From assembly GCA_951406725.2 (NCBI GenBank), contig OX597832.1:67022001-67086000 (forward strand): 64,000 nt of DNA, in the 5' to 3' direction. Of this stretch, positions 1-64,000 are shown one piece after another; positions within the stretch are counted from its first letter, which is position 1; every line of letters starts with the position of its first letter. Under the pieces are notes generated by a model. The model was given only the letters and a program-made list of their open reading frames with translations, was not told where the DNA came from and did no database searches. The position numbers were made by a program, and so were the translations under genes. The stretch comes from Octopus vulgaris (Eukaryota).

Positions 1-601
1 CCACAAATATCAGGAGTCTCCTCATACACGTTAAAATATGGTATATATAAATACATATATACATGCATGTACGCATATTCTTACATATGTATATATAGAA
101 AGAGACGCCGTTATAGAATGAAAATGACAGAGAAAGAGATAGATATTCACAGACAATGGTTTATATGTAGGTATCCGGGTGTCTATCAATGTAGCGCTAT
201 ATTTACGTAAAGATATGTGCGCGTGCATTATTGTGCGTATATATGCATACATCAGTATTCATACTGTTTCACGTTTATTAATTACTCATCTCTGCATTAC
301 ATCTAATGAGTTCCCATTATAAGTGATGTACATTCATAGTTGGTTGAAATGTCACCTCTACTGCTACAACAACGACGTCCGTGAACTCGGCGAATACAAC
401 TACAACATCAACATTGCTATAATAATTGAGTATAGATTTTAAAGAGGTTATTGCTATTAAATATATTTTAACTTCATCTCATATTCATAAATTCTTAGTA
501 GAAAACTTTAGGAAATTGTATAGATGGATCCTTATTCATTCAATTTATATTCGTATGAATTTACAGACACATTCAACGTGCGCACATACAGATACATAAC
601 T

Positions 602-612
602 ATATGTATGTA

Positions 613-681
<69 letters not shown>

Positions 682-686
682 GATAT

Positions 687-761
<75 letters not shown>

Positions 762-920
762 TATACATGTATATATGTGTGTACATATTTATATACATAT
801 ATATATATGTATATGTATGTATGAATGTATATATATATATATACATATATACATAATACATAAGTATATATATATACATATATATATATATATAGACATA
901 TATATACCATATATATATAT
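602..920. repeat. (TA)n compound microsatellite; representative of many (TA)n tracts across the window
   Basis: Long pure TA runs with TG/CA interruptions; source of the YIYIYI ORFs. Confidence 0.98.
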
Positions 921-3900
921 TCAAGTGTGTATGTTCGAATGTATACGTTGTTCGTGTTTTATTATCGAAATTATTGTTTTAACTCGAGAATTACAATATC
1001 TCTTGAAACATTTTAGTGCATAACATTCTATAGTATTTCCTACTCTAAAATATTTATATTCAGTCTCTGTGTCTAGTAATCACTTTTTATTTCTCTACTG
1101 GACCTAGCGTTGCGCTTCTTTCATGCGCAAGTACATACACACACACGCTCACGCACACGTATTCACACACAGACACACACTCGCTAACCTCTTACTCGTA
1201 ACAGTACATAAAACGTACCATCCGCACTTGGTAATTGCACTCTATAAACATTTTGCTAAAAGAACCGAACAGTACTACATCCCAACTTATCACATATAGA
1301 TCTCAGACAATTTAAGAATAAATTAACAGCTGCAGATATACTCTTCGAACATTATCTAACATACTGAACAATTACTTATATTTTATATTTTCGACTCCAA
1401 CTAAATCTAAAATGACGAATTTAACAATAATGGTTATGATTTTAAATATTAATCATACAAGGCCAACACAAGCAGCAAACTAAATTAGTGTAAATGAATA
1501 AATTCTTCGATGGAAATCGATCTCGTGGTCATCGCATTTCACGTGACAAAATTACCAATTAGTCAACAGAAGGTGTTAAACTCCAGATAAAGTTCGTATA
1601 AAGACCATTTTTAGTAGAACAGGAACGTTTCCACTATAGCTAACTTCTTTTGTACTAGGCTCTATTTCAGTCCCTACACACTTGTAGAAATTTCTGTAAG
1701 TTCGAGATGTTGTGTAACATAAATAAGAAAAAGTTGGCGACGTGAGGCACTGGGTGCATGTAAGAGATTACCATCCGTTTCTTTTTATAGGTGTACGTTC
1801 TCTTATGTTTTTTTTATGTATTCATATTTGGCTGCAGAATTGGCAGACATCAATCGCAACTAGCGTTTATGAGGGTAGATTTCCAGCTGCCTGGTCTAGT
1901 AAACAAGGTGCCTCTTGGAGAAGAGATGGATCATGAGGTACATAATATATAATTTCATACCGATAACTGCAAAATCCAGCCCATGAGAATATTGCCGTTG
2001 TGCCCATAAGGATATTTTGGCTTATTGCCTGTACTGTTGCACAGTGAGTAAACAAGTGTATATATCTTAGCTAAAATATACCTACAATCTTCCCCTCATG
2101 CGAAAGATCGTAGGAAGAATAGGCAGCAAATCTTGATAGTGGTAGGATTCTGTATAATTTATTTTGACTCTCGTTGACTCTAAGAAACTACGTCATTTAT
2201 TGGATATCGTAACTGTATAGCGGTTGGATTGATCGCAATAAACTTAGTAACGTCATATATTATGCATTTTTCACTTTCAATCATTCGATTCCTGCAACTA
2301 TTTAAAATTTGGCTCAGGAGCACCCATACATATCTGCTATCTTCATTGACATTACCTTATTACGAATGACGATCATATACCTTGTTTCGTCTGACATCGT
2401 ACCTAGGACAATATGCAAAAGTAATGATCCGGAAAGAAGTTTGATGCTGAACTGTATCTAGCCAGACGCTCTCAATTCCAGAATAAAATTTCCCTACCCA
2501 GCAGCTTCCCTACGATTAATCAGTTTCGTTCCTGAGTTCAGAAAATCAATAGCTTCAATATATAGATACATATGTTCGGTGTACATAGCTTTCGGAAACT
2601 TTTAATCACTCACTCCGTTCATTGATATGTCACCATTCTTTGTTCTAAATCATAAGTGACCCTAGACAGCGTATGTGTTTGACGTTACTATCCTGGTGTT
2701 GTTAGGTAGACTAATTTCGGAGTTCCCGCCTTCTTCAGAATTTTGGCCTTCTGAAGAAGACTTCTTGTTAAAAGAGAATGCTAACGGCATTAGTCTCGTA
2801 CGTCTCGTAGTATTTACAAAGTTTAAGGTGACAATAGGACAAACCGATAACAATAAAATCAAGTTAGGCAGGAACAGACTTTATATATTTGATCTATGCA
2901 CCTCGTTACCATGTGAACACCATCTCGTCAGGAATGTTTCACTTCTCTTTTTTATATTCTTTCTATACTGTTTCATCTTGCAGACATCTCACTCACCTAT
3001 TCTTCCAAATACGTTTTTCACGCACCTAAAGCCCGATCTCTATTCACCCTTTAATTTCCTTGCACACATTGACATACAGATTATTATATGTAAGTCAGGT
3101 AGATATCTCCATATCAGGAAATTTGGTCGATGTGCAAAGTTTATTGACCAATTCCATCTTAATATGTCTAACATATTTAATGAAATTTAGATGTATTTTC
3201 CGTTTTCGTTTCTCACGTCAACTATTTAGGCAGTATGCATTTCACTCGTTCACACTTCAGTTTCACAAACGATATCCTATAATGAGCTTTAGGTGCTGAA
3301 AGAATTTCCTATCACTTCTTCTACGCATTCCCTGTGTTTATAGTGCGTTATCTACAATTGACATTTTTCTCTAGTCACCTTCATTAATTCTTTTCATTTG
3401 TGTTTTTTTAAATCTTTTATGGAATGTTTACACCTTTTAACTTACCCTACGTTTCTTTTGTAACGCCTCATTTATCTTTTCGACATTTTTGTTTTCAATC
3501 AGAGAAAGTTGACTCTGGTCTTTCTCAATATATTTTGCTTTCGTACCTCTGTTCCATTTTCCAAAACACCATCTGCTTTCTTCGAATTCGCCATAGAGCT
3601 AACACCTTATAGATTTGTGAAAGAATTACGGCTCCAAAATAAAGTTGTTTAAACGTTCCGGCAATATTACTCTTTTAGAATATCGTTTATGAATATCAAT
3701 TCTATTATCCATTTATGATAACTGCCACTTAATGAGAAGTTCTCTATTCATTATGATGATGAGTATAGACATTTGTTTCTTTTCGTCATTCAGTAATAAT
3801 CATTCATGTATAGTATCTCTCTGACAAGTATTATTAACCTTTTTTTTTATTTTTATCACAGCTAGCTCCGCATTTCATCTAACCAAGTTCGTGCGACAGC

Positions 3901-4308
3901 TCTTTTGCTTCTTGTAAGGTGTCTATGTGATGCAGCACCACAAGCATCACATTACTGATAATGAACGAATATGTACTAAATAACGACCATTCAGGTAAAC
4001 CTTTATATATCTTAATCATTTTTATGGCATCTGTTGTTATAGCAATCACTATTTCCCTATCGTTATATTTAGGAAATAGCCCAATAATCTTTAAGATACA
4101 TTTTCTATTGCAATTAATGTAGAACAAGAAGCACAACTTTTCCTGATAGTTATAGATAACATAATCCGGCTATTCAATTATATTTGGATTATCATTTGTC
4201 AGAAAATGCATAATTTGTCGCTATCCAGAATATTTTCTACATTCACATTTTATCATGCACGTCAAAAGTCTGGCATAATTTCCAGTTTATGACTCATTTA
4301 TTAGAGTC

Positions 4309-4348
4309 TCATCATCCTAATCCTCATCATCCTCATAATCATCCTCAT

Positions 4349-4441
<93 letters not shown>
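4309..4441. repeat. (CAT)n microsatellite
   Basis: Pure catcatcat run with a degenerate left edge. Confidence 0.97.
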
Positions 4442-4547
4442 TCGTGTCATCTTTTTTTATCACAGTTTTTTTTGGAACTTTTGAAGTATTTCATGCGTAG
4501 CGGGCTTATTACCTTCTGCCTACGTCTTCATGTTATCAGTTCCTTTC

Positions 4548-4635
4548 AACAATCTAATGCTTATTTGATTATTCTGGTCGTGCCAAGGAGTCCAACCTTT
4601 TGTAAGAGTTCTACTAGGCACTCTATTCTAATTTC

Positions 4636-4636
<1 letters not shown>
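4548..4636 (-). mobile_element. R4/Dong-clade LINE, ORF C-terminal fragment
   Basis: Minus translation IECLVELLQKVGLLGTTRIIK matches the LQKxxLLGTxRI end of RLE-LINE ORFs; abuts an (ATT)n tract. Confidence 0.65.
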
Positions 4637-4723
<87 letters not shown>

Positions 4724-4790
4724 GCTGTTGTTGTTGTTGTTGGTAGTGTTGATGTTGTTGTTGTTATTATCATTATTATTATTATTATTA
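4637..4790. repeat. (ATT)n/(GTT)n microsatellite
   Basis: Direct reading. Confidence 0.97.
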
Positions 4791-5050
4791 AATTCATATA
4801 TTTGACTTTTTTTGTATTTGTACGTTGGTTCAAAGCCTCACCCAGAGACCTCAAGAGACAACAAGTTAGAAGTTCATAATGGTGTTATACCTAGGGTGTC
4901 ATATATTTGATTTTGTACATAGTATTGTTCTAGAGAATGTTTAAGAAAACAAGAAAATTATAGGTTTATTTTAAATTTCAGATTACATAGGAAGTATTTT
5001 ACGTAGGATATGTGAATTTCCCATAAGCACTATCTTTTGAATTTCTGCCA
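4770..5050 (-). mobile_element. R4/Dong LINE 3' end (ORF end, 3' UTR, (TAA)n tail)
   Basis: Minus translation EIQKIVLMGNSHILRKIL; the UTR (cccagagacctca...gacaaca) aligns with the copy at 10975-11295. Confidence 0.75.
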
Positions 5051-5267
5051 TTTTGCGGTTCCAAGCAGGGCTGTTTTCTACAAGTATTCCACCCTCATTG
5101 CACCTCATATTTGCTACACGTACTTCTCCAGATGTTTATTCTTTATTCCCAGGGATCCGATAGTTATTGGTATTACTACCACCTTATTTTAGTGACGACA
5201 ACTGCTTAGCCTCCCAAGTTAATCTATCACAGCTATCGATTTTCTTTCTTCATTATCGCATACCATG
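5051..5267 (-). mobile_element. R4/Dong LINE, RLE-domain fragment
   Basis: Minus translation KVVVIPITIGSLG...YL*KTALLGTA, with in-frame stops. Confidence 0.7.
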
Positions 5268-6105
5268 TTATCCTCTGGGCACACCATGTCTTTGATGCAG
5301 TATCATTTGCTTCCTTTGTAACTGTTCTACTGGGAACTCTATTTCAATTGCCCCTATATTCCACTTGATGCCTTCTGATACTATTCTCAAACACACAACA
5401 ATAATTGGCACCATTTTCACCTGCTTTATTTTCCATAACCGGGTTGTTTCGTACTTCAGAAGGTTGTATCTATCTATCTTTCCGTCTTCCTTGTTGAATA
5501 TTTGTAGGTCAAAGAGGCATGCAACATCAACTATATAGCATGTGTCATGCACCTTGTCCAACACTACTAGGTCCTGTTTGTTATGCTCTAGCACATGATC
5601 TGTTTGGATTAGGAAATCCCAAGGGGTGTTTCTAGTGCCGGACTCCACCACTTTCTGCGGTTTGTGCTCAATCCACATCTTGCCTCTCTCTAGACCCCAA
5701 TTTTCTCACACTATACCAATGTAGCACTTTCGCTACCCGGTCGTACCGCCACAACTTGTACTTGTTTCGGGCAAGTTTAATGCCTCTGTTTGTCATATGG
5801 TCAATGGTTTCATCCACTCAATTGCAGATGCGGCACAGCGGAGACACTTGCTCATACCAAAGGGTGACCTTCTAGTGCCTGGCCAAAGCTTTGTCCTTCA
5901 CTGCCACTATAATATTTTCGATCTCTTTTTAGGGATCCTTTCATCAGTGAAAACCACCTATTTTTTCCAGCAACTTCTGTTGTGGCTACATGGAAATGAA
6001 TGTGTATTCCCTTCTTGCATAATTCTTCTTCATGTCCTCTTTGTACTTCTTCCTTTGTTTTCCCTTTTTTTCAGTTCTCAATACTTCCTCTTTCTTAAAT
6101 GCAAC
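5268..6105 (-). mobile_element. R4/Dong LINE fragment: zinc knuckle plus restriction-like endonuclease (pseudogenised)
   Basis: ORF 5268..5678 reads WDFLIQTDHVLEHNKQDLVVLDK..CYIVDVAC.FD..KE..KIDRY..L.YE..RLW..VKMVPIIV, an RLE consensus. A degenerate ETIDH..LA..RYD.VAKVLHW lies upstream. The 5' end abuts a (TAA)n tract. Confidence 0.88.
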
Positions 6106-6109
6106 TAGC

Positions 6110-6350
<241 letters not shown>

Positions 6351-6500
6351 GCGGGGCTAAATGCTTATCGGCATTTCGTCCGACCTTAAGTTCTGAGTTC
6401 AAATTGCGCTGGAGTGCATTCTTCCTTTTTTTCTTTCGGCATTTAAAAAAATTTGTACCAAAATTGTCAGGCCTTTCACCTACAGTAGAAAGCTTTATTA
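6351..6500 (+). mobile_element. Decayed copy of the SINE family seen at 32651
   Basis: aaatgctta.cggcatttcgtc...gttctgagttcaaatt and a cct..agtagaaag end. Confidence 0.7.
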
Positions 6501-7009
6501 TTTTTATCATTAATATTATACTTGTTGTTGTAGCTTTTGTTGTTGTTGTTGCTATTGTGAGTCATTATTATGACTAATGGTGTACATGTTTGTCCTAAGG
6601 CTGCTCCATACGCAGATATTCCTGGACTTCAATTTGTGGCGTGTTTTTTTTCTTTGTGTATTCCGGATACAGCAGAAGTGATGATACTTACTAACTAAAG
6701 TCATGATTACGAGTTGTATTTGCATTATACTGTTTCAGACGAAAACAACCTAATAAATATTTTCAAATGAAATTATTTGTTAGGTTTCACAACTAATTGT
6801 TCTGCCGGGAAAAATCACGTTTTATATATTTTCTAATGTTCTGTCTGTCCTGTGTCGTCAATGACTTCTAAAATAATGCTATATACGCATTCGATGAATA
6901 CATATGAAACATACATAAACAAATATGCAACAGTATAACAATATATATTTATAGAAATGTATACTGATACTCATATATAAACATATACATGTAGAGATAC
7001 ATGTATGTA

Positions 7010-7067
<58 letters not shown>

Positions 7068-7085
7068 GTATATTTATATATATAC

Positions 7086-7182
<97 letters not shown>

Positions 7183-7319
7183 AGTATGTATATCTATATA
7201 TGGAAACACATACACACGTACATATGTGTGTTTGTGAGTAGTTGTAGGTATGTATGGCTTTATATATTTACGTATCTGCCTATCTATATTGTATGTATGT
7301 ATGTATATATATATATACA

Positions 7320-7354
<35 letters not shown>

Positions 7355-7969
7355 CTATATGTGTATATATATACACATATATCAATATACATGCACACAC
7401 ACACAGGCGCACATATATATACACACAAATATATGGTGAAATTATTTTTCTATGTGTGGGAAATATCATAAATGTCGATAAATTTTTTTATTGTACCCAT
7501 GGAAACAGTTTTCAATTTAAATCAGGAAATAAATAGAGCTTTGATAAATTGTATTTTAATATATCGACTGTGGAGATTTTTATTGAGGAGGTTTGATTAT
7601 AAAATATATCTATTATAGCGCCGCCTATTATGTCAAACGGGAAATTACTACAGAGTGTTATATTATGACGTCAGCGATACATTTCACACTTGCTTCATAC
7701 AAAGTAGCAAGGATATTCTCATTTGAGCAGGTTAAACAAATAGATAAATAGATTTACTTCCGCTGCAGTGACTTAGTAGACAGAACACATACATTGAAAC
7801 CGCTCTAAATACTAATGCGTTCATACATACATACACACAGATATACATATACGTACGCATAGAGTTATGTATGTGTATTTGAGTCTGTATGTGTATATGT
7901 ATGTCTTCGTTAACGTACGTATATGTATATATCTTCATATATATGTATATATGGGCATATACATATGGC

Positions 7970-8000
<31 letters not shown>

Positions 8001-8204
8001 ACGGGAAGCTTTATGAAAATAGACAAAAGACGAAGGCAGGTGGAAAACAAACAAACAATTGTATTAGTATGGCGCTCAGGAAATATAAATAAAACAAGAC
8101 TTTAACGTTTCGAGCCTACGCTCTTCAACAGAAAGATACACATAGAAAAAAAACACAGAAAGAAGGAGAGAAAAAAATGCATGCAGTAACTAACGAATCA
8201 ACAT
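8001..8204 (-). mobile_element. Penelope-like LTR-type repeat, family A copy 1, with hammerhead variant
   Basis: Four homologous ~200 bp copies, each with the same end fused to (TA)n. Minus strand reads tcttt-CTGTTGAA-gagc gtag gctc-GAAA-cg-TT-aaag. Confidence 0.7.
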
Positions 8205-8214
8205 ATATATATGT

Positions 8215-8438
8215 ATGTCCCAGGTTGAGTCGGGGTTAACGACATTAAATAAGGTAGTCAATACATAGCAGAGTAAATTAATTTATTTGATAGAAGGAGC
8301 TTCTACGGGACTAGAACTGTTTCATTCAAAGAAATCATCAGGAGCTTCCTGATGATCTCTTTTGAATGTAAATTAATTTATTTGATAAAGGAGTTTCTAG
8401 TCCTGTAAACTCCTTCTATGAAACTGTTCTAGTCCGTA

Positions 8439-8441
<3 letters not shown>
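8215..8441. mobile_element. Rearranged fold-back element with hammerhead remnants on both strands
   Basis: Palindrome centre atcatcaggagcttcctgatgat. The pieces reconstruct ggagcttc-CTGATGA-stemII-GAAA-cag..ctg-TA-gaagctcc. Confidence 0.6.
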
Positions 8442-8507
<66 letters not shown>

Positions 8508-8515
8508 CCTTTAAT

Positions 8516-8775
8516 GTATCTGAGAGATACCAACACGCTGGAAATAGCAGCAAAGTGTTGACTCTAAAACCGCATTAAATGTTCATACAGCTCCAGGTGA
8601 TGTATGCACATTTAATGTGATTTTAGTGTCAAGTTTTGCTATTTACATCGTGGTTGTATCTCTTAGATACCCTAAATTATAATTTTAATAATAATTAATT
8701 ATTACCTTTGAAGGTTTTTATTCCCAAGCTGGCCACTTGATAAGATCGATATTTAAATTAACGATCTTATCCTTA
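8516..8775. repeat. Fold-back element (arms ~8516-8590 and ~8599-8670) plus one-sided tail, between (TA)n tracts
   Basis: gtatctgagagatac...cattaaatgttcataca is the imperfect reverse complement of tgtatgcacatttaatg...gtatctcttagatac. Confidence 0.85.
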
Positions 8776-8776
8776 T

Positions 8777-8850
<74 letters not shown>

Positions 8851-8864
8851 TATATGTGTATATA

Positions 8865-8922
<58 letters not shown>

Positions 8923-8925
<3 letters not shown>

Positions 8926-9108
8926 GGAAAGTTTACGAAAATAAACAAAAGACGAAGGCAGGTGGAGTACAAACAAACAAATGTATTAATATAGCACTCA
9001 GGAATAGAAAAAGTATTTTACGTTTCGAGTCTACGCTCTTCGACAGAAAGATACACAGAAAAATAACAAGGAGAGAAAAAATGCGTGTAGGATCTAACGA
9101 TCTATCAT
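8923..9108 (-). mobile_element. Family A copy 2
   Basis: Homologous to 8001-8204; motif CTGTCGAA-gagc gtag actc-GAAACGTA on the minus strand. Confidence 0.7.
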
Positions 9109-9666
9109 ATATATATATATATATATATGTATATGTATCTTTGTATGTATATGTATGAATATATATATGATTGCATATACTTGTATATTTGTACATATAT
9201 ATATGTATATATGTGTATATATATATATATATGTGTGTGTGTGCCTGTGTGTGTACGAACACATTTCGCGTAGACCTTGTGATTCTAAGGGCGTGGTGTA
9301 GAAATCAATATGCATATACATCTGAACGATGAGTTAATCGATTACAGATCGGTTATAAGAAACAAATGACAAGAATAATTCACTTACAACTGTTTACATT
9401 ATATATGTCAAAGACATTTAGTTGTTAATAATCCCTTTGCGACGGTTTTCACACCCCTTTCTGAGGCGTTACTTAGAGTTCATCAAAACCACATGAAGTA
9501 GCCCTGTCCAAGGACTCAAGAGATTAATATCCGGATGATGATTATACTTCAAAATTTATATAATGATTCTTTACAAATATTTCAAATAAATGAATAACAT
9601 TGGAAATACCTAGTAAGGGGTTTCGTGGGCCTTATAATATTGCAAAATATAAATGCATATCAATAA

Positions 9667-9732
<66 letters not shown>

Positions 9733-10306
9733 AAATAAAACAAACAAAAATAGATAATCTTGTTTCATAGAGAGTATTATTTATGCCTGCAAATGTGAAA
9801 TATGTATTTCTATACTATTCACAATCACGTGTTTTTGAAAGATATAGGCATCGATAATAACAAAACACGAAACAAAACAATAGACGTTTGCTTTCTAAAT
9901 AATATGTGATATATGGCCAAACAAGGTTTATAGACACCAATTCCCTGACACTATTGCAATAACGAATACATAAACCAGTTTTTAGTTCGTTCGAAAGCAT
10001 GTGACCCACGACGTTAGTCTTCAATAAAGTGCACTTTGTAATTAAATATATACGAGTATCGTAGCTCACTACATCCCAAATGTCATCATACGGTATTATC
10101 AAGGGGCACTTTTATTGCACATTTTGCTATCATTTTCATGTAAGTAACATTTCTCAGTTACATATTTAAAAGCCTTCTGGAACACTTAAAGTCATAAATG
10201 TCACCTCATAATTTTGTTATAAATAAATATGGGTGTTTATAGTAATAACATAAGCAAAGACAGAGAGATATATACATATATACATATGTATATATGAATG
10301 TATATG

Positions 10307-10351
<45 letters not shown>

Positions 10352-10354
10352 ATG

Positions 10355-10412
<58 letters not shown>

Positions 10413-10543
10413 CACATCTAGATATATACTGTCTATATGGAAATACATGTTAATGTGCATGAATCGGTTGTATGCTTATATCTAAGACATATACGAACAA
10501 GCAAATGTACATACGTATATGCAAACATGCATACATGCATATG

Positions 10544-10598
<55 letters not shown>

Positions 10599-10693
10599 TA
10601 TCAAAAGGGAAATGGAATTTAATTAAATTTAAAATATTACATTTCCAGTGGTCTAACGTGCAAAAAAATTACTCCAGAAGACTATATATTAGT

Positions 10694-10815
10694 TATACGA
10701 TATAGTGTATATTTATACACATGAGGAATCCACACTTAGGGCGAGATTCAACACATTAGAGAACCACAAAAATAACAGATAAAATTCGACAAATAAATAC
10801 ACACTATATCGTATA
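10694..10815. repeat. Short terminal inverted repeat (~23 bp arms)
   Basis: tatacgatatagtgtatatttat versus ataaatacacactatatcgtata. Confidence 0.7.
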
Positions 10816-10974
10816 TATATATATATATATATATATACATACAGGCATACAGACACACACACGGGTACATATCTGCAGTGATATATATGTATTATTCTTT
10901 TACCACGAGTTAAACACTGACGCCAAAGTGCCCGGCTATCTACATCTATTAAAACTGTTGACATTCGTCCACCT

Positions 10975-11294
10975 ATTATTATTATTATTCTATTATTATT
11001 CTATTCATGTTTGACTTTTGCTTTATATTTGTACAAGTTGACTCGAAGTCTTACCCAGAGACCTCAGGAGACAACAGGTTGGAAGTTCACGTTGTTGTTA
11101 TGCCTAGTGTGCCATATATTTGGTTTTTTTTGGTGTGTTGTACTAGTGAATGTCTAATAAATAAATTTTTAAAAAAAGTTTGTTTTAAACATTGAGATTA
11201 CATAGAGAGTATTTTGCGTAGGATATGAGCAGTTCCCATGAGTACTATCTTTGGAATTTCTGTCATTTTGGGGTTTCTTGGTATCTGAGTTAGC

Positions 11295-11295
<1 letters not shown>
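10975..11295 (-). mobile_element. R4/Dong LINE 3' end inserted in (TAA)n
   Basis: Minus translation ends IVLMGTAHILRKILSM; the 3' UTR is shared with 4770-5050; ATT repeats on both sides. Confidence 0.8.
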
Positions 11296-11351
<56 letters not shown>

Positions 11352-11470
11352 CATTATTATTATTGTTGTTGTTATTATTCTTACAGCAACAACTACTACT
11401 AATACTACTACTACTACTACTTCTGTTGCTGCTGCTGCTGCTACTACTACTACTACTACTACTACTACTA
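11296..11470. repeat. (ATT)n-(ACT)n-(GCT)n compound microsatellite
   Basis: Direct reading. Confidence 0.95.
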
Positions 11471-11569
11471 GGCCTGATCGTCTTATTTTCGATAAGAGAG
11501 ATTCTGTGGATTATTTTATATACTATGCTATGTTAATATCTTCTGTTCTAATACTATGTTTGCATTCAA

Positions 11570-11910
11570 AGTGTCCGCTCACTCTCTATTACTTGGTACA
11601 TACAGTATGTCTGCGTCACTTTCGGGGTAGAGAATCCCATATCTAGTCAGCAACTTCCTTGTCTTTTTGTCTAAGCTGTTTAGTTCATCTACTGTCCGTG
11701 CTATTACCCCTGCTCAATATCTAAGGAGTGAAATCGCCCAGGTGTTGATGGCTTCAATCTTATTCCGTCCTTTTAATTCCGTCTTAAATATCAGTCTCAA
11801 TCTGCGCAAATACTTCACCTTAAATTTTTGCGTCATTTCTTTCTCCATCAATTTATTCATTTCCAGTATCTGCAAGTACTTATGGCCCGTCCTTTCTATA
11901 TGCTTTATAT
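11570..11910 (-). mobile_element. R4/Dong LINE fragment, RT C-terminal (thumb) region
   Basis: Minus translation KYLRRLRLIFKTELKGRNKIEAINTWAISLLRY*AGVI..DELNSLDKKTRKLLTRYGILYPESDADILYVP. Confidence 0.85.
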
Positions 11911-11924
11911 TAATATTAACAATA

Positions 11925-11992
<68 letters not shown>

Positions 11993-12059
11993 TTTTTATT
12001 ATTTAGTAGCTTTATTTTTATGATTCATTGCTATGATTATGAGCTGTGGTTACTTTTGG

Positions 12060-12140
12060 TGCTCTTATTTTTCTTTATTGAAAGTGTTTTACGCAGGATA
12101 GGTGCAGTGCCTTGTCGTGCTATTTTCTGTATGTTATATT
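12060..12140 (-). mobile_element. R4/Dong LINE ORF-end fragment
   Basis: Minus translation NIQKIARQGTAPILRKT. Confidence 0.65.
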
Positions 12141-12210
12141 ATTATCATTTTTATCATTATAATTATTATTGTTGTTGTTGTTGTTGCTGTTGTTGTTGTT
12201 ATTGCTTGTG

Positions 12211-12270
<60 letters not shown>

Positions 12271-12300
12271 ATAATAATAATAGTAGTAGTAGCAGCAGCA
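12140..12300. repeat. (ATT)/(GTT)/(GTA)n compound microsatellite
   Basis: Direct reading. Confidence 0.95.
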
Positions 12301-12621
12301 TGGACAATAAACTTATTTTAATCCATAAGCGTATAAATATTCTAAAAAAACATAGTTTTAAAATGCATTAGGTCTCTTTTAGATGGTTTAGTTGTAAAAG
12401 CTGTACCGATTTCATAGATTTTTCTGATTTTCAAAGTTTAAGTGAGATTAAAAGGCTCATGGAGTTTGTCTTCTTTTTCTAGAGAAAACATGGCTCAAGG
12501 TAATATCAGTTTAGGATACAATTTAATTGGTATATGATGATCACGTGCTTAATTTGAAAATGTTTTCAAAATCAAAAAACAACACATTTTACATTTTATT
12601 TTTTATGAACGTAGTCACTTA

Positions 12622-12820
12622 CTCTCTCTATCTCTCTCCCTCTCTCACTTTATCTTTCCCGTGAAACTCTCTGCCTCCTTCTTCCACTCTTCTTTATCTT
12701 ATTTTTGTTAGACGCCTTCAAAAAAGCAATGCTCTCTCTCCCCCTCTCACTTTGTCTTTCCCGTGAAACTCTCTGTCTCCTTCCACTTTTCTTTATCTTA
12801 TTTTTCTTTTGTTAGACGCC
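12622..12820. repeat. ~100 bp direct tandem duplication
   Basis: ctctcacttt.tctttcccgtgaaactctctg...ctttatcttattttt..gttagacgcc occurs twice. Confidence 0.9.
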
Positions 12821-13803
12821 ATGAAAGCAGCTATGGCTGATATTTTTATGGCTAAAAGCTATGGGTGCCTCGGGAAAAAAAATAAGTTGAACAAAACCAG
12901 ATAGGATGTTGACGAATCTCCTCCTAAAATTTGAGCAACATGCGTGCTAATTTGTGGATGTGCATAAATTACAATCATGTACACACGCGCGCGCACACAC
13001 ATCATGGCTTTTATAGATATGATGTATCTAAAGCCGTTTAAGTTTTTCATAGTTCCTCTATACCTATTGCTCTGGCAATTTCCATTCCGCTTTCTATAAA
13101 CATTGATGATATTACGTTCCAAGCAATATTTGTTATAATTCCTGAAGTATTTTATTACGAATTCTAAAATTTGTAACAATTATGCAGATTCTTCTTTGCT
13201 AGATCAAATGAAATATGTGTTTGGAATGACATGAGGCAAACAATAGACATAGTTTTTTGTCTGTTACTGTGTTTTGAAGGTCTGTTTGAATGTGAGAATA
13301 TGATTTGATGATTAGAATATCCAGAAATAGTGGTTGAACTTTACTGTATTCCATTGCGGCGTTAATACAAGTGGTTCTGTTGTTAATTAGGATTTGAAAC
13401 TCAATAAGCTGCACAAATATATGTATCCATAAATTCAGGCAGTCGTCGAAGTGACATAGTTATCACGTTAATAATGATGGAAGTCCAAGTCATATATTAA
13501 TTTGGGCTGTTTATATATCTGGACCACTATGTTTGACATGACTAAATTAGCATACGTTGGAGCAACCTTCGTATCGAGCTTTGGAAAAGAAGAGATTTTT
13601 CGAAATCCTGTCAGAAGTATAGCTGTTGTGACATAGTCCTAAGCATTTCTACGATAACTAATAGCTGACAGCTAGATCTAGCTGTGATAACGGTTACGCC
13701 TTAAAAAAATGTACCTTCTACGACACCCATTACAATTTCCACTCATATATATTTCTACCTACCTATCTATCTACATATATAAATACATACATAACATAAA
13801 TAC

Positions 13804-13874
<71 letters not shown>

Positions 13875-14153
13875 AAGTGTGTTTGCCATTGCAGCATGGC
13901 AGTCCTCCGCAGGACGATGTTACTACATTTTAAATCCAGGGAAATATATTGTGCAGCTGGCTACCGCCAATATATGATCTGTGTCCGTATACTATGATCA
14001 TGGGATTCTAATGTCCGTTTCCTAACTGTAGTCATACTTGTAGACCAATTGGGTAATTTCCTTTCTTCGATACACGAAGGCTGCCGGCTAGAAATAGCAT
14101 CCACTCACACTTCCTCACAGTATATACTTTTAAAGCGACACACATTAACAGAC

Positions 14154-14517
14154 CCCGTAAAGAGAAAAGCAACTAGTTTTAAATCTCTGAGCGTGAAATA
14201 TATAGTAACAGTGCCGTACAGTAAAGTCTATTTGCCAACGCAACATGGCATTCCTACGTCGGACGATGTTACTAAATATTAGCCACATTTAAACATCATT
14301 TCCAGCTGGGTACAGATATATGGTCTCTATCCGTATACTGTGAACGAGAGAATCTACTGCTCCAGTTGCAAAATAAGTTTTCCTGGGGCTAAAAATTATT
14401 AACATCGACCTACTTAGTACTGCCACATTGTGTAGGTAAATAGAATTTACTGCACGGTACTGTACTACATATTTCTCCCTCAGAGATTTAAAACTAGTTA
14501 TTTTTATCTTGTGTGGG
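14154..14517. mobile_element. MITE-like or fold-back element with ~80 bp inverted arms
   Basis: aactagttttaaatctctgag..gaaatat.tagta.cagt.ccgt.cagtaaa.tctattt is inverted at 14438-14517. Its interior repeats 13874-14010. Confidence 0.75.
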
Positions 14518-14590
14518 CGTGTATATGTATATGTATAGTAATCATATTATAAAAATATGGGCGTATATGTATATGCATAATGTACATATA

Positions 14591-14660
<70 letters not shown>

Positions 14661-14663
<3 letters not shown>

Positions 14664-14763
14664 AAATGGATAAATGAATTATCTTGTTACGGATTATTCA
14701 AAAGATAACCGATACCTGGGTAGCAAGAATCACAACAGAAAAATCACGGTTGAGGTTACGACC
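14661..14763. mobile_element. (TA)n-anchored repeat, family B copy 1
   Basis: aatgaattatcttgtta.gga..attc...gatacctgggt.gcaa is shared with 43317-43425 and has the same left end at (TA)n. Confidence 0.65.
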
Positions 14764-14767
14764 ATAT

Positions 14768-14828
<61 letters not shown>

Positions 14829-14829
<1 letters not shown>

Positions 14830-15025
14830 CGGGAAGGTTTACGAAAATAAACAAAAGACGAAGGCAGGTGGAATACAAACAAACAAATATTTGTATGGTG
14901 CTCAGGAATAGAAATAAAACAAGTCTTTTACGCTTCGAGCCTACGCTCTTCGACAGAAAGATACACAGAAAAGAAACAAGGAGAAAAAAAAAATTGCGTG
15001 TAGGGGCTCACGATCCAACATGGCG
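14829..15025 (-). mobile_element. Family A copy 3
   Basis: Homologous to the other copies; the hammerhead GAAA is mutated to GAAG. Confidence 0.7.
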
Positions 15026-15033
15026 TTTTTATA

Positions 15034-15226
15034 TATATATAAAAACTTACTTGGAGAAAAGAAACGAAACGATGCGAGGGCGCTCAGTCAGAAAATAAAT
15101 TAATTAAAAAAATATATGCATACATATATACCTATATGTACGTGCTTACATCTATATTTATATATACTATGACTGAGCGCCCTCGCGTCGTTTCGTTTCT
15201 TTTCTCCAAGTAAGTTTTTATATATA
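15034..15226. repeat. Fold-back element with near-perfect ~57 bp arms
   Basis: aaaaacttacttggagaaaagaaacgaaacgatgcgagggcgctcagtca versus tgactgagcgccctcgcgtcgtttcgtttcttttctccaagtaagttttt. Confidence 0.92.
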
Positions 15227-15653
15227 ATTATGACGCGAACTCTGTAACCGTTTACTTGACCTTTCCTTCCTTCCTGTCTGTCTTCCTCTTTACCTGTCTC
15301 TCTCCTTCTTATTTTTCACCCTTTCTGCTTTCCTTTCCTCTCTATCTCTCTCTCTCACTCACTCCTCCCCATCTCTCTCACTGCTGAGTGGATTACGAAC
15401 TTCCTTTTGCTCGCAGCTTTCTACAAGTCAGCACCGACTATTTCTTGCGCTCCGAATTTTTGCATCGTCTAGGCTTAAAAAAAAGCCCTCAATGTTGGTT
15501 TCATTGTCCTGTTTTTATTCTTTATGTGTACTGTATTTTTATTTGTATTATTTTTACGTCTTGTTCTTGTCACATTTTTTTCTTTTCTTGTTTTACTCCT
15601 CTGCAAAAGAATTTTATTTAATTCTTTCGCAGGAAGGACTGCTTCGCCCGGAT

Positions 15654-15715
15654 CGTGTTCTGTCCTTACCTTCGAAACACGCATTGAGTCGAACCAGGGA
15701 CAGCTGATGAAGGGG
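15654..15715 (+). ncRNA. Candidate non-circularly permuted hammerhead ribozyme
   Basis: Order is cgtg-TT-ctgtcctt, then ccttc-GAAA-cacg, then agggacag-CTGATGA-agggg. Stem III is 5 bp, stem I 8 bp, stem II about 4 bp with G-U pairs. Confidence 0.5.
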
Positions 15716-15951
15716 AATATTCCTTGTATTGTTTGTCTTGTACTCCGTTTTTTCGTTGTTAAAAAAAGTCCGTTTCCTATTTTTTTTTGTTTTCGTTTCT
15801 CGTTGTGTTCTAAGTTTACTTGTGGTGTCCTGTACTCATATTTATATACATATATATGCAAGTATATATACATATAGATGTAGGTACGTACATATATGTA
15901 TGTATGTGTGCATATATATTATTTATTAAATTATTATACATATATATATAC

Positions 15952-16021
<70 letters not shown>

Positions 16022-16671
16022 GCTGGTTTTATAATAGCAAATATACGCTTGCATATAAAAGTATATACAAACACACAGGCGCATATATTCAGTTGCATAC
16101 ATTTCTATAAGAAAACAACTACCCATATCTCGGATTACATTAAATATTTCTTTATTTTTTCCTTTCTGATATCTGCAAACATATCTTTAATACTTGCACA
16201 ACTGAAGAGTTCGTATTATTGTTCTGCAATTATATGTAATCAATATTGGAAATGTTGCTTTTGGATAAATCCAATGAAATATCGTCATAACAAAAAAAGA
16301 ATGAATATAAAAGATAACTCTAATGTGTAGAAAAAGAAAAAAAAACATAATCAATAAATGTTTCCGAATTATACGTTTTTATTGCATTTTGCTTTTTTCT
16401 TCATCTCTAGCTAATAAATCAAGCCAAACCATTGCACTGACTCAATATGAAACTTAGTTAAGTAAATGTTAATAGCTTCACAATGTTTCAAATACGAATG
16501 TTATAGATTTAGAAATGTGTATCAATATATAATTTCAAACATGCAGAGTCACTTAAACAAACACACCAAAGTTGATACCTATGCATTTATACTTATACAC
16601 ATGATGTTAGTGTGTGTATAAATGAAACCTAAGATCAATTCACACACATGCACATCGGCTACATTCAATAA

Positions 16672-16709
16672 TTTCTTGAAAATGGGGTCATAACCCCGAA
16701 ATATTGAAT
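16672..16709 (+). ncRNA. Possible minimal hammerhead variant (U3-A8 core)
   Basis: ttc-TTGAAAA-t-gggg tcataa cccc-GAAA-ta-TT-gaa; stem I is only 3 bp. Confidence 0.25.
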
Positions 16710-18144
16710 ACAAGGTAAGTCAACATTAATTCATATATTTATTTTCTTGTGATTTGCTTTGTATTTACGTCGCAATGTTCTGGCCATACCGGCGATCCTT
16801 CATACAATATATTCGATATATATATATCGATATATACACATACATATTCGTGCTGTATCCACGAAGTTCAACATGTTGTATATCACTTGATCAGTTAAGA
16901 GAATAATGATATAATTATAAACATGTAAAATGAGAAGCCTGGTGAAATTTAGCTTCCTAGGTTCTCCTGGCCCAAATAGTAAGTTATTTCAGTGCTCTGC
17001 AAAACTAAGTTGAGAGTAAGACATTCGATTTCATAGGTATTTGAATGAACACGAATATTTTGAAAACTACAAAGATCTGTCAAGGAAGTACAATTAACTA
17101 CACAGCACCTAAAAGATTCCTTATGTGAGCACTAGAAATGTCCTACACCAGCAGGGGTTTATCTATAATTCCTGCTAAGTGTCCGGTGGTTTATCTATAA
17201 TTCCTACTAAGTTGCATTTTGTAAAATGTGGACATGATTAGAACATCCCATCTTTCCCATATTTATATTCACTTGAAGATATGTCTTAAAAGATAAACAT
17301 TCTAAATCATAATGCTGACATTACAAGCTTGAAGAATGACGAAATAGATTTAAAAATTCCGACTCGGCAACACTAAGTAGCTGGCCTTCACGAGGCTATT
17401 CCAATGTTTTTAATAATATTATATCTTAACGTGTGTATGTGTTTGTGTGTGTCTGTCTGCGCTTGTGTGTGTCTGTCTGTGCCTGTGTATGTTCGTGCAT
17501 GTGTGTATATCTACTCCAGGTGATACATTTGGTAATCCGTGTAAAGGCACCAATATTATTCTATTGAAAATATCGAAGAACTTCAGGGCACTTTTCAAAA
17601 GTCAATAAACGAATTCTACGTGTGACCAATAATGAATTTCAATTAGAAAAAATCTCTGGAATAAACGACGCAGGATTAAATACCAAAAACTAAGGAAATA
17701 AGGAGACAAAATTGCATGCTGACACAAAGAAGGAGCAATCGTGTTTGAAGTTTCGTGCTATGGATCACTGAGCACGCGTGAATGTTTCACTCCTTTTGTC
17801 AGTGGTTGTATCAAAATAGAGAAATATGACACGATTTTTTTTCAAAATGTTCTGAACCAAGAATAAAATAGGAATTATGGCGAATGTGATGCTAATGCCC
17901 ATCAACAGAGATCTGGATGAAGTTCCTAACTTCAAGAAAATAAAATTAGTAAAGTTATTCAGGTAATGTCTATTAAATAATGCATATAATTTAATAAATT
18001 ATGTTGAAATTATGAAATATATATTACATAAATTGTAATATATAACTTATGCATACACACAAACATATATATATGTAGATGTATGTAGACCTACCTAACT
18101 ACCTAACAACCTATCGATCTTTCGATCCTTCTATGTATATATGC

Positions 18145-18219
<75 letters not shown>

Positions 18220-18311
18220 AGGAGAGAGAGATGAAACTTACTTGGAAAAGGATGCTTGTCGTTTGATCATATAATATTATAAATAATATATATAAATATA
18301 TGCATATATAC

Positions 18312-18575
18312 ATACATATATGTACATACCTACAAATATATGTATATATACATGTATATATGGGTACAGGACATCAAAAAAGAACGTTGAACACAATGAG
18401 AAACGAAGACATAAAAACAAAAACATAGAAACGAACATTTTTTCAAACAACGAAAACAGAGAAACGAGACATGCAACATAAAGAATATTCTCCAACTCGT
18501 ATTTTGTTGTCCTGTACCCATATATGCATGTATATATACCTATATTTGTAGGTATGTACATATATGTATGTATAT
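18312..18575 (-). mobile_element. 3' end of the element at 15710-15870 in minus orientation, with an inverted terminal arm
   Basis: gtacaggaca..aacacaa.gagaaacgaa..gaatattc matches 15715-15840. Arms are tatatgggtacaggaca and tgtcctgtacccatata. Confidence 0.75.
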
Positions 18576-18988
18576 ACTCTTTTACTCTTTTTACTCTTTT
18601 ACTTGTTTCAGTCATTTGACTGCGGCCATGCTGGAGCACCGCCTTTAGTCGAGCAAATCGACCCCGGGACTTATTCTTTGTAAGCCCAGTACTTATTCTA
18701 TCGGTCTCTTTTGCCGAACCGCTAAGTGACGGGGACGTAAACACACCAGCATCGGTTATCAAGCGATGTTGGGGGGACAAACACAGACACACAAACACAC
18801 ACACATATATATATATACATATATACGACGGGCTTCTTTCAGTTTCCATCTACCAAATCCACTCACAAGGCTTTGGTCGGCCCGAGGCTATAGCAGAAAA
18901 CAGTAGCCCAAGATCCCACGCAGTGGGACTGAACCCGGAACCATGTGGTTGGTTAGCAAGCTACTTACCACACAGCCACTCCCGCGCC
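18576..18988 (-). mobile_element. Full-length young tRNA-derived SINE
   Basis: Minus 5' end ggcgcgggagTGGCTGTGTGGTaag..gGTTCAGTCCc gives Pol III A and B boxes; central body ccaaagccttgtgagtggatttggtaga; (agtaaaag)n tail. Confidence 0.92.
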
Positions 18989-19046
18989 TATATTTACGCA
19001 TATATTTATATATATTACATATATATATGTATATACATAAAGAGAA

Positions 19047-19090
<44 letters not shown>

Positions 19091-19589
19091 CCTGATACGG
19101 GCCTGGTGTGACCACGCAACAATCGGAGTTTAATGTGAATAAAAGTAAGAGCTGGAATTGAAGCGAAAGAATATTCACACGCCGTGTGCATCCCTTAAGT
19201 TACATACATACTTATTGTGGAATAAAAAGTGAGCACCTTTGCTACACGTCTAAGTCTTTCGTTTTCAAAGAATGCAAGAAATACCAAGAATGTAAATAGC
19301 TGTAGAGAACATGAATTTGGTAAAACATAGAAACTGTGGCTTAATCAAAGTTGAAGTAAATGTTATCAATGCCAGGATGATAGTTCAGTGTTTGAATGGA
19401 GAATAATCCCGGAGACTGCAGTAATCACGTTTAAAATACTAAGTTACAAATAAGTAAATAGTTTGTATCAGCACTATTGTGGGATGCGCGAAAATATTGG
19501 TTCGCCGTCTTTAACGATAGAACTAACGCGGAGGGGTTAAGGCTTATGCATATTTACATAAATACATACATCATACACATATATATATA

Positions 19590-19626
<37 letters not shown>

Positions 19627-19734
19627 ATGTCTATATGTATATATATATGTATGTATATATATATTTTTTTTTTCTTGAAGTTTTAGCTGAGAGCTGTGGC
19701 CATGTTGATGCACCGCTTCTGCTATAGAGAAGCG

Positions 19735-19808
<74 letters not shown>

Positions 19809-20455
19809 GCATACATATACATACATATACGTATGTTTGTAGTTCACACTCACACACATAGATACATGTATATGCACGCGCGCGCGTGTGTGCGTGCGTG
19901 CGTGCGTGCGTGCGTGTGGACAGGTATTACAAGTACTATACGTGTGTGTTTCATTAAACTCTAATGAGTTCCTGAGTGTGATGCTAATTGTTCAGGTGCA
20001 ATGTATTATTTTAACTGTTAATAACTAATTCAAATCATGTTATAATTTCCACAATTAAATTTTCGAGTTATTTAATTAGAAATATCATTAACATCTTATT
20101 CAGGATTCATTTAGTTATTGCATTTATTCAATTTATTCTTGTTAATTCATAAGCGGTCACATGAATTTCGTCTCTGATTTCCTTACCATCCAGATTAATA
20201 CGAACACAAACGCTTGATTCACTTTCTTGCATGGTCACCCGTTTGCGAACTCATACGATGTTACGCAGAACATGCATATAACAAATTCTTAAACACATAG
20301 ACTGGGGAGGAGTAAGAGAGGAAGAGAGAGAGGTAAAGGCATAGTCACATGAATGTTAAATTTCTAGATTCCAATAATTGTAGATTCTGGAGATTACTCA
20401 CTCAATCATAGGCACACACGCTAACGCACACACTCATACGTGCATATATATATAT

Positions 20456-20516
20456 AGTTTTTCAATGACTGAAATAACAATTCATTGAAATACGACATTT
20501 CATGTGAAGCAACCTA

Positions 20517-20587
<71 letters not shown>

Positions 20588-20850
20588 GTTGTTTAACATG
20601 AAACGCATTTTAATGACGTGTTATTTCAGCCATTGAAAAACTCAGTTATTGTATACTTTGCATTTAATCTTGACACTTTTTCTTTCCCAAAAATATTGGT
20701 ATACAAAATTCGTACCCGCAGACCTTATCAAAATGATAACAACCAAACTATATTGATTTTCTCGCATGTGTACAAACTGGTTCATTCTATAGCGGAAGCT
20801 GTACGGCATATCAGTCGGGCCTCTGGTAATGGTTTTGTTGATTTTCAGAA
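20456..20850 (+). mobile_element. Two back-to-back mariner-type termini across (TA)n, with a remnant of the transposase N-terminus
   Basis: ...gcaacctaaTA (TA)n TAttaggttg... with ~60 bp inverted arms. Downstream translation YKLVHSIAEAVRHISRASGNG resembles the mariner first HTH. Confidence 0.6.
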
Positions 20851-21740
20851 CCCATTGACCATAGGGACGATTACCCCAATAATAAATTGTGTATCACTGA
20901 CGGTGCACCGCCATGCACCTGAAACTCGCATCTACCATTTCTGGCACCAAGACAAAAAACTCATATTCTATCAACTTGCAGTATTCATCAAAAGAAAGAT
21001 CGTACTACCCTTTGGTGCCTTGTTAATGGATTTCAAGTCCCTGACAAACTGCCACCTATGTATACCACATTAGGACTGGCAGCATTTAAACTACTACAAT
21101 TCTAGCCCTCCACGGTACGTAACGAAACTCGGGTCTGCCATGTGTAACAACAAAGGGGACAAAATGAGATGGTTAAGTAAACCAATCCACGGCTTCAAGA
21201 CATGGTGGTGACAGCGCTCCCTGCCTGCACTCTGTAGGTGACATGAGCCTAAGAACAAAGACAGATATGCATATAGCTTCCAGAGCAATATCACAGTGGG
21301 ATGCGAAATATGCAAGAGCAGCTTCACAACTATAAGCTATCATGGATTTCTCTCATAATCTACTACGCCCCATCTTCCTATTATGTTCTCTTACTTTCTC
21401 TCTCTCTTGATGCCTAATGTGTTAGTTCGTTTTACGAGCCTACGAAACTTCGAAGACACTGTCAATACTATTCTTCTTACAGAATAATGAAGATATATGT
21501 ATATACGTATGTGTGTTTTTGCGCGTACACATACACACAGAGAAAAGGGGACAGATACTTATATACATGCATACCTACATACATAGATACATACGTACAG
21601 ATTGCAAATCCCAAATTCACACTCCAGCTTTCTTTAATTTGATACGAAATACGAAATTGAATTAATATAACGTGCCTATTCTATTATCATATTTTATATA
21701 CTGAAGAATTCAAATTGTAGGAAACCATCTAAATAGTTTA

Positions 21741-21778
<38 letters not shown>

Positions 21779-21810
21779 ATCTATCTATATATATATATAT
21801 ATATATATCT

Positions 21811-21846
<36 letters not shown>

Positions 21847-21847
<1 letters not shown>

Positions 21848-22043
21848 GGGAGAGGTTACGAAAAAAACAAAAGACGAAGACAGGTGGTGTACAAAACAAA
21901 CAGATGTATTATTATAACGCTCAGGAATAGAAAAAGTCTTTTACGTTTCGAGGCTACGCTCTTCTACAGAAAGGGACACAGAAAAAGCAAGGAGTGAAAA
22001 AAATGTGTGTAGTGGCTAACGATCTATCATGGCGACCATTGCC

Positions 22044-22048
<5 letters not shown>
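21847..22048 (-). mobile_element. Family A copy 4
   Basis: Homologous; minus strand cttt-CTGTAGAA-gagc gtag cctc-GAAACGTA-aaag. Confidence 0.7.
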
Positions 22049-22109
<61 letters not shown>

Positions 22110-22234
22110 GCGTTCATATATAAATCAATACATTTTTCTAATATACATACACAGATAGAATGGATTCCACTCTGAAATCAATTCAATGTATGAAATGTAT
22201 GATCCATTGCCAATGTCATGTACGATATTTCAAA

Positions 22235-22665
22235 GGTGAAATGGAGTTTGCATCTTAAGCATTTGGTTCCAGGCTCAGGTATACTTCGTCGCAATTTGGG
22301 TGTCGTCTGTTATAGAACCTGGACGACCAGAGCCAAGTAATTTAGTCTTGTAGACGGTAACTAAAAGAAGCTCGGCATAGATGTACGTATTTATATATGA
22401 GTATGTGTGTGCGAATTTATGTGTGGTGTGCGTGCGTAAGTGTGTGTGTATGTGTGTGTGTGTATGTGAATGAGTCTTTATGTGTATGCTTGTCCCCTTA
22501 GAGTACTAGTGTCGATATCATCACCTCATAACCTAGCGGTTCGGCAAAAGAGAATATATACCAGGCTCAGAAAACGAATTAAATTCGTGGGTGATGAGGA
22601 TATCTTCAAGAAAACCATTCAAAGTCGAGCCCCGGCAGTCCAATGGCAAAAGCAAATCAAAGAAA
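22235..22665 (+). mobile_element. Old copy of the SINE at 18576-18988
   Basis: gtagacggtaactaaaagaagc and aacctagcggttcggcaaaagag blocks are retained. Confidence 0.75.
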
Positions 22666-23517
22666 AAATATTTAAGATTTTTACGATTTCTTTTTCTTAT
22701 TTTTTGCGTTTTTCAATGATTGTCGCTTAATATATCATCTTATTATGTCATCTATGTCGAGAAGCATTATCGGCTGTTGTTTCAAGAACAATCTTCATTT
22801 GTTGTTATTAGTACTGTATGTTAGAAGTCCGATATGAAACAAATTTCTACCTCAATAACAACCATCCTGCATCGCAAATTTATATGTTCCCCTAAAATTT
22901 CTTCGTTGCTACATCTATATCACTACTGCAATAGCATCCTCAAATGTGGTGATTTTATACATATCCACATATATGTGGTATAAACGCAATTCTATTGCAC
23001 CGTTAGACAGTATTTAAAAAATTGTAACGTTTGTGAGATGAAATGCCAACAGTACATAACAAATCTAAACATAATTATAGATCATTGTATGTATAACAAA
23101 TATTTTCAGTCAATTCGGTTAATTTCATTTGCCGAAAATATGTTCTTAATGGAGGCAACACTGGCGAAAAATGTAAAGAGAAAAACAACGCTATAAATAC
23201 TTAATTAATATATTCACAGACAGAATATGTAGCTACTGAACGGATTGACATATGACTAGTCAACAGATTGACATTGCAGCCACGCTCCTCACACGAGACA
23301 AATCACCTAGGAGTTCTAAATATGCTTCAGCTTAAAGAATCTTGTGATGCAAAGTAATTTATTCTACGTACCTTATTGCACAATTTCCTCCATTCGGAGT
23401 ATAGTGAAGTTTATCTAAATATAAATATTTTACATACATACACCAGTATACATACATATCCATACGCGTACGCACACACGCGCATCTCTCTCTCTCTCTC
23501 TCTCACTCTCTCTCTTG

Positions 23518-23549
<32 letters not shown>

Positions 23550-23557
23550 TCACTCTG

Positions 23558-23591
<34 letters not shown>

Positions 23592-23600
<9 letters not shown>

Positions 23601-23850
23601 GTGACATTTATTCGGTAGCTAAGATAAAACTCTGAGTTTCGGATGCCGAGGTGGAAATCCACACCACCATCTCTTCAGTTATGGCCGGATAACTGAAGAG
23701 ATGGGGGTGTGGATTTCCACCTCGGCATTCGAAACTCACAGTTTTATCTTGGCTACCGAATAATTGTCACATATTATATTTACAGATAACTTCCTCTATT
23801 TACATAATATTGAGGTATCTTTCTTTTGTTATCTTAACGTTTTTAGCAAT
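23592..23850. mobile_element. Fold-back element (arms ~90 bp, 6-nt loop) with a hammerhead in each arm and a one-sided tail
   Basis: Near-perfect inverted repeat 23592-23779 centred on ggccgg; flanked by (TA)n. Confidence 0.9.
23687..23749 (+). ncRNA. Type I hammerhead motif (mirror copy on the minus strand at ~23622-23682)
   Basis: ggataa-CTGAAGA-gatg..catt-c-GAAA-ctcacag-TT-ttatct. The minus copy has perfect gatg/catc and stem III actcagagt. Confidence 0.7.
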
Positions 23851-23862
23851 ATATATATATAT

Positions 23863-24143
23863 ATAAGATGATTGAAATCAAAATAAGCAACAAGGATATC
23901 CAGAGGTAATGCTGTACGAACGTTTCATGCGACTCCATTTATTTGAACAATGCAATCATTTCATTACATCAATTTAAATGATTGCATTTTTTAATTAAAC
24001 GGAGTCGCATGAAACGATCGTACTGCATTACCTCTGATTATGATTGTTGCTTATTTTGATTTTAATCATCTTATTTTGAAATTGTAAGAATAATACCATG
24101 CTAAATACCGGTGCCTCAACTTAAGTACCATGGTCATCTGAAT
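23863..24143. mobile_element. Fold-back element, family C copy 1 (3' half of a hammerhead only) plus tail
   Basis: Arms 23863-23962 and ~23975-24074; gcat-GAAA-cgatcg-TA-ctgca at 24007-24027; homologous to 46797-47212. Confidence 0.85.
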
Positions 24144-24287
24144 ATATATACATATATGAAATAATAAATGGAGTTTAACGCAGGTGTAAATAATTTTTTT
24201 TTTACTTTCAACACATGTTAATTGTTAACAAGTTAAAAATACACTCATCTATGTATCTATTTATCTATCTATATATCTAACTATCTA

Positions 24288-24380
<93 letters not shown>

Positions 24381-24832
24381 TATAATACAGTTTAAGTGAA
24401 GCAAGCATTAGTAATTCTACGGCTAGTAAAAATAATGATTGTCATCACCAAAGATTTTATGTGAAATATCTTCCTCTAGTTATTGTGCTAGCGGAACTTT
24501 TGCTTGGAAGCCGCAAACACTACAAGGAGAAGGACAATTATCTACAGGAAGCCTCCATCATAATGGTACGAAAAGTACAAGAAACTTTTTATGTGAAGTA
24601 TATGTAAAATTGTGAAACATTCTGTTGAATGATATTTGAGCTAGCATAGAGACTCAAGCTGTATGATTGTCAGAAAATGAAAGCCCCAAGAGAAAACATA
24701 AGAAATATAATCATACCTATTAACAAATATATACATAGATTTGAGAAATAGCAACATATCAGAAATAATACATAAAAGACTACACACACACACACACACA
24801 CATACACATGTATGTATGTTTGTGCTTGTGTA

Positions 24833-24960
<128 letters not shown>

Positions 24961-25761
24961 CATGTATATATACACAACACACACATATATATATACATGT
25001 CTGTGTGTGTTTGTATGTATAAACAAGAACTGGACGCGGAAGAAAGAACACATAAGAAAAAAGACGAGCTTTTACACACAAATAAATGCAATCAAACAAA
25101 ATCTACGAAAGACAATACGTGTTAACCCTGGCAATACAATAAAGTTAGAACATCGGAAGCCACCATAGATAAAGGACCAGTGAGCAACGAGAATGAAATC
25201 CCTTTGAGAGAGAAAATACAAAAGAAATCTCAAAAGTGAGACCAAATGAAAGCACCTGGGAAATCATGAGAGCAAATATATACAGGTATGAGTAAATAGA
25301 ATATTATCACGCATCAAAAGAGAAAAAGCAGAATCATGAATGAAGATAATCTAATAGGAAGAAACAATATAAGAGAAACACTGGGAATAAGAAAACAGAG
25401 TAAGTTGGCTCAAAGGAAGTAATCCCCGAGTTGGAAATAAAATCCAAATACAAGAAAATGTCATATGTAAGTTGATCCGAGAAATCACGTCGCTAAATTA
25501 CCTGAAGAAATTTCCGAGTACACGAGGGAGCCTCGACTTGGTTGCTTAATCTAGTAAAAAGTGCAGTGATGTTTTCCTCACATTACATCTTAATAAAATT
25601 TAATACACTTCAGAACATTCCTGCCGACTAGTTTCTCGATCTTACAGACGACATAGAATGCTAAAGTAACAGTTCGCTTGTATTCGTGAATCACTAATAC
25701 GTGTATCTTACCAGAATAAAAAAGGAAAATATTTTAAAGAGTTTAAGAATTAAATGATGTA

Positions 25762-26709
25762 TCAGGCTGAGTTAAAGGTAAGCAACGTTTCGAAACATGA
25801 AATTCATCACAATATATTTCAACAATGCGGACATTTTATTCATCAAAGTAAGTGCCATTACAATCAACACCTTATTGCCAACGAGTTACAAGTTGGTTTA
25901 TTCCGGTAGCATAAAAAATCTGGGCGTCTGGAGCTAATGAACTCTTCGAACGCACTTTCAGCATCGGTTTAATTTTTCAACTCCTTCTCTCAGAGGAGAC
26001 CATCAAAGTGCTTCAAAAAGTGATAGTTGGTAGAAAGGTCGGGAGAATAAACTGGGTGAGGAAGAACTTCTGGAACGTCATTAGTGAAAAGTCTCTTTGA
26101 GCATTGTCGTTAAGAATGATTGGCCCTCTTCTGCTGGCCAGTCTAGGACAGAGGAGTAGCAGTCTTTCGTCCATTTTGGTAATTTCATGGCAACATATTG
26201 CTGCAGTAATGTTTTTGATTTTCGTTTTTGATTTTCCGATCGCATACAAATGGTTGCTGCCAGTTTTCTAACTTGAAGAATGTTTGCCAGTTCTCGGCGA
26301 CGACCTTAAATTGATTGTCATCGATAACAATGGGCATCCACTACGCTCACGATTTCCAAGGCTCAAGTCTCCACTGTGAAATCGTTTGAACCATTTTGGA
26401 GCTGACCACTCACTGGTTGTTTCCTCACTAACCCTTTTGCTGATATCGCGTGCAGTTTCAGCTGCTTTAAGTAACTTTTTTGAAGTTGAATAGCAAAAGT
26501 ATTCGAATAACGCGCTTTGACAGTTCCATTTCAGATGATTGTAACAACAGTGAAAAAATATCAATATTAATTCATTGATGTATTTGAGAAAGTCTATTTC
26601 TGTATAATCAGTCAACTGCCAAATAATGCTTTATTAATACAAAGCTCTGCACAAGTCCAGTACAAATACTTCATGGTTCGAAACGTTGCTTACGTTTTAC
26701 TCAACCTGA
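25762..26709 (-). mobile_element. Internally deleted mariner DNA transposon with TIRs and TA duplication
   Basis: TIR tcagg.tgagt.aa..gtaagcaacgtttcgaa.catgaa at both ends, each flanked by TA. Minus translations ETARDI..WFKRFHSGDLSL..RERSG.P and ILNDNA. Confidence 0.92.
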
Positions 26710-29381
26710 TATTTTCTTGCCCAATATAGAACTTCCTTAGTCCGCAATACTCATATAATGTTGCACACCACTAGCAGCGAGTGGTATCACCTGCTTTACG
26801 AAGCACTACACTAGGATCGTATTAATAAGCGAATGCAAGTTAGTTGAGAAAAATTGTACAATTCTCAGTGCTAATATATCCTTATACATTACTTTTTTTC
26901 CCTTTTAAAATATTTGATTAGAATTAAGAATGAAGACCCAAACTATACGAGTAAATAGTTTCGTCGGTGACATCGCTCTCCTCTTTGTGGGGAACTGAAA
27001 GAAATGCAACGTACAAGGAAATAAATTTTGTCACACTTCTTGATATTTAATCAGTGGCTTATATAGATGTATTTCACGAAAAACCTGTATTAGACCACGT
27101 CATGATGTTCACATGCTGGAGAAATTGTTTAGAAAATTGTTGCTCATCTCTCAGCAAAATCTTCCTCAGAAGAGATGCAATAAATGTCATTTAAACTCTC
27201 TTAAGGCATACTGAATTATAATAACAGTAAACAGACGATGCTATCATACCCTCATGTACGATGTGTATCTTAAAAATTGGAGAACAAGTAGTTACTATTA
27301 TAATACTGTTAAATATAGATCACTGTTGATATTGTGCAATATTAAACAACACTACTTAACCTATTGCTTCCTCGATTACTTATTGGACATTCTTAATTGA
27401 TTTTATAGAAATACATATAAATATTATGTATTAACTCCTTTACCAACAATATTTACAACTGCAAAGTAATGTTGTAATATTTGATAACATTATTAATACT
27501 TTATAATTATTATTTAGGAGAAGAGCAAGATGTTTTGACAGGGTAAGGGATCATGATAATAGAATGAAGTACTAAAGTTTTTTTTAAGATTAGGAATACG
27601 TAACAACAAAAGGCGGACATGTCGGGAAAGTGATTCCAAAAGATCTACTCAATCAGAACGAATATATCGATAGGTAGATAGACTATGCTTCAGCAAGTAT
27701 TGGCAAACTCGAGGGAGTTTCAGCTTGTTAGTTCCTAATCTGCTAATATTTGCAGCTATGTCTCTTTCAACCCGTTCAAAAAGCAAGATAAATTGGATAA
27801 TATCTGTCCACTATATAACAACATAAAAGAAAATAAGGCCATGGTTTAATGCCTCTTATCCGATGTCAGTTTGATCTGGGTTGAGACTACGCAAAGCATC
27901 GATAAACTGAAAACGGTTAATAAGTAAACCCTGATTGAGCTGTGATAACAAAAAAGAAAAACATTGTTTTATGAAAGCTTACAAAAATATCAAATATTAG
28001 AAAAAACAGTTTTTAAATAAATGGATTCACAATCATATAAATCAGGGAGTTAGGACAAACCATGCAAATTATGCTGAAGTTAACGTGATATTCATAAGAT
28101 ATATGACAGAAAAATAAAGACTAAAAAAAAGAAAACAAAAACGAAGCGCAGAGTAAGTCAAACAACAATAAATGAAGTATAACAAAAACAAAACGTACTG
28201 TATGGCAGAAGCAAGCTTTTATGTCTAGAGTAGTCTACACTGAACACATATGCTACAACGTCAACATGATGAATGTGTAATTAAATGAAGTGTAATGCCG
28301 TCAGAAAAGAATGAAAATAAAACTGTATATCACATTCTGTTGCAAAACCATAATCCTAAAGCTGATATTGGTAGGGTATAATTTTCTCATGCACAACGTG
28401 TCATAGATTCATTATAAATATAGCCCAATTACAAGCTAACTATTCAGTTTACAAAAGAAGAAAGAAAAAAAAGCTGGTTTAGCAGCATCGAAACAGAGAA
28501 TTATTAAGTAATAAGAAAGTGAAAAAGAAAATAATACAGCCTTCACGTAAATATTTTTTTTCAAAATAAATGTTCCCAAGATGTAATCTTTCTTTTTTTT
28601 ATCAATATAGCGTTCCTCACCTAATCACGTACAAATCATCATGTAACTCGACTGTGGACAAAATTTTGGTGGAGAAGAATATAAAAAGGGGGAAACGGGA
28701 GCATATTAAAAAGAAAAGGAATGTATGTTGAGAATGGAAGGGGAAAAAGAAGGATATCAATTTTCTCATTGAATACTGACATCGTCAATGACACACATTT
28801 ATACATGAAACCGGCATATACGTTAATATGCGAACACAACACATGCTCACATATGTGTGTGTGTATGTATGCATATGTCTATGTATGTGCATGTGTGCGT
28901 GTGCGTATATACACATGCATTCATACATACATATACATATATATATACATTTATATATATGTGTGTGTGTGTGTGTGTATACATATATATATCTACATAT
29001 ATGTATATATATGTATAGATGTATATACATGAATATACGGAGGTTCAAGGTCATAGGCTGGTTATGAAGGCGTTGACGCTAGAGCTGTGAAATCTTGCTT
29101 GCATTATTTTCCGATCTGTTACTGATAATTCCATTCTTTTGCGCGTAGAACAACTCAGATTTGACCGTTCAAAGAACACTTCAAATGTAATTATTAGGTC
29201 GTCAAGTATGACATTTGTAGAAGGTGTATGATAAACTTTGAAAGCTGCTCGTTTTGCGCGACAATTATAATTAGGCAATCTTTATTTTTTGTTAGAATGC
29301 GGACAAATATATTTCTTTATTCTAACTCATTTTGCCCTTTATGAAGTATTTATAAATCGTTTTCGCTATTTTTGTTTAGAG

Positions 29382-29952
29382 ATGGATAAGTCAGAATTTC
29401 GTACAGTTATGAAATATGAGATCTTGGAAAATACAGCATCACAGACAGCTCGGAATATTAATGTCGTATTTCATTCTAATGTTATTACAGCAGGGAGTAT
29501 CAAATTCTTTTGCAAAATTTTATTCTGGTAACTTTGACCTCACAAATGAGCAACGCAGTCGACCAGAAAGAAAGGTAGATAATGACGAACTGAAAACCAC
29601 CGTCAAGTCAGATCCATCTCAAAGTGCTCGTGAATTATCGCTGTTGTTTGATATTAGCAAGCAAACAATATTGACTCACCTAGTTCAAATCGGTAAAGCG
29701 AAAACGTTGGATAAGTGGGTTCCACATGAACGCAATGAAAATCAGGAACAGCAACGTTTGCAAGCCTGCATTATGCTATTGTCTCGTCACAAAAATTGAG
29801 TCATTTTTTAATCGAAATGTAACATGATGAGAAATGGATGTAATACAACAGCCGTAAACGTTCAGCACAATGGTTGGACAAAGTCAAGAGACCAAACTGC
29901 AGCCAAAAAGCAAAATTCCTCTAAAGAATCTGATGGTGTGTATTTGGTGGTG
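29382..29952 (+). pseudogene. Mariner transposase, 5' portion, frameshifted and truncated
   Basis: MDKSEFRTVMKYE..TARNIN; SGNFDLTNEQRSRP; WVPHE motif; decayed TxDEKW; MVCIWW. Confidence 0.9.
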
Positions 29953-30216
29953 AATTCCGCTGTTTCCGTGGAAGCAATTTCAACTATTAGTTGACGAAAT
30001 GGGTGGAAGAGAAGAAAGCTAATGCGTTGAACGTACGTGCGTGTATGTAAAATATTTCGTTATATCTATATTCCACAACACAGAAATACATAAAAACAGA
30101 ACAGGCACAGACAAGAACAAGCAAGCACGCACGCACGTACAACGCATTAACTTTTTTCTCCTCCTCCCATTTCGTCAACTGACAGTTGACACTATCTCCA
30201 CGGGAACAGCCGAATT
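29953..30216. mobile_element. MITE-like fold-back element with ~90 bp arms
   Basis: gctgtttccgtgga..agttgacgaaatggg..aatgcgttg.acgt.cgtgcgtg is inverted at 30127-30216. Confidence 0.8.
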
Positions 30217-30250
30217 GAAGTGTTTTGATTGTGTCGAGTCATATCGAAAG

Positions 30251-30299
<49 letters not shown>

Positions 30300-30492
30300 A
30301 GTGTTTGAACAAAATATAAACATCAGCGCTTAGCCAATTTTAAGTAAGTAACAATAGATTTGGCATTTCCACGTGACAATATGATCACTTATTCAGAATG
30401 AGAGCAGACATAATTAAGTTGTGTGCTTTCCCAGCCACATAGTTAGGAGCCCTAGAAGTTTGTGTGTATGTACATATGTATGTGCGTGTACA

Positions 30493-30531
<39 letters not shown>

Positions 30532-30570
30532 CTATCTATTCCTTTCTTTCAGTATATATATATGTATGTG

Positions 30571-30603
<33 letters not shown>

Positions 30604-30650
30604 ATACATATATTTATATATATATATATGTGTATATATATACATATATA

Positions 30651-30688
<38 letters not shown>

Positions 30689-31706
30689 ATGTATACATAC
30701 ACACATATATATAGTTATGTATATATGTATATAGGTGTCTATTTTGTGTGTCTGTGTATGTGTGTGTGCATGTTTGTGTGTGAGAGTGTGTGTACGTGTG
30801 TGTTTCTAGTTAAACAGTCTTAGCTACACAGTGGATAACAACCGCTAAAACAGTTTGAAACTTCTTTTAAGAGACAAACTCACATCAGAGTTACCATTTG
30901 TAAACACTTAATAATTTATATACAACTAATTATTAAAGTGGAAAATTTATCAAAAAGCCATTTCTATTCATCTTCTTAAACACACATACACACATTCTTA
31001 CACAAACACACACACACACATATGGTTGTGAATACCAGCGCGTACAACTTGCTAAACCTACATTTATCCTGCTGAATCAAACTATTTTCACATAAGCAAC
31101 CGCGTATTTAATATTTGATTAATCGTGTTCTTGTGTCTGATCTCTCCTATCCCCCCGCATATTTGCTAAACTATCAACCATCGTTTATTGATTACTCATA
31201 TTATCCTATCATTATTACAATGAAAAACAAAAAAAGAACTATAATATTATTTATATCATAAAATATAGTATAACACATGATATAGATTATATAGAAATAT
31301 ATTTGTGACAGAATGAAAGAATCTTCACGTTAATTGTTTTGTTATATTATTGAAAAGATCTAAGTTTCAAATTAATCTTCTTTAACACTAAATATTATGG
31401 ACACCACTTATTAAGACTTGAAAACTCAAATATCTGATTACTATTTTTGTGAATATTTGTCGGTAGGAAACATACGAATGTAATCTACACATTCATACGA
31501 AAATGCACCCAACCCATATATATATAGCCCTAGTAACCACACCTTTTAAGATATGGATTTCTAATCTAGTTCACTCACATCCTCACCTCATTTTACATCT
31601 TCCTATAAATTTTGGAGTCAATCCGACGAGATCTAGTGCCCTTTAACCCGTTCCAATCCCCAAACCAGACAAACAAACTTTTCGCAAGTCAGATTTATGG
31701 ATATTG

Positions 31707-31765
<59 letters not shown>

Positions 31766-32148
31766 ATACCGAATACCGAAAATATTAGAAATAGCAGCAA
31801 GATAGGTCATTATTTCTACTACTAGTAAAAAAAGTCTCCGCAAACAAACAGAATTTGTAACCCGTATATGGTAAAGAGAAATAAGACAACGAAATCCCAG
31901 CCTATTGGATTAATTATTGACGAATTCGTTTCTAGATTAGAACCGAAGGTTCATTTCCTTGTCAACATAATATTTCATATAAATCTAGAAATGCTAGGAA
32001 AAAAAAACTCACCTGTTACATCAACCCGATCAGGTGACATCGAACGATATAACGGTCCGCTAGCATCTCCACATTTATATAGACAGGCGAATTCGTATCT
32101 CACTCCAAAATTCCCACGTGAGTTACAAAAACAATACCAACGAAACGA

Positions 32149-32204
<56 letters not shown>

Positions 32205-32456
32205 TGCATGTGTATTAGATAAAATAAGATAACAAGGCCAAGGCAATGTGACTTACATACCCTTACCTGCCTTTTATGTCCTCATATTATATATATATAT
32301 ATATAATTATGAGTATGTATATGTGTAAATGTGTATGAATATATGCGCGAGAGTTTGTAAATGGATTCTCTGAGTTGCTGGAGAACACAATCTGTAGAAA
32401 GGTGAATAAATGGTCTTCTGCTTATGTAGGACAAACGGATTAATTCAATTTTCCGT

Positions 32457-32650
32457 AGAGGTGCAGTGGCCCGGTGGTAAGGGCAGTGAACTTGCGGTCG
32501 TAGGATAGTGGTTTCGATTCCCAGATCGGGGGTTATGAGTGTTTATAGAGCGAAAACTATTAAAGCACCACGAAGCTCCGGCAGGCGTTGGCGGCGAACC
32601 CTGCTGTACTCTTTCACCACAACTTACACTCATTTTTTCCTCTTTCTGCA
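32457..32650 (+). mobile_element. tRNA-derived SINE head (second family)
   Basis: A box tggcccggtggt and B box gtttcgattcc. Confidence 0.7.
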
Positions 32651-33385
32651 AAGGCGGTGTGCTGGCAGAAACGTTAGCACGCTGGGTGAAATGCTTAGCT
32701 GTATTTCGTCTGTTTTCATGTTCTGAGTTCAAATTCCGCCGAGGTCGACTTTCCCTTTCGGGGACGATTAAATAAGTACCAGTTATGCATTGGGGTCGAT
32801 ATAATCGACTTAATCCGTTTGTCTGTTCTTGTTTGTCCTCTCTGTGTTTAGCCCATTGCGGGTAGTAAATAAATAATTATTTCTTCTGCCGCTACATTCT
32901 GAGTTCCAATTCCGCCGAACACGACTTTGACTTTCATCCATTCGGGGTCGATTAAATAAGTACCAGTTACGCACTGGAGTCGATATAATCGACTTAATTC
33001 CTTCGTTTGTCCTTGTTTGTCCCCTCTGTGTTTAGTCCCTTATGGGTAGTAAAGAAATTGGTATATCGTCTGCCAACACGTTCTGCGTTCAAATTCCGCC
33101 GAGGTCGACTTTGCCTTTCATCCTTTCGGGGTCGATTAAATAAGTACCAGTTACGCACTGGGGTCGATATAATCGACTTAATCCGTTTGTCTGTCCATGC
33201 TTGTCTCTTCTATGTTTAGCCATTTGTGGGTAGTAAAGAAATAGGTATTTCGTCTATCTCTACGTTCGACTTCGCCTGTCATCCTTTCGGGGTCGATGAA
33301 TTAAGTAGCAGTTGCATACTGGGGTCGATCTAATCGACTCGTGCCTTCCCCCAAAATTTTGGGTCTTCTACCTAGAGTAGAAAAT
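32651..33385 (+). mobile_element. SINE with an internal ~180 bp unit multimerised about 4 times
   Basis: Head aaggcgg..ctggcagaaacgttagcacg, then repeated gttctgagttcaaattccgccgaggtcgac..taagtaccagtta.gcactggggtcgatataatcgactta..gggtagtaaagaaat. Confidence 0.92.
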
Positions 33386-34329
33386 AGTCATTCAATTTCG
33401 CGGTTTTTTTCCCGTTATTCGTTCACATCCGTGTTTTATGTTGTATCTTAATGGAACTAACAATAAGCTTTATTGAATTGCTGGACCCGCTGTAATCCAA
33501 AAATAGATTCTTCATATTATGTAACTGAAATACACCAGATGTCCCTTAGAAAATTCTGCATTAATGATGAAATCTCGTGATCCAAACAACTAGCAATGAA
33601 AGCAAAGTATTATTATCTATCTTCGTTTTTCCGTTTTTATATACCCTACCATTTATGCTGCTGATAATTCTCCTTCCTATATTATAAGTGTTTGCCGCCT
33701 GTACGCCGATCTATATTAAAATATAATATACGCTTGCTCTTGCATTAATTCTGTATATTTCTAACCAAGAATAACGATATATAACTGGTTATCTCAGGCT
33801 TTCGAAAATTAATGATGTTTATCAGTTTGATGGATTTGCTTTAATTTTTAAGAAGAGGCAATCTGACAGCAAAGCTGAAAAACAAAAGATATTTGATGAA
33901 TTACGGTGTTTTATATGGATATCAACAAATACAAAGAAGATTAATATCGAGATAAAATTTGCGAATATCAACCATTCCTCTCGCTGTTTACAGAAAAAAA
34001 CTCAAATTGTGTAATGTCGTGGGTTGGAAGATAAATAAAATCTACGCAACTACCAGATGTGCAGAGTAAAACATGAATGTAACCAGTATTTTTCTTAAAA
34101 CGGGTGGGAATATATTTGAATCGGGAATATTGTGGAATCCCATTTCTCCGACACTGAAGATGCCCAAGCCACAAATCATATGGAGAATTATTCTAAACCA
34201 GATGTTCTGAGAAGTAACACAAAAATATAAAATGGCTTGTACAAGTGTAAATGTTTGACTTACAATATAAATGATTATAATTCTCTCTAGCACAGTCAAA
34301 ACTGGTGAAATTGTATGGAAAAGGGTAAG

Positions 34330-34730
34330 ATTAGTCGACACCATCGACCTAGCATTTCATTGGTACTTTATTTTATCGACCAGAAAGGAGGAAAGGTAAA
34401 GTTGACCACTGAGGGATATGAAACCAAACTCTAGTGAAGCGAAAATATAAACCGCCACATTCTATACGACGCTCTGCTGATCATACTAATTTGCGCCTTT
34501 TAGCTCGTGAATTAGGCACGCGTCCAGCAATAATGATGGAAAGAGATAAGTCGAGACCATGGACCTCTGTGCATCACTGGTACTTTACTTTCCGACTTCA
34601 AAACAATTAGTGAAAAGTTAACCTACGCGGTGTTTGAAGCCACGGTGTAAAGAGTCAGAAGAAATACCACATCATTTTTAAAATTCATTTTATCGCTCGC
34701 TTTGACGAGTCTGCTATTTCACTGCGCTAG
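34330..34730 (-). mobile_element. Two adjacent decayed copies of the 32651 SINE
   Basis: tggtacttta.tt.tcgac..aaagtt.acc blocks occur twice. Confidence 0.7.
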
Positions 34731-35387
34731 AATTGTCCATATAACTGCCCATGGGACAGAAGCGACGGCAGTATCGTAATACAATGGGGCCGTATCAGAC
34801 TTTACACAAAACCGATCCAAATAGTATTTCTTTACTTGTAATACATAATGTATAAATATTGCTATCTGTAACATGTATCAACATTGCTAAACATATAGTT
34901 ATTCCAATGAGTTATACATACATTTTTTTAATAGGATATTGGCAAATTAAAAACACATTAATAATCTAATCAAATAAAATTTTGTATAAAATACAACTCC
35001 GTATTAAATTATTACATATTTAAAAGCAGAACTTTTAAGGGTTTACATATTTCGAAATGTATTTATGGTACAGAAAGTGTTTGTTGCTAAGGGATAAACT
35101 ACGATTTATTTTTATGCTCCTTAACATTCATTTCCTGCATTTCTGTTCTATTAAATAGCTTTGCAAGTTTTCCTCCTTTCTCTTTCTTTTCTATTTTTTA
35201 CTTTTTATTGTTGATTTAGTTAAACAATTATTCAGCGAGGTAAAAGAAATCCAGATGACTTTCTTTTTTCATCAACTCATTTAAATTGAAAATGGCGGTT
35301 TATATATATATCAGTCCATAATGTCACGATATTCTAAGTGTTCTACAGAAAATATTGAAAAGTAGTCATTAACTATACAGAAACGGA

Positions 35388-35389
<2 letters not shown>

Positions 35390-35468
<79 letters not shown>

Positions 35469-35520
35469 TAATAATAATATAATAATAATAATAACTATAA
35501 CAGTAATAATAACTATAACA

Positions 35521-35564
<44 letters not shown>

Positions 35565-35661
35565 CATAATAATAGAAGAAGAAGAAGAAGAAGAAGAAGA
35601 AGAAGAAGAAGAAGAAGAAGAAGAAGAAGAAGAAGAAGAAGAAGAAGAAGAAGAAGAAGAA
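35390..35661. repeat. (AAT)n followed by (GAA)n microsatellite
   Basis: Direct reading. Confidence 0.98.
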
Positions 35662-36533
35662 CGTTATGATAATTTAGTTTACGAATGCAATATGCAATAT
35701 TAATTTATTGAAAATCAACGTTTTCTCTATGAAAGGCGGGCAATGGATAAAAATAATGTATATGTATAGTCTTTAAATACATAGTGAGACTGGAGAATAA
35801 TCACCATAATTAACCTGTATTAATAGACATTTACTACAATGGTTGAATAGAATTACGTTTAAAAAATCTTGACTAATCATTCGGTTCATATAAAAAATGT
35901 ATTATAATGATACCTCATAACTAATGATATCTGAATACTTATATTCCCAGTATAGCAAATATATTTAGACGTTATTTCAACAGAATAATATATCAACTAT
36001 TCAGACATAAATTGAATCAATCTTATTCGCAAACAAAGTTGCAAACGGTGTATATTAAAACAGGAACATATTGTCCCATTGAAAATCGTCTCTGTATGGA
36101 TCTGTGGGGTATAAAGAATTAAGGGTCGTCGACGAAAGCAAAAGGTACCCCCTCTCTATTTCTTCCTTCCCAACATCCTAACAGCCGACGAATTGCATTG
36201 AAGAAAGAATTTTTAAAAGATCGAGGTGTCTATCTCCTGTCTATCTATCGTGCCTGTTAATTTGTGAATTCGTAGACCGTTGAATTTATATTATATAATT
36301 ATAACATGAGTTACACCGCGCCCATAATTATGATTTGAATGTACGGGATCTTCAGCTTTGTCTGAGAGGAAATTCTCTCCTCTTCGATGACATATATCCA
36401 ACAAGCAGCAAACGATGTATTTAAAATTCCTGTTCACAGAAACGTAAAACTTTTCCTTCTCAGCTAAAATGACCAATCCGAAAATGTATATTCCTCACCC
36501 GAGATGTGCGTATTTATTTATGTATATATCTAC

Positions 36534-36575
<42 letters not shown>

Positions 36576-36590
36576 GTAGATATATACATA

Positions 36591-36671
<81 letters not shown>

Positions 36672-36727
36672 CCTACCTACATAGGCATTAGTGTGTCCTC
36701 ACACACACATGCAAATACATACATACA

Positions 36728-36762
<35 letters not shown>

Positions 36763-38059
36763 GAGAAAAACGCCCCTGTCCAATGGACGGTGCTGCGTTG
36801 TCAAACATTTAAACCAAATTTTCTCAAAACAACTTCTCCCACCGTCTCATAAGCCTCCCTTTTGAGAAACCTAAATTTGCGACACCAGCAAAATACGAAT
36901 TTCGACTGGTGTACTTGCGCGTACAAATGCCCGTTCCCATGGCTTTATCGATCGCATTCTCACCTGGAATCGATTTTTTTTCAAGACTTATACACGCATT
37001 TATACCGTCGGTATCTACTTATAATATTTTTATCGTTGTGTGCGTATGTTTTTACCTTTATCTAGCCACCAGTGTAGGTACGTTAACGTCTCCGTCACCT
37101 GATGGTTACGCAAAAGACCGATAGAAGAGCAAAACAAATACAGGATTCAATCAACACTTTCAAAGAGGTGCCCAAGCTTGGTTGTAATTCAATCACCGAA
37201 ATAATTATAAGTATAAAAGAATATAAGATAACTGAATAAATTTGACAGAGGACACAACATATTATTGTGAACAATGCTATAAATGACCACTTCCGATGTG
37301 TAAGTGCAACGGAATTTGTTGCTCCTCCTTGTTTCACTATTTCCTTTACAATTTATTGATCCCATGTAAGTGTATAATTTTCTTTTGACAGTAATTGTGG
37401 TGTTCATTATCATACCCGTTAAGAAAAATATTGAATTTTCACTTTTTTAAAATTTTGTAGGCCATTATCTTATATATTTTTCAACAAAGTAAGAGAATGC
37501 TTTAACGATAATCTAAATGGTAAATACACACAAGAAACGATATCCACTATAAAAAACATCGAGGAATTAAAAGCTGAAAATATTTATGAAAACGTTGTCT
37601 TGACTAAAGTTTGCATATCTGTACTTAAAAGATAGCAAGTCTGTCTGTCATTAGAAATTAGTTTATAAAACTCGATTTCAATACACCAAATGCTCATATC
37701 TTAATTTCATAAAATTGAGACTATCAGCGTAAATGGGTTTTACGTCAGCTATGTTTGCAACATGTTTTCATACAACAAACGATTGTAGGTTTCTCTATTT
37801 CTGTACCACCCTATTTACAAATAATCAGGATATAAGCACACAAATATACATGCAGACAGCACACACACATACACACACACGCACACTCACACACACAAAT
37901 GTATGAATGTATTTATAACAATTAAGTCTATGTCCAATTTTAATACATGGGAAATCGTATAACAATTTATGTGGAAGTGAATATCCGATTTTAAAACATC
38001 CAAAAGGTAAATGTAGATGACACATATTCTCGTGCGCACATACATCTAACTAGAAGTCT

Positions 38060-38225
38060 GTGTGTATGCACACGCACACACACACACACGCACACAAACA
38101 CACGCACACAAACACACGCACAAACACACAAACACACACACCTTCAGACACACACACAAACACATACACCATCACACACACACACACACACACGCACACA
38201 CGCACACAAACACACACACACATAT
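38060..38225. repeat. Degenerate (CA)n tract
   Basis: Direct reading. Confidence 0.95.
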
Positions 38226-40146
38226 ATATATGTGCGTAATTCTATACATTCCCTTATTGTATTACACTTTTCCGCCATTAATGCGATATAGCTAGCGGAG
38301 ACATAGTCAATAATATCAACATATATACTTATTTAAAATCTGTAACTCCAGAAATCTTACCAATCTGTAGCGAAATAGAAAGTGTGGCACCTGGAACTAC
38401 ACAGAATACAGATATCACAAAATACACGAGTACAAATGCACATACACAGAGGCACGCGCACTCACAAACTTCACCCACCCATACACACACGCATGCACAT
38501 ACACAAACAAACTCGCACACACACATAAATAGACACACATATTGCAAAGCATAGATATACATACAAATCGATACTTTCTGCAGGTACCTCTTTAATGAAT
38601 CTTGGCCAATCCTTACAATTCGAAGTAAAAATATCTTAAAATAGATTCATATATTTATATGTATATGCAGCTGTCGAGTTATAGGATCTGTTATGCTTGA
38701 ACAACTAATGGCATTTGGACCCAGCCAAACATAACGGTGAAACATGTGTAGGAACTATAATGTAAACTTTTGTTTAGCCATACTTCTTATGTATACATGT
38801 ACATTTTTGAGACAGAATATATGTAGGTATGCACGCAAGCATTTACATATGCATAGATATATGTGTGTGTTTGTGTGTGTGTGTATGTGTGTGTGAATGT
38901 TTGTGTATGTGTTAATTAGTTATATAATTCTAGACAATTTAGATACATAGAAATGTACGATGTCAAAAACGGCTAGGTACAATAATATGCAACTCAAAAT
39001 GATGCAAAATAAACAAAAGACAGCAGATTTCTGTTTTTTATTGTAGATATGTAAGTACTACATCCTACTAAAGCCGTAGATCCGACTCAGGGCTGGTTGT
39101 AGACGCGTCAGAGTTGTAAAAATGAAAAAAACTTACAATAGCTGTTTCAGTAGAATGATATTGATGTATTCACAGATTACATCATAGCATAAAATCAACT
39201 ATCGTCAGGTAAAATGTTATCATGTATAAACAGATGATACCTTGATGATAGCGAATCAAACCAACACTTTTGTATAGATGACATTAAAAAAAAACTTTCA
39301 AATTCCTAGATAATTAGTGCGGGAAATCACTATATAGGTCAAACAGGAATGTCTCTCCGCTGAAGAACAAATCTTCACAAAAAAAACAAATCAGCTACCC
39401 ACAATATAGTCAGTGATCACATACAAAGATGTGCTAGGAACCTTAAACCGAACTTCTTAAGTTTCCCTTCCTATCGATGTTCACAGAACACCTCAGTACA
39501 GCAAAGATTAAATGAAGAAGCAACTTTCATTAATAGATATTCACAACTCAACATGAACTCGCAACTTGATACAGGACACTACAATCCTTACAAATACCAA
39601 TAATGACACTAATCTCCATACATTCCATACACCATTCATATTCCAGTAATTATATCCACCTTAATTGCATCACTTCCAGGACGGCTTACCTCCCTTGAAT
39701 GTAATATTTTCACTCAAGTATTGTTAGACTCAACATCGTCTAGAAATCGGTGTTCATTCAAAGTCAGTGATCAGCTCTAAAGATACCGGTATGATTTTGA
39801 ATCTCTATAATGATCTTTATACTTCATAATTCCGTATAAAGTCATTTAACTGAATGTATATATCTTTGCTATTCTTAAAAAAACTTTTATTTTTTTTAAT
39901 CTAAAGTGAATTTTCTTTGTTTGCTTTTTACTTTCCATTATTTATACCACGTGTAGTCGTTTTTATTGAAACATATTTCTATTGTATACAAAACATATAT
40001 ATATATGTATGTATGTATGTATGTGTGTGTGTGTGTTTATGTGTATGCTTGTGTGAGTGCGTATGTATGTACTGAAATGTATGTATTGAGTTCGCTTCCC
40101 TGCGTGCATGTACATGTATACTCGTGTTTCCATATATGTATATACT

Positions 40147-40200
<54 letters not shown>

Positions 40201-40203
40201 TAT

Positions 40204-40253
<50 letters not shown>

Positions 40254-40329
40254 AAGAGATGGGGAAACAGCGAGGGATATAGATATATACATATATATAT
40301 ATATATGCATGTATATATAAGTAGATATA

Positions 40330-41589
40330 CAGGGTAGGGAAGCAAAATTTAAAATGAACGTTAAGTTGTTTTTCTCAGCAGGAACTAAGTCAATTGTTTT
40401 GGAACCTAGCATATATTGATGTATTACCTTTTCAGAAGCGTTTGCCCATATGAGTAATCAGAAAGGCAAACGTCAAAGAGTGTGTGATTTGCTGAATGCA
40501 CGCGTCACACAAAAGGAGATTTCAAGAATAGTTGGAGTGTGCATAAAGAATGTTTATAACGTAAAGAATAGAATGACTATGAGCAAAACTATTACGAGGA
40601 AGTCTGGAAGTGGGGGAATCAACAAAAAATGTACCAACGATTTTATTAAAGCTCTCAAATACCAAATCATAAGGGATCCAGCTAAATCCACGAGGAAAAT
40701 GGCAATTGAACATGAGGTAAACAACAAGACCATTACAAATGCAGTAAAATATGATTTGAGGTTAAAATCTAACACAAGAACACCAAAACACTTGTTGACA
40801 ACAGCTATGAAGGAAAAGAGATTGGAAAGATGCAATAAATTTTTTACATGGTTCAAGAAAATGTCCCCCATTGTAACGACCTTCTCAGATGAAAAGATCT
40901 TCACTGTCGATACTGTTCTGAACCGTAGAAATGACAGATCTATCGCCAAATTGACAGATGAATTTAAGGGGAAGATTCAAAACAAAACATCTTCCTCAAG
41001 TTATGGACTTTTGGTGTTGTGGCTTCCGATGGAAGGAAAATGTTTATAGAATTCTACAAAGCTGATGAAAAGATCAATGTTAATACTTACTACAAGACTC
41101 TGAGATACCAGGTATTGTCATGGCTTAAAGCAAACTAATGGTAATTATGTTTGGACACAGGATGGTGCTCCAGCCCGCACAGCTAGAAAAATACAAGATA
41201 TCTGTAAATCCAACATTAGCAATTTTTTAAAATCCTGTTTATGGCCGCCTTCTAGCCCAGATCTAAACCCTCTGGATTATGCTATTTGGGGTGTTTAGAA
41301 CATGCTACCAATAGAACATCACGCAGCAGTGTCGACTCTCTTAAAGATACTATTAAAGAAGAATGGAAGAAGTTGTCTCCCGAACATTTCAGGAACACTT
41401 GTGCAAGTTTCAGGAAGCGTGTGAAGGCAGTTATTGAGAAAGAAGGAGGACAAATAGAATAAAAACATTTTTTATTATGTGAATTTTCTTCTGGCGAATA
41501 AATTCTCATGACTTTCAATAAACTAATTGATCATACACTGTCTTTGAATCCCTGCCTCAAAATATTGTAAATGTTGCTTCCCCACCCTG
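40330..41589 (+). mobile_element. Full-length Tc1/mariner element, DD37D (maT) family
   Basis: TIRs cagggt(a/g)gggaagcaa.attta.aat at both ends, with TA on each side; about 1.26 kb. Confidence 0.95.
40450..41462 (+). pseudogene. DD37D transposase pseudogene
   Basis: N-terminal HTH, FSDEK, then after frameshifts WTQDGAPA and WPPSSPDLNPLDY. I count 37 residues between the second and third Asp. Ends KEGGQIE*; internal stops. Confidence 0.93.
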
Positions 41590-42953
41590 TATATGTGTGC
41601 ATATATATGTATATATAATTATATACATATATATATATATATATATTATAATTGTTGTTCTTATCTTATTGTTCCTGGTATTGTTATTATTATCATTATC
41701 ATTACTATCCCCTTTCATCTTCATCATCAGCAACATTATCATAAAACCTCATCATCATCGTCATTATTGTTGTAACTGAGCAGCCATATAAATGATTGAA
41801 GTGAAATCTTTTTCGTATTAATATACTCATATCAATACTGCTATAGTTTAGAGAATCTGCACGAAAATCTCGACGTTTGAATCACAAATGTAAATTCTTT
41901 CTCATAAATTATGACATAGAGAAGCACTGTCCCTCCTATGTTAAGTCTTATTTCTCATGTATGTAAAGGCAGTACTGCATATAAGTGTCCGTATACCTGT
42001 GTGTGCGTATGTGCGTTTGTTTCAGTGTCTGGGTGTATTTGTTTATTTTCATGTCTGTCCGTGTTTGCATTTAATATTCAATGTATTTGTGTTTGTTCTC
42101 GGATGTGTATACTTATATCATTGAGCCTTTTTCTTCATTGACATTTCATGCTACTCCATAATTTTGTCTCTCTTACGATAAGTTGACCTTTGTTGAATAT
42201 AAAATATTGATTTCTAAATTTGGTATTTGATATCTGATTTACTGTCAACATAAACGATTTCGTGTTACGTTTTTCCTTTTATGAAAGCTAAACACAAATT
42301 AAATGAAGTTTGTTCCAAAGAATAAATGCTATGACCTGAAGCATATAAATTGGCAGACGTAACATCGAGCCCGTCTTTGTTGCTGGCAACTTTGTTTAAA
42401 CGAAAATATTAAAATTTAAGTTAACCAATTCTGACTAATTATGTAAAGCTACGCCCCCAAACTAGCAATGCTTATTCTATCATTTTCGTAAGCGACTTGG
42501 TGAATACATGCCATAATGTTTTTTGCATCTAACAAACTCGACAAAGACTTCTAAATACATCCACGTATTTAAAGACAGAATGATAGTCAGTAGCTACTCA
42601 AAATAAAATTAGAGACTCGTGTTCCAATTTCATGTATTGCTATTCCTTTGTAACTCATTATAAGTTAGAACTTATAAAAATCAGTGTGTTTCGGCTAGGG
42701 CTAGCCGTGGTTGAACCGATATAGAATCACAGTGGTTTTAGTCATGACCATCTCGTTTGTCGGATATACATTTCATATTAAATCTGGGATGAATACCACC
42801 TTTTATTTCTTTATTCAATCAGGTGCGAAATGTTGTCATCGATTTGGTTGTTAAGATTAGAAAATCTGTTGATCATCTGAAAGCATCCCCATTGGTCCCT
42901 AATATTTCTAGGCTAAAATACACAGTCAAAATACAATAGAATTTCAATGTATG

Positions 42954-43022
<69 letters not shown>

Positions 43023-43024
<2 letters not shown>

Positions 43025-43290
43025 TCACTAGAAAAGGCAGCCAAACTCAAACCGCTAAACAGTTGTAATTCTGAAATTGAAAGAGAAATAAAAACGTTTT
43101 TATTTCTCTTTCAATTTCAGAATTACAACTGTTTAGCGGTTTGAGTTTGGCTGCTCTTTCTAGTGAGTCGAATGTCCTATTATGGCCATTCCTTATATTG
43201 TTGAATGTATATTATATAGTCTTTGACTATCTTTTCTTTCTCGCAAGACTGCTGGTAGCGGAGAACTTTTTGCTACCTTTATATTTATTA
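43023..43290. repeat. Spacerless 146 bp palindrome (43023-43168) plus one-sided tail, between (TA)n tracts
   Basis: Centre aaaaacgttttt; the arms differ only at gaaaaggcagcc versus gaaagagcagcc. Confidence 0.95.
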
Positions 43291-43316
43291 ATATATATAT
43301 ATATATATATATATAT

Positions 43317-43425
43317 TTGAGTAGTTGAATGAATTATCTTGTTATGGATAATTCGATTAACTGATACCTGGGTGGCAAATTCACATCAGAGAGACACTGT
43401 TGAAGTTACTTGCTTTCGTGTGGAA
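43317..43425. mobile_element. Family B copy 2
   Basis: Homology to 14661-14763. Confidence 0.65.
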
Positions 43426-43453
43426 ATTTGTATGTTTTTTTTTTAATTATAAA

Positions 43454-44788
43454 TATATGAAAGAATGGAGTTGAACGACGAATTAACAAAATTCCTTTAT
43501 TTTCGACATATATTCCTTTGTAAGGAGTGACGTCAAAATGGTTGGCTGTAGAAGATTCTAGAAGGTTCTAAAGGTTCAAGGGTTCAAACGAAGTAGTAGA
43601 AGAGATGCATAAGAAATGGAAGGTGAAAGGGTGCAGGTCAAATGAATGGTGAATTTTCTTTTGTGAATGAGTGTCTGTATGTGTGGCTGTATATAACTGC
43701 ATTAATGTGTATGTGTGTATGTGTGTACGTGATTGTGTTTGTGGATGGGTGGATGTCAGAAAACAGACAGCGGTGAGGTGAACGGTTTGTGTCTGTGTGT
43801 TTGATTGTGCTTACTATAGATAGAGGGAAAGAGAGAGAGAAAGAGAGAGAAAGAGGAGGGCGAGGTATAGGGACAAAGGTAACACATACCTCACTGGATT
43901 GGGTAGTAGTTCTTTGAAAGTATAAAAAGACTTATTTGACTATGGGGGTGAAATATTTAAAAAAAAAGAGTTATATTAATTAAAATTCAAGGGGCTATCT
44001 ATATTAATCATTATTCAAATGAGTGAAAGGTGTATTTTTGGATCTCTCGACGATTGTATTTATTAAAGGGACTTTGGCGAACAAAATATGAAAAAGTTCG
44101 GAATTACAGACGCCACAATGTTTTCTGCCCTTATCAAACGGGAAGGACACCGACAATATGGACCATTCCAGTCAAATAAATCTTTTTATACTTTCAAAGA
44201 ACTGCTACCCAATCCAGTGAGGTATGTGTTACCTTTGTCCCTATACCTCGCCCTCCTCTTTCTCTCTCTTTCTCTCTCTCTTTCCCTCTATCTATAGTAA
44301 GCACAATCAAACACACAGACACAAACCGCTCACCTCACCATTGTCTGTTTTCTGACATCCACCTATCCACAAACACAATCACGTACACACATACAGACAT
44401 TAATGCAGTTATATACAGTCACACACACAGACACTCATTCACAAAAGAAAATTCACCATTCATTTGACCTGCACCCTTTCACCTTCCTATTCTTATGCCT
44501 CTCTTCTACTACTTCGTTTGAACCCTTGAACCTTTAGAACCTTCTAGAATCTTCTACAGCCAACCACAAAGGAATATTTTAAAGAGACACTCATTATCAC
44601 TATGGGCTTCGTGTGAGCAGTCATCTAAAAGTTTTTTGTGCATCTTGATGTTGACATAAATTCCTTGCTTTTCCTGATGAGAAAGCGGCATAATATACTC
44701 CTTATTCCTTCGCAATTAGGAATATGCAGCCTTCGAAACATATGTCGAAAATAAAAGAATTTTGTTAATTCGTCGTTCAACTCCATTC

Positions 44789-44797
<9 letters not shown>
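43454..44797 (+). mobile_element. Penelope-like element remnant with long inverted pLTRs (arms ~43454-43940 and ~44170-44797)
   Basis: Arms of about 0.5-0.6 kb are closely reverse-complementary; the right arm holds an intact hammerhead and ends in (TA)n. Confidence 0.85.
44669..44751 (+). ncRNA. Canonical type I hammerhead ribozyme motif
   Basis: ttttc-CTGATGA-gaa.gc.gcata...tatgc.gc.ttc-GAAA-catatg-TC-gaaaa; all core nucleotides present; predicted cleavage after C44746. Confidence 0.88.
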
Positions 44798-44841
<44 letters not shown>

Positions 44842-46614
44842 CATTTTTACTCTCATATGGAAAGATAGAACTTGGTTCTTAAGATAGGTTTCATATGTTA
44901 AGGTTTCATATGCCAATCAGTGCAGGTGTGGATGTGGATAAACTGGATGGTGTTATTGCTGCTGAGGCGCAGAACCTGCCTGTGCAGAGTATATCCTGCT
45001 ACAGATATTGAAAATACAAAATGAGAACAGATCATGTCGGTTTATTAAAATCATTACATGGTGGGAAATATATTGTCAACAGATATATCATCGCACGTTT
45101 TCCTCCTTTAAATAGAGATATCTTTTGCAAAACTAATATCTTTTTAAAAGTATTTGAATGGCGCTTCATAATATTAACGTTGTATTATTGTTTTATTTAT
45201 TATAGAATTACTAAAAACGATACTGAATATTTAAAATATCGGTTCTGTACTATTTATGTATTTTTACTAAATGTTTAGATTCATAGAAACTTACAATTTT
45301 TGTGCAATGGAGTTTGTCTTTTGGCCGAGTTCCTAATAATGCGACCCCCATCACCAGAACTTAAGAAATGTCTATTTGTACTAAAATTAACAATGAACAC
45401 TAAGTATTTTACGTTTATGAGTTTCAGTTTCAAGATTCCTGATGTGAAATTGTTATATTTGTAGAAAGTCTTTTTTTGTGCCAAATAAACAGATGTACGA
45501 TAATATCATTCTTTACTCGTTTAATTACATATTTTATTTAGCGTCTATTTTCCGAAAACCTTTTGTCACACATCTGGTTCCCCTTCAGCGTCACTTTCCG
45601 TTTTCCTGCATTTTCCCGCTTCATTTAGTCCATTCTAAATATTGATTATTCAAAAATTTATATCCATGTTATTATTAATACACTCATTTAATACATATAC
45701 ATCATTGAAATATAAATCCGGTGAATTCCGAAAAATATTATAAAAATTAAAAAATGACATTACAGTGAATGAACATTGTGGTCAAATTAAACAGGTTACA
45801 TCGCAATTTGATGGGTAAATAATTTGTAATATGCATATAATTTGAAACAGCTGATTACATCAAGTAATTAATGCTTCGGCTGAAACCTGGAGGGACTTAA
45901 TGCCAAAATGTGCCAAGGCTGGACTCTAACACAGGAATAAGAGCAACATATGCGTATAGAAGAGAGTATTGTGTTCGATGTTCTAATTCATTTCCTGCAA
46001 GATGAAGAAAAGAAAGCACAGTTTAAATAAATCCATTAACTCTTCTTTATCTATAGTCATAAGCTCTATGCAATAGGAATTACTTATAATGACATAATTC
46101 ATTCAGATGAAGTAGCTAATGCTTTATTTAATGTATATAAATTACTTAAGAATTACTTAGTCAACAATCATTAGACAAATCACAATGCGCGAGATTTCAT
46201 TTCAATAAGAAAACTTAAGAAATTGTCGTCATGTCGCCATAGATTATATTATTAAGTAGGAATGCAATGTTATGCAATGTTTGGCAATGCATTGATAACA
46301 ACTTTGTCTTTGCATATCTCGCACATTCTCTCTGTTTCTCGAACAATGCCAGTATTTACAATGTAATATGGTGTACTCATATATGCACACATACGCATGC
46401 ATGCAAAAGAACAACGCGCGCACATAATACACACACACAAAAGTACACACAAACGCATGCACTCTTTTGCACAGGCATATATGTATATATTTATATATAT
46501 ATATCCATAGTTACATATAGAAATAGACAAATAGCTAGATACATAGATAAATAAGTACATTTATAGGTCGCTAGAAAGATATATTCACGTATGCATGTGC
46601 ATGAATAAATAAAT

Positions 46615-46647
46615 ACATATATATATATATATATAACATATACATAT

Positions 46648-46696
<49 letters not shown>

Positions 46697-46707
46697 CATA
46701 TACATAT

Positions 46708-46758
<51 letters not shown>

Positions 46759-46795
46759 CATATACATATATCATATATATATATATATATATATA
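46615..46795. repeat. Higher-order repeat: (TA)n-acatatacatatatc, three times
   Basis: The same 15-nt interruption occurs three times within TA. Confidence 0.9.
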
Positions 46796-46796
46796 C

Positions 46797-47212
46797 TCAA
46801 AATAAGCAACAAGGATATCCAAGGTAGTGTAGTACAATCGTTTCATGCTACTTCATTTTATTAAACACTGTAAGTATTAAATTAGTTTTAAAATGTCGAA
46901 CATGCTTCAGCCACATATATAATTTTTTAATTAAACGGACAATGCACATTTTTATACTTATTGAAAGGAGTATAAAAATGTGCATTGTCCGTTATATGTG
47001 GCTGAAGATTGCTCGACATTTTAAAACTGATGTAATACTCACAGCGTTTAATAAGATGAAGTAGTATGAAACGATTGTACTACACTACCTTGGATATCCT
47101 TGTTGCTTATTTTGATTATAATCACCCCCTTTGATTTTATGGATAATACCATACCAAATTCTACAGTTTTTAACTTACGTACCATATTCACCTGAATCTA
47201 AATTTTGCTGTG
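46797..47212. mobile_element. Fold-back element, family C copy 2, with hammerhead and tail
   Basis: Inverted arms span 46797-47115, centred near 46962; the tail shares ataataccat and tacca..tca.ctgaat with 24075-24143. Confidence 0.88.
46997..47084 (+). ncRNA. Type I hammerhead motif (mildly decayed)
   Basis: tgtgg-CTGAAGA-ttgct...agtat-GAAA-cgattg-TA-ctaca. Confidence 0.7.
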
Positions 47213-47345
47213 TATATATATATATATAAATGCTCTAATATCCATACCACCTTGGTTTTTTAATTTCATTAGACAAAAAATTCATATGTATATATATATA
47301 CATATATACATGTGTTTTTCTCTCTGTGTGTGTGAAGAGCGTAGG

Positions 47346-47379
<34 letters not shown>

Positions 47380-47491
47380 TAATACAATTGTTCGTAATAT
47401 CCATACGACTTTGTTTATTTTAATCTTCGTTATATATATATATAAATTATATATATATATATATATATACATATATACATATGTGTGTGTG

Positions 47492-47527
<36 letters not shown>

Positions 47528-47552
47528 TCTATATCCATACCATATATACACA

Positions 47553-47613
<61 letters not shown>

Positions 47614-47614
47614 T

Positions 47615-48022
47615 GTTTTTGTGTAATGAGATAGTATATTATTAGACCATTTATAGAGAGAATGTTTTACAGATATTTCTAGAATATTAATTAATAATAA
47701 TATCCCTTCATCGGAAACGGTGTGAGAGGAAAAGTTAAGTTATAGTTTCGATGTGATATAAATAGAGGATGACGTGGAGGAAAGAAAATAGATGTAAGAT
47801 ATAACACTACATATCTTACATCTATTTCCTTTCCTCCACCTCACTCTCTATTTATATCACATCGAAACTATAACTTAACTGTTCCTTTCACACCGTCTCC
47901 GATGAAGGGATATTATTATTAATTTTATTAATTAATATTCTAGAAACACCTGTAAGACATTCTATCTATAAATGCTCTAATATCTATACCACCTTGTTTT
48001 TTTGTCTCATTACACAAACAAT
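47615..48022. mobile_element. Fold-back element with ~190 bp arms and a hammerhead variant
   Basis: Centre gtaagatat-aacactac-atatcttac; a further 3'-end fragment lies at 47224-47285. Confidence 0.9.
47895..47958 (+). ncRNA. Type I hammerhead variant (CCGATGA core)
   Basis: gtct-CCGATGA-agggatatta...taatattcta-GAAA-cacctg-TA-agac; CCGATGA is present in both arms. Confidence 0.7.
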
Positions 48023-48160
48023 TTATATATACACGCGCTGACATAGAACCAACGTTGAACCCTTTATTCGCAATATTACCGAATCTGGAACGTAACTATG
48101 GTCTGTCTATAGTACTTATTCAGCATTACCTGACACCTTTGGGTCTCAGTGACACTATTA

Positions 48161-48219
<59 letters not shown>

Positions 48220-49044
48220 GAGAGAGACACACACAGATAGATAGGAATACAGATGAGCATATTTTAAGTTTATAAATATGCGTTCCCATGATCTAAATCT
48301 TCTGCCAATTCACCAGTTATTTACAATATCTATGTGCACTCGTGTGCCTGAGCTTATGTGTGCCTACGTGTATATGCTTATCTGTGTGTTTGTGTGTGTG
48401 TATATTTAAAAGTGTACAAGTGTGTATGTGTATATACTGCAACACGTCACTCGGTTAAAAAAAAGGATTGACATAGAATCGCATATCTGCGCCTGATACA
48501 GTTAACTATGAGAGCTGAAGGATGAATTCATTACTGAACTTCCAGAATATACAATATTGGAAACAAATTCCTGAGTATTTGGTAAATTCTGAAAGGGATT
48601 TATGCCCTTAAAATGTAAAGAAATATGATTTAAATGTTATGTAAACATCTCCAAAGACACATTAAAAATCCATTATTACCCTTCTAACATTCAAACTAAA
48701 ATAACGTACAAAACGATAAGAATATTAACCTCGATAGATGTACAATAATGACAATATTTTTCTATTGGCCCATATGGCAGAGATATGTTCAAGAATCAAG
48801 ACCGAGGAAAATTATGCAAGTTATGGGGCAAAACTTGTGACAATAGATTTTAGTTGTTGCAGATTTGATGAATTATAATCAATAATGAAGAAACAACATT
48901 CTACTGAAAAGTGAATAAACAGAATATAGTCAGTGATCATATTTCAAATTCTAAAAACGCTAAAATTAGGCAGAGCGTGCAAAATTATTATAATCGAAAT
49001 GCAGCAATATCACTGTCAAGTGGATCATATTACTAAAGATAAAT

Positions 49045-49255
49045 AAGGCGGCCAACTGGCAGAATGCTTAAGAAAATGCTTAGCGGTATTTTGTCCATCT
49101 CTAGTTTTGGATCTCAAATTCCGCCAGGATCGACATTATCTCCTTTGGTTTAAGAGTCGATAAAATAATTTCCAGTTAAGCTCTGGTGTCGATATAATTT
49201 ACTTTTTACCCACAATCGGAATTGGTAGTTCTTCTGCCAAAATTTGACACCAATA
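49045..49255 (+). mobile_element. Copy of the 32651 SINE
   Basis: aaggcggccaactggcagaa..aaatgcttagcggtattt..caaattccgcc. Confidence 0.8.
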
Positions 49256-50606
49256 TCATTGCAGAAAAATCCAACTGCAAATTTATGCAGTTCAGTTCAG
49301 TATGGCAGAATTGCATGCTTTTATTTCTAAAGGGTCTCTCTTTAAAATCGTGTGTGAAATATATATATTTATATGCAAATAAAGGTTACAAACATCTTTC
49401 AGGGATAGCAAAATCGTATGAAAGTACTGTTTAATTGCCATGGTGGGTGACATGTCAAAGCATATAGACGAACAAATTTATGTGTGTATGTGTTTCCGCG
49501 TGCATGTGTGTGCGTGTCCGTCTGTATCTGTCCGTGCATGTGTGAGCGAGTCTTTGCGTGTGTGTATATCTATGTATAAATACATATATACGTATGTCTA
49601 TCAATCTCCGTATCTATCACCCGGAGGAATGAATGCATGAACATGATCTGCTCGATGTCGATGGCTACTACGGACTGTACTGTAATCATCCCAGCAATAC
49701 AGACTATCATGATATGAAACATGTGATTTGTGGAAATGCATGTAGCGATGCATCAAAATATTTATAAAGTTCATCCAAGGATTATTATTATTACTACTAT
49801 ATCTATCTATGTGTGCCTATGTGTGTGTATATTCAATATATGTGTGTCGGTGTGCATGTATGTATGACGGGTTTTCACATATTTTCCGTTTAATAAATTG
49901 AAACTCTTTAATCACAAGCCACTGATCTGCCCGTAGCAGTAGAATAAGTCCATTGTCGGTGCTGCTCAGTGAGATTAATCCTGAAACCATATTGTTGGAA
50001 TAAGATTTTTCAACGACACAGACATGCCCGAAGTTAAATTGCGAGAAACACGTGCAAAATAAGAAATAAGTACCAAAAACCGACCGTTATTGCAGGCATT
50101 ATATTCGATTACAATAAAAATCATTCCCTCTACTTTCCTACTTGCGTGCAAATACATGTACGAGCCGTATCTTTATTCTCTCTAAATAAACAAGCTCTAA
50201 CTGATATATATTAAACTTATAAATGTTCATAAATGTTAATTTAGATTAAAGTATCTCAATAAAGCCATATCATTGCATGTGCCATGCATACACGTGTGTG
50301 TATGGATGCATGCCTATGAATATGCAAAGAAAGAAACGCAGATTTTCATACACATACATATGTATATGAATGCCTACATTTCTATTCAAATACGTTTGTA
50401 CGTTTGTCTGTTGTGTGTATGCATATCTTTACATACATATATAAATATTGACATCATACATACATTCATATGTATAAATATATGTATACGTACACATACA
50501 CACAAATACACGCACGCACATTTATATATACATACGTACATTCATACATATATACATATACATACGTACATACATACATATATATATATGCACATGCATA
50601 CATACG

Positions 50607-50647
<41 letters not shown>

Positions 50648-51564
50648 GTTGTGTTACTTGTATCGTTGGCTGCGCCTAACTATATAATTAAATCGATCCA
50701 TATTTTCTCGCAGGCATCCGCGAGAAAAACATTAACGATATTTTCTTGAACGTAAAACAAACAGATTTATAGAATTTTATATCCGACACTTTCATTCTCA
50801 TTACTTGATCAGATAATTTTCTACTGCGATTTTCTGCGGAAGTACATATGGTGTGTTTAGTCATAGTTATCTGATATAGAATTTTAGGGATTTCGTACCG
50901 TTGTGTAGTAAGCATTTTCGTGTTTAACGATCGGTATTTAGAACACATAAACTCATACAAACATACATGCATATATACATATAAAACTTATATACATATA
51001 CATAATCTCTATATATACAGTCTACAGAAATAACTTCATTTCTTTATGAGCTTCTAGTTAGAAGCGTTTCTTTGTATGTATTATTTTTATGATTGCCAGC
51101 CTTCACAATTGATTGCGTTTGTGTATATGAATGCACAGGCCAGGACAACTTGTATAGATGAGTATAGAGGCAGTTTCTTGTGCTTGGTATGTCCTGCTCT
51201 TAAGCCGCCAAATGTTACCCAGTCAAAAAGAATAATCAGCAAAATCGGCCGATACGATGCAGTGAACCAGCATGCGTTGAAGTAAAAGCGGAAATACTGC
51301 CGGAAGAAATGTTTTGAAACAATTTGCCCAAAAACCTAACAATTTAGTAACTTCCCTTTCCTGTATCTGTACTTCATTATCTACCTAAATAAAAGATATG
51401 GAAATGGTTAATTTCATGGGGGTTTGAAATCAGATCGCAGGGCGTCGGAACAAAAGGTGCATGGCATTTAACCCTTCACTCTAAATAATATGCTACTTCA
51501 CCTCATTTCTACGCATACAAACACACCTACATAAATCAGCGTCATAAATACTAATATGAACCAT

Positions 51565-51905
51565 GGGAAGGTTTTATGGCTGAGTGGTAAGGGCGTTCGG
51601 GTTACTACACTCCTGAGGTTGTTCGAATACCAAACCGGGCTGTGTGTTGTGTTCTTCAGTAAGACACTTTATTTCTCATTACTCCAGTTCACTCAGTTGT
51701 GGAAATAAATTGCGTCTTAATCACTGTCAATCTGTTTCGATATTTTCCTTTCCCTTAGATAACATTGGTGGCGTAGAGAGGGAATAGTGGCATACATGCG
51801 CACTTGCTGGTCTTCCACAAAACGACCTTGTCCGGACTTGTGGCTTGGCGGTGATCTTACTAGGCGGAATCCCAATGTCATTCTGATCAAAGGGGATCTT
51901 TACGC
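51565..51905 (+). mobile_element. tRNA-derived SINE with a CORE-like block
   Basis: A box tggctgagtggt, B box gttcgaatac, then tgtgttcttcagtaagacacttt..ccagttcactcag. Confidence 0.75.
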
Positions 51906-52321
51906 CTTTTATATATGACCCTTAAGATGAGCTCGTTTTTATCCAGATCTTTCTGGTCTAGATAATCACATGCCATTATTCCTCTTTCTTCTTCCTTTCT
52001 ACGACAATTCTTAAAGCAATACTGTCCGCAAGAAAGAGAACAGAGAACAATCGCAAGTTGACTCAATGTCCTGGCTCATGTAGGTATTAAGGCCGCTTGG
52101 AAACATTGAAAATCGATTCTCCCCAACGCTGTGGGAGTGTTTCAAAATCTGTATTATGTGAAAATTATACCATTAATATTAACCAAATCACCTTCACATA
52201 AAATTTTGGTAAAAGGTCAGCAATTTCAATGACTTCGATCCTAGATCTGAACTGCTATATACTTTATCGATCTTGAAAAGGTGAAAGAAATAATAATAAT
52301 AACAATAATAATAATAATAAT

Positions 52322-52354
<33 letters not shown>

Positions 52355-52379
52355 AATAATCATAATAATTTTAACTAAA

Positions 52380-52758
52380 GTCACAAGGCTTGAAATTTCA
52401 AGGGAGGAGACTAGTCGATGACATCGATCCCATTGTTTCACTGGCGCTTAATTTAAAGGCCCCCCCCCCTACAAAATGAGAGGCTAAGTCAATCTAGGCG
52501 GGATTTGAACTCAGAACGTAATGCCGGACGTGCCAGCTCACCGCCTTCCTAATAAGTAACAATAATAATCCTTTCTGATAAAGGCACAAAGCCTGAATTT
52601 TTGTGGGGAGGGGGATAGACGATTATATCAACCCTATCGCTCAACTAGTACTTATTTCATCGACTCCTAAAGGATAAAAGTCAAAGTCGACCTCAGCGGA
52701 ATTTGAACTCAGAACGTAAAGACGGACGAAATGCCGCTAAACATTTTGCCTGGCGTTC

Positions 52759-52760
<2 letters not shown>
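52380..52760 (-). mobile_element. Two tandem copies of the 32651 SINE within (TAA)n tracts
   Basis: atttgaactcagaacgtaa occurs twice; gccagctcaccgcctt 5' end. Confidence 0.85.
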
Positions 52761-52818
<58 letters not shown>

Positions 52819-54327
52819 CAACGGTAATTATATATAGCTTTCTAAGACTGAGGAAAAATGTTGTGCTCAAAGCTGGGAAGTCGTGCGTCGTTACTTCGAC
52901 TTCCTTGTTCAGGATCCTCAGGCAGATTCAGTTTTAAATAAATGAAATACACTGCTATATACCTACCCACACATATACGTACACCGACATGTATATACTC
53001 GTATATGTGCGGGGGGGGGGGGGTCTGTTGAATGTACGTGCATATGAACATGTGTATAACATGTATACACACACGCACACACGCGCGCGTATATATGCAA
53101 TTATTAAAGCGTTCGTTCGCCTTTAGCATATATATTATTATTTTGCAGTGATGATCTAATGACTACTATTGTATAATTCTTTCCCTTCAGTGAAATACCT
53201 GAAATTCATAACTTGTTTCTTCATGCCCACCGAACTGTACACCTCTCTATTGGTCTCTGGTATTCTCCTCTCATTCCGTTGCTATTTACACACGTACATA
53301 TATACATACATAACAATACATAGCCCTACAGAACCTTACATATTTAGATATATACATACATATACATGAAACATTCTTCACGCATATTTCCTGGTTTCTA
53401 CACTTGGTGTAAGCTCTTATATGTGCAAATATGTTAGTGCTTTGACTAAGAGTGTGAGTGTATACAATGTGTGTGTATGTGTGTGTGTGAACGTATGCCT
53501 CCTATATATTAAGGCAATTTCACATGTAATTATTAACTGACAGCTCTTCCAAAGTGTACCCATGTTCAATTGAGCATAGATACAACCATGTGACACCCGA
53601 CGCATAAACACATATATGCATATAAGGGTGTGTGTAAATAAATATACACACATATGTGAGTATATATTTATTCTTACACATGCATTTTTATATATGTATG
53701 TGTGTGTATGCATGTATGTATATCCTTATACGTATCTATTTGTATCTATCTATCTATATATCTATATATATATATAGAGACAGAGAGATAAATAGATAAA
53801 CAGAGGTAGATAATGAGAGAGACAGACAGAGAAAAGGAGTGAGAAAAACGTGTGTGTATGTATATAATATATATATATATATTTGTTATATACCTACCTA
53901 CATACATATATACATACACATACACACACGTATATGAGTAAAGTAGGCAGCAATATCTCTGTATGCGAGACTATATATTATTTGTTCATTACTTACGCAG
54001 AGTGCACTTCTCTTAATTACATCGTATTCAAGCAAAATTGTCCAGTATCATCTGCAGACTGAATTATACGTTAGTATTCAATACAAGTGTATAAAGCGAA
54101 CATTTATTAAATATAAAATAAATAGTATTTACTTATATGGAAATACGTCCTGTTATTTTCCCTTTGCCGACATATTTTTATGTTGGCAACTATATTGCCG
54201 AGTTTGTCTTCAAAGCACTCTTTCCTCTCTCTTACCCTCTCTCCCTCTATGTATGTCTCTATTTCTCTTTTTCTAAGAATTTATATAATTGTGCCTCTAT
54301 GTGTACGCGTTAGATATGTACGTATGC

Positions 54328-54404
<77 letters not shown>

Positions 54405-55299
54405 GTTTCTGTTCATGTGTATGTATTTATATGCACATGTATATGTAAATACATTTCTGAAAGTACACACTGACACACACATATCCACACGCATACAACT
54501 GTATGTGTGTGCAAGTATGAAGATATGTTTTTTCTCTATGTGTGTATGCGATGTGTGTGTGTGCGTGTTTTGCCCTTGTTTGTGTATGTGTATGCTGGTG
54601 CGTTGATACTATTTGGATACTTCATAAAAAGTGATGAAGAAGTTTTGGTCATATTTTACATATATAAAGATTCAGGGATTGTGGGATGTCAGGAGAAAAT
54701 ACAGAGAGAAAACTTGGTCTGTCTATTGTAAAGTAAATGGCTTAGTCAAACAAAACGACTACATTTATAACCCTTTGGACACTAGACCCTGAAAGAAATG
54801 ATTTTTGCGAATTACACGTATATATATATATATATGTATGTATAAGTATATGTATATACGGCTATTGTCCGTTTATAACAATTATTTAGAGTATCACTTT
54901 CAAAAAAAAAATATATTATAAAAACCGAATATATCGTATCAGGTTTCACCGACTGAGATGTACACCTTAGGAACATGACCAGACATGACCAGATCTTCGG
55001 AGGATTTACATCAAGTAATCAACAGGTGTTTGGTGTATCTAGCCCATAATGACGAAGATAATTTCGATATCGGAGGAATTTCTACGCAATGAGATATACC
55101 ACAAATCATACCCCCCCCACACACACATTCCATTGGTTCTGCTAGTACTACCTTCAACCAACGTATAACATTAAGTTATTATGAAGTCTCAGAAATCTTT
55201 CATGATAAAATATCAAGCACATATTTATTGAACATAATACATATGATTTATTAGAAAAAATAAAAAAAAAACAAACCACGAAATATATAATGGTTTAAA

Positions 55300-55473
55300 A
55301 TTTTGGGACTAGGACGGCAATTTCGGGGATAGGGCTAAGTTACATTGGCCCTAGTGCTACACTGGCAAAATTGACCTTAGAAAAATTTGAATTTGAACTC
55401 TGAACAAAGAGACGGACAAACACCACTAAGTATTTTGTCCGGTGTACTAACGTTTCTGCCCGCTCACCACCTT
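55300..55473 (-). mobile_element. Decayed copy of the 32651 SINE
   Basis: atttgaactctgaac..taacgtttctgcccgctcaccacctt. Confidence 0.75.
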
Positions 55474-56194
55474 AATCATGTAATGTACATATATTGACAA
55501 TATTGTCAAAATCGATTATAAAAACATCCCTAAAATATGGCCTCATTCATACTAGTACGATGGAAATAATACTAACTTTGTCAACAATTGTTTTCCATCT
55601 TTATATTACAAAGAACCTGGTGTTTAGTTTCGCAGTTTTGTATTATGACCTTTAATTCTGCAATTTCCGAAATCTCTTTATAAAAGGTGGACATTTTCTC
55701 GCTGAGTTTTTTTCGTCCATTGTGATCTCCGAAATTAAATAGAATTCCCACGTTAGAAAATCTGTTTGTTTTACGATAACGTAATATAGAGGAAATAGAA
55801 TCAGTAATAAGTAAATCTTTTGATGTGCGTTTGCGGGAGAATATTCAACAGAAATATGACACAAACCGCTTCCATACAAAGATTTCGTGTAAATTCTCCT
55901 AGTTCTTTAAAAATCTAGTTTAGTTTACGGTGTTGTAGAAAACGGATTGGCTTTAAAACAGTGTGATCATTCTATATATGGCAACACCTGCCATGACAGT
56001 GAGGGCAAAATTCACCGGCATACGGTGGTGGTTTTTCCATTGGATGAAAATGGATGGCATTGAGACAGGAGATTCGTACAGATGAGAATCTACCTCTCTA
56101 TCTCAGAAAATATTGCCATTCAGATACACAAGTCCAGATGCATGGTCAACCTCTACCAACTTCGAAAAAGAGAGGATTACATTCTAGCTTTTTA

Positions 56195-56625
56195 TTTTCT
56201 ACTCATTTCAGTCACTGGACTGCGGCCTTCACGTGGCATCTCCTTGACGTTTTCAGTTGATCAAATCGATGCCAGTATATATTTATTTATTTTTTTTAAG
56301 CCTAGTCCTTCTATCGTTCTCTTTTTCCGAAATCGCTAAGTTATGACGTTGTAATCACATCAACACCGGTTGTCAATCAAGCAGTTTAGCTCTACAGACG
56401 AATACAAATATATGATTGACCGCTAGCTACTAAAGCTTTATTTTTTATTCTCTCTCTGTTTATGTGTGTGTATAACTGTCTTCCACAGTTTCTGTCCACC
56501 AAATCCACTCACAAGACTTTTAGTCAGCCCTGCACTATATTAGAAGGAATATAGCCAAGGTGGGATTGAAATCGAAACCAGATATTTGGAAGGCGAGCTT
56601 CTTCATCTGCCAATCCCTGCCCCTG
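56195..56625 (-). mobile_element. Old copy of the 18576 SINE
   Basis: tttcagtca.tggactgcggcc and ccaaatccactcacaagacttt blocks. Confidence 0.8.
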
Positions 56626-56979
56626 GTTATAATAAAGTTGTAAAGATTTTGTTGGAAAATATGAAATATAAAATATATGAAATGTTTGTGTGCGTGTGTG
56701 TGTGTGGGGGGGGGGGCTGTGGATGTTACTCCACGGCCTGCAAAGCAATATAAGGTGTAGAAAATGGATGAAAAGCGAACGAAAAGCATGTAAGCATATT
56801 CGACATGGACAATTCTTGCTGCATTCACCGCAGACGAAGACTGAAAAGTCGAAGAGAGACAGAATATGTCGCAATTCATCCTAAATAGAAGATTCAATGA
56901 GATTCTATCGAAATGCAACTCAGTTGGCATCGTAAAATATCTTAAGTTTGGATTAATAGTGGATTACTTTGGTTACAGA

Positions 56980-57184
56980 GTTTGACACAAGGCCAGCAAT
57001 TTCTGGGGAGGCGGCAAATCGATGATATAGACCCCAGTACTTGACTGGTACGTATTTTATCGGCCTCGAAAGGATGGAAGACAAAGTCAGCCTCGGTGGC
57101 ATTCGAACCAAGAACGTAAACAATCATGAATTGCCGCTATGCATTTTCCCTGCGTACAAAAGGTTCTGCCAATTTGCTGCCTTA
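56980..57184 (-). mobile_element. Copy of the 32651 SINE
   Basis: cacaaggccagcaattt..ccccagtacttgactggtac..ctgccaatttgctgcctt. Confidence 0.8.
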
Positions 57185-58084
57185 ATACGTGGATGTATAA
57201 ATTAGCAGAAAATATGAAAACGAAAATTCAGGTTAGGAAGATCTCTTTGTAATTCCCCAGTTTCGGATACAGCACCTTGTCAAAGAGCTTTCCACACTCC
57301 GGCCAATGATTTGTGAGTGACTTTGATTGACAGAAACGGTGTGGAAGCCTTTCGTACATATGTGTCTTTATCTGCGGTTATGTATCTGTAACACTGTATT
57401 TTTGTCTGACCCCCGTTACTGCTTTTCAGCCAGTTCTATTTTTTTTTTATATCGAAGTAAACATGTGTTCGGTAAAAGAAATCGTGAGAATAATTACCAG
57501 ATGAACATGAGCAGTTGCGGTGATGTTTCGGCTGCACCCTGCAAGGAGACCACCTGTATGTCCACAGTCAAATGACGGAATCAAGAAAGGATAACAGATG
57601 AAAGAGATATTGCAACTAATATTGGTTAATACAATACGTTTTACAAATATTCTATAAAACGCAGAGAATAATTTTAACGAGCTCCTAAATAACTCAGGCA
57701 GTAAATACAACACCTATTCCACGGCCACTCACTTTTTGCACATTTTACTGTTGAATAGACTTGCATGGTCCTACGTAATGCTTAGCTAGATAATTAACAA
57801 CAACAACAGAAGTGGCAGCAACAACAACAACAATAAGAAGAAGAATGAGAATGGGTAAGATGCCTAGATGGCAAACTGCAAGCGGATGCAGTTAAATGTA
57901 TGTCTGTGTTTGCGTATGTATATGCGCGTTTGTGTGTAAGTGCTTGATTAAAGAAATATGTAAGTTTATACATTTACATGCACACATGTGCAGCTCTAAT
58001 ATTTATATATATATATATATGTGTATGTGTGTGTGCGCACGCGCGCACGTGTTTGTGTATATGATGGGTGTGTGTATGTAAGTA

Positions 58085-58144
<60 letters not shown>

Positions 58145-60750
58145 AATATATATTCATATAATGGAATGTATACATGAAATGATATGCATGTTTATATAAA
58201 TACCTGTATATATTTATGATTCCATGTACGTACGTCAATAGATATATATATGACTGTGTTTGTGTGTGCTTATGTGACTGTATATGTGTGCATGTATATG
58301 TATATATGTGTATACACATACGCACATATATGTATGTATGGATGGATGTGTAGATGGATGGATGTGCTGAGACATGTATGTATACGTAGCTCGTTTGCCA
58401 AATTGGGAAAATAATGTGAATTGATACCTTTCCAATTAGAAAGTAGAATCATCAAAAGAGACTTCCCATCCTTCCGTCTTCCATCTTTCTATCCTTCACC
58501 CTCTGTAAGCAGCCCTTCTCCGTTCGTTTGATTCCTTGCTTGCTTGGACACTGCTATAACATTTAAACTGAACGTTACAACGTATCACGCGTTTTATTCC
58601 GTGTTTGAAGCCGTAGTATAGTTTATTGTTCTCGTATACAGGAGTTACATCGTAGACCTTAACCAATTTCACAATGAAGTTAATCGCTATTCAAATAGCA
58701 AGCCATGCAGAAAGCACAAATTTTGGCAAGGCTATGCAATTTACGCATTTCAAAGAGAGTGACGGTACCGAAGGTAAGGGAAGTATTTGGAATATAATAA
58801 AGGCGAAGATGCCATACAAGCAGAGGGAGAGAAAAGGCGAATGCTGCACATATGTGTGTGTCTATATGTGTGTATATTGTGTTTGTCGTTTTTGTATGTG
58901 TGTTTTTGTATGTGTGTAAATGTATTCTGTATGTATGTGGTAAAGTTATCAAGAAGAACGACGCAAATATTCTAATATTATATTAGGATTTCATTGATTA
59001 AAATATAAGCGTATAAGTGACTTCATTATTTTCTTCCTGTTGGCTTAATTAATTTCGTTAAAAATCCTATAGTCTAACATTTCTTCGCAAAACAAATAGA
59101 TTTACTCTCCATATCGAATCTAGTTTATAAGCCCAGTGTTAAATTTGTTTTGTTGAAAAGTCGCTGCAACCAGGTTAAATGCATAGACGCTGCTGCATTC
59201 GCTTTTGTTATGTTTTACAATAATTCTTGATAATATTATTATTAACAAATTTATTGACATTTATAGTAAGTTACAATGTACAACGAAAGGCCGGTGGTGA
59301 CCGATGTTTGATATGATTACCATCAGATGAGTAAAACGTTATGTGTATATTTAAAATCGCTAAAACCCTCTACCACGGTTCTTTTGTTTAGTTTGATTTA
59401 CGCTATAACAGAGCAACATGGCTGCATAACAAGTATCAGTTGTGCATGAGTGCTTCGTTAGTTATATGTCCGTGCTACTATTTACTTGAAGGATCGATCC
59501 CATTGCGGGACATCATTGGGAAGAATGATGCGAATGACATTTTTGTGCAGAAGCCGTTTCGAAACGTATAAGATCGATGAATTTCTTGTGTAGTTGATAC
59601 ATCATCTCATTCCATAGCACCATCTTGGGAGCCGCAACTGAGTTCAAATTATTTTCAGATATTTACGTATGAAGTCCGATATAAGCAAAACCAGCTCTAG
59701 TAGACTTGCCAATATGAGAGTCCCTGAAAATTCCCATAGGTGCTGTCATTTAAATTCTAAGCTTTTGAACATAATCATGTTGTATTATATTTCAGGACAA
59801 CTAAGATTTATGCATGTATATTTCCACAATTACTAGTAATGCTAGTAATTCTCACTCGCTAATTGCTACACAGAGGTGTAGGTAGTCATGCGTAGATAAA
59901 GTGGCCGACAACTCTTATAAACTCTTCCCGTCCTTTTGACATACATATTATGTATGCCAAATGCAGGGATGGTGACCTGACCAGCAATCGGATCGCAAGC
60001 ATGTTCAGCAGAATAGTCTGGAACATCTGGAACTGAGTGTCTTTTTCAAGTAAACAACACGCCAGCCGGGCGTCCAGGGCTTTAATCGAGCGTCACCAAT
60101 CGACAGGGTACATGCCGACTTTTTGCGTGGGAAATCTGGCTCTATAAAATTTACCTTAGTTAGGCTGGATCATAATTATAGGTTAATAAATGGGTTGGCA
60201 GCAGGACAGTGATGCTTTTGCATAAAATATGAAAATACTGCAGAAAATAAATGTTACTTACACAGCTATGTGCAGAAGATGCCATTACGTGTCATTTTGG
60301 AAGGTCATAGACGCCGATTAATATATGTATAGCTATTTATGATTTATCTGCACATTGTGCACTCGAGTGATCTTAATAAATGTTAGAAAAATAATTGTAA
60401 CATTAATAATGAAATAGACATTAAATGGAGAGTTAGTAATAAATTGTGCTGCAGCAAAATTTTTTAAAAAGTTATTGGAATGATGTAATCCATTAGACTG
60501 ATATCAGTACTTACCAAGTACTGTTACTTCATCATGCATTAGTAAAGTAAAGCCGGCTGCAGTGGCATTGGGGCAATAACAAGATTTCAATAGTTGCTGA
60601 TAATGTCATCAATTAAACGCAGTTGTATTGAAGATTCGTGTGATCATCCAACAAAATGCCTTGTGGTATTTGTATACGTCCCTTGACGTAATGATTTCAA
60701 ACTTGCCTTTCGTCATTCTGGAGTCGATACACATACAACAAGGAATTTAT

Positions 60751-60857
<107 letters not shown>

Positions 60858-62760
60858 CATATACACGCACATACTTACAACGTATGTGTGTAACTTGTTC
60901 CTACAATATATTAGTTCGATGAGATCGTTGTTATTTCTAGAGTATCGTTTAAAACTATTGTGTAATTTGAACTGATCCCTGTGAACTAACGAAGCAAATA
61001 TCAGTCTTAGCAAACGTATAATTCGAAGATTCAGGCTAATAAATCTATGTGTATTGCGCCATATTCACTAAGCCACCACTGCGTCATTTGAGCCAAGGAA
61101 ATCTTTAAAGATATAGCTTCGTGCAACTTTGTGCGCTGTGTCTCATATAGATCGGAATGTATGCAATTTCCAATTCAATTTTGAACTCTTAAATTACTTC
61201 TTTCTTACACTGAAAGGTGAATAAATATTCAACAGACTGTAGAGTGATTGCTTAATGAAGCAAATATGCGGTTCACGATGACTCTCCATACATTTTGATT
61301 ATGGTGACAACAGAATTTAAATAAGTACAAAACGCAGTCATTGCAGATATTTGGACTCGCATGCAATTATTGTTTGTTACACTGTCTGAGCGCTGCGATG
61401 TATCTATAGCCTGACGTAACCATTTCATTCCAAAGTTGCTCACATTATTTTGGTGTGAAATGGGATCGACATATAAACAATTAATCTTCTACCTAATCGA
61501 AAGAAATCGATAGTGAATTTCATTTTTTGTTTAATATTCAATAATATTAATTATATTTCTTATACGGGCGTGAAATATAGATAATCGATGAAGAAGACGT
61601 TTATTATGTTCCGAAACGTATTTGTGTCGAATAGGTTGAAATTAATTGGTTCCAGGGAAATGTCTAATCGGTATATATGAGTTACAATAGAAAAGTGAAA
61701 TGCAGATTGACCAGTTTCCATGGCGTGTTTCAAAGTAACAGCAATAATTGGCGCCAGTACAGAGATCCGATTGTCTGCTACCTTATGACCAATCAATGAA
61801 ACATTTCATTAAAACGAATCAAAAGGAAAAACGCCGGTCTATGCAATCTATACGATGTTAGTCATATTCACACAAAAGGGCAGTTTAATATGGTGTCCAT
61901 GGATGTGAATTGTTGATATTCTACAGAAATATAAGGAAAATGATAATGTACGTATGTGGTCGGCCTACATACTAGAAATGGTGTGGAATTGGTGGCAGTG
62001 TAAGACCAATTTGTGATATTCCGGTTATTTGCGTCTTGAGTTCAAATGTCACTCACCATGGTATACTTTGAAGATAAACTTCACCAGTCAACTGTTTCGC
62101 ATCAGCACGTGCCGACTTTGGTGCCTTTATCGGGAGTTTACATGTTTCTGGTTTAAGTATACCTTCTGAAAGACGCTTAGTGACACGATAACGGTTCAAA
62201 AGCAACGCTACGCACTTCACGCAAAGCTAAAAATAGTGCGCTTGTTGTGAAGAAGAATTTTCATCGCTGTCGTCATGGCTGCACTAAAAAATGTTCATCA
62301 TGTCCCACTAACTCAGTATTGGATTGGATGGGTAGCAATGTAAACGGACAGCAGAAAAATGACTCAATGTGTTTGTGGGATTGGTCGAATACTTAACATA
62401 TAACCATATTGATATTGTTGCACCCAAAAAATTAGACATGTACACAAAAAGTATCTAATCAGGAACAAACCCTCATACAGATTTACGAAACAAAATTATT
62501 AATCTAGTGCACAGCGAGCAGCTAATGTGAAACACTGGATACATTAGATCAGAGAGTTTTCGATTGATAAATGCATGGTCGATATTGTATAATCTGTATT
62601 ACAAAACAAGTGAATATATGCATAAATATACTTCAAATAAACACACACACACGACACACACATACAGATGAAGAAACACAGTTACACACTTACGCATGCA
62701 CACAAACACACACACGCACGGACACACAAACCCACAGACACGCACTTACAGACGCACACA

Positions 62761-62791
<31 letters not shown>

Positions 62792-63284
62792 TCACACACA
62801 TTCAGATATATACAAAGCTAAAGTAAATGCTTTTTAACATCAGCGCAAGGTCAGCAATTTGGTGTATGCGCATAATCGATTAAATTGATCTTGTTTTTTG
62901 GCTGATACCCCGGAGGGAAGGAAGCCAAAGCTGACTTCAGCAGGATTTCAACCCACCACTCAAGGAAACAGAACAATATTCTAGACACATGGACATTTAT
63001 TAGAAAGAGTTTTACTTAATATCATCGACATTCACCTTGAAGGAAGCTTTAAATTTGTGTCAAAAAAATAAATAAAAGCAATGTTGCCTTCACCAGTATT
63101 TCATGTACCGATATTTGTTAAATAAGAACTCTTTTTAATATAGTCACAGGGCCAGCAATTTTGAGCGGAAAGTGTTAGAAGATGTCGCTTGACTGCAGTA
63201 CTTGTTTGGTACTTATCGATACAAGTTAAAACATCAAGCCTTCTACATATAATAAGAATGCACTGCTCGTTCACATAATAGAAG

Positions 63285-63303
63285 TAATAACAACAACAAC
63301 AAC

Positions 63304-63381
<78 letters not shown>

Positions 63382-63382
63382 C
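63285..63382. repeat. (AAC)n-(AAT)n microsatellite
   Basis: Direct reading. Confidence 0.97.
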
Positions 63383-64000
63383 AGCTAAACAGCTTCTGGG
63401 TCACTCTACCTAAAAAGTGACACAGACAGACTTATGAACCAAGGAAATGAGGGGGAAGAAGACTTATTGAGAGCGAACACAGCATTTGAGCAGAGGAAAA
63501 CAACATAGCATGGTATGAAAAAAATTCCACAAAACAGCTATTATTAGAAGTAGAAGGTCGGGTTGTGTAGGATGAAAGATTGCAAGGATAAAGCACTATA
63601 CAAGAAATTGAAAATGAATGAAACTGAAAATAGGTGGGTAAAGAAAAGAAGGCATGGTCAATTTGATAGGGATATTGAAGATAAGACAGACAGAGAAAAC
63701 AAGATGGCTGTGGATGACTAAAAGTGATTTAAAACCGGAAAAAGAGGCTCTAATATGTGCTGCCCAAGAGCAAGCACTAAGAACAAACTACATAAAATAC
63801 AGAATGCACAACACAGCAGAAAGTGATAAGTGCAGAATCTGTGGACAAAACGGTGAAACTGTATGGCATACTACCAACCAATGTACGCCACTAGCCCAGA
63901 AGAAATATAAAGAACGCCACGACAATATAGCCTGGCTTTTCCATTGGACACTTTACAACAAGTATGGACTTGATAGAGCAAAATATTGGTACGACCACAA
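63383..64000 (+). mobile_element. 5'-truncated R4/Dong LINE (zinc-knuckle region), continues beyond the window
   Basis: Translation HGQF..WLWMTKSDLKPEKEALICAAQEQALRTNY..DKCRICGQNGETVWHTTNQCTPLAQKKYKERHDNIA..HW; begins right after (AAT)n. Confidence 0.92.

Follow-up and report, generated by a model that had tools for sequence, protein, structure and literature searches.

A sequence-only reading of a 64,000-nucleotide stretch of Octopus vulgaris contig OX597832.1 (the window, throughout) had placed the three strands of a hammerhead ribozyme at 15654-15715 of the plus strand, in an order that is not a circular permutation of the usual one. The locus thus raises the question of whether strands so arranged can make up a working hammerhead, and of how the RNA chain would run through it. 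All three strands lie where they had been placed: the cleavage strand is CGTGT-T-CTGTCCTT (15654-15667, +), the GAAA strand is CCTTC-GAAA-CACG (15669-15681, +), and the third strand is AGGGACAG-CTGATGA-AGGGG (15696-15715, +). The reading's 5-bp stem III (15654-58/15677-81, the U16.1-A15.1 pair included) and its 8-bp stem I with a single G-U pair (15660-67/15696-703) are equally accurate, as is the non-circular strand order, which Eckert et al. 2023 (PMC10085705) call type SGC. The core boxes CUGANGA, GAAA and NUH are intact both in this copy, whose cleavage triplet is GUU, and in nearly all of 70 aligned copies. The 5' limit of 15654 fits the three strands but not the motif, which really starts at 15633, 21 nt further 5'. 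Read 5' to 3', the parts follow one another as stem II strand, joining helix, cleavage block, GAAA block, joining helix, and stem I strand with CUGANGA:

15633..15637, plus strand: 5' strand of stem II, GAAGG, with G15633 as G10.1; five of five pairs with 15669-73 are Watson-Crick, and the strand lies upstream of the cleavage block
15639..15648, plus strand: 5' strand of the joining helix, which corresponds to Eckert's stem I-II helix 'I' and looks like a coaxial extension of stem III
15654..15659, plus strand: stem III strand CGTG with U16.1 (15658) and H17 (U15659), from sequence and covariation
Between 15659 and 15660, plus strand: predicted cut, by analogy with hammerheads; the step in 5' ends agrees
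15660..15667, plus strand: 3' strand of stem I, with a core of 6 bp (15660-65); beyond it, two further pairs compete with the joining helix
15669..15673, plus strand: 3' strand of stem II, CCTTC, with C15673 as C11.1, after a 3-nt linker from stem I like that of type SGC
15674..15681, plus strand: G12, A13, A14, A15.1 and the second stem III strand, from the 70-copy alignment
15688..15697, plus strand: 3' strand of the joining helix, pairing with 15639-48
15698..15710, plus strand: 5' strand of stem I and CUGAUGA (C3-A9); the chain exits the ribozyme after A9
15711..15724, plus strand: G-rich tail, able to fold into a hairpin of its own or to serve as a weak alternative stem II

We consider it quite probable that these parts form a conserved, covarying hammerhead fold of SGC/CSG topology, carried by a Penelope-type repeat that a Naiad reverse transcriptase (RT) mobilises, and that the fold cuts its transcript after U15659.

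The match is well above the level found in shuffled sequence. An S-G-C descriptor demanding at least 4 bp each in stem I and stem III finds one match in the window, this site, against 0.05 matches per window in 60 block-shuffled control windows, and a descriptor with the full upstream stem II and a stem I of at least 6 bp finds none in shuffled windows. Across the genome, two exact patterns return 4,245 and 5,442 matches, with one match each for the reversed-pattern controls. Standard models pass over the motif, as had been foreseen: Rfam gives no match to a hammerhead across 15580-15780, not even at E<=10, and for the whole window it returns microsatellite-driven miRNA matches only, among the matches listed (150 of 253). 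By its strand order the motif is not the circularly permuted, pseudoknot-free junction of types I, II and III and of the Rfam hammerhead families. A canonical type I ribozyme built with the downstream hairpin was also tried and ruled out, as GTAT or GTGT follows instead of GAAA in all copies.

Seventy copies of the repeat, 40 of the loci chosen by pattern and 30 by similarity, were aligned with MAFFT blind to structure; 85.7% of cells are paired, compared with 38-45% once the partners are slid. Two-sided changes number 269 cells, compared with 108.5 +/- 12.2 after shuffling, a count inflated by the relatedness of the subfamilies, since inherited events are counted many times; they affect 5 of 6 pairs in stem I, 3 of 5 in stem III and 8 of 10 in the joining helix. 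Around the core, stems I and III keep their register and show covariation; the stem II that the sequence-only reading had drawn shows no compensatory change. The core is intact in 67 of the 70 copies, a count biased by the 40 loci that were chosen with a pattern requiring the core. Variation within the core is at N7, which is A, U or G, and H17 is C in 42 copies, U in 17, A in 11 and G in none. The G-rich tail varies at its start (TTGGG or CGGGG in loci L120, L121, L151 and L154), and a conserved fourth helix between leader and tail at the opening was sought by eye and none was found. In the window copy itself 8 of the 10 joining-helix pairs form, and its pseudoknot-free minimum-energy fold contains stem I and neither stem III nor stem II.

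The strand that completes stem II decides the path of the chain. The weak stem II proposed earlier, with the AGGGG that follows CUGAUGA, has compensatory change in none of four pairs in one register and, in the other, in a single cell at one of five pairs; it is broken at pair 3 in a Naiad family linked to an RT and impossible in a coral-type family, and from these comparisons it probably had the wrong partner. Among 59 copies that reach upstream, out of 90 picked by a downstream anchor, the upstream stem II keeps five Watson-Crick pairs in 44 and four in 15. Its first five pairs are nearly invariant within the repeat family and hence do not covary there, so the test of stem II must rest on other families; a sixth pair is C-G in 16 of the 70 aligned copies, both sides changing together. 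In the RT-linked Naiad family of this genome stem II reads GACACC/GGTGTC, with 25-29 of 29 copies paired per position, and the downstream register pairs in 3 of 29 and is broken at pair 3 in 26. In a coral-type metagenome family it reads GGCTCC/GGAGCC, and the downstream strand meets A-C and C-C mismatches in both registers. This family makes up 52 of 120 metagenome pattern loci, with five of the six upstream letters set by the pattern; 45 of the 120 matches pass the descriptor, and most of those outside the family are chance. As the selection pattern demanded the upstream strand in 40 of the 70 aligned loci and in all coral-type loci, the decisive covariation is that between only three computed families, plus consensi read by eye: a G10.1-C11.1 stem II is obtained only with the upstream strand, and it covaries between families, not within the family. 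A register with a 2-nt insert before GAAA was dropped, the upstream strand fitting all families. Viral contigs gave three pattern matches, and the two distinct ones inspected were chance. One coral-type contig (L438) carries an RT end upstream (E = 3.5e-4).

With this five-of-five upstream partner, and with a 10-bp helix connecting the outer ends of stems I and II, the chain appears to be opened between A9 and G10.1. Eckert et al. (PMC10085705) named type SGC and validated it in vitro, described its 3-nt stem I-stem II linker and helix 'I', and collected 583 SGC and 2 CSG examples from environmental and RefSeq searches; they assumed that block C (stem I strand-CUGANGA-stem II strand) is uninterruptible, which gives six possible orders. 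The octopus motif has the S, G, C order and shares with their SGC and CSG ribozymes the non-circular block order, two pseudoknots (predicted here), the short linker of 3 nt, the helix joining stems I and II and the full core. Block C is continuous in their ribozymes, whereas here it is interrupted: no stem II strand stands directly after CUGANGA, and the chain ends fall between A9 and G10.1. We infer that the motif is the SGC/CSG ring with its three linkers closed, opened between A9 and G10.1, inside the block held to be "unbreakable". Their ribozymes were tested for cleavage, and their main text names no animal or retroelement source ('mollus' and 'octopus' have 0 occurrences), while the octopus motif sits in an animal Penelope-type repeat. 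A rearranged Xenopus hammerhead named in the sequence-only reading could not be found, the word having 0 occurrences in the same main text.

As a monomer, the RNA would fold into a double pseudoknot in which the joining helix clamps the distal ends of stems I and II, much as Eckert's helix 'I' does. It had been held that this strand order needs a pseudoknotted or a multimeric fold; the pseudoknot is what our model predicts, and the joining helix would permit a pseudoknotted monomer like Eckert's and make a multimer unnecessary. Catalysis would fall to G12 and G8 by hammerhead chemistry, these being catalytic in all hammerheads according to the portion of PMC11300833 covered here. The repeat copies likely cut their own RNA: a fraction of tandem read-through transcripts would be cut, and the 3' product would be reverse-transcribed and inserted at (TA)n with about 0-12 nt lost at its 5' end. 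Uncut RNA would also be used, because most copies reach beyond the site.

Two other architectures would use the same strands. If the motif were a classic type SGC ribozyme, stem II would be the G-rich strand after CUGAUGA, set off by one extra A, and the upstream GAAGG would be a competitor or switch. A 4-bp stem of this kind (G-C/G-U/G-U/G-C, two Watson-Crick and two G-U pairs) is possible in 95% of cells and in 50 of the 59 downstream-anchored copies, and, in the parts of the papers covered, an extra base after A9 is usual in hammerheads of Penelope-like elements (PLEs; PMC4209133) and present in Eckert's SGC-1 and SGC-3 oligos (PMC10085705). This pairing, however, lacks two-sided change and is no better than shuffles or a slide of -2; its duplex energy is 0.0 kcal/mol, compared with -4.6 kcal/mol for the upstream partner; it is missing from the Naiad-RT and coral-type families, which retain all else; and helix 'I' cannot be drawn with it, so that we regard classic SGC as unlikely. 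The active form might instead be a domain-swapped dimer of two tandem units or two molecules, the CUGANGA strand of one completing the hairpin of the other, an arrangement that would suit the tandem repeat units and spare the monomer a sharp bend at a 5x6 internal loop; minimal PLE hammerheads have been proposed to act as dimers (PMC4209133, covered part). Stem III is nevertheless long and stable, unlike that of the dimer-dependent minimal type, a palindromic loop is not conserved, and cis cleavage was seen for Eckert's ribozymes, which have the same three linkers (PMC10085705, covered part), and a dimer strikes us as very improbable. The opened monomer remains the preferred architecture.

Whether such a fold acts in the animal can be approached through the 5' ends of truncated copies. 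Among an initial 30 copies, selected by the 3' half of the motif, many start just past the predicted cut. Two samples were then counted, each the first 90 listed matches of a pattern search and all on one contig: in sample A, 25 of 89 copies at risk have their 5' end at -2..+12 compared with 3 of 64 at -17..-3, and in sample B, anchored about 56 nt downstream, the figures are 16 of 73 and 1 of 57. For the merged unique copies these become 38 of 147 and 4 of 109 (Fisher p = 7.5e-7; background about 0.003 per nt), with bins drawn after the first 30 copies had been inspected and with copies that are not fully independent. Taking out five fold-back or deletion junctions leaves p = 8e-6, and TA density is equal on either side of the cut (0.039 vs 0.042). 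The mode of the ends lies at +6..+8, not at 0, and ends are also elevated at +13..+44. From these genomic copies, the pile-up suggests cutting in vivo. The same truncations could arise by stalling, were the motif a non-catalytic, hammerhead-derived structure that binds or blocks the RT: the raised density of ends throughout the fold, the position of the mode and the GUU triplet of the window copy would all agree with this. The sharp drop, on the other hand, coincides with the phosphate predicted to be cut, G is avoided at H17, and N7 alone is variable; moreover, as each helix has one of its strands 3' of +11, the RT should meet an already unwound fold on reaching 0..+12. We therefore give stalling very little credence beside cutting by the opened monomer. 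For a PLE of Anolis (PMC11167929, in the part covered), insertion in vitro did not require hammerhead cleavage and reads ending at the site were absent, so the genomic 5'-end step would be new information. At L192 and L227/L290, junctions of inverted copies use the complementary stem I strands of the ribozyme as the fold-back point.

The repeat that carries the motif is anchored in (TA)n, as the sequence-only reading had recognised. Its parts in the window, with those of a related copy, are as follows:

About 15121..15938, plus strand: one unit of a non-coding Penelope-type repeat, from a DNA search of the genome
15030..15167, minus strand: inverted copy of the repeat's 3' tail on the insertion's 5' side, an arrangement shared with PLE insertions
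15210..15632, plus strand: candidate intron, CAA|GTAAGT to pyrimidine tract and CAG|, from sequence only, with its acceptor exactly at G10.1
18229..18493, minus strand: 5'-truncated copy of a sister subfamily, which begins downstream of the ribozyme and so does not contain it

A DNA search with the repeat gave 41 listed matches out of 3,067 candidates. Units of 730-1135 nt stand in tandem, are 5'-truncated and flanked by (TA)n, and often have an inverted tail on their 5' side, an arrangement given for PLEs in the covered part of PMC8557442; tandem units, 5' truncation, the 5'-side inverted copy and (TA)n targets are together the marks of a non-autonomous Penelope-like element. No ORF was found within 4 kb upstream of the motif in any of 40 long loci, and no autonomous partner element among 90 loci or among 40 loci taken with 4 kb of upstream sequence. 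Downstream of the motif in L019 (minus strand) is a 225-aa open stretch with a zinc finger and a GIY-YIG-like end, presumably a canonical PLE nested in the same (TA)n. The AG of the candidate intron is kept in 47 of 70 aligned copies and is mostly GG elsewhere; the motif of the RT-linked Naiad family is flanked by similar donor and acceptor words. The copy that had been noted at 18350-18495 is indeed truncated; it lies on the minus strand and is a copy of a sister subfamily, to which it is 88-89% identical. The other elements of the window had been credited with ordinary hammerheads; four copies of another Penelope-type repeat (8131, 9046, 14956 and 21969, minus strand) do carry a minimal type I-like motif with an extra A before stem II, but its core is CUGUNGA (A6->U) and not CUGANGA.

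Some Naiad elements bear the same layout. The published octopus Naiad motif is matched exactly at 273 sites in this genome, and in five loci of the RT-linked family (L116, L162, L171, L174 and L185) the hammerhead motif lies 1-1.5 kb after the end of the RT. These RT ends match RVT_1 at E = 2e-4, weaker than the curated cut-off; the loci show the opened layout after the RT end and no endonuclease behind the RT, and an N-terminal endonuclease was not seen in them. The repeat family of the window shares this layout, not the sequence, and at L174:315-590, one of 30 RT loci, its inverted 3' tail lies head-to-head with a 5'-truncated Naiad RT, a junction that is suggestive of shared machinery. On the layout and this one locus, the non-coding repeat is likely mobilised by the Naiad reverse transcriptase. 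The opened layout, with a 6-bp stem II and a 14-bp joining helix, also occurs on an unrelated metagenome contig (L436:1861-1947, plus strand), where an ORF that encodes a UCH deubiquitinase domain (PF00443, E = 7e-28) ends 64 nt upstream.

The Naiad paper (Craig et al. 2021, PMC8557442) states, in the part covered here, that Naiads lack canonical hammerheads, and lists 10 cases of HHR_core and 8 of HHR_half_core. Inspection by eye of its consensi, among the matches listed (for example 45 of 62 and 15 of 30), revealed nine that fit the opened layout, from a ctenophore, a hydrozoan, three corals, a box jellyfish, a crustacean and two octopuses, and seven from nematodes that match type CSG, block C being unbroken and helix 'I' present, and that seem complete (File S5); the names are certain for the three corals, the two octopuses and two Nippostrongylus, the rest following from file order. 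Each opened consensus has its own stem II pair, examples being GGCCCA/TGGGCC, GGCTCC/GGAGCC, GGCCCC/GGGGCC, GACGCC/GGCGTC and GACACC/GGTGTC. The consensi from a spider, an ostracod and one other cephalopod gave no clear fit by eye in the covered material. Naiads as described there share with the octopus repeat a preference for (TA)n, tandem and inverted copies, and, in the 3' UTR, half-cores on either side at a spacing of 35-50 nt, Naiad_Ovul being marked as an HHR_half_core; the covered part gives no fold for the cores, and the family of the window differs in being non-coding. The minimal type I hammerheads of PLE pseudo-LTRs and non-LTR retrozymes (PMC4209133; bioRxiv 10.64898/2026.07.22.740005, as far as covered) likewise lie in a repeat of a PLE or a non-autonomous derivative and tolerate an extra base after A9, and in Penelope of D. 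virilis an intron end also stands beside a ribozyme strand; those ribozymes, however, are circularly permuted, have a vestigial stem III and need dimers, whereas the octopus motif has a long stem III and predicted pseudoknots.

No report of the opened layout, or of permuted hammerheads in Naiads, was found in the non-subscription literature searched, and the covered parts of PMC13725137, PMC10162972 and bioRxiv 2026.09.16.752053 do not describe the layout. On balance we favour, with less assurance than the fold itself, the broader reading that the opened form is a seventh natural hammerhead layout and the ribozyme of many Naiads from ctenophores to octopuses (with its circular permutation, type CSG, in those of nematodes), that it cuts element RNA in the germ line, and that cut 3' products template a sizeable share of insertions. 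If this is true, the stated limit of six hammerhead permutations would be broken, and non-circular permutations would pass from rare environmental RNAs to thousands of copies in animal genomes. The unexplained half-cores of Naiads would be accounted for, and an evolutionary route between layouts would come into sight, since CSG and the opened form differ in where one and the same ring is opened. With the step in 5' ends, hammerhead cleavage in PLE transposition would have its first genomic footprint, and the step makes the in vivo role of PLE hammerheads directly testable.

Follow-up and report, generated by a model that had tools for sequence, protein, structure and literature searches.

A genuine type I hammerhead motif lies on the + strand of the 64-kb stretch of DNA analysed here (the window), in one arm only of a 1.36-kb head-to-head insertion. 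The insertion is probably a decayed Penelope-like element (PLE), most likely of the Hydra clade, the PLE and Hydra identity of its peptide remnant being assigned by resemblance. At this locus the ribozyme is most likely silent, as we infer from the missing second same-strand copy, the predicted disfavour of the monomer fold, the expected burial of the cleavage site in + strand RNA and the lack of a ribozyme in - strand RNA, where the copy in sense has lost it. In vitro, the isolated RNA may nevertheless show slow cleavage as a dimer. Feature coordinates are collected in Table 1.

Table 1. Features at the hammerhead locus and elsewhere in the window
Feature	Position	Strand	Basis or details
Type I hammerhead: proximal stem I, core, stem II, GAAA, stem III	44669..44751	+	Sequence, strict descriptor, and Rfam match below the gathering score
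Hammerhead including predicted extended stem I	44651..44769	+	Distal helices 44651-44666 with 44754-44769
Antisense block against cleavage site and stem I 3' strand, on the + transcript	43453..43509	+	
Left copy: longer 5'-truncated copy, ORF end and 3' UTR, ribozyme core deleted	43448..44169	-	
Right arm: inverted 5'-truncated copy, the shorter of the two (3' UTR/pLTR only), ribozyme kept	44170..44803	+	
Deletion junction, left arm	43509..43510	-	164 nt lost, corresponding to right-arm 44578-44741; 2-nt microhomology
18 nt present in the left arm only, with 8-bp palindrome	43522..43539	-	Lost from the right arm at 44565/44566
(TA)23 run at right 3' end, likely target site	44793..44838	n/a	
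ORF C-terminus remnant, 55 residues, W-x15-CxxC-xx-E...N, without CxH	44007..44171	-	Resembles the terminal part of the GIY-YIG endonuclease of the Hydra clade
Head-to-head palindrome by (TA)n, one CUGAAGA hammerhead per arm	23583-23788		Cores 23693 (+) and 23678 (-); scan
Mariner/Tc1-type transposase remnant	26271-26630	-	Pfam HTH_48
Mariner/Tc1-type transposase remnant	29271-29796	+	Pfam HTH_48

The proximal stem I comprises 5 bp (44669-44673 paired with 44747-44751) and is followed by the CUGAUGA core at 44674-44680, a 54-nt stem II (44681-44734) with the closing pair G10.1-C11.1, GAAA at 44735-44738 and a stem III provided by the 8-mer 44738-44745. Three stems with CUGANGA, GAAA and NUH, open at stem I, identify the motif as a type I hammerhead. 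G10.1 adjoins the core directly, so that positions 9 and 10.1 have no unpaired base between them. Since C17 falls on 44746, the predicted cut lies between 44746 and 44747. The 8-mer is self-complementary at 8/8 positions with a predicted homoduplex energy of -7.0 kcal/mol; in the monomer form it leaves 2 bp and a 4-nt loop. The sequence-only reading had described an intact core, a 5-bp stem I, an extended stem II and a palindromic stem III, and all of these were found on the + strand where it had placed them.

With the strict descriptor the hammerhead at 44669 was the sole match in the 64 kb, and none of 200 block-dinucleotide shuffles yielded one. The loosest descriptor gave 2 matches in the window, with matches in 2/200 shuffles. 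A relaxed scan returned five hammerhead motifs, of which that at 44669 is the cleanest; in this respect it deserves its earlier designation as the best candidate in the window for an active ribozyme, its catalysis being predicted only. Rfam gave no match at gathering level over the whole window, and no hammerhead was found at E values up to 5 in the 1.7 kb around the locus. A 161-nt search placed around the motif returned RF00163 (Hammerhead_1) with 25.5 bits and an E value of 1.8e-4. The gathering score of 34 is not reached, which is attributed to the long insert in stem II; the match spans all 45 model positions and the core is identical. Unconstrained folding of 44660-44760 was no better than that of shuffled sequences (z -1.2), as expected for a hammerhead motif.

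Stem I extends beyond its 5 bp. Past a 2x2 internal loop, pairing resumes at 8 of the following 9 diagonal positions, and beyond a bulge there is another helix of 6 bp. This extended stem I folds better than in 974 of 1000 shuffled flanks, the other 26 folding equally well. The first distal helix has a single mismatch, at 44756, and this is likewise the one arm-to-arm substitution within 44651-44769. The left-arm base at the matching position would pair in the distal stem I, which suggests that the substitution arose in the right copy after insertion.

The arms of the inverted repeat (43448-43941 and 44170-44803) are 228 nt apart and arranged head to head, so that both 3' ends face outwards, the right end continuing into (TA)n. 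They were aligned by affine-gap and exact block comparisons; a default MAFFT alignment misplaced the gap and was discarded. The best automatic alignment spread 28 unique-looking left-arm bases over stem II. In the preferred alignment an 18-nt gap, an exact 12-nt match and one 164-nt gap follow each other, with an ancestral state that is unprovable from two copies. The arm comparison proposed along with the earlier reading bears out its account of the gap: the roughly 160 bp noted as missing at about 43510 measure 164 nt with the junction at 43510/43509, and the absent right-arm segment does take in CUGAUGA through GAAA, leaving the hammerhead core in the right arm only. Because the missing segment stops 5 nt short of C17, each arm still has the cleavage site, the 3' strand of stem I and the 3' portion of stem III. 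A trace of ribozyme cutting was considered for the left-arm deletion and ruled out by this position of the breakpoint, 5 nt upstream of C17. As the 164-nt boundary splits the ribozyme, whose stems I and III pair across it, a left-arm deletion is far likelier than an insertion into the right arm, a reading that we reject. The 18 nt that are confined to the left arm contain the palindrome TGACGTCA, which we take to be a CRE-type site; it has been lost from the ribozyme-bearing arm.

Over 465 aligned nt (exact blocks) 13 substitutions separate the arms (2.8 %), and the right arm shows gaps of its own (18 nt and 6 nt) relative to the left. The core is intact despite this divergence, which is unremarkable given how few bases it has. 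Inverted structures of PLEs are known to trouble assemblies (PMC8557442), and a misassembly of the long inverted repeat would place the ribozyme in both arms. We consider this hardly credible, as the two arms carry those substitutions as well as reciprocal indels, each arm lacking sequence that the other has, and as the junction shows microhomology and the window contains no N. Deletions with microhomology have been described for PLE copies (PMC3846280).

The assignment to a PLE starts from the peptide of 55 residues encoded upstream of the left copy's 3' UTR on the same strand. A phmmer search with this spacer peptide against 1.84 billion protein representatives gave 4 proteins at E values up to 0.001. 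Three of them (P0004, P0006 and P0007) share 45-48 % identity over 40-44 residues with E values from 5e-5 to 3e-4, and map back to the window at 44171-44040 only (E about 2e-9); the fourth, P0005, is repetitive, probably spurious and was excluded from alignments. Pfam gave no match for the spacer peptide or its three relatives. In 190 stop-to-stop and 6 read-through frames of the window neither RT nor GIY-YIG was found by Pfam, which returned two Mos1 HTH matches and one weak, spurious-looking match and nothing else. The locus itself, which is 5'-truncated, lacks the RT domain and the GIY-YIG motif, and the stretch of ORF that would bear the Hydra linker motifs (RWK, DKT and CxCX5C) lies outside the window. 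Word-based protein searches with the + strand frame, the spacer peptide and the 4-sequence alignment gave 0 matches and no full-length relative, searches of PDB and phage sequences with the peptide's relatives gave no match, and an exact 26-nt pattern had 0 matches in bacterial and archaeal genomes.

For the clade assignment, the spacer peptide was compared by eye with Fig. S7 of PMC8557442. In the Hydra rows of this figure CxxC-xx-E is followed by LN in 9/9 cases, and the spacer peptide has the same spacing with IN instead of LN; a W stands 16 residues before the first C in 8/9 rows, as it does in the spacer peptide. By contrast, such a CxxC occurs in 0/9 of the Penelope/Poseidon, Nematis and Neptune rows shown there. 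Scanning all six frames of the window for the full W...CxxC..E..N pattern gives one match, as against 0/300 shuffles, a null that is generous since the pattern was written after the peptide had been seen; the bare CxxC..E..N core was matched in 25/300 shuffles. According to PMC8557442, Hydra-clade traits are CxxC and CxH flanking E and N, insertion at (TA)n and canonical hammerheads. The spacer peptide lacks the CxH after the conserved N, which was possibly lost by decay, as the alignment with P0004 puts a 6-residue gap there.

The arrangement of the copies fits a PLE. PLEs are described as having an inverted, 5'-truncated copy attached at their 5' end (PMC8557442), which is present here, and head-to-head is the most frequent PLE arrangement (PMC3846280); (TA)n targeting and a 3' hammerhead are likewise on record for PLEs and for Hydra elements. 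Penelope-13_HM likewise has an inverted copy with a hammerhead on each strand (PMC8557442). Compared with Hydra-clade PLEs in the same source, the locus keeps only the last ~55 codons without CxH, and its 3' UTR is longer, with ~590 nt from stop to core, and microsatellite-rich. Identity with Hydra-1_Obim was excluded, as both hammerhead and C-terminus differ (PMC8557442). At the ends, the right side abuts (TA)23 and the left side has a short TA stretch only, with 131 nt separating its 3' end from the next long (TA)n run; such TA runs abound in the window, whose DNA is AT-rich and microsatellite-rich. Neither a target-site duplication nor a 30-40 nt tail was identified at the locus. Against the assignment speak the missing RT, GIY-YIG and CxH motifs, the lack of a Pfam match or of a named full-length PLE protein for the peptide, the long stem II, the absence of an identified duplication or tail, and the distance of the left end from a long (TA)n run. 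In the 131 nt that flank the left 3' end, the segment 43317-43409 is ~80 % like a lone fragment between TA runs at about 14662-14759 and could be the 3' end of an older TA-targeting element or a long tail.

A non-autonomous hammerhead repeat, either a non-LTR retrozyme or a SINE-like element, would make the spacer peptide coincidental. Type I hammerheads with a palindromic stem III also define metazoan retrozymes, for which an origin from PLE pLTRs has been proposed (preprint 10.64898/2026.07.22.740005), and the peptide has no Pfam support. The same preprint defines non-LTR retrozymes by tandem units, whereas the locus is head to head, shows no tandem array and retains an ORF remnant. Moreover, three independent proteins match the peptide, which also shows the spacing of the Hydra clade, and we regard such a repeat as very unlikely.

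The hammerhead shares with the metazoan PLE hammerheads of PMC4209133 the type I topology, a 5-bp proximal stem I, G10.1-C11.1, a short palindromic stem III, U-rich 5' and AU-rich 3' flanks and the occurrence as opposite-strand pairs. It differs from them in its very long stem II and the predicted long distal stem I. The unpaired base between positions 9 and 10.1 of the min-HHR consensus given there is absent from the locus, as it is from several Hydra hammerheads in PMC8557442. By hand count, stem II has 10-24 nt in 26 Hydra rows of File S2 of PMC8557442, in comparison to 54 nt here; all three hammerhead families of the window exceed that range, and a long stem II is the one feature that may mark a variant. 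Earlier publications already cover PLE hammerheads and their need for dimers, as well as inverted copies and a Hydra element from Octopus. No literature on the element family of this locus or on variants with a long stem II was found in a search that covered subscription papers thinly.

The folding calculations bear on what the remaining left arm would do to the ribozyme. Positions 43453-43509 are complementary over 57 nt, with 1 mismatch, to 44742-44798, the stretch that contains GUC and stem I's 3' strand. The left arm thus retains the complement of the cleavage site, and fold-back RNA is expected to pair 44744-44751; in the predicted ensemble of 43430-44820 these positions pair with the left arm with P of 0.997-1.0. 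Forcing the hammerhead fold in the presence of the whole left arm costs a computed 19.8 kcal/mol, and 14.6 kcal/mol for an RNA ending at 44760. The penalty amounts to 6.9, 10.7 and 4.7 kcal/mol for RNAs starting at 43530, 43950 and 44170, respectively. Because nearest-neighbour energies undervalue hammerhead cores, only differences with and without the arm count here, and absolute probabilities such as P about 1e-5 are meaningless. By computation, fold-back would mask the cut site, and activity would then need a transcript starting downstream of 43510 together with a partner in trans.

The sequence-only reading had assumed that most of the ribozyme loops out of a fold-back transcript and is free to fold; on such a model it would also cut, the deletion having freed it from antisense inhibition. 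The left arm does lack the complement of CUGAUGA, stem II and GAAAC. However, only the catalytic strand would loop out: the substrate strand is predicted to be paired at the probabilities and penalties given above, the masking block is transcribed first, and in the minimum-energy fold part of stem II may additionally pair with left-arm 43511-43530. Even with most of its antisense partner gone, a hammerhead would not be free while the strand with the cleavage site stays covered. We accordingly abandon this part of the reading, whose chance of being correct appears slight indeed.

Dimer cleavage is implied by the stem III of 2 bp, and the ribozyme probably depends on dimerization, in line with the earlier suggestion of comparing monomer and dimer. 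PLE hammerhead dimers were reportedly the subject of work by Luense et al. In five local contexts the monomer hammerhead lies a computed 5.8-7.4 kcal/mol above the free ensemble. The double-hammerhead dimer was computed to be 2.2 kcal/mol better than two free monomers, and a non-catalytic alternative dimer is 5.2 kcal/mol more stable than the double hammerhead. No second same-strand copy of the 3' segment exists in the window, as nhmmer returns the two opposite arms only. For PLE hammerheads in general, no cleavage of single motifs and low cleavage of dimers were described (PMC4209133), and the need for dimers is echoed in reviews (PMC6765202, PMC6466107). The Anolis PLE ribozyme needed added protein to cleave and proved dispensable for in vitro insertion (PMC11167929).

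Activity at this locus is conceivable for the same element if a transcript started from the spacer or the right arm, at a residual pLTR promoter, and thus lacked the masking block; the ribozyme could then dimerize in trans with other copies of the family or profit from its long stem I together with a protein. The intact core, the fully self-complementary palindrome, the 2.2 kcal/mol gained by the double hammerhead over two monomers, the penalty of only 4.7-10.7 kcal/mol once the left arm's 3' block is missing and the rank of the extended stem I among shuffled flanks are in favour of this, and promoters within PLE pLTRs have been described (PMC6765202). A scan for sigma-70 promoters gave chance-level results with a bacterial model that is not applicable to a eukaryote host. 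On the other side stand the more stable non-catalytic dimer and two competing helices which are predicted to tie up both core and cleavage site in the isolated RNA as well. In addition, the right arm bears its 18-nt deletion just upstream, and its distal stem I is mismatched where the left-arm base would pair. Taken together, activity here is unlikely.

More far-reaching is the idea that the host's PLEs carry a distinct long-armed hammerhead, with stem I of up to ~19 bp, that cleaves efficiently at physiological Mg2+ in the absence of a tandem partner or helper protein. The one-sided deletion would then make cleavage dependent on the start site, masked in read-through RNA and open in RNA from the spacer or right arm. 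We hold this to be distinctly unlikely; if long stems I and II did give an efficient cutter, the locus would be well suited to probing the still open role of PLE ribozymes.

Returning to the preferred reading of a silent ribozyme in a decayed PLE insertion, we propose the following order of events. In one integration event a 5'-truncated - strand copy would have been laid down that comprised the last ~55 endonuclease codons, a 3' UTR of ~700 nt and a hammerhead ~55 nt from its 3' end. An even shorter inverted copy, with (TA)n at its 3' end, would have been joined at 44170 to the 5' end of the first, and the hammerhead was presumably present in both arms originally. Later, the left arm appears to have lost 164 nt by way of the 2-nt microhomology and the right arm 18 and 6 nt, accompanied by 2.8 % drift. 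In the parent element, judged from its family, tandem RNA would be cut after GUC as a double hammerhead with the stems III paired mutually. At the present locus, + strand read-through RNA would instead zip into a long dsRNA with the cleavage site buried.

PLE hammerheads occur by the thousands across animal genomes (PMC4209133). As most likely read, the locus is of little importance among them, adding a probable new Hydra-like family. Read-through RNA would more likely serve as a dsRNA substrate of ~400 bp for editing or silencing than as a ribozyme; Penelope and palindromic repeats are described as heavily edited in PMC5625713.

Further hammerhead palindromes show that this architecture recurs in the window. 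Both hammerheads at 23583-23788 have intact cores, a stem II of 31 nt and weak closing pairs, and the - arm has the same 9-nt stem III as Penelope-3_HM (File S2, PMC8557442). In the palindrome 46792-47120 hammerhead-like motifs lie at 46910 (-) and 47002 (+) with a stem II of 59 nt, one arm showing a core change and the other lacking the closing pair of stem II. This palindrome belongs to one family with that at 23863-24074, which is truncated before the core. The + arm of the palindrome 47604-48031 contains a hammerhead-like core CCGAUGA (U4 to C), and the other arm shows the same change by eye. In the inverted repeat 8225-8440 one CUGAUGA...GAAAC...GUC occurs near 8323 (-); a stem I pairing was not found for it.

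Inverted repeats are dense in the window in general. A 146-nt hairpin (43023-43168, 97 %, no spacer) lies beside (TA)n, 280 nt to the left of the PLE insertion, and the scan found no hammerhead motif in it. Short palindromic elements in which the scan likewise gave no hammerhead motif are situated at 8503-8683, 14160-14510, 15034-15226, 20456-20642 and 29953-30216.

Besides the two transposase remnants of Table 1, we take 40420-41046 (+) to be a further one of the Mariner/Tc1 type, which has no Pfam match. The frames 5271-5705 (-) and 11714-11995 (-) resemble pieces of a non-LTR retrotransposon with a restriction-like endonuclease; Pfam gave no match for frame 5271-5705 (-). A 184-nt tandem repeat with 2.7 copies occupies 32757-33255 and has dispersed relatives near 49.1, 52.6-52.8, 55.4 and 57.0 kb. 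A repeat of ~300 nt that follows (TA)n runs is present in four copies, 73-83 % alike, at 7888-8216, 8846-9120, 14764-15025 and 21744-22034.
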